From NCBI GenBank assembly GCA_964016885.1, contig OZ024762.1, forward strand, positions 5,394,001-5,458,000: DNA of 64,000 bases. The letters run 5' to 3'. Origin of the DNA: Eledone cirrhosa (Eukaryota). Of the stretch, positions 1 to 64,000 are shown piece by piece. A program made the translations under genes and the position numbers. Below the pieces are notes generated by a model. It searched no databases, was not told the origin of the DNA, and saw nothing but the letters and a program-made list of their open reading frames with translations. Position 1 is the stretch's first letter. Each line of letters starts with the position of its first letter.

Positions 1-41
1 TCCTTACGGGGTCGATAAAATAAAGTACCAGTAATGTAGTT

Positions 42-1152
42 ACACACATTGTAGAGCTAGCCTAGGGTACTAGATGCCCAGACATACACTGTAGAGCTAG
101 CCTAGGGTACTAAATACCCAAACATACATTGTAGAGCTAGCCTAGGGTACTAGATGCCCAGACATACACTGTAGAGCTAGCCTAGGGTACTAAATACCCA
201 AACATACATTGTAGAGCTAGCCTAGGGTACTAAATACCCAGACATACATTGTAGAGCTAGCCTAGGGTACTAAATACCCAAACATACATTGTAGAGCTAG
301 CCTAGGGTACTAAATACCCAGACATACATTGTAGAGCTAGCCTAGGGTACTAAATACCCAAACATACATTGTAGAGCTAGCCTAGGGTACTAAATACCCA
401 AACATACATTGTAGAGCTAGCCTAGGGTACTAAATACCCAAACATACATTGTAGAGCTAGCCTAGGGTACTAAATACCCAAACATACATTGTAGAGCTAG
501 CCCAGAGTACTGAATACCCAGATATACACTGTAGAGCTAGCCTAGGGTACTAAATACCCAGACATACACTGTAGAGCTAGCCTAGGGTACTAAATACCCA
601 GACATACACTGTAGAGCTAGCCTAGGGTACTAAATACCCAGACATACACTGTAGAGCTAGCCTAGGGTACTAAATACCCAGACATACACTGTAGAGCTAG
701 CCCAGAGTACTGAATACCCAGATATACATTGTAGAGCTAGCCCAGGGTACTAAATACCCAGACATACATTGTAGAGCTAGCTAGGGTACTAAATACCCAG
801 ACATACATTGTAGAGCTAGCCTAGGGTACTAAATACCCAGACATACATTGTAGAGCTAGCCTAGGGTACTAGATGCCCAGACATACATTATAGAGCTAGC
901 CTAGGGTACTAAATACCCAGACATACATTGTAGAGCTAGCCCAGGGTACTAAATACCCAGACATACATTGTAGAGCTAGCCCAGGGTACTGAATACCCAG
1001 ACATACATTGTAGAGCTAGCCCAGGGTACTGAATACCCAGATATACATTGTAGAGCTAGCCCAGGGTACTGAATACCCAGATATACATTGTAGAGCTAGC
1101 CCAGGGTACTAAATACCCAGACATACATTGTAGAGCTAGCCCAGGGTACTGA
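42..1152. repeat. 40-bp tandem minisatellite (~28 copies)
   Basis: Unit ACATACATTGTAGAGCTAGCCTAGGGTACTAAATACCCAG repeated head-to-tail with few variants; 1-bp register shift near 781. Confidence 0.95.
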
Positions 1153-1339
1153 ATATCTTGGGTAAAACATCAACATCACTTCAAAGATTTGTTCAATGTT
1201 GTGGTTACTATGGTAACGATATAGCCATAGGTCAACCCCGACCCTACATAGAGATTTATGATCAAATGTGTTCCAGTTGTGACCATCTCCTCTCATCATC
1301 TAATGTCTCCTGTTTTAAGACACTTGAATGAAATTTTGA

Positions 1340-1651
1340 GGTTGTTGTTGTTGTTGCCGTGGTTGTTGTCATTGTTGTTATTGTTGTAGTTGTTGTTGTT
1401 GTTGTAGTTGTTGTTGTCGTAGTTGTTGTTGTAGTTGTTGTCGTTGTTGTAGTTATTGTTGTTATTGTTGTTGTTGTCGTTGTTGTTGTTGTCATTGTTG
1501 TTTATGTGGTGATTAGAATTTTATGTGTTTTTTTAAGTTGTTCCAGACAATAAACATTACCATAGCAACACTAACTGTTCCAACACCGCCAATCAATGTC
1601 ATCAACATCATCATCGCCATCATCCTCATCACCATCGCCATTACCATCACT

Positions 1652-1682
<31 letters not shown>

Positions 1683-1700
1683 CTACCACCACCACCATCA
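1340..1700. repeat. (GTT)n and (CAT)n trinucleotide microsatellites
   Basis: Direct reading; source of the poly-T/V/I ORFs. Confidence 0.9.
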
Positions 1701-1779
1701 TGAAACAGACATTTAGACATACTGATACACACACACATTTATATATATATATATATATACATGAAGAGTAACAAAAAGT

Positions 1780-3305
1780 GCTGACATCATTGTTGTGTGA
1801 GACACGTTCTGACAGGCGTGACCGGACCTTCAAGCAGATCAAGGCACGTGTGCAACATCGATTGAGAGTCATGCAGGATACCTGGTGGAGAAAAATTGCT
1901 AATGAAGTCCAGAAAGCCTCTGATAGACATGATACAATCTGCTCAGGGAGGTGTATGGTCCAACCGGTCTACAAATATCACCACTTCGCTCCAAAGTCGG
2001 TAAGGAATTGCTCAGAGATCCGAAGGAAATCCTGATCAAGTGGCATGACCACTTTGATGAGCTCCTCAACAAACCATCAGAAATCGATGATGAGTTCATC
2101 TGGTCGATTCCATCCAGACCTACAAAGCTGGCAATGGTTGATCCTCCTTCATTTGATGAGATGGCAAAGGCCATTGACAAATTAAACAGCGGCAAGTCAC
2201 CTGGAATGGATAGACTGAGTGCCAAGATCTTCAAGTGTGCTGGTGATAACTTCTTAAACCGCCTCACTGATCTCTTTGTGAATGTTTGGAATGAAGATGT
2301 ACCACAGGACTGGAGAGATGCATTGATGGTGGTGCTTTACAAAGGAAAGGGAGCGAAAGATGACTGTGGCAACTACAGAGATATTTCACTGCTATCTGTA
2401 GCTGGGAAGATCTTGTGCAGGATTTTGTTGGACAGATTGATACGACACATAACTGTTGAGGTACTTCCTGAGTCCTAGTGTGGCTTTAGTAATGGCAGAG
2501 GCACTGTTGACATGATCTTCTCGGCCAAACAACTTCAAGACAAATGCATTGAGCAGCACATGGACTTATACCGAGTTTTTGTCGATCTGACCAAGGCTTT
2601 GTGGGTTATTTTAGAGAGATTGGGCTGTCCTGAAAAGTTTGTGAACATTCTGAAACTCTTCCACGATGACATGCAGGCATGGGTGAATGTTGGAGGTAAA
2701 TTGTCTGAGCCAATCTCGGTTGAAAATAGTGTCAAGCAAGGTGATATACCTGCACCAACTGTGTTTGCCTTGTATTTAGCAATGGTGTTCTTCATGACCT
2801 TTAAGGATTGTCAACACGGTATCTATCTTAGATATCGCACTTCCGGCAAGCTGTTTAACCTCAGGTGTCTCACTGCCAACACTAAGGTACGGACTACCTT
2901 GATCAGAAAATTTCTATATGCAGATGATTGTGATCTCTTTGCACACTCCCAGAGTGACATGCAACACCTTATGAATTCTTTTTCCAATGCGTGCAGTGCT
3001 TTGGGACTGACAATCAGTCTGAAGAAGACTGTCGTCATGTACCAACCTGCTCCGGATAAAGTTTTCAATGAACCCGCCATTTATGTATACGGTCAAAAGC
3101 TGAAGGCTGCTGACACACTTGTGTATTTGGGGAGTACTCTGAGTGTGGCCTGTTCTCTGGATGCAGAAGATGGTCTACGTGTTAGTAGGGCAAGTGGGTC
3201 ATTTGGAAGGCTCGGCGACCCTCTTTGGTGCAGGCGAGGAATCACAATGAGCACCAAGGTGAGAGTGTATGCTGTATGTGTACTGTCAGCTTTGCTGTAT
3301 GCGTG
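1780..3305 (+). mobile_element. RTE-clade (BovB-like) LINE reverse transcriptase, degenerate
   Basis: Translation contains GKSPGMD, NYRDISLLSVAGKIL, PES*CGF (premature TAG 2476-2478), VKQGD, LYADD, YLGS; frameshift near 1950; ends in (GACA)n. Confidence 0.9.
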
Positions 3306-3457
3306 TGACAGACTAACCGGCAGACAGACAGACAGACGGACAAACAGACAGACAGGCAGACAGACAGGCAGACAGACAGACAGACAGGCAGACAGACATA
3401 CAGACAGACAGAGAGACAGAGAGACAGACAGAGAGACAGAGAGACAGACAGACAGAC

Positions 3458-3488
<31 letters not shown>

Positions 3489-3543
3489 GACAGACAGACA
3501 GAGAGACAGAGAGACAGACAGACAGACAGAGAGACAGACAGAC

Positions 3544-3574
<31 letters not shown>

Positions 3575-3645
3575 GAGACAGACAGGCAGACAGACAGACA
3601 GACAGAGAGACAGAGAGACAGAGAGACAGAGAGACAGACAGAGAC
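3306..3645. repeat. (GACA)n/(GAGA)n microsatellite
   Basis: Direct reading. Confidence 0.95.
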
Positions 3646-3837
3646 TGATTAAGACTTCAATAGAAACATAATCCGTAAGATTTGTGTCTTACGTAAAGAC
3701 GATTTGAGAGCAGAAAAGGTGAATATCTCTTTGTCACGGTTCACTGATCACGTGATCATGTGGCGTGACTGAGACACGGGTTCGAGATTGTCACTTGAAA
3801 TCAGGTAATCCTTTTTAAATCTACTGGTCACTTGTAT

Positions 3838-4295
3838 GGTGGGGGGTAGTGGTGATGGTGGTGGTGGTGGTTGTGGTGGTGGTGGTGATGGTAGTGATGG
3901 TGGTGGTGGAGGATAGCGGTGGTGGTGGTCGTGTTGGTGGTGGTGATGGTTGTGGTGGCAGTGGTGATGGTAGTGATGGTGGTGGTGTTGGTGGAGGATA
4001 GTGGTGATTGTGGTGGTGGTGGTGGTGGTGATGGTGGTGGTGGGTCTAGTGGTGATGGTGATGATGGTGGTGGTGGTGATGGTGGTGGTGGTGGTGGTGG
4101 GTGTAGTAGTGATGGTGGTGGTGGGCGTAGTGGTGATGGTGGTGGTGGTGGGTGTGATGGAGATGGTGGTGGTGGTGGGTGTGATGGTGATGGTGGTGGT
4201 GGTGTAGGATAGTGGTGGTGGTGGTGGTGGTGATGGTGGTGGTGGTGGGTGTGGTGGTGATGGTGATGGTGGTGGTGGTGTTAGTGGTGATAGTT
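3838..4295. repeat. (GGT)n microsatellite
   Basis: Direct reading. Confidence 0.9.
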
Positions 4296-4434
4296 GTAAT
4301 AATTGTTTCTACGTTAGGCACAAGGCCAGCAATTACCCAGTGTATTACTGGTACTTTATTTTATCGACCCAGTACTGCCAATACTGGAATTGAACCATCA
4401 AGACAGTTCAGGTATGTCATACATACATCAATTC

Positions 4435-4504
4435 ATGTATTTTATCTGATGAGGACGTACTGAAAAAACAGCACAGTACCTCCGAAATATATATAATAAA
4501 ACAT
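4435..4504 (+). ncRNA. Type I hammerhead ribozyme motif in a Penelope-like non-coding insert
   Basis: TTTTAT-CTGATGA(4446)-stem II GGAcGTACTG/CAGTACcTCC-GAA-palindromic ATATATAT-A-ATAAAA; stem I pairs. Confidence 0.7.
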
Positions 4505-4646
4505 ATTTTGATTATGTGAACGTCTTCATTTATTAATATTTTGAATAATATTAATAACTCCAGAAAACTTCTTTGTAGAGTGCTTTTAATCTATTGTAAA
4601 TCTATATTTATTGAATAATCAATGAACCATATTAATCTTTGGTTAT

Positions 4647-4722
<76 letters not shown>

Positions 4723-5133
4723 GTTAGTTGTGCAGCAGTGCTCAAGATTGCGTGTCAGAATTGCAGAAAAGCAGTGCAGGCGTGCCGGGGTTCGAGGTTG
4801 ACACGAAAATAATAAAAATATTAATGTGTAATCCGTTCTGAGATATTCTCAGCCCTCTTCTATTACATGCTTAACTGGTCATTGACCGAGATAGGAGGTA
4901 GTAGGAAGTAGCAGGGGGTAGAAGGGGCTATGGATGGGGTGGGAGGAAGGTAAGGAGGAAGGAATTGAAGAAGGAGAAGGTAGGGATACGCTGATATGTG
5001 TATATATATATATATATATAGAAAGAGAGAGAGAGAGGGGTAGAGAGGGAGAGATAAATAAATAAATATATATATATATATGTATATATATACACACGCA
5101 ACATAAATAACAATCAAATTGTGTTTAAGGCAT

Positions 5134-5191
5134 TTAATTGCTTACGATCGTTTCATACAGACATAGGTCTGGAATCATCGGAGCATATTAA
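5134..5191 (-). ncRNA. Degenerate hammerhead motif (CCGATGA core)
   Basis: Minus strand TGCT-CCGATGA-..CAGACctatGTCTG..-GAA-ACGATCGT-A-AGCA; core has a U-to-C change. Confidence 0.45.
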
Positions 5192-5260
5192 AGGTTAAAA
5201 CAAATAAATTCCTAATCATTAGAACATTCATTAATATACATTATATATATAAATAAATAA

Positions 5261-5319
<59 letters not shown>

Positions 5320-6419
5320 TCGACAGTGAGACAATGAGATAATAACAGAGATAAAGGCAGACCGACTGGGGAGGGGGGGATAATAACACAGCTTTTATTT
5401 CTTCCCAGTACATTTCTTTTCCCTTTACACCAATACTACCACCTCCATCATCATCACCATCACCATCACCACCATCATCACTACCATTACCACCTCCATC
5501 ATCATCACCATCACCACCATCATCACTACCATTACCACCTCCATCATCATCACCATCACCACCATCATCACTACCATTACCACCACTATCACCATCATCA
5601 CTCCTTTTTTCTTTTTCTCTCTCCCTTTCCTCCTTTCTCTTTTTCTCTCTCTACATTTCCTACTTTCTCTTTTCCTCTCTCTACCTCTCCCTTTATCCTC
5701 TCCTTACGCTTCTACTTCTCCCCATCTCCCGCCCTCTCTTTCTTTCTCCCTCCCTGTCTCCCTCTCCCTATCTCACTCTGCCTCACTTTCATTCTCTTTC
5801 TTTCCCTCTCTCGGTCTCTCTCTCTACCTACCTTCCTTCCTTTCTATCTATCTCCCTCTCCCTGCTTCCCTTTCTCTCCGCCTCTCTCCCTACCTCCTTG
5901 CCACTCTCTTTCCTACTCTCTCCCTCCCTCCTTGACACTCTCTTTCCTACTCTCTCCCTCCCTCCTTGTCACTCTCTTTCCTACTCTCTCCCTCCCTCCT
6001 TGACACTATCTTTCCTCCTCTCTCCCTCTCTGCATCACTCCCTCTCACACTTTCCGTTTTCATTTCCGCTATCGTCTGCCTTCAATGAAATATTTTCTTT
6101 CGCATCTTCACTAATGGAGTGAAACCGTCAATTAAAACAACAACAAGAACAAAAACTAAAACCTAACTACAGTCCCACCCCAAAAAACATCGCAGTGTGT
6201 CCTGCCTCTAGCAAGCGATTCTATATGATCGACCATATGTCACCTATTGGCCAATGTTTGCTGCAAATGTTCGATAAATTGTAAGCACGTAAGCGGCGGT
6301 TTCGAATTCAAAGACACCGAACACACGGCATCCTAAAATGTTTGTAATGGGGGGAAATGGTGGTGTTATTATGCGGGCGGGTGAATGTTCGCTCCATCTA
6401 CTTCCCAGCTCTTTCCCCC

Positions 6420-6930
6420 TTCACCACTACTATCACCACCGCAACCATCAACATCACCACTACCACCACAACCACTATCATCACCACCAGCATCATCATC
6501 ATCATCATCACCGCCACCACCATCATCATCACTATCATCATCACCACCACCACCACCACCATCCCACAACCATCAACATCACCACCACCACCACAACCAC
6601 TATCATCATCACCAGCATCATCATCATCATCAACATCATCACCACCACCACCATCATCATCACTATCATCATCACCACCACCACCACCATCATCCCACAA
6701 CCATCAACATCACCACCACCACAATCATCATCATCACCAGCATCATCATCATCATCATCATCATCACCAGCATCATCATCATCATCATCACCGCCACCAC
6801 CATCATCATCACTATCATCATCATCACCACCACCACCATCCCACAACCATCATCATCACCACCACCACCACCACAACCACTATCATCACCACCACCACCA
6901 TTATCATCACCATCAGCACCACCACCATAA
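6420..6930. repeat. (CAT/CAC)n compound microsatellite
   Basis: Direct reading; poly-H/T/P ORFs are artefacts. Confidence 0.9.
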
Positions 6931-6983
6931 TCGCATCTTCAATTTCCCAGGCCTTTCCTTCTTGCAGCCCTTTCATTCCTTTT

Positions 6984-7014
<31 letters not shown>

Positions 7015-7290
7015 CACACACTCTCTGTCTCTTTCTCTCCCACCCGCTCTCCTTGTCTCTATCTATCTATCTATCTTTCTCCTCCCCTTTCTTTCTCTCC
7101 TTCCCTGTTTATCTATATATGTTTACGTGTCTATGGATGTATATATATATATATATAGAGAGAGAGAGTAATGGATGTATATATATATATATATATATAT
7201 ATCGTGCCTCGAGCTGGTCGCCAGAGAAACGATTGTAATATGTCTAATAAATTTTATTCGTCGCACCACTGATTCTCCGTTTCTTATGTG

Positions 7291-7443
<153 letters not shown>

Positions 7444-7463
7444 ATATATATATATATATATAT

Positions 7464-7536
<73 letters not shown>

Positions 7537-7675
7537 AATGTATTCTGAGGTTTTCGAATATTAATAATAACATTCGATTCGTTTGAAATTATGCAAACAA
7601 GCCTCATTTTTAAAGCCATGTCAGTAGACTGAACCCCTCATTCTTGCTCTTGTGTTGGCATGTAAACATGTAAAT

Positions 7676-7732
<57 letters not shown>

Positions 7733-7844
7733 ACGAAGGAAGTGTGGTAAGGAACAAGGTGGACTATAACGCACCAGAGTACTCAATACTTTGGGTAGTA
7801 GAGTGGGTAATAGGAAAATGTTCAAGACCCCGGGAGCAGAGCTC

Positions 7845-8464
7845 AAGCCGTTTCGACGGCTATTTCTGGACTGATAGTTTGCCCACTTCTGGGTGAGCTC
7901 AAATACCTTGGCCGTGACCTCGTTCCAGTTTTTCTCCGCCTGGAGGTCCGGACCGAACCAGACCCCCGAGCAATTTCACCCGTCCTTCCGTCTAGCTGTC
8001 GGACGGCATCGGTTTGCCTCTCCACGCTCCGAGTTGCAAACCGACAGATTTGTCCGGGTTGAGTTTTGCCCCTGTAAGCCTTTCGTATTCCTGCAGTAAG
8101 TTGCTGATCGCCCCGATTTCCAAGGTTTCCGACACCATTACCGTCACGTCGTCGGTATAAGCCGACGCCGCTTTCCGCAGTCCCGGTTCCAACGGGATGC
8201 CCTGCAAAAGCTCCAACTTCTGCAGTAGGGGCTCTGGAGTCAATACGTACAGAATGGAGGAGAGAGGGCCATCCCTGTCGGATGGAACGCATGATTGGGA
8301 ACGGCTCCGGTAGGTAGCCGTTCACCTTGACCATCGAACAGATGTTGATGTGCATTGCGGCGATCCAGCCTCTGAAGACGGGTCCGAAACCGGCCGCCTT
8401 GAGAACCGCTTCCAAATATCGATGGTCGACCCTATCGAACGCCTTAGACTGATCTAAATTGATA
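7845..8464 (-). mobile_element. Tx1/L1-clade LINE RT fragment
   Basis: INLDQSKAFDRVDHRYLEAVLKAAGFG, RSIRQG, SAYTDDVTV, GAKLNPDKS; frameshifted. Confidence 0.85.
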
Positions 8465-8689
8465 GTTAGATAGTTAGATAGATTGATAGGTAGGTAGATT
8501 GACTGATTGATTGATGGACAGACTTACAGACAGATTGATAGGTAGATAACAAATGAACGCGAGACAAATACAACAACAACAGCACAGCATAACAACACAA
8601 CAACGCAACACAATAACAGCATAACAACAGAACATGGTAAAAAAAAAACTGTACTACTGTTGATATTAAGTGAAAAGCTGTATCAGTGT

Positions 8690-8825
8690 ATACCGTGGCA
8701 GCCATGTTGAGTTAATTGAGACAGTCTCCACCGACCGGAAGATAGATGTTAACTCTTGATAATAAAATTGTCTGTAAGGAATAGGATATTTAGCTATAAC
8801 CGGAAGTGAACATTGATTGGCCGGA
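8690..8825 (-). promoter_or_regulatory. Promoter-like island (YY1-like, two ETS, CCAAT motifs)
   Basis: CAACATGGCTGCC on minus, CCGGAAG near 8735, ACCGGAAGTG near 8799, ATTGG near 8816, in unique sequence between microsatellites. Confidence 0.35.
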
Positions 8826-9627
8826 CAGAGGGAGAGAGACAGCAAAAGTGTGACAGACAGAGAATAAAAGATAAAGAGAGAGAGAATGAGGGAGTTAAAC
8901 AGAGGAGGAAAGAGAAATAGAGAGAATGAGGGAAAGGGAGAGATAGACAAACAGAGAAAGAGAGATAAATATTGAGATAGAGAGACAGACAGAGAAGGAA
9001 AGGTAGATACATAGAGAGAAAGGGGGTAGGAAAGACAAATAGAGAGAGAGTGAGAGACAGATCGATAAAAATGGAAAGATAAACAGAGAGAGGGGGCAGG
9101 GAGAGAGAGAAGAGGAGAGAGAGAAAGAGAGAGAGACAGAGAGACAGAGAGAGGGGGAGAGAGAAAGAAGGCGAGAAACGTTTTTTTTTTTAAATGAGAA
9201 TCAAAGAAGAAAAGAAAAGGAGGGAAAAGGGTGAATGAAACAGAAATGAGAGGAATAAAGAGAAAAAGTGGAAAAACCTATGAAAGGAAACTAAAAGAAA
9301 TGAGCAAGGAAAAATGGCTGATTAAAATATATAAAGTGAGAAAGAGAGAGAGAAAGAAAGAAAGAAAGAAAAAGAAGAAAAGTAAAAAAATAATGGAAGA
9401 GAGGGGGGAGATGGGGGGTGGTGAAAGAGAGAGATAGGGAGAGATGGAGGGTGATAGAGGGGGGGGGGGTGATATATATAGAGAGATTGAGTTCAATAGA
9501 GAGAGAATGATATATATATATATGTGTGTGTGTGTGTGTAAGTATGCATGTACGTATGTATGTATGTATTATGTATATATATAGAGAGAGAGAAAGTGAG
9601 AGGAAAAGATTAAGGCGAGAGAGAACG

Positions 9628-9629
<2 letters not shown>

Positions 9630-9680
<51 letters not shown>

Positions 9681-9684
9681 TATT

Positions 9685-9715
<31 letters not shown>

Positions 9716-9766
9716 ATAAATATATTTATATATATTTATATATATATATATATATATAAATATATT

Positions 9767-9797
<31 letters not shown>

Positions 9798-9908
9798 ATA
9801 AATATATTTATATATATTTATATATATATATATATAAATATATTTATATATATTTATATATTTATATATATTTATATATATATATATATAAATATATTTA
9901 TATATATT

Positions 9909-9939
<31 letters not shown>

Positions 9940-10031
9940 ATAAATATATTTATATATATTTATATATATATATATATAAATATATTTATATATATTTATA
10001 TATATATATATATAAATATATATATATATAA

Positions 10032-10072
<41 letters not shown>

Positions 10073-10078
10073 TATATG

Positions 10079-10159
<81 letters not shown>

Positions 10160-10170
10160 GTATATATATA
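9630..10170. repeat. (TA)n-rich microsatellite
   Basis: Direct reading. Confidence 0.95.
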
Positions 10171-10361
10171 TAAAGAGATAGAGGAAGAGAGAGAGGAGGG
10201 AAAGAGAGTTCAATAGAGAGAGATATCGAGCTAAATAGCACACGTGAGTTGTAAAGAGGTATCCATCTGTCAGAAGCTCTACCAAACAATGAATTCATTA
10301 AAAGCAGACGACATAATTATAACTTTTGGCCATTGAAGTCTCGCTATCCACATCATTGTCG

Positions 10362-10393
<32 letters not shown>

Positions 10394-10455
10394 GTCATCA
10401 TCATCATCATCATTGTCGTCATCATCATCATCATCATCATCATCGTCATCATTGC

Positions 10456-10486
<31 letters not shown>

Positions 10487-10490
10487 GTCG

Positions 10491-10522
<32 letters not shown>

Positions 10523-10533
10523 GTCATCATTGC

Positions 10534-10567
<34 letters not shown>

Positions 10568-11019
10568 GTCATCATCATCATCATTGTCATCATTGTCATC
10601 ATCACCATTGTCAGTAGTAGATAAACAAATATAAGAAATATTAAGAGCTACAACACCGACAACAACAACAACAACACTAACAACACTAACAACACTAACA
10701 ACAACAACAACAATAACACTAACAACAATAACAACACTAACAACAATAACAACACTAACAACAATAGCAACACTGACAACAACAACACTAACAACAACAA
10801 CACTAACAACAACAACACTAACAAAGCGGAAACCGAGGGGAAAACTTTTACAAAATCAGACACTGCACCACACCTGAAGATGATAAGGGTTCCAATAGAA
10901 ACCTACAATAAACTAAAAGACCAATTTTCGTGGGACGTTGGAAACCCTTGTCAGAAACCAATAAACTGCGTCCTCTTGAAATGTTTCCCCACCTCACCCA
11001 ACACTCCTATCAACACCCA

Positions 11020-12045
11020 AATGGCTGAGACAAGCCTTTCCGCAACTTGTCTCGCTAACGGAGCTGCAGTCCTGGGTCAAGCGGAGACCGAAGAAAATGG
11101 CACATTGAATGCGCTCAGGCGCTCACAGTCCTCTGTCAAGTGACCACAGCAATCAGTGGTGACTCCACTCGACCTAGTACGATACAAGTGCGACGACGTG
11201 TTCGGAGAGACTCTGGGCGTCGAAGAAGACGAGCTCCCCGGTCTGTTTGGTAGGACTTTCCGCCCGGGACCTATGGACATCTTCCAAAGGTTCCTGGCCT
11301 GGCAGTGCCACCGAGTAGCTCTACCAGTATGCGACAAGATCTAATGGCACGGGCGCCCCGGCAGGGATCCTTCAATAAGGACGTGTCCACGATGCGAGCA
11401 GGACATTGAAACCGTCCTGCACACAATTGTACACTGCCCGGGCGTAACCGACCTGTGGAACTACGCAGAACAACTGCTGCCGCGTGTGGGACAAATCCAG
11501 TTGACTGCCGAGTCCATAGTAAGGATCAAACCAACACCTTCATTTAAAAACGAAGGAAAGGCGGTTTTCCTCTGTATGGTGGCTATGGTGAAAGAGGTGA
11601 TATGGTGGACAAGGTTGAGAGGAATGAAGACAGATGCCTTTCTCGCCGAAGACAGATGCCTTTCCCTTCTTTAGGTACCACTTTAGCAGGAGAATCAGAG
11701 TGGATAGAGAGGCACTGCACCCCAGTAAATTTACTGAAAGGTGGGTAAATGTGGCGAGAATGGCCCGAGTGATTGGGCTTTCTCTGTATATAAACCTGTA
11801 GGTTGAAGAAGAGAGCAAAAGGAAGAAAGGAGCACTTGCACAACATGCTCCTGGAGTTGAGGGTTGTTCTATCTCCGGGATATAAAACAACCCATTTGTA
11901 ACGTCTCCCCCTATTGGGGATTTCGATTGTTAAACATTTTAAAATGTTATAATTCTATTCTTTTTACACGATTGTATGTAAAATCCCCGCCATGTCTTTG
12001 TATTGTCCCCTTTTCTTGCGCGCCCTTGTGGCAAATAAAGAAATC
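11020..12045 (+). mobile_element. Tx1/L1-clade LINE 3' end (zf-RVT region plus 3'UTR)
   Basis: FQRFLAWQCHRVALPVCDKI, CPRCEQDIETVLHTIVHCP zinc knuckle, AATAAA near 12034; homologous to 13410-14100. Confidence 0.8.
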
Positions 12046-12635
12046 TCTCTATCTATCTACCTACCTACATGTCTGTCTATCTATATCTATGTAGCTATTT
12101 ATCTTTCAGTTTCAAACTTCCTTCTCTCTCTCTCACTCCACCCCCCTGTCTCCCGCTCTTCTCCCACCACTATCCTTAACATTCCCTCTCTCTATCTATC
12201 TATCTCCTCTATCACCCCCTCTCTTACCCTCTCCCCTTTCTTTCTCTCTCCTCCCACCACTATCGTCACCCTCACCCCTCTTTCTCCTCCTCCTCTCTCT
12301 TTCTCACTATCTATCTATCTTCCCCGTCTCTCTCTCCTCCCACTACTGTCGTCACCCTCCTCTCTCTCTCCTCCCACTACTGTCGTCACCCTCCTTCTTC
12401 TCTCTCTCCTCCCACTACTGTCGTCACCCTCCTCTCTCTCTCCTCCCACTACTGTCGTCACCCTCCTTCTTCTCCCACTACTGTCGTCACCCTCCTTCCT
12501 CCTACTACTGTCGTCTGCCAAGTCTTACAATTAAGAAACGAACCGTGACTGATGATGACAAACTTCTGAGATTTCCTGTCGTCTGTCATTCTCGTTGCTT
12601 AAGATGGCGTGAAATGGTGTAATGGTTCCATGGTG

Positions 12636-13405
12636 GATTGGTGGTATGGTGGTATGGAGTGTGGTGGCGTAGTGGTGTGGTGGTGTGGTGGTGTGATGGT
12701 ATGGTGAGATTGTGGAGTGGTGGTATGGAGGTGTGGTGGTATGGTGGTATGGTGAGATTGTGGAATGGTGGTGTGGCGGAGTGGTGGTATGGTGGTATGG
12801 AGGTGTGGTGGTGTGGTGGTGTGGTGAGATTGTCGAATGGTGGTATGGTGGTATGGAGTGTGGTGGCGTAGTGGTGTGGTGGTGTGATGGTATGGTGAGA
12901 TTGTGGAGTGGTGGTATGGTGGTATGGTGAGATTGTGGAATGGTGGTGTGGCGGAGTGGTGGTATGGTGGTATGGAGGTGTGGTGGTGTGGTGGTGTGGT
13001 GGTGTGGTGGTGTGGTGGTATGGTGTGGTGGTGTGGTGTTATGGTGGTATGGTGGTGTGGTAGTGTGGTGGTGTAGTGGTGTGGTTGTATGGTGGTATGG
13101 TGGTGTGGTGGTGTGGTGGTGTGGTGGTGTGGTGGTATGGTGGTGTGGTAGTATGGTTGTATGGTGGTATGGTGGTGTGGTGGTGTGGTGGTGTGGTGGT
13201 GTGGTAGTATGGTGGTGTGGTTGTATGGTGGTGTGGTTGTATGGTGGTGTGGTGGTGTGGAGGTGTGGTGGTGTGGTGGTATGGTGGTATGGTTGTATGG
13301 TGGTGTGGTGGTGTGGTGGTGTGGTGATGTGGTTGTATGGGGGTGTGGTTGTATGGTGGTGTGGTGGTGTGGTGGTGTGGTGATGTGGTTGTATGGGGGT
13401 GTGGT
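12636..13405. repeat. (TGGTGGTG)-type G-rich microsatellite
   Basis: Direct reading. Confidence 0.9.
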
Positions 13406-13409
13406 TTCA

Positions 13410-14100
13410 ATGTCCCGCTCGCATCTTGGACACGTCCTTGGACAAGGTCTACCGAACAGACTGGTGAGCTCGTCTTCTTCGACGCCCAGAGTCTCTCCAA
13501 GCGCATCGTCTCACTTGTATCGTACTATCCTTCTATAGAATGTCGAAGTGGTGTCACCACTGATTGCTGTCCCCACTTGACAGAGGACTGAGCCCCTGAG
13601 CGTATTCAATGTGCCAGGCGCCCATTTTCTTCGGTCTCTATGACTGCAGCTACATCAGCGAGACAAGTCGCGGAAAGGCTTGTCTCACAAAAGGGGCCCA
13701 CACCGGTTGGTCGGTGAGGAATACCTGGAGATGCCATAGACTCAAAGCGTGTTTGCGCATCATCAGCCATGGCATTCCCAGCCCTCCGTTGGAAGGCTGC
13801 TGGCAGCAGACGGATCTCCTCACCACTGGAGCCTGCTTCTTCCAAAGGAATTGGAAGAGCATGCGTTCCATCTTGGTGAGGTATTCACGGGGACACGGCA
13901 CGACGGTCAAGCAGTAGTAGACAGCGGACGCTATGAAAGTGTTCGCCACCTCCGCTCAACCTTTCAAGGATAGTTTGCACTCTGCCCACTTCTGGGTGAG
14001 CGCATATACCTTGGCCGTGACCTCGTTCCAGTTTTTCTCCACCTGGAGGTCCGAACCGAACCAGAAACCGAGCAATTTCACCGGTCCATCCGTCTAGCGT
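13410..14100 (-). mobile_element. Tx1/L1-clade LINE fragment
   Basis: MERMLFQFLWKKQAPVVRRSVCCQQPSNGGLGMP; nucleotide similarity to 7870-8000 (same strand) and 11025-11250 (opposite strand). Confidence 0.85.
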
Positions 14101-14119
14101 CCGCCGACGCTGTCGGACA

Positions 14120-14670
14120 GCCTCCGAAGACTTCACCACCAACTGAAACTGCAAAAAGCGGGTAGTGCCTCGTTAAAAACATTATTTACCGGTGCGATGT
14201 CACAGCTGGCCGAAAAGAATTCTCCTATATAGGGGTGACCTCGACTACGTTTAAGGAGCGTTGGTATAACCACAAAATCTCCTTCAAACACAGGCCCAAA
14301 GGATCCCAAACAAGATTGGCGGACTTGATCTGGGACCTCAAAGACAAGAACATGGAATACCAGATCAAATGGTCAGTTAAAAGACGCGTGGCCCAACTCC
14401 CCAACGACAGAAACCACTGCAGGTTATGCCTGGCCGAGGCAGCTGAGATCATTAAATTGAAATCGGCCATAAACTCAAGATCTGACATAATAATAAACTG
14501 CAGACACACCAGGATGACCACCTTCTCTGCATAAACATTCAGAGAAAAACCAGACCCTCCATCTCAACTCTACTTTTGAAAAGCACAAGAACTGCGAAAT
14601 CGGTAAAGGAACCAAATAAATATATATTAAAAAAAAAAAGACTCCAGTTGCATTTTCGATTTCATCTTTT
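14120..14670 (+). mobile_element. Penelope-like element GIY-YIG endonuclease 3' fragment
   Basis: NxNC.., YIGVTSTTFKERWYNHKISF, IKWS, CRLCLAE, NSRSDIIINCRH: typical Penelope endonuclease C-terminus. Confidence 0.8.
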
Positions 14671-14672
14671 TT

Positions 14673-14797
<125 letters not shown>

Positions 14798-16401
14798 AAT
14801 AGTCACTTCGTCGTCATCTCTTACTTTCTTCTCCCTCTCTCTATCTCTCACTATACTCACTCTCCTACTCACACACACGCTCTCTCTCTTTTTTCTATTA
14901 CACAATGCCTGTCTGTCTCTAATTCGCACTTCATCTCTACCTCTCCACTCTACCATCACCACCACAACAACAACAACAACCATCAACACAACCACACCAC
15001 CACTACCACACCACCACTATCACCACACCAACACCACGCCACCACCACCACTACCATAGCCACACCACCACCACCATCACCATCACCACTACCACACCGA
15101 CACCACGCCACCACCACTATCACCACACCAATACCACCACCACTACCATAGCCACACCACCACCACCATCACCACTACCACACCGACACCGACACCACGC
15201 CACCACCACCACTACCTCAGCCACACCACCACTATCACCACACCAACACCACGCTACCACCACCACTACAAATGTCTCAAATTTCTCACAACTTCCACTC
15301 ATCTCTTCCTCTTCCCCCCCCCCCATGTCTTACTTCCTCTTATGTCATCAGATGATGTCGTCTGTCACTTCAATTCACATTGATGCGCATGCGTCCCACA
15401 ATTCAATTCCTTTAAAGATCGAAGCCTCCAGTTAGACAAATTAATGTCACACAGTGGAAACTTTTCTTTCTCTTTCGCCTTCTTTCATCCTTCCCCTTTC
15501 TTTCTGTTATTCTTCTTTCACTTATCCTTATTGTCTTTCATTTTTAAAATATTTTTTCTTTTCGTTCTTTCTTCATTTCTTCTATCTTTTGTCTTCTTTG
15601 TCTCTCTCTTTCTTTTTCTACTACTACTACTACTACTACTACTTTTCATTCCCTTTTTTTGCCTTTATCTTTTTCTTCCTCTTCTACTACTTCTTTTCAT
15701 TCCCTTTTCTTGTCTCTATCTTTTTCTTCTTCTTCCTCTTCTACTACTACTACTACTTTTCATTCCCTTTTCTTGTCTATCTTTTTCTTCTTCTTCCTCT
15801 TCTACTACTACTACTTTTCATTCCCTTTTTTTGTCTATCTTTTTCTTCTTCTTCCTCTTCTACTACTACTACTTTTCATTCCCTTTTCTTGTCTATCTTT
15901 TTCTTCTACTACTACTACTACTACTACTACTTTTCATTCCTTTTCTTCTATTATTACTACTACTACTTTTCTTTTTCTTATTTACTTTCTTCATATTTTC
16001 TTCTTCCCCTTTGTCTCCTTCCATTTCTTTTATTCCATCCACTTCGTTTATTATTCTTTCCTTTTCCCTCTTCCACGTCTTCTTTTTCCTCTTCTTCTTT
16101 TTCATCTTCTTTCGTTTTCTTTCATTCTCGTAGCTGACGTATATTTTCCGTTCGTTTTTATTGTTTTTTTTTTTTTGTTTTTTCTTCCATTTTTATCTCC
16201 TTCGCTAAATCTTTCTAACAATTCTTTTCTTTATCTTATACTTATCTTCTATTATCCTTTCCTCTCTCTCTTTCTCACACACACACTCTCTCTTTTTCTC
16301 ATACCTCTCTCTCTTCTCTCTCTCTTTCATCCCTCTCTCTTTCTCTTTTCCTCTCTCTCACTCAACCGCTCTTATTCCCTTTTATATTCATTATTTTTTC
16401 T

Positions 16402-16583
16402 TTGGCAGTATCGGTAGAGGGTCAGACGCTATGCTTTGCAGCATAGAGTTACGGCCCTTTACGATCTCAGTTCAAATCCCGCCGAGGTTAACTTTGCCTT
16501 TCATCCCTATGGGGTCGATAAAATAAAGTACCAGTAATACACTGGGATAATTGCTGGCCTTGTGCCAAATGTAGAAACAATTA
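16402..16583 (+). mobile_element. SINE family A (~180 bp, Nin/Deu-like central domain)
   Basis: GCCTTTCATCC..GGGGTCGATAAAATAAAGTACC core; further copies near 1-36, 4298-4370, 29100-29210, 29590-29740, 35742-35927, 42590-42775, 42808-42995, 44755-45170, 49820-50180, 50330-50475, 52880-53025, 60580-60720. Confidence 0.85.
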
Positions 16584-18187
16584 TTTTTCCTTCTTTGAAG
16601 AACCGTCCTTGTTTTTGTTTAACTTATAAATTTTCTTCGTTATTTTTTTGTTAACATACTCTGATCTTTTCATCTTCGTTTCATTTCCTTTTACATTTTT
16701 CCTTCCCTTATTCCTTACTCCTATTTTTTCAATCATTCCTCAGCATTTATAAACCTTCGGGATATCTTCTCTCTTTCAAATTATCGATTTTTAACATGCC
16801 TTCTTTCTTTCATTTTATTTCATTATATTTTTACTTAACTTTTTTCAACCATTGCCCCTCATTTATTTCATTCAGGTTTTTTCTTCAAATTTTCTTCGTT
16901 TTTAACATACATTCATTCTTATATTTTTCTTTCCCTATTAAATTTTCTTTCTCTATTAAATATATTCTCTTCAAATTGTCTTTGTTTTCATTTCATTTAT
17001 TCCTTTCCTTTCACTTTTTTCCTTCACATATTCTTGCTCATATATTTTTTTAATCCTTCTACTCCCATGTATTTTCTATCAAATATGTTCCCCTTCCATT
17101 TTTATCTTGTTTCATTATTCTTTTCTTTACAATCGTTTCTATGACGTCTGCTTCTTGTTACAGTATTATTCAGAACCCTTTTCATACTGAACATCCTGAA
17201 ACTACTCCTGATTCTATGATACAAAAATGTTTATTTTAAAGTGTTTATATTTATCTAAAACTTTCCATCAAAATTTTATGTAAGAACTTTGCTTGGTTTC
17301 AAATATTTGAAAATTACAGGCAATGTCTTTCATTTGAAAAACTGTAACAAAAGAGAAATATTTATATTTATATATTGTTCTAGACATTAAGTTAAAAAGG
17401 AGAAAGTTTGTTATATTATTAAATCCTTCAAAATTCTTGATTAATCACAAAATTATGTGAAAATCATAGATAGTGGTTAAGAAATATGGTAACGAAAGGG
17501 TTAAATATTTATCTAAAAACCTTCCATCATGATTTTATGTAAGAACCTTTGTTAAGTTATGGCCTAAACAGCAACTTAATAACAAGAAAATTAACAACAC
17601 TACTAAATCCCTCAAAATTCTTGATTATTTTCAAAATCATTTGAAAACTACAGGGGACTGTATTTCATTAGAAAGATGGTTACGAAAGGACTAAAACTTT
17701 TCTGTCGCTTCCGTATTTCTCTACCTCCAATCAAATCATCATTTATTAAAGCTCCCCATTTAGACATTTTATTGTTGTTCTTGTCATTATTGCTGTTATC
17801 ATCATCATCATCATCATCATATCATTTTTCTTTCTTTTCTTTTGTTACTTTGTCCTTCATTCTACACCTTTCAATTCTCTCTTTCCTTCACTCAATGTCC
17901 TGAAACAGAACCAGACGACACATTCGCTGTCTATCGTCTGCCTCCACCATTTCATGTCACTCCACATTAACTTCACAACAATCACAAAATCACTCAGCAA
18001 AAACGTCAGATTAAGAATATCTGCTTTCTTCTTTGTTGTTTCTTTCTTTTGCTTTCTTGTTTATTTGTTTTTGTTCTTTTTTTTATTGTAAACTAATGCT
18101 TTATGCACCTTATCTCTCTCTCCCTTTCTCTCGCCCTTTCTCTCATCTCTTTCTTGTTCGCCACCATCCTCTATTTTCTCCTTCATT

Positions 18188-18226
<39 letters not shown>

Positions 18227-18584
18227 GTACTACTACAACCACCACCACTACTACTACTGCCACCTCCACTACTATTACCACTACTACTACCATCACCACC
18301 ACCACAACTACCACTACCGCCATCACCACCACCAGGCCATGTATAAAGCTTCTTAAAGGTGTTTCAAATTGATTCCTTGATTGTATGTTGGGGTTGTAGT
18401 TACAGGCACGGCTGATCGACAAAGAAGTTCGTTCTCCAATCATGCGGTTCTGAGTTCGAACTGTCATTAGAACTGTTGTACTAGAGATTTACAGATAAGG
18501 ATAGGGTCTTTTCAACTGTTTTTCCCCTCGGACCATACTGCAGCAATTTCAGGCCTCACAACATCATGGAGCAGCCTTTTTATC

Positions 18585-18875
18585 AGTGAAGGCTCATGGC
18601 TTAATGGTGAGGGTATTTGATTCATGATTGCAACGTCGATTCCCGGACCCGGCGGCGTGTTGCTACTTTGCTCCAGTGGCACCACTCAGCTGGCAAAAAT
18701 GAGTTGTAACTGTGATCCAAGAGGGCAGTCTCGTCACACATTGTATCATGCTGAATCTCCCTGAGAACTACGTTTAAAGATACATGCGCCTGTGGGGTGT
18801 TCAGTCAATTGCTCGGTAATTTCACAAGCAGACTCTTCAGTTAATCGAATCAAGTGCAAAATTCATCGTCGTAAT
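18585..18875 (+). mobile_element. Degenerate tRNA-derived SINE
   Basis: A-box-like TGGCTTAATGGT and B-box-like GTCGATTCC; related fragment at 36080-36180. Confidence 0.55.
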
Positions 18876-18890
18876 AGAGTAGATGGATCA

Positions 18891-19296
18891 CCTCAGAAGA
18901 TGAGAGCAAACTTTAGAGTAGAAACCTCAGAAGATGAGGGCAAACTTTAGAGTAGAAACCTCAGAAGATGAGAGCAAACTTTAGAGTAGAAACCTCAGAA
19001 GATGAGGGCAAACTTTAGAGTAGAAACCTCAGAAGATGAGGGCAAACTTTAGAGTAGAAACCTCAGAAGATGAGAGCAAACTTTAGAGTAGAAACCTCAG
19101 AAGATGAGGGCAAACTTTAGAGTAGAAACCTCAGAAGATGAGAGCAAACTTTAGAGTAGAAACCTCAGAAGATGAGGGCAAACTTTAGAGTAGAAACCTC
19201 AGAAGATGAGGGCAAACTTTAGAGTAGAAACCTCAGAAGATGAGGGCAAACTTTAGAGTAGAAACCTCACAAGATGAGGGCAAACTTTAGAGAAGA
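18891..19296. repeat. 34-bp tandem minisatellite (~12 copies)
   Basis: Unit GAAACCTCAGAAGATGAGGGCAAACTTTAGAGTA. Confidence 0.95.
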
Positions 19297-19359
19297 AATA
19301 AAACTTCATCGAGTGATGTTTCGGTTTTCGGGTCAATTTTCTGTATTATGAGTGAGGAA

Positions 19360-19585
19360 GGACTGTGCACTGAGCCAATCCCACTCTCTGAGCGACAGTA
19401 GCTATAACCCGAAAAGAAGAAAAGATCAACATCATCGCTAACTACTGAGCTGCAGGTTTTATGTCGGAGTTATCCCAGTTTTCTGAGTTGCCTTCTCCTA
19501 GACGAATGCCCTGACAAAAGCTTCACTCCCAGTGGTTTAACCGCGCGATCGGGTGTCCAGCCAGACTATTTCTATGTCCCCGTGC
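19360..19585. repeat. ~230-bp dispersed repeat, second direct copy at 21604-21826
   Basis: Shared GACTGTGCACTGAGCCAATCCCACTCTCTGA...GACTATTTCT..GTCCCCG. Confidence 0.8.
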
Positions 19586-20095
19586 TCCCACGCAGGATAT
19601 ATATATATATATACATACATACAAATATGTACATATATATACTGCTAGATCCGAACTGTCCGGATCTAGCTGTCGACACACCGGAGCTCAGCCGTCGGGG
19701 TCCTGAATCTTTTCATATTACCCATTCTACTAGCCCATGTGTGTGTGTGTGTGTGTGTGTGTGACAGCTCACACACAGGTGACAGCTTTAGCTGTCCTCC
19801 TCCAAGGTATATCTCGTTGGAGGTGTCTTGGGTAATTTAATGATAGGGACCCCAGTCCTATCATCTCATTTCTACAGCTGAGTAAACTGGAGCAATGTGA
19901 AATAAAGTGTCTTGCTCAAGGAAACAACACATCACCCGGTCTGAGAATTGAACTCACAACCTTTCGATTGCAAGCCCAATGCTCTAACCACTAAGCCATG
20001 TGCCTTCAAGTATCGAGTACCCCAAGTATCGAATACTCTGGTTGTTTTTGCCACACCCTATCATATATACATATATATTATATATATATATATAT

Positions 20096-20128
<33 letters not shown>

Positions 20129-20274
20129 ATGTATATATATATTAATTCAAAATATTAACAAAATTTGTTAATATTTTGAATTAATATTAATAACTCCGGA
20201 AAACCAACTGGTGGAGTGCTTCTAATCTATTGTAAAACTTTATTCATTGATTTATTCATTGAACCTTGTTTAAC

Positions 20275-20309
<35 letters not shown>

Positions 20310-20387
20310 AATATATATATATATGAGTTTCAGAAGATCCCGTTAAGGGTGAAAGCAGCGATTCTTTGCTTAAACTTTAATCTGTTA

Positions 20388-20442
<55 letters not shown>

Positions 20443-23272
20443 GTATGTGTGTGTATATATATATTTATTTGTGTATGTGTGTGTATATATATATATATAT
20501 TTGTGTATGTGTATGTAAATATGCGTGTGTGTGTGTTGAACTCTACATGAAGTGAATATAATTTCAAGATCCTTTACATCTAGAACCCATTATATACACA
20601 TATACACACACGTTCAAATCATATCTATACACATATACACAGAAACGTGTATATATACACACACATATATATGGTGTTTTTTTGTTCATAACTAAAATGT
20701 CAGTTTTAATATTACATAACTACTGGATCTTGTGTTACACTGATACGATACACCCCCCCCCCTCTCTCATACGTCCTCTCTCTCATACGTCCTCTCTCTC
20801 CCTCTCTCTCTCATACGTCCTCTCTACATATATATCTATATATTCACTATAGATGGATAGATTGATAGATTATATATTTGAATATATATATAAATATATA
20901 TACATGTTTGTGTGTATATGTGTGTGTAGCGAGAGAGAGAGAGAGAGGGGGGGGGGGAGAAGAGAGAGGGAGAGATATAAAAAAAAAAGCTGTATAAAGC
21001 TAAAATGTCTGGACGAAGCCATGAACCATATACTTTAGCAATACTTGAGAACTTTCAATGAATCTTGGTCACTTTAATTCCATAAAGTAGTAGTAATAAT
21101 ATCTATTATTATTACGTGTGTATATATATATAACACACACATACACACACATACATATATACACACACACACACACACACAGGCACTCATACACAAAGAG
21201 AAAAGATGAAAGAATGAATTCGTTAAATTTACATGTTTCGTTTGATAAAAAATGTCCGCTGCCTTCTTCATGGTGTCGTCTGGTAAATGACTGGTTAACT
21301 ACTTCCGGTTAGAGCATTTCAGAAAATCGGTAAATGCTTCATTTCCTCTCTCCATGTCTGTCATTTTTGTTCCTTTTTTTCTCTGTCCTTGTTTTTGTCA
21401 TCCAAACATACCTCCATACACGCAGAAACATATACACACACAAACACACACGCACAGATGTGTGTGTGTGTGTGTGTGTGTGTGTATGATGATTGCCCTC
21501 TCGTTATCGAGTATGCCCATTGCACTATATTACATTATTAATAATTATTAATTAATTCTATCGTGCAATGCCTGTGCGCGAAGATTTTTTTCAAGTCAAG
21601 AAAGACTGTGCACTGAGCCAATCCCACTCTCTGACAGTAGCTATAACCCGAAAAGAAGAAAAGATCAACATCATCGGTATGAGCCGCAGGTTTTATGTCA
21701 GAGTTATCCCAGTTTCCCGAGTTGCCTTCTCCTAGAAGAATGCCCTGACAAAGGCCAGGGGTCCTTCACTCCCAGTGGTTTAACCACGCGATCGTGTATC
21801 CAGCCCGACTATTTCTTTGTCCCCGCGCATATACATATATACATGTGTATATACATATTTACACATTTTGGGATGGCCGTTGACTCGTATGAGTTCTTCC
21901 GCCCTTTGTTAGGTTTTGCTTTTTGTCCTGCAGGGTGTCCAAAATCACCCTCCTCACCAAGTAAACTTGGCGGGGTAGCCAGTTTAGTCGCCGACGACCG
22001 GACCCTGCGACAGGTTGTACTGGGTCACATGTTACATATAATTCCTAAAATTTAGTTATTAGTTACTCTAATGCACTACTAGAACGCAACAGCCCTTTCT
22101 GGCCATAATTGGGACCTCCAAATCTAAGTTGGAGCATACTTTTCAAAGCAAAACCTTACTCGGGAGGACACCGTCCGTGCATTTTATACTCGGTGGGAAA
22201 CGATTCAGATGCTGTTTGCAAAGGACCAACTCTTAAACAAAAAGGATGAACATGTTACATAGTGTAAACACAGAATACGTAGGACATATCTTACCTTCAA
22301 ACCCCTTCACGACCCGGGTGGGTAGACCTCGGCTGTATCTCTTTCCTATTTACAAACTAAGATAGAGCAAACCAAGCATACTTAGGTAGAAGTAAAAAGT
22401 TTTTTTTTCTTCATTAGTTACACACTCTAATTACACTTAAGTGGATCATTACATATCTACACTATTATAATTAGTTTCCATTCTTCCTTAGGTTAACCCT
22501 AATATTTTCACTCCTGTTAAATATACATAGTACCGGCCGAACACATAGCCATGGTTTTTTTTTTGGGGGGGGGGGTATCATTATGAAAGATAATATTGAT
22601 AAATTACTACATTGAGGTACCGTTCAGGTGCATTAGAGTAACTAATAACTACATTTTATCAATTAGGAATTTAATTAGTATTAAATTATATTTTGTTTGC
22701 TCCTTAGCCAATGTTAGACCTGGCATACTCATATTAACTCTACAATATGCCTTGTTTCTCATACATTCTTCCCCCCTTTAGAGATAGCTGTAAAGAATTC
22801 TCTCTTAATGCATGATTGACCTGGCACCCACAGGTTAGAATGTCACCTTACTCCTTCCCCTTTGTTCTACAGGCAAGTTCAGCCCCCCACCCAGCTATGA
22901 AGGAATCTAACTATGTATATAACATCCCAAAATCATTGATCACACCCCGTGACAGAAAAGGAAAACAACAATTCTTAGGATTGTTTATGATACTACTGCT
23001 GTTTTGATTGCATGCCCATATATGGACTGTACCCCTTGATAAGTCCAGCTAGGTCCCTACCGTCCTAATACTACTGTACTACTGGTTCAGTTCAGATCTA
23101 GCTGTCGGGGTCCTGACTCTCTCTCTCTCTATATATATAACGAAGGAAATGTCGTATGGAGCCAGATGGACCATAACGCAACTAAGTACTCAATACTTAG
23201 GGTAGTAGAGTGGGTAATAGGAAAAGGTCTGACAAGGCTTGAGCTCTGCCGTCGGGGTCAAACCTTTTCATA

Positions 23273-23303
<31 letters not shown>

Positions 23304-23719
23304 CTGCTGCCGTTGTTGCTGGTGGTATTTTTTTTTTTTTACTATTTTTGGTAATGTCGCTGTTGCTGCTGTTGTCATTTTTGTTTATATTAGTGTTCTC
23401 ACTGTTGTTGGTGCTGGTGTTGGCGATATTGCCTGATGTGTTGTTACATTTTAAAATTGTTGCGGGAGGGGCAGCATTATTAGTCTCAACTCTTGACTCG
23501 CTGTCGCAAGACAGCAAACTCAAAGTTGGCGGGGGTGCTCCGCCATGTTTTTTCTTTCGATAAAAACTTTCTTTTAAACACACAAAGGTTAAATATTTGG
23601 GTCAAAAGGCACAAATATTAAGGGGAGTCCTTTCTTGGGAGCTAAGACTAAAGTCTTATTCCCCGTTTGAAACAAAAATATTAATAACAAACGTATTTTA
23701 AACCGTAGAAAAACAAACT

Positions 23720-25480
23720 TACTCGAGCTCACGATAGTACTCCATCCTGATGTCATCACTAAATGGCTTTACTGTCCACGAAAGGCCTTCCAGCTCGTCA
23801 TTGTCTTTGCAATATAGCTTTAAACCATCCATATAAAATAGGTGGCTTACTTTCTTGTTGTCGATGTTGTAACCATATCTTGTTCTTTTAAGTTTGGATG
23901 TAAGGGGTATTAAAGCTATACAAAACAGTAAGGGGAGGGAGTCACCTAATGCCACAGTTGGTGTTTATATTCTTAGAACTTAGTACTCCATTGGAATGAA
24001 ATAATTGGAGATTTGTGTTCCACAATGACATATTGTATTTCAGAAAGTTTGAAATCACAGGTGAGATTCTGAAGATATCCAGTGATTTCGGAATCATGAG
24101 TGTGGTATGCTGTCAAAAGCTTATTTGCAATCGATCCATGCAGAACTGAGATTTCTGTGTTTATTATGTCAGTTCTCAAGGATCATACGATTAATCAACA
24201 GTTGATCTTTACAACCATATGAACCTCGTCGGTACTCTTTTTGTTCAATGGGGTAAAGATTGTTCTCCTCCAAAAACACGTATGCTTTCTCTATGAGTAT
24301 AGAGGTTAATAGCTTATAAGTGGTGGATAAGCGGGTTATGGGCCGATAGTTTTTTGGATCCTTAGTTTCATTGTTCTTTGGGAGAAGGTAAGTAATGCCA
24401 CTTGCTATCCAGTTTGGTATATGTTTTGGACCTTTCATTATTCCGTTGAACAGCTTGACTAATATATTGTGAGTGCACGGGAGTGAGGAAAGTCAGTTTC
24501 AGAGTTTTCTTTGTTGATATTAGTACTTCTCTAGAAGAAAGTCCACATTTTTTCTTCAGCTTTCTTCCCTTCCTGGATGTTACATCATTTCCAGTGATTA
24601 GCTCATTCAGTAAAGATATTTCCCCTCTCATTAGGTAAATCTCCTTTTCAATTCTACTCCTCCAAATTTGTTTACTTCTCAAGTTAGACTTTCTTTGTTT
24701 TTTTGGTGGTAAACAATTTGTTTCAATTACTCTAGCAGATGCATAAATCATTTCATTTAACTCAGTAAGATCAGGTTCTAATTCTTCTATGATTTTTTTT
24801 TTTTGTTATAGCGTTACCAATCATTATTTGTTTTTTTATTTTGGATTGTATTTGGGAGTTTGAAGTGGTTCTCTATCATTTATACTAGAATGTCTTACAA
24901 CTGTAAGCTCATTCAATATTTTCTGTTTCAATTCCGTCATAAACTGTGTTCTTCAGCAAAAGTTTGGTCTTCAAGTACTGTTTCTATACCTCATTCCTGG
25001 CTATTTTCAGTAGGTACAAATAGGACTACTCACTTCTACAAACCTATTTGAGATTTGGTCAGATGGTGGTCTTTCGGTAAAGACTTGTGACTAGTTACTA
25101 TCTCCAGGAGATTCTTCAGTTCTTTCATGACTTATGTCATTCTCCACAGCATGCTTCAGTTCAGTTATTTCAGTGTCCGTGAGTCTATTATTTATGAAGA
25201 TATTCCTCCTAATATTTGCTAACTTATTTTCATCCAGATAACGTCTGCTATCGTGATTCCGTGTTTTCCAGACTTTGTAAGAGTTTGCAGTGTGTCTGTC
25301 TTGTGATGTCTTACTTAATGCATAGTAATATACGTATGTTACTTCTTTATACTCTTCTCGGGTCCATTTCATCCTTTTACATTTTTCTTTTTGTGCCAGA
25401 GGAGGACTTTTCGATCTCAGGCTGGCACCTTCCTGAGGGACGCGCTTCCTGATTAACCATAGGACAAGCGATTTGGTGTT
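23720..25480 (-). mobile_element. R4/Dong-like non-LTR retrotransposon, fragmented
   Basis: MKWTREEYKE N-terminus; ITYLLPK..DPKNYRPITRLSTTYKLLTSIL; YGCKDQLLIN; GDSLPLLFCIALIPL; HLFYMDGLKLY. Confidence 0.75.
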
Positions 25481-26212
25481 CTTCCCACAATACTACATAC
25501 TTCCGTTACGCATGGGATCGGAAGTCCATGGAATGTTGCCCGGCTCTATGGGTAGTGCATTGGTTGGCCAGCAGTGAAATCATTATTACCATTATAACAA
25601 CGGTATAGTTATGGCTATTGCAGTTGTTGATTGGGGTGATGTTGTGATGGTGACAGCTGTAAGGGGTGTAAGAGAATGTTCTCAACCGTTCCTGTTGTAT
25701 GAGTAGTGTTGGTGGTGGTAGTGGGGGGATTGATGCTGGAGGTTAGGAGTGGTAGTATGGAGAGTGGCATTGTAGCTTATTGGAGATGGTGGTAGCGGGG
25801 GGGGGGGGGGATTGATGCTGGAGGTTGGGGTGTTAGGAGTTATTGTTTTTATCTGCTCCTATTCTTTATAGGCTTTTTCTGCCTCTGTTATCTTATATAA
25901 ATGTTGATACTTACACTTATTTAGCCTCCCATGTTATGGTATCCTTCTAATGTTCTTGTGAGAAAGTTTTCATCTTATATTTGTGCTTAACTTTTGTTAT
26001 CTACTCTTATGTTTCAGGCATTGTGCTAGGATGAAACGATCGTAAGTGATTAAATGTTTGAAAGTTTGAGCACTCTTTGATGGTCATTTACATTGTATTT
26101 CGGCTCTGCAGTATACTTGTTATTTTACATCAAACTATTTTCATACTTGTAACTGGGTAATATTTATTATTACCCACATTATATATATATATTTATATAT
26201 AGCTATACTTAT

Positions 26213-27600
26213 CATCATAATCGTTTTACGTTCGCTTTTCATTGCTTGCAAGGGTGGGACGGGTCCTCTTCAGTACATCGTCATCTCCTCTGTGAGCTTC
26301 AACGATCTGGGGTCAGCTCTCACCATCTCCGCCCATATTTTTCTTGGTCTTCCTTCCACTGGGATTTCTTGGCACTTCTTCACCCAGCAGTCATCTGCCC
26401 ATGCGCATCACATGACCATACCAACACAGTCTTCTCTCCCGCACACTACAGTTTATCCCTCTTATACACAGTTTCATTCTCAACTCATCCATGCTTGGTC
26501 GTTCACGCACATTGACATTGCACATCCATCGGAGCATGCTTGCTTCATTTCTCTCCAGCCGTCGCATATCTTCAGCAGTTGCTGCCCATGTCTCACTACC
26601 ATGCAGCATCACGCACCTCACACAGACATCATATAACCGGCCTTTCGTACGCAGGGAAAACCCTTCTTTGTCAGCAGAGGAAGCATCTCCCTAAACTTCT
26701 TCCAACCCGTCCTTATTCTAGATACTATGGCCTTGGAACAGCCCCCTCCCATGCTAATTAGATCACCTAGATACCGGAAGCTATCAACCACTTCTATAGA
26801 ACCCACCTGCATTTGAAAAATGTGTCTATCAATGTGACTTCTACTGTCAAATTTCCCTGTACATCTACTGCATACGTATTTTTCCCTACCTGTTAGTTTG
26901 CCTGCTATCCGACTACATCTCTTGTGTACTCAAGATCTACATTGCGTGCATTTTATAGAATGTATGCCAGTTCCTTTTCTACATATCGAACATGGCCATT
27001 TCCCTGACGGAATCAGAGTTTTGTCCTCTTTTCTACTTATCAACACTTTTGTCTTAGCTAGGTTCACTCTCAGTCCTCTTAATTCCAACTGCTGTTTCCA
27101 TAGCCAGAATTTATTCTCTAGCTCCTCTACAAGAACCAGATCATCAGCATAGAGAAGTTCCCATGGACAGCCAGTCTTAAACTCCTTTTATGGCTTGGAG
27201 GACTATAATGAACAAGAGCGGGCTGAGGACCGAACCCTGATGTACTCCTACTTGTATCTGTATTTCCTCACTAAACTCCATTCCTACCCTCACTTTACTG
27301 ACAGCACCTCTGTACAAAGCTTGCACTGTCCTCACAAGCCACTCCCCAACACCTAGTTTCCTTAGGGACCACCAGATGACAGATCGGGGTACCCTAACAA
27401 AGGCATTCTCTAAGTCAACAAAAGCTAAGTATAGTGGCCTATTCTTCTCTAAGAACCTCTCTTGGAGTTGTCTCACTAAGAAGAGGGCATCTGTTGTACT
27501 TTTCCCAGGCACAAAACCAAACTGCATCTCATCTAGTTTGACCCTTTCTCTAATTAGTTGCACTAATATCCTTTCTGCCACTTTCATAACCTGATTCATC
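26213..27600 (-). mobile_element. RTE-type LINE 3' portion with PHD-like Cys/His insert
   Basis: QFGFVPGKSTTDA, FVDLENAF, GVHQGSVLSPLLF, LLYADD, CSICRKG..CTQC..WVHKRC, FRYLGD, HGSETW; (GAT)n tail. Confidence 0.9.
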
Positions 27601-27646
27601 TATATATACATATACATACATGCATATACACGCATTCGTATATATA

Positions 27647-28472
27647 CAGGGTGTGGACGATATTTGTTCGCAATTTTCAACTAATTTTATTTACTTCCGC
27701 TGTCACTCTTGCCTTCATAAAAACAGTGACTACATTTCCATTATTTATTTTCAGAATAATTGATTATGAATAATTTTGAACCTCCAAATTTGTGGAAGAG
27801 ACACGGAGTTCTTCTTGGAATCCGCACCGGGAGGACAAACAAGACCAGAAGGTCAACTCCCAGAACAATAGGTGACTCGCTGTCTCATCCAAAGACGTGC
27901 CCAGAGTCATGCAGACAAAGTTTCCAGTGACAACATTGGTCTTATGTGTCGTCATGCCACCTCACTTATTCCCTGAGGGCCTCAAGCTGAACACTGATGG
28001 CTACATCTGCGTTCTGAGCGAGGTAGTAAAGCCCTGGATCGACCAGGTAGCTGCAGGTAGGCCGTACGTGTGGCAGCAAGACTCAGCGCCCTGCCATACC
28101 AGCTGAAAGACCCAAGCCTGGCTGTCAGAGAACTTCGTCGACCACATTTCACCTGACATCTGGCCTCTCCCAGCTCGCCTGACTGCAACCCCCTCAACTT
28201 CTTTGTGTGGGGCGATATGGAACGAGACACCAACAGATCTAGCTGCAATACGAAAGACGATCTGAAGGCCTAAGTCGGGGGACAGTGACGAAGGCCTGTA
28301 GCCGGTTCCGAGGCTGCCATCAAAGCCAATGGCGGGTTTATCGAGTGAGATCGAAAGAACAAGTCATGAAGACAAACTGACCCAAGTTTGATAAATAAAT
28401 CTTAAAAAATAAAACTACTGTGTTATTCTTTCCTAGGCAGTAATCTTGCAAACAAATATCGTCCGCACCCTG
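27647..28472 (+). mobile_element. Internally deleted Tc1/mariner DNA transposon
   Basis: 27-bp TIRs CAGGGTGYGGACGATATTTGTTYGCAA at both ends, TA flanks, transposase motifs WQQDSAPCHT and SPDCNPLNFFVW. Confidence 0.92.
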
Positions 28473-28506
<34 letters not shown>

Positions 28507-28741
28507 TATATATATACATAGTCAATGGTTTACATTCTCAACCATGTAGTATGCAATATTGTCAGATCCCAGACATAATTTCAGTCATAAAAATTGTTCA
28601 AATGTGACAATGCTATGACACACTGACTACCAGCGACTCAATGAAATGCTTCAACTGTTTTGAAAATCTCTGATTTAGACATAATAGTATATATATAAAA
28701 ATAGTCAGATAATTGGCACAATTGTTAGAATGTCGGATAGA

Positions 28742-29093
28742 ATCATCATCATCATCATCACCATTTCATTTAACGTCCGCTTTTTCTCTGCTTGCAAGGG
28801 TGGGACGGGAACTGATTCTGGCTCGATTTCTACAGCTGGATGCCCTTCCTAACACCAACCTCATTTACAGTGAGTGCTGGGTGCTTTTTTGCCGTGGCAC
28901 CTCCACGACCACTTTGCAGTGGAATGATAGGGACCCCCAGTCCCTATCATCTCATTTCTACAGCTGAGTAAACTGGAGCAATGTGAAATAAAGTGTCTTG
29001 CTCAAGGAAACAACACATCACCCGGTCTGAGAATTGAACTCACAACCTTTCGATTGCAAGGCCAATGCTCTAACCACTAAGCCATGTGCTTCC
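28742..29093 (-). mobile_element. SINE family B: tRNA-derived head, RTE-derived tail
   Basis: Head TGGCTTAGTGGTTAGAGC...GAGTTCAATTC; copies at 19845-20005(-), 41163-41497(+), 43362-43699(-), 58096-58443(+). Confidence 0.88.
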
Positions 29094-29953
29094 ATACTGC
29101 TTTGCAGTATTCAGTTCCGCTTTCTACTCTCTGAATTCAAATTCCGCCGAAGTCAACTCTGCCTTTCATTCATTAAAGGTCGATAAAAAAGTACCAGTGA
29201 AGTACTGGAGTCAATTCTTCCTCTAAATCTCTTTCTGTCATTCTTTATCTTCCTTTCGCCATCTTCAAATTCTACGTAAATAATATGGTTTGGATTTTTG
29301 CCCCCATTTCTCAGACATAAAATAGTGGGGTCAGCTTCTATTCATATCTGCTTATATTTGAGTATAAATAGTGATTTTGAAAATAATCAAGAATTTGAAA
29401 GTATTTAGTAAAATTAGTGACCTTTTCATTACTAATCTGCTGTTTGGAACATAATCTTATCAAGGTTTTATTTTTTCCTCCAAAAAATTATGACTTGAAG
29501 ATTTTAATTTAAATATGAACAATCTAAAATTAGAGGTTTTGTATGAGAAAACCAGCGACAGTTTTAGGAAGTTTGGTAGCAAAAAGTTTTGCTTTCCAGC
29601 ATAGTTACGTCTCTTTACAGTCTGAGTTCAAATCCCATCGAGGTTAACTTTGCCTTTCATCCTTACGGGGGTCGATAAAATAAAGTACCAGTAATGCACT
29701 GGGTAATTGCTGGCCTTGTGCCAAAGGTAGAAACAATTATTATATTTCTAATGAAAGATACTAACTCTGAGATGAAGGAAAGAAGGAGATGAAGTATGAA
29801 AGAAGTAAAAAAAAGGAAAAAAGTCAGGAAAGGAAGAGATGGAGTTAGAAGGAAACAAAGAGATGGTAAGAAAGAAAGAAATTAAAAAAAAAAGAAACAA
29901 TACTGACAAATGAAAAAATAAAAAAATAACAAAAAAACTTTTTTTTAAGAAAA

Positions 29954-29959
29954 TTTATT
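29954..29959 (-). terminator. Probable POLR2E poly(A) signal AATAAA
   Basis: First AATAAA ~125 nt after the stop, followed by T-rich sequence on minus. Confidence 0.6.
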
Positions 29960-30083
29960 GAGTAACATTGGCTCTAGTGATGATGATGATGATGAAGGGT
30001 AGAGAAATAGATGACAAGAGAAATAGATGACAATACATGTTGATGTTAAAGAGAGAGGTGGGGTTGTTGACATCATCTCTCAA

Positions 30084-49166
<19,083 letters not shown>

Positions 49167-49620
49167 GAAGAAATAATAAGAAGACTTCTTAAGATTGATT
49201 CAAACAGTCCACAAGAAGACAACCGGAAATTAATCACATAAACTTCCGGTTGTCGAACTTTCCGCAGCTTCGTAGAAACTAAAGTAACTTTTGTATAAAT
49301 ATTGTGAAAAATAACAACAGTGAATCTAAATAGAACAAAAATATGAGAAACAATACTTAATTTTATTTTAAAATAATATATTTATTCAGAATTGTAATCA
49401 TGCTTCTGTTTCTGTCGATCATAACGTATCCTTACTCTCTCTAAACACAATTTACCAGTGACCCTTAGATAACATAAGAAGGTGACCTTTCAAGTTTTTA
49501 CGATGAGAGAAATATGAGAGAGACAGGGATACAAGTAGCGAGTGAGGGAATAGGAAAGATAGAAAGAGTATATATTTAGTTTCGTATCTTCCATATCTGT
49601 ATGTTTTGGTGGTTGTTACA
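49167..49620. promoter_or_regulatory. Shared (bidirectional) promoter and 5'UTR region of POLR2E and GPX4
   Basis: 454 bp between divergent ATGs; inverted pair of ETS cores GACAACCGGAA-N15-TTCCGGTTGTC at 49218-49254. Confidence 0.7.
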
Positions 49621-49689
49621 ATGTTCAGCCGTGTCTTACTGACCAGCCTTCTGGCTGCAAAACCTCTTGCCTGCAACTTATCAACAAAC
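49621..49689 (+). CDS. GPX4: GPX4 probable exon 1 (mitochondrial presequence-like)
   Basis: [23 protein letters not shown]|GTAAGA; phase 0 matches exon 2; no acidic residues. Confidence 0.68.
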
Positions 49690-50510
49690 GTAAGAAATTA
49701 TAGTTTACTATATATATATATATATTATTAATATTATTAATATTCGAAAAACTCAGATTACATTTATTGTATTCAGCCATGTAGAGCGAAAAAGTTTTTT
49801 ATTATTATTATATATATAATAATTGTTTCTACTTTTGACACAAGGCCAGCAATTATTCCAGTGTATTACTGGTACTTTATTTTATCGACCCCGTAAGGAT
49901 GAAAGGCAAAGTCAACCTCAGCGGGATTTGAACTCAGACCATAAAGGGAAGTAACTCTTTGCTGAAAAGTATGGCGTCCGACCCTCTACCGATACTGCCA
50001 ATCCACAATAAAAATGGTTTCCCTCTACATGGCTGAATACAATAAATGTAATCTGAGTTTTTCGAATAGTAATAATTGTCTCTACTTTTGGTACAAGGCC
50101 AGCAAATATTTCAGTGTATTACTGGTACTTTATTTTATCGACCCCGTAAGGATGAAAGGCAAAGTTAACCTCGGCGAGATTATTAATAATAATATTAGAT
50201 TCGTTTGCAATTATGCAAACGCCTCATTTTTAAAGCCATGTCAGTTGAATGAGGGGCTCATTCTACTGACATGGTTTTTAAAATGAGGCGTTTGTATAAT
50301 TGCAAACGAATTGAATATCATTATTAATATAGTAATGCACTGGGTAATAAAAATAAAGTACCAGTAATGCACTGGGTAATAAAAATTAATATAGTAATGC
50401 ACTGGGTAATACAAATAAAGTACCAGTAATGCACTGGGTAATTGCTGGCCTTGTGCCTAAAGTAGAAACAATTATTAATATTCGAAAAACTCAGATTACA
50501 TTTATATCAT

Positions 50511-50554
<44 letters not shown>

Positions 50555-53500
50555 GTTTTGTATATTTCTATAGCTATGTTTATGCCTAATGTATCCGTGT
50601 TTTTATATATATTTATACATACATGCATAAATATATTGATGATTTCTACAACATTAGAACTGTTTCATTCGTATGAAATCATCCGGAATATTCCCGATGA
50701 TTTCATAAGAATGAAACAGTTATAGTCCCGTATTGAGTACCTTATTTAACTTTGGTTATTTCCCGATCCCCTTCGCGATACCAACTTTAGTTATATATGT
50801 TCTCTTTGTTCCGTTTGCTCTCCATGGAGCGCTGGGTAACGAAAGATCTCTATTCCACACGATCGTCACAGGCCAGGTTTCTGCTCATCGTTTCTGTAGC
50901 AATTTTAATGAAGGTGAAGTTGCTAACCTCACACTCCATCCCTTCCTCCCTTCTCAACTAACGTCGGATTTCGAGCTCAAGGACAATGAAGTTCCGTAAC
51001 TCTGGATAGGGGTCCATTCAGCTAAAACTTAATAAAATAATTAATTGAACTAGTGTGTATTTCATTAGAAGTATCACCCTGAAAGGGTTAAGTTCCTGCA
51101 TGGTTGATTTTTAACCTTTTAATTCTGCCAAGATTTTGGTAATATGTTAGTACCAAGTCAGTTAATTAAAGGTCTTCTTTGGTTACTTCCTTTATTTAAT
51201 TCATATTTCAGTCTTCGGTACCTAAAACCATATATGAGTTTTCTGCAAAGAATATCGATGGAAAAGAAGTGTCCCTGGAGAAATATCGGTAAGTAGTACC
51301 TTGTTGTTGTTTTTATAATCCATACTTTATCCTTGATCCAGCAGACATATGATCAAATGTGTTCCAGCTATGACCATCCAGTCTTTTTCAAGATTTGGTA
51401 CACCCAGGACAAAATTGTTTGCGTTCTTAACTCTTTTGCTACCAACCCACTCAAAACCACCTCTCGTTCTATGAAATAGAATCATTCATTTTAAAGAGTT
51501 CCTGTGTACATCAAAACCATACAATATTATTTAATATAAGACTTAGTTGTTCATTTATGTTATAAATACCATCTTTAAAATGAAATAATTAATAATTTTT
51601 AGTAAAACCCTCCAATACTTCAATAAAATACAGCAGAGCTGGGCTGAGGAAAAAATACAGCTGAAAAAATGTTACAAAACTAATGTTATAGCTGCTGCAC
51701 AAAATTGGGCAGGCCTTAGCAGAGCTCTGAAAACACATGTCAGGTCCTCAGCTGTCTGTCAGTGTCACCTTAACAGACAGGTGAAGACACACCTCTGATC
51801 CTCAGCTGTCTGTCAGTGTCACCTCAACTGACCAGTGAAGACACACACCTGACCCTCAGCTGTCTGTCAGTGTCACCTCAACTGACCAGTGAAGACACAC
51901 CCCTGACCCTCAGCTGTCTGTCAGTGTCACCTCAACTGACCAGTGAAGACACACCCCTGACCCTCAGCTGTCTGTCAGTGTCACCTCAACTGACCAGTGA
52001 AGACACACCCCTGACCCTCAGCTGTCTGTCAGTGTCACCTCAACTGACCAGTGAAGACCCACCCCTGACCCTCAGCTGTCTGTCAGTGTCACCTCAACTG
52101 ACCAGTGAAGACACACCCCTGACCCTCAGCTGTCTGTCAGTGTCACCTCAACTGACCAGTGAAGACACACCTCTGGCCCCTTAGGAGTCAATACCTCCCT
52201 TTAGTGTTTTACTGTTGCATCATTTTGTTCTATATTTTTGTTGTCTATTTTTTAGGGGTCATGTTGCCATAATTGTCAATGTTGCCAGTAAATGAGGCTT
52301 AACTTCCTCTAACTATATCCAGTTAGAGGAGTTGTATGAGAAGTATGGAAAGTCTAAGGGTCTTCGTATTCTGGCCTTCCCATGTAACCAGTTTGGCTTC
52401 CAGGTAAGTTGTCTAATGTGCATCAAGTCTTTGGGGGAAGTGAGTCCCACCATGGAGTCTGCACACACACCTGGGTATCCTCAAAGGTAGAACAGGAGGT
52501 CTGCTAGCTAAATTCAAGATTTCTAGTACTTTGTTAAAAACATAATATACACACTATATTGGGTATCTATTCTTCTCTTTTGATTTTTAACTTCATCAAC
52601 ATTTAACGTCTGTTTTACTTGCTAGCAAGGGTTGGATAGGTCTTCACAGACCGAGTCAATATTCAAGTGGGGGCTACTGACCTCTCAGATGTCCTGGGGG
52701 CCTGAATCTTATTTACATACGATATTGCACTCCACTGAGTGCATTTTATTGTGACACTAGCATTAGGGAGGTTGTCGTGTCTTTGACACAACTGAAGGGG
52801 CCTGACGGCGCTTTGTTTGGCAAGCTTTCTATCGCGGGATGCTCTTCCTATAACCAACCACATTACAGAATGTAGTGGGTGAATTCAAATCCATTCCGAG
52901 GTTAGCTTTGCCTTTCATCCTTACAGAGTCAATAAAATAAAGCACCAGTAATGCACTGGGGTCTATTTAATCGACTTTCTCCTCACCCCAAAAATTGCTG
53001 ACCTTGTGCCTATAGTAGAAATCATTATTTTTGTTAGTTTATGATTCAGTATGTTGTTACAGCTCACACCTAAGAAGGTTTAGCTGGCCTCCTACAAAGT
53101 TGTATCGCAAAAGAGGTTTCTCATATTTCAATGATTGGTGCCCTGGTCTTATGCTGTTGTTTTTATTACTGTTCGTTTCTATGTAGGTTTAATAGATCTA
53201 CTACGAGGTTGTATCTTACAGGAGGTTTCTCAAGTATTTTAAAGATAGGGGCCCAGCCCTATGTTGTAGGTACCGCTCACAGCTATGTAGGTTTAGCTGG
53301 CCTCTAACAAAGTTGTATCTCATAGGTTTATCTGGTGGTTTAAAAATAGGGGCCCCAGTCTTATGATGTTGTTACAGCTCACACCTATGTAGGTTTAGCT
53401 GGCCTCCTACAAGATTGCAACTTATAGGAGATTTCTCAGTTATCTTAATGATAGGGGTCTCTGGTCAGCTTTGCCTTTCAGGATTGATGTTGTTTCTTAA

Positions 53501-56350
53501 ATGTTTTTTTTTTTTTTTTTTTGGTTTATTTTTACCAGGAACCTGGAAGTAATGAAGAAATCAAGAATTATGTTTGCCAAAAATTTCGAGTGAAGTTTGA
53601 TATGTTTAGTAAAGTAAATGTCAATGGAAAGTCAGCTCACCCTTTGTGGACGTTTTTGAAAGCTTCACAGCCTGGGTTTTTAACCAAGTAAGGAATACTC
53701 CCTACTCATTCAGACTTTCTTATTGGTTTCAGTCATTAGACTGCGGGCATACTGGGGCATCACCTTATTGGTTTCAGTCATTAGTCTGCGGCCATGTTGG
53801 GACACCACCTTATTAGTTGCAGTCATTAGACTGCAGCCATGCTGGGGCACCACATTCTTTTTACTGGTTTCAGTTGATAGACTGTGACCTTACTGGTTTC
53901 AGTTAATAGACTGTTGCCATGCTGGGGTACCACCTTACTGGTTTCAATTATTAGACTGTGGTCATGCTGGGGCAACTTTTTTTCAAGCACTGGGCTGCAT
54001 AGAATGTGGTTTGCTTTAGGGCGGGCTGCACTACTAAAACATTGAAGGCAATTTTGAAATTGGACGTGCCATTCAGAAAGCCAAATGGGCCTCATATGGC
54101 TAGTGGGCAGCAGTGTGCTCATGACTGCATTAGACTTTGGCCATGCTAGGGCATTCTGCAACTCTGAGCTATTGTACAGGAGACTTGCCCAAAATGCATG
54201 AAGTGGGATTTGTTTTTTTTTTGTTTTTTTTTTTTAAGTCCATACAAGAAAAAGTAACTCTTTAAAGTGACATAACTCTACACACAGCCATGCAATGAAA
54301 CAAATACTGATGGAATAAACACCTGATTTAATACTGGGTGTCAATGTAACTGACTAAACACTTGAAGTGCTCCAGCGTGGCCAGAACTAGTGCCAGTAAA
54401 AGAACACGATTTCTATAGTAAATGGTTCACTAAGCAAATAGAATATATTATAAACTATAAATTCCTATCTACAGATTCAGTACAGAATTTGTGAGGCACT
54501 TTGAGAGATGTGTATGTAAACACACATCTATGTATGTAAACGCACACATTTATGTATGTAAACGCACACATTTATGTATGTAAACACACATTTATGTATG
54601 TAAACGCACACATCTATGTATGTAAACACACATTTATGTATGTAAACACACATTATGTATGTAAACACACACATCTATGTATGTAAACACACATTTATGT
54701 AAACACATTTATGTAAACACACATTTATATATGTAAACACATTTTTATATGTAAACACACATTTATATATGTAAATACACATTTATATATGTAAATACAC
54801 ATTTATATATGTAAATGCACATTTATATATATAAATACGCATTTATATATGTAAATACACATTTATGTATGTAAACACACACATTTATGTATGTAAACAC
54901 ACACACTTATATATGTAAATACACACACTTATATATGTTAACACATTTATTTATGTAAACCCACATATAAATTTCTATTTACATACATAAATGTGTTTTG
55001 ATATATGAATGTATGTTTACACATAAATGTGTATGTTTACATATATAAATGAGTGCGTTTAAAATATAAATGAGTGTGTTTACATATATGTGTGTGCTTT
55101 CATATATATATATATGTGTGTATGCTTCCATATATAAATATGTGTGTTAACTTAAATAGTTGTTTAAATATATAAACTTGTGTGTTTATATATGTAGGTG
55201 TGTGTTTCCATATTTTACATAAATGTGTGTTTACAAATATATGAGTGTGTTTACATATATAAATTAATGTGTTTACATATATAAATTAATGTGTTTACAT
55301 ATATAAATTAATGTTTACATCTATAAATGTGTGTTTACATATATAAATTAATGTGTCTACGTATATAAATGTGTTTACATCTATAGACTAGTGTGTATAC
55401 ATAGATAAATGTGTGTGTTTACATCTATAGACTAGTGTGTATACATAGATAAATGTGTGTTTACATCTATAGACTAGTGTGTATACATAGATAAATGTGT
55501 GTGTTTACATCTATAGACTAGTGTGTATACATAGATAAATGTGTGTTTACATCTATAGACTAGTGTGTATACATAGATAAATGTGTGTGTTTATATCTAT
55601 AGACTAGTGTGTATACATAGATAAATGTGTGTGTTTATATCCATAAATGTGTGTCTCTGTTTCATCTTGCAGTGATATCAAATGGAATTTGACCAAATTC
55701 CTCATCAACAAGGAAGGTGTCCCTGTTAAACGTTACGGCCCAAAAACTGCCCCAAAGGTAACTTAGAACGTTTTTGTATTCCATCCAGAATTACAAGATG
55801 TCTAACCCCCCCCCCCCCCTTATCTACCTATCAATCTATCTATATATATCCACCTACCTATCTATCTATATATCTACTTACCTATCTACCTACCCATCCA
55901 CCCACCCATCTATCTATCTATCTATCCACCTACGTATCTACCTGTCACTCCAGCTATCCATCCACCTCTATATCTACCTTTCTACCCACACACCTCTATA
56001 TATACCTTTCTACCCACCTACCTCTACATCTACCTTTCTACCCACCTACCTCTATATCTACCTGCCTACCCACACACCTCTATATCTACCTTTCTATCCA
56101 CCTACCTCTATATCTACCTTTCTATCCACCTACCTCTATATCTACCTTTCTACCCACCCACCTCTATATCTACCTGCCTACCCACACACCTCTATATCTA
56201 CCTGTTTATCCACCCACCTGTCTATCCACCTACCTCTATATCTACCTGTATATCCACCTATTTACCTCTGTGCACTTGTCTTACTTATTTATCTCATTAT
56301 TTTACCTGTCTTTTCAGGAAATAGAGAAAGATTTAGCCAACTATTTGTAA
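49621..56350 (+). CDS. GPX4: Phospholipid-hydroperoxide glutathione peroxidase (selenoprotein), 6 coding exons, 186 aa
   Basis: Exons 49621-49689, 51212-51288, 52256-52403, 53539-53687, 55673-55757, 56318-56350; GT-AG, phases consistent; [30 protein letters not shown]; SECIS downstream. Confidence 0.93.
51212..51288 (+). CDS. GPX4: GPX4 exon 2
   Basis: [25 protein letters not shown](R)|GTAAGT. Confidence 0.93.
51745..52175. repeat. 54-bp tandem minisatellite (~8 copies), GPX4 intron 2
   Basis: Unit CTCAGCTGTCTGTCAGTGTCACCTCAACTGACCAGTGAAGACACACCCCTGACC. Confidence 0.95.
52256..52403 (+). CDS. GPX4: GPX4 exon 3 with Sec codon TGA at 52293-52295
   Basis: [49 protein letters not shown]. Confidence 0.95.
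53539..53687 (+). CDS. GPX4: GPX4 exon 4
   Basis: [49 protein letters not shown]. Confidence 0.95.
54510..55655. repeat. AT-rich minisatellite that reverses orientation near 54970
   Basis: ATGTAAACACACATTT units, then AAATGTGTGTTTACAT units. Confidence 0.85.
55673..55757 (+). CDS. GPX4: GPX4 exon 5
   Basis: (N)[28 protein letters not shown]|GTAACT. Confidence 0.95.
56318..56350 (+). CDS. GPX4: GPX4 exon 6 (last coding)
   Basis: TTTTCAG|[13 protein letters not shown], homologous to vertebrate VIEKDLPHYF. Confidence 0.9.
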   Translation, partial: EIEKDLANYL

Positions 56351-56493
56351 ACAATCCCAACTACTACAGCTACTACTACCAATGACGCCACTGTAGCTAC
56401 TAGTACATATACAGCTACTATCAGTACTACTACAGTTACTACTACCAATGGCACCACTAGCAGACTGACTGACATTCAATGGTGTTGTCCACT

Positions 56494-56566
56494 TTGATAT
56501 CATTTATGATGGATACTTTCTGAAACCTTACCTGGGATAGAAAATTCCTGAATTCACCTGTATTAC
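56494..56566 (+). promoter_or_regulatory. SECIS element (type II) in GPX4 3'UTR
   Basis: ATGAT(56506)-12 nt GGATACTTTCTG-AAA-ministem CCT/GGG-ATAGAAAATTCC-TGAA(56549-56552); helix GGA/TCC and TTTCTG/TAGAAA. Confidence 0.88.
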
Positions 56567-56604
56567 TCACCTTGGTCAACACTGCTTCTATGTCTATCTG
56601 TCTG

Positions 56605-56662
<58 letters not shown>

Positions 56663-56675
56663 ATATATATATTAT

Positions 56676-57027
56676 ATACAATATATTAACAAATGGAAAC
56701 TATATTTATAAAACTATATTTATTTCATTATACATATTTCAAGGACACCAAAGCAAATTATGGTGCACTTTCATCAGATAAAATATAATATAGATCAGTT
56801 TTATAAACAAATATTGACATACCCTTAAAGAATGCGACCATGTCGGGAGCTTCCAACCGACATGGTCGCATTCTTTAAGGGTATGTCAATATTTGTTTAT
56901 AAAACTGATCTATATTATATTTTATCTGATGAAAGTGCACCATAATTTGCTTTGGTGTCCTTGAAATATGTATAATGAAATAAATATGGTTTTATAAATA
57001 TAGTTTCCATTTGTTAATATATTGTAT
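56676..57027. repeat. Inverted repeat, 171-bp arms, 10-nt loop
   Basis: 56676-56846 is the reverse complement of 56857-57027 with one difference seen; loop GAGCTTCCAA. Confidence 0.95.
56918..56982 (+). ncRNA. Type I hammerhead motif, sense to GPX4 (mirror copy on minus at 56721-56785)
   Basis: TATTTTAT-CTGATGA(56926)-AAGtGCACCA/TGGTGTcCTT-GAA-ATATGTAT-A(56974)-ATGAAATA. Confidence 0.72.
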
Positions 57028-57129
57028 TTTTACTTCAATAATTTGTTGAGTGCTTTATATCAGTTATAAAAATATTTGCTTGTTGTATCCCAACAAATTA
57101 AATATAACTTCTACATATATATATATATT

Positions 57130-57164
<35 letters not shown>

Positions 57165-57559
57165 ATATATATATATACCCTTATAAAAAGGAAGTTTGTT
57201 TGTACATTGACTGTTATAAAATAGAATTGATAATAATTAAGGTTTTTCATGTGTTTTCAATTAAAAATATATTTAGATGTTATTTATCCTTTTTTTTTTT
57301 TTTTTTTTTTGCACAATCAGAACCTCACAAATTCAAACAAAATGTGAAGGCTATCTTAAAAAGCATAAATAAAATAAAATAAAATAAAATAATACATTTA
57401 CCATTGGTTTATGAATGAATGAAGAATTTACTTACTCATTTCTGTAATTCAGGAAAGTTGATTTAAATGTGTAAGTGTGGTAAATATATACATATACACC
57501 AGGAACGAAACTCCCACTGTCACTGCTTCCACCTCTTCCGATCTCCCCATCAATCACTA

Positions 57560-57830
57560 TTATGAGCAAATGGGGCCCACGTGTTGGCCGCCCAGCAGCC
57601 CAGGCGATCGGAATAGAGGATGGTGAGGGAGACGCGCTGGAAAATCCATTCCAGCTGCGGATAGCCAACTCTGTGCCAAAGGTGGTGAGTTGGGAGGTAG
57701 CCCTAGAGCCAACGACACCAGAAGTCTCCATTGCTATGGGCTCAACAACAAACCTGTCGGAGAGTGACCGATATTTGGAGAGTTTACGCTCCTTGGCCCA
57801 AAGTGTGGCAGAGCCTGAGTTAATTAAAAT
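57560..57830 (-). mobile_element. Restriction-like endonuclease C-terminus of a CRE/NeSL-type non-LTR element
   Basis: AKERKLSKYRSLSDRFVVEPIAMETSGVVG motif (K..KY...F.P.A.ET.G). Confidence 0.65.
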
Positions 57831-59056
57831 TTTTACACTGTAGCTTTCACCAACTTTTACCTCTATGGCAGTAGGATCTTGTTTGAGGGAGATTTGTTTT
57901 CTATTTCTTTTAGGTACACCAACAGTTATAGTGGCTTCTATGACATACATACATACATACACACACATGCATGTGTGTGGGTTTGTGTGTGTAAGACTGT
58001 TCGCTGTGATTTGAAATGGATTTTGCTCATATTTCTAGTAGATGGAGGTGTCACATACAACCTTTCCTTTTTGCTTCATATATATATATAGTTATGGAGG
58101 CACATGGCATAGTGGTTAGAGCATTGGCCTTGCAATCGAAAGGTTGTGAGTTCAATTCTCAGACCGGGTGATGTGTTGTTTCCTTGAGCAAGACACTTTA
58201 TTTCACATTGCTCCAGTTTACTCAGCTGTAGAAATGAGATGATAGGACTGGGGTCCATATCATTCTACTGCAAAGTGGATGTGTAGGCGCCACGGCAAAA
58301 AAGCACCCAGCACTCACTGTAAATGAGGTTGGTGTTAGGAAGGGCATCCAGCTGTAGAAATCAAGCCAAAAATCAGTTCCTGTCCCACCCTTGCAAGCAG
58401 GGAAAAGCGGACGTAAAATGAAATGATGAAATGATAATGATGATATATATATATACATACATGAGACAGTAGACTGGGATATATATATATATATACATAC
58501 ATACATGAGACAGTAGACTGGGATATATATGTCTCTAACTTAAGTACGGTGATAAACACATACACACACACACTTGCCTCTAATATAAGAACACTGAGAC
58601 ACACATGCACATGTGTGCACACACACAGACTCCTTATGACTTTTGTGGAAGAGAGAGAGAAAGAGAAGTAACGTTAAGAAGCATTTAATAAATAAATAAA
58701 AGTTATCGAACTATGCTATCATTTTTGTTTTCTTTCTCTCTCTTCCCTAATCCCCCCCCCCTCTCTTTCTCTACAGAATGAAGAACAAAAAAACAAGTTG
58801 TGGGAGGAGGAAGGGGAGTATTGGAAGGGAGGGTTTAATGTCCCCAGGGGTTTCATTATTGATTTTTATTGAAATCCAATTAGCCAGTCCTGTTTCTGAA
58901 TATTAGCTTAAACCGTGTGTAAAGTTTCATCTGGATTGAATCACTGGTTTAAATGCCAACTGGTTACACACAGACAGACAGAAATTGCCATTTATATAGT
59001 AGATTTCTGGCAATATTGTAACAATATGACACTCCCCAAATATAACTATATATATT

Positions 59057-60120
59057 CTAGCAGCAGGGCCCGGCGTTGCACGGGGTAGGAAACGTGTAAT
59101 AGCAACATGCATATGCAAAGATTGAGGAATGTAGCTGTGAACTTTTTGAATTCCCTTATTCTCAGGGAATGATTGTTCATCTATTGGAAACGTATAACTC
59201 CAGCAGTAGCGGTGTCAAGGGGCTGATTGCGGAAATCCTGTATGCGATAGGAGTAAGTAAGTGCTGTGGGACGATGTATGTTGTAAGTCTGTTCACGGAT
59301 TACGTCACGAATGGGGAACACAGGTCAGTCTGAAGGAGCGACGTAGTCAATTGTATGAAAACCAAGTAGGGATATTGAGATGACGAAATCAGCGTGGCAA
59401 CGCAGCTGCAGCAGAAGGGGGTCATAGTGCAATTAGCACAAACGCTGGGCAGCACTGGTTGCACTGCGTTTACGCAGCGACAAAAGGGGTCACCGCAGAA
59501 TTAGCACAACCGCTTTTTAGCGTACTTGCGCAGGACGTTCATACTGCGGTGTAGGTGCAACAAAAGGGGTCTTAGTAGAACACAGGCATGAGTTTTACGG
59601 TGTCAATAACGCGTCAACGTACACAGGCCCGGATTTGCGCGTGATGAAAGCACGAAGCGTCAACGGGGCGCCGACAAAAAATTTAAGGTCCTCCTCATTT
59701 CCTCAATCCCCCGAAAATGGTCCTGCTTAAAACTAAGTAAGTGTTGTGTCCTGTGGTAAATAAACTAAGTTTTTAACGAAATATTATACGCTACTTACGA
59801 TGTTTAAGTAGCGTTTAGATTGAAAATGAAAATGGCATGTAATGCCCAATGCTAATTCGTAAATTTCCTTGAAACCATTAATGGAATCGAAAATGTTTTT
59901 TGTCCACAGCAATGCGAGGGGACTAACTAATGTGTGTTGCAAATTTCGAGGAAATCGGCTGGATTATCTTTAAGTTACGCCTAAAAAAACCCACTAAAAA
60001 TGCCTAAAAAATGCAGTTTCTTGCCTAATGCGGGCAGAAAAAGTTAAATTTTGTTTAGCCCATTGCACTTCTCGAGTTTTAGGGATTTACACAGACAGAT
60101 ATCCTCTGTTTTATATATAT
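59057..60120 (-). mobile_element. Non-autonomous Helitron-like element
   Basis: CTAG plus GCCCGGCGTTGCACGGG hairpin as at 34302; other end TTCTCGAGTTTTAGGGA..CAGACAGA..CTCTGTTTTA matches 34982-35027. Confidence 0.6.
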
Positions 60121-60134
60121 ATACACATACACAA

Positions 60135-60400
60135 ATGGTCGTATGTTTCCCGGAACTCATCATACATAATGACTGATAAGTGGTCTGCCTATAATCAGCT
60201 TTCTAATCAGCAGTGTGAATCATCCGATTCCATTTCGTCTCTCCAAATAATTTCACTCAGTATAGAAATCACAGTAGACGGAAGTTGTAGAAACACCAAT
60301 TACACGCAGAACTTCTGATTTCGTTGCGAGAAGAGACTAAAGGAGTTTCTGATATATTGGATCATATAACACTATTAAACATATATTTATAAGCATGCAT
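60135..60400 (+). mobile_element. Possible Merlin/ISXO2-like transposase remnant
   Basis: IMTDKWSAYNQL and YTQN resemble the SD.W.AY / HTQ motifs. Confidence 0.35.
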
Positions 60401-61954
60401 GGTCCCGTAACTCTTGAGAGAGTCGTAGGGGCGCCGTATTGACAGAGCTTTTCTAGGGCACATTTTAAACCTGGCAGAGCCCATCTCCAAGTCTGAATAC
60501 AGTAGATTTCTTCCAGAGAACGACAGAGAGTGAGAGAATGGAAGTGAGAAAGAGATATAGAAGAAAATTCGACCCTAGTATTCGACTGGTATTTTTTTAT
60601 CGACATTGAACAGACGAAAAGCAAAGTTGACCTCGACAGGATTTGAACTCAGAGCGCAAAGAGTCGAAACAAATACCGTAAATCATTCTATCCGACATTT
60701 TAACCACTCTGCCAATTCGCGGCCTTTATATTTTTATACAATTATATTTTTAAAAAAAACAAAAAAAAAAACAGTATTAAATATAAATTTTAAAATAATT
60801 ACGATTTATTTCTGAAGAAAAATGAGTTTACAACCGCAATATGAAGGATCGACCTAGATTTATTTTTAAAAAATCGAGATGGTCATGAATGGATTGCCTT
60901 TGTTTATGTTTACTTGATTAGATATTAAACGATATATCTAAGTCACCTTATGTTAAGCTTTTAACAATCTTAAGAACGGAACAAAATCAAAGACATTATC
61001 GATATCTTAAACGTAATGGAACAGTGCTATGAAAATCGATAAATTTATATCAAAACCAATAATATAAAAAAGAAGATTTATTTGTAAATATTTATAAAAA
61101 TGCTGTGGAAACTTCCACAAGTGCCCCAATTAACTCAACTTCTAACAATTAATTTCGTTTTCTACGTTTTGATTGGTCGAAATATTTAACCAATCATATC
61201 CAAGCCGCTCATATTCAATTTGGAGATTTGAAAAAAAATAACAAATAACAAAACAAATTATTGACGTCGTCTTCTCACTGTTTTCACCTTTGGGATTTTA
61301 ATGACTTACTATACCTGTTTAATTAATAGCTTGTTTGTATTTGATTTATTCCAATGAAACCGAAAATGGCATCGAAAGAGAACGACAGGTATGTAGTATA
61401 TATATTTATTTGTATCAAACTGGTTATTCAATTCGAACGAACATTTTGTATATTTTTTTACGAACGAAGTTTTCAAATTTGAATATGTTGTGCCTTTGTT
61501 AGTTGGTGTTTTAGCCCCAGGTTTTCTCAAATCCATGTTTATGTATTGTATATACCTTCTTTCGCTTGTTATATATATACATATATGAGTATATCCATGT
61601 ATATACCTAGGAAGAAGAACCATTTTCCATTCAACGGACACACATATATATATAATGTGTGTGTAGTTGTATTTGCCACGATCAATTTTACTCGATCTTC
61701 CAATTAGTTTATTTGTAATGATTATTTTATACAAACATATAAATAATGGATGATTTTCATGAATAACAATATATATATATATATTAAACTAATATATATT
61801 ATCTGTATAAACTGATGTATATTATCATTGTACTGTATCGTTTTTACCCGTTGACTTTTCACATACACACACATATATGCATATCCACACACACACACAC
61901 ACACACATATATTAATTCAAAATATTAATAAATATAGACATTCATGTAATCAAA

Positions 61955-62024
61955 TATATTTTATTATATATATTTCGGAGGTATAGTGCTGTTTCCTCAG
62001 TACGTCCTCATCAGATAAAATATA
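61955..62024 (-). ncRNA. Type I hammerhead motif (same family as 4435-4504)
   Basis: 10-bp stem I TATATTTTAT/ATAAAATATA, CTGATGA, GGA../..TCC, GAA, ATATATAT, A; host insert 61910-62075 is the reverse complement of ~4383-4555. Confidence 0.72.
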
Positions 62025-62078
62025 TAAATTGATGTATGACATACCTCAACTGTGCTGATGGTTCAATTCCAGTCTTGG

Positions 62079-62119
<41 letters not shown>

Positions 62120-63489
62120 CTATAGAATTCCACTGTTGACTTCGCCATATTGACTTCCTTGTGCCAAATTCAACGCCATGCCAAACATATTTTAAGTGTG
62201 GCATGTCGTTAAAAATATTCTATCACCGTGATCACTAACTGGACTTTCACTATGCTGGGGACAACGCCTTTAGGATTTTCCTTTTTTTAGTCGATCTTAT
62301 TTAGCGACCCGAATACTTTTTTTTTTTCTTTTATTATATGTCTGGTACTTATTTTATCGATCTCTGTCCATCAACATATCGAGACACCACATAGGCAAAA
62401 ACGATGTAAGCGTAAAATCACAACCATCCATATATATATATATATATATATGCACACACACATATATACAGTGGTAGCCATGACTGGACCCCGAAACTTA
62501 AGATCGCGCATGCATGTGAACACACACACACACATGGCACCCTTGGGAAAAGAAAATTCAAAATATCTCGTCTGATTCATTGGATTCATGGCGATCAAGT
62601 TAGGGTTGAAGCTTGTCTATCGGAAAGGTGCGAAATATATATATATATTTTAAATGATATTCTACAGACGTACATTTTTGAATGGGTAGATTACAATTAT
62701 GTTGATGGAATTTTAAAGGAAAGGTTTTATCATATTTTCACTATTTGTAGTAGAAATTACGTCAATTACATTACATTCCTGTATAAAATCTATGACCAGT
62801 ATCCTGATTGATGTTTTATTCATTATCAACATATGATGAAAAATAAATCCAAAAATATTGCTTCCTTCAAACCCGTTAAGTAAAAAAAATTATTTCGCGA
62901 AAGTGTTTTGAAGACCATATTCGTACAAAAACCACAGAGAAAAACATGTCACCCCAGAGCAAAGCGAGTGTAACATTAAAACACGAGAACTCCGAGGGTC
63001 TCCCTCCCTCCCTCAGTTAACTAAAAAAGGACTAATTCTCAGTCTTTTTGAAGGCCACATTCGTTCAAGACATCAACAATTCTATAGAAAAACATAAAGA
63101 CGAGTGTGATTGAATAAATTAACCGAAGCATTAGTTCTTTTTCAAATTTCATCAACACGATCATCGTTATCTCCATCATGGAAAACGTATCTCTAAATGT
63201 TATTAATATACATTAAGCTATTTAGGCCTGGTTAGGGTTCTATCGTCGGTCTGTACCTGTTAATCACACACATATTTCCATCCACCTGTATTTTAAATTT
63301 ACTTGAGAAAAAAAAATACAATAAACGCATTCATTTGCGAAACTATTTTCTATAAGTGAAGCAGTCAGATAGAAAACACAGGCCTTTTGTATCAACGAAG
63401 AACTTGTCAATGATGGTTGATTGTCGTATAGATGGTGGTAGTGGTGGTGGTGACAGTTGTATGGTTATAAAAAAAGCAGGTAAAACCAC

Positions 63490-63507
63490 CTATATATATA
63501 TATATAT

Positions 63508-63563
<56 letters not shown>

Positions 63564-64000
63564 GTATGTATATATATATATATTGTATATATATATATTG
63601 TATATATATACATATTGTGTATATATATACATATTGTGAATATATATACATATTGTGTATATATATACATATTGTATATATATATATATATTGTATATAT
63701 ATACATATTGTGTATATATATATTGTATATATATATATATATTGTATATATATACATATTGTATATATATACATATTGTATATATATACATATTGTATAT
63801 ATATACATATTGTATATATATACATATTGTATATATATACATATTGTATATATATACATATTGTATATATATACATATTGTATATATATACATATTGTAT
63901 ATATTATATATATATATATATTGTATATATATACATATTGTATATATATATATATTGTATATATATACATATTGTATATATATATATATTGTATATATAT
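63490..64000. repeat. (TA)n-derived minisatellite (ATTGTATATATATACAT)
   Basis: Direct reading. Confidence 0.95.

What the first reader, a model, noticed from the sequence alone, without database searches (positions are those of the whole stretch)
56494..57027. Selenoprotein 3'UTR cassette: SECIS followed by a 171-bp hairpin that sequesters a hammerhead ribozyme and the first AATAAA
Seen: about 110 nt after the SECIS begins a fold-back with 171-bp arms (one difference, a G-U pair in RNA). The right arm holds a complete sense hammerhead motif with predicted cleavage after A56974. The first canonical AATAAA after the GPX4 stop (56979-56984) lies 5 nt past that site and overlaps hammerhead stem I; only weaker TATAAA/AATATA variants occur earlier. 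Established: hammerheads with a short palindromic stem III are typical of Penelope-like elements and cleave best as dimers; long dsRNA is an ADAR/Dicer substrate, and coleoid cephalopods edit heavily. Inference: if transcribed, hairpin versus ribozyme folding could control poly(A) choice, stability or editing of an anti-ferroptosis mRNA. It may equally be a recent, neutral insertion.
Basis: partly seen in the sequence, partly recalled or inferred. Interest (0 to 1): 0.8.

Follow-up and report, generated by a model that had tools for sequence, protein, structure and literature searches.

The report
Young Penelope retrotransposon fold-back behind GPX4
The long hairpin, its hammerhead ribozyme motif and the AATAAA behind this glutathione peroxidase gene all belong to one recently inserted, inverted fragment of a jumping element found in thousands of copies in the genome, so it is most likely an ordinary insertion and not a purpose-built switch for the gene.

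Summary
In detail: 171-bp arms with one G-U difference, a complete type I hammerhead core, the first AATAAA 5 nt past the predicted cut, and a SECIS-like stem about 110 nt upstream of a Sec-GPX4-like gene's insertion site. The interpretation mostly does not. The hairpin is a 5'-truncated, head-to-head inverted insertion (about 56676-57115) of a Hydra-clade Penelope-like retrotransposon in a (TA)n tract. The hammerhead's 5' half occurs in at least 3,944 exact copies. In 58 unselected insertions, 29 are inverted and 9 are fold-backs with the hammerhead in both arms. The AATAAA sits at the same +5 position in 39 of 46 intact hammerheads elsewhere. Full-length copies put this sequence ahead of an RT + GIY-YIG ORF with the Hydra motifs. 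Both arms share a minority variant, so they were likely copied from one template. In a read-through RNA the duplex (-270 kcal/mol) is predicted to abolish hammerhead folding (about -17), so there is no plausible switch. No RNA data were available, so whether the GPX4 mRNA includes the hairpin is open. Verdict: known kind, low interest.

The parts
52257..52403 (+). GPX4-like exon with in-frame TGA (Sec) at 52293-52295
   Evidence: Pfam GSHPx E 8.5e-19; sequence
56318..56350 (+). last coding exon of the GPX4-like gene, stop TAA 56348-56350
   Evidence: splice acceptor and frame read from sequence
56495..56565 (+). host SECIS-like element (type II-like, AUGA 56506, AAA 56523, UGAA 56549); single copy, not part of the transposon
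   Evidence: descriptor hit, 0 of 300 shuffles; only self match over this part in the own genome; no Rfam hit
56611..56675 (.). (CT)n then (TA)n microsatellite, left side of the insertion target
   Evidence: sequence
56676..56846 (-). inverted, 5'-truncated pLTR copy ending at the family's short end; carries an antisense hammerhead
   Evidence: 1,586 exact short-end/(TA)n junctions genome-wide
56844..56859 (+). inversion junction: 3-nt CGG microhomology (56844-56846) pairing with CCG 56857-56859 around a 10-nt loop
   Evidence: window versus family sequence
56844..57027 (+). sense pLTR copy of the Hydra-clade PLE
   Evidence: 47 matches over 168-171 nt at 97-100% among 40 scored of 1,555 candidates; lies upstream of the RT-EN ORF in long copies
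56910..56989 (+). type I hammerhead motif of the pLTR, short palindromic stem III, predicted cut after A56974; AATAAA 56979-56984 is in stem I
57028..57115 (+). 87-nt PLE tail up to the family's long end; contains ATTAAA at 57097
   Evidence: 635 exact long-end/(TA)n junctions
57116..57176 (.). (TA)n tract, right side of the insertion target
   Evidence: sequence

Best explanation
This is an inverted, 5'-truncated copy of a high-copy Penelope-like retrotransposon (Hydra-clade motifs) sitting in a (TA)n tract behind the GPX4-like gene's SECIS-like element, likely a recent and neutral insertion whose hairpin would keep the element's own hammerhead from folding. Shown: family membership, the two fixed element ends, the (TA)n target, the 3-nt junction microhomology, and the recurrence of the same head-to-head fold-back across the genome. 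Inferred: the element's GIY-YIG nuclease nicked the (TA)n tract; reverse transcription started at the two internal start sites (long end and short end); the two products, or one cDNA snapping back on CGG/CCG, joined into a palindrome from a single template. The hammerhead serves the transposon RNA, likely as a dimer. If GPX4 transcription reads through (about 60%, since no poly(A) hexamer precedes the insertion), the RNA would carry a stable 171-bp duplex that ADAR would likely edit, with the ribozyme off and the AATAAA buried.
For: High copy and young: 1,555 candidates, full-length hits 97-100%; 3,712 + 232 exact matches to the hammerhead 5' half, control 0. The sense copy differs from the majority of the closest copies at 3 of 271 positions. 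The same sequence precedes an ORF with RT and GIY-YIG in 6 of 29 RT-anchored loci in sense orientation (L043, L044, L046, L048, L050, L051). Hydra motifs in those 29 loci: DKT 20 versus DKG 1, CxCX5C 25, CxxC-E 23, CxH 26, IRW[KR] 7 (many loci do not reach the N-terminus), canonical CxxC inside GIY-YIG 1. Architecture in 58 unselected insertions: 29 inverted, 24 of those 29 pair one short with one long end, 9 have arms of 100 bp or more that cover the hammerhead, 4 of 150 bp or more. AATAAA at +5 in 39 of 46 intact cores. The minority T56936 variant (232 of 3,944, 5.9%) is in both arms; among the first 100 listed T matches 18 form 9 minus/plus pairs within 330 bp, against about 1 expected if arms were independent (counted by eye). 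Folding: -270 versus -16.6 kcal/mol, hammerhead pairs 0.0000 in the hairpin. Inverted pLTR plus one-sided tail is the described PLE structure (PMC8557442, PMC3846280); two RT start sites define the tail (PMC11167929).
Against: No RNA data and no second individual were available, so neutrality and recency are inferred from copy number and divergence, not from polymorphism or expression. A generic insertion can still change a host mRNA. Clade assignment is by motifs only, with no tree against reference PLEs. Pfam did not call the RT and GIY-YIG scored below its cut-off (20.6 versus 22.6 bits). The shared variant could also come from gene conversion between arms; one discordant pair exists (C1:32764543 T / 32764649 C). 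The tail (87 nt) is longer than the 30-40 bp described.
Confidence: 0.85

Rival explanations
1. Same origin, but not neutral: the insertion lies inside the GPX4 3'UTR and its long duplex changes mRNA level, editing, localisation or poly(A) site, as inverted repeats in other UTRs do. The ribozyme plays no part.
For: No poly(A) hexamer between stop and insertion, so transcription probably reaches it. Repeats in squid 3'UTRs are frequently edited (PMC9068888, passages).
Against: No expression evidence. The downstream AATAAA cluster (57368-57388) belongs to another dispersed repeat, so the native poly(A) site is unknown and transcripts could end at weak signals early in the left arm (TATAAA 56707).
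Confidence: 0.12
2. One reading: alternative folding between hairpin and hammerhead controls cleavage and polyadenylation of GPX4 mRNA.
For: The isolated right arm forms stems I and II (pair probabilities 0.67-1.0); the core is intact and stems covary across subfamilies; host-mRNA hammerheads exist (Clec2, PMC2950038).
Against: The left arm is made first and pairs across a 10-nt loop; energy gap above 250 kcal/mol; stem III is 2 bp as a monomer and only -2.2 kcal/mol as a dimer. Metazoan PLE hammerheads show no monomer cleavage (PMC4209133) or need the element's protein (PMC11167929). The AATAAA overlap is a family trait (39 of 46).
Confidence: 0.02
3. The palindrome is an assembly or library fold-back artefact.
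For: Near-perfect palindromes in long-read assemblies can be artefacts (own knowledge); raw reads were not checked.
Against: The two outer ends coincide with the family's two fixed termini, each followed by (TA)n; the flanks differ; the arms differ at one base; the same architecture with varied breakpoints recurs at many loci.
Confidence: 0.01

Closest known systems
Hydra clade of C-terminal EN+ Penelope-like elements (Craig et al. 2021, PMC8557442)
   Same: RW[KR], DKT, CxCX5C linker, CxxC and CxH flanking the conserved E/N, no CCHH-type CxxC in the nuclease, hammerhead in the pLTR, (TA)n targets, single ORF.
   Different: This locus is a non-coding 440-nt fragment. The family is very abundant and young here, and its tail is about 87 nt, against 30-40 bp described for PLEs. 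The paper names cnidarians, a hemichordate and a few other aquatic invertebrates including Mollusca; the passages read do not name a cephalopod family.
Inverted-pLTR insertions of Penelope elements (Adineta vaga, PMC3846280; general scheme in PMC8557442)
   Same: Head-to-head inverted 5'-truncated copy, palindrome at the junction, tail on one side only.
   Different: No target-site duplication can be read here because the target is a microsatellite; no ORF between the repeats.
Metazoan PLE hammerheads (Cervera and de la Pena 2014, PMC4209133; PAc, PMC11167929)
   Same: Type I topology, long helix II, tiny palindromic helix III; opposite-strand pairs 100-700 bp apart were already noted in Schistosoma.
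   Different: Stem I is long (8+7 bp predicted); the cleavage triplet is AUA; activity untested.
Clec2 3'UTR hammerheads of mammals (review PMC2950038)
   Same: Hammerhead motif downstream of a host coding sequence.
   Different: Clec2 ribozymes are conserved across species and active in reporters; this one is a fresh multicopy transposon part predicted to be locked in a duplex.
Non-LTR retrozymes (bioRxiv 10.64898/2026.07.22.740005)
   Same: Short non-coding PLE-related sequence with a type I hammerhead.
   Different: Retrozymes are head-to-tail tandems; this is a head-to-head inversion of a truncated autonomous element.

Membership tests
EN+ Penelope-like element | pLTR upstream of a single ORF with RT and C-terminal GIY-YIG | tested here: met
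   pLTR then ORF (ATG at L048:870) with YRDD and GIY-YIG; Pfam GIY-YIG E 5.5e-4, below its cut-off; homologues carry PF01541
EN+ Penelope-like element | 5'-truncated copies with adjacent inverted copy and one-sided tail | tested here: met
   29 of 58 inverted; 24 of 29 pair a short with a long end
EN+ Penelope-like element | hammerhead motif in the pLTR | tested here: met
Hydra clade | DKG changed to DKT; RWK-like motif | tested here: met
   DKT 20, DKG 1, IRW[KR] 7 of 29 loci; this family reads RWR
Hydra clade | CxCX5C linker; CxxC and CxH beside E/N; no CCHH | tested here: met
   25, 23 and 26 of 29; CxxC inside GIY-YIG in 1 of 29
Hydra clade | insertion into (TA)n | tested here: met
   flanks of loci chosen by arm sequence alone. 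The counts had TA in the pattern, so they show abundance, not preference
Hydra clade | RT phylogeny groups with Hydra references | not tested
   no reference set fetched
Neptune/Nematis clade | CX2-5CxxC linker and CCHH nuclease | tested here: not met
   CX2-5CxxC before the GIY motif in 0 of 29 loci
Type I hammerhead ribozyme | conserved core and three stems with covariation | tested here: met
   34 of 45 aligned segments have an intact core; stem II pair 2 AT 30/GC 3, pair 5 GC 20/AT 7, pair 6 CG 26/TA 7; stem I pair 2 AT 30/GC 2; stem III palindromic in 33 of 34. The 45 were hand-picked from 85 distinct segments to favour diverged ones; no shuffle control
Type I hammerhead ribozyme | self-cleavage | not testable with these tools
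   needs an in vitro assay
Host-mRNA regulatory ribozyme (Clec2-like) | locus-specific, able to fold in the transcript | tested here: not met
   thousands of copies; pair probabilities 0.0000 in context
Host-mRNA regulatory ribozyme (Clec2-like) | present in the mature mRNA and conserved in relatives | not testable with these tools
   no RNA holder listed; the genome has no relatives in the collection
Eukaryotic SECIS | AUGA/GA core, 11-12 nt helix II, apical AA, in-frame UGA upstream | tested here: met
   Rfam negative; RNAfold does not give the textbook fold unconstrained

The most novel reading that the evidence does not exclude
A days-old (in evolutionary terms) Hydra retrotransposon fold-back has landed inside the 3'UTR of a Sec-GPX4 mRNA and acts as a segregating cis-regulatory allele: a 171-bp duplex 110 nt from the SECIS that is hyper-edited or diced, hides the first AATAAA and changes selenoprotein output. 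The several hundred sister fold-backs would be a genome-wide source of such long dsRNA alleles.
Probability: 0.12. Interest if true: 0.5.

Novelty: new member of a known kind. Interest (0 to 1): 0.18.

Why it matters
As a locus it is ordinary: one of probably a few hundred similar fold-backs (8 and 9 close minus/plus pairs per 100 listed matches, scale to roughly 300). It would matter modestly if it is in the GPX4 mRNA, as a natural test of how a long duplex next to a SECIS affects Sec decoding and stability. The family is the more useful part: a young, abundant Hydra PLE with two sharp ends and arms that share rare variants gives a large natural data set on how PLE inverted ends form, which is still an open mechanistic question (PMC8557442, PMC11167929).

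Tried and rejected
Rfam at gathering and at E<=10: no SECIS or hammerhead family. Sequencing-run search with the downstream flank 57177-57460: 5 runs, no RNA holder listed; this is no evidence either way. Laying 4 of the 5 runs on 57177-57935: X1 (RNA is a guess) laid nothing; X2, X3 and X5 gave contigs over 26 of 30 bins with no clustered ends, of unknown kind and swollen by other repeat copies, so neither the poly(A) site nor presence/absence of the insertion could be read. My first idea that the 57368-57388 AATAAA cluster is the native poly(A) signal is weakened: it lies in a second dispersed repeat starting at 57263. My first clade guess, Neptune, was dropped on motifs. The idea that the SECIS came with the transposon (as in Naiads) was rejected: it is single copy and outside the element. 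A homologue search with GPX exon 3 gave one unnamed protein, so the host taxon is not shown; the nearest named relatives of the PLE ORF are from Solemya velum and Argonauta hians, compatible with a mollusc. Three look-ups in earlier findings were empty. Paper searches for this locus (GPX + SECIS + octopus; hammerhead + Clec2 + UTR + retrotransposon) found nothing on it; the library lacks most subscription papers and no supplements were read, including the Hydra family list of PMC8557442, which may already hold this family.

Full report
Observation. The inverted repeat is there as described: arms 56676-56846 and 56857-57027, 171 nt, 10-nt loop, one difference (G56988 against T56715). The right arm holds a type I hammerhead: CUGAUGA 56926-56932, GAAA 56963-56966, U56973-A56974, stem I 56910-56925/56975-56989. 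The first AATAAA after the stop is at 56979; none of 12 hexamer variants lies between 56341 and the insertion. The upstream gene is a Sec glutathione peroxidase: in-frame TGA 52293-52295, Pfam GSHPx, exon 3 closer to GPX4/PHGPx than to GPX7 or GPX1. A SECIS-like motif with its core at 56506-56552 is the only hit of my descriptor downstream of the stop, and 0 of 300 shuffles gave one. Rfam detects neither RNA.

What it is. The arm is a young dispersed repeat: 1,555 candidates, 40 scored, 47 matches of 168-171 nt at 97-100%. A 31-nt piece of the hammerhead has 3,712 exact matches with the common base and 232 with the window's variant, control 0. Copies stop at two fixed places followed by (TA)n: a short end (1,586 exact junctions) and a long end 87 nt further on (635). 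The window's left arm stops at the short end and the right arm runs to the long end near 57115, so the insertion is about 56676-57115 inside a (CT)n(TA)n tract. A second, solo copy with its own hammerhead lies in the same window at 31049-31214, and a tail piece at 35926-36032.

The parent element. Locus L018 joins the arm to an inverted RT and GIY-YIG fragment. That RT has 29,475 candidates in the genome, 150 scored. In 6 of the 29 other RT-anchored loci the arm-plus-tail lies in sense upstream of the ORF, as a pLTR; in L048 the hammerhead core starts at 630, the ends fall at 731 and about 820, and the ATG is at 870. Motif counts in those 29 loci fit the Hydra clade as defined in PMC8557442 (passages read): DKT 20 versus DKG 1, CxCX5C 25, CxxC before E 23, CxH 26, IRW[KR] 7, Neptune-type CX2-5CxxC 0. 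No tree was built.

The hairpin is the family's usual shape. I took the first 30 loci listed for each end pattern (all on contig C1) and dropped two duplicates. Of 58 insertions, 29 have an adjacent inverted piece; 24 of these pair one short end with one long end; 9 have arms of 100 bp or more that cover the hammerhead (one of them, L095, aligns poorly arm to arm), and 4 have 150 bp or more. In 10 of the 29 the inverted piece is the tail alone, abutting the short end, which resembles twin priming (recalled from L1 work, not read here). In the lists minus/plus pairs within 330 bp occur per 100 matches (counted by eye), which scales to roughly 300 such fold-backs. AATAAA lies at exactly +5 from the predicted cut in 39 of 46 intact cores. 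So hairpin, ribozyme and AATAAA arrive together with the element. Inverted 5'-truncated copies with a one-sided tail are the described PLE structure (PMC8557442; PMC3846280, passages), and the tail has been tied to two internal RT start sites (PMC11167929, parts 1-2 of 4 read).

How it likely formed. The junction has a 3-nt CGG microhomology closing the 10-nt loop. Both arms carry T56936, found in 5.9% of exact matches. T-T pairs account for 18 of the first 100 T matches, against about 1 expected for independent arms, though one discordant pair was seen. A single template, by snap-back or by two primings on the same source RNA, is therefore likely; conversion between arms is not excluded. The sense copy differs from the majority of its closest relatives at 3 of 271 positions and the arms at 1 of 171, so the insertion is young.

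Would the ribozyme act? The motif looks selected within the family: 34 of 45 aligned segments keep the core, stems I and II show changes on both sides between subfamilies, and stem III stays palindromic in 33 of 34 (segments hand-picked for diversity, no shuffle control). Alone, the right arm forms stems I and II (probabilities 0.67-1.0, -16.6 kcal/mol). In the hairpin (-270 kcal/mol) those probabilities are 0.0000. Stem III is 2 bp as a monomer and -2.2 kcal/mol as a dimer. Metazoan PLE hammerheads gave no monomer cleavage and low dimer cleavage (PMC4209133, parts 1-2 of 4 read), and the anole element's needs its protein. A reversible switch is thus implausible; this is a prediction, not an assay.

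Is it in the mRNA? Unknown. The lack of any hexamer before the insertion makes read-through into it more likely than not, but the native poly(A) site cannot be placed: the next AATAAA cluster (57368-57388) is inside another dispersed repeat. The run search and read laying gave no usable RNA. If read through, the duplex would be a likely ADAR substrate; repeats in squid 3'UTRs are frequently edited (PMC9068888, passages). That would be a generic consequence of an inverted repeat, unlike the conserved, active Clec2 hammerheads (PMC2950038, passages). Penelope-like elements are already reported as recently active in Octopus vulgaris (PMC13282606, passages). Retrozymes are tandem, not inverted (bioRxiv 10.64898/2026.07.22.740005, part 1 of 5 read).

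Verdict. Real feature, explained as a new member of a known kind: a Hydra-type PLE fold-back insertion (confidence 0.85 that it is also neutral). Regulatory dsRNA allele 0.12, ribozyme switch 0.02, artefact 0.01. Interest 0.18.

Noticed in passing
window 31049-31214 (+): Solo copy of the same Hydra PLE pLTR (97.6% to L048) with an intact hammerhead core, between (TA)n tracts and with no inverted partner; its AATAAA is changed to AATAAG.
   Followed up: partly
window 35926-36032 (+): Older (80%) tail-only fragment of a related PLE ending at the long end before (TA)n.
   Followed up: partly
window 57263-58090: Second dispersed repeat (82-92% to other loci, 711 candidates) holding the T run and the AATAAA cluster; two stop-free frames without Pfam match; class not determined.
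   Followed up: partly
window 19941-19998 (-), 41173-41230 (+), about 58100-58300 (+): tRNA-derived SINE-like heads; the first two score as weak tRNA in Rfam, the third was seen by eye.
   Followed up: no
window 55674-55700: The GPX motif usually recalled as WNF reads WNL here ([10 protein letters not shown]).
   Followed up: no
G000 loci L061-L120: Inversion breakpoints cluster near reference 543-554 (the CCGGGAG/GGAGCTTCC palindrome) and near the short end, and tail-only inverted pieces abut the short end; useful for PLE integration models.
   Followed up: partly
L069, L084, L091 and L002, L077, L083: At least two diverged sister subfamilies with differently composed hammerhead stem II but the same core and palindromic stem III.
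   Followed up: partly
window 51750-52180 and 55824-56279: Intronic tandem repeats in the GPX gene (about 47-nt and 28-nt units).
   Followed up: no
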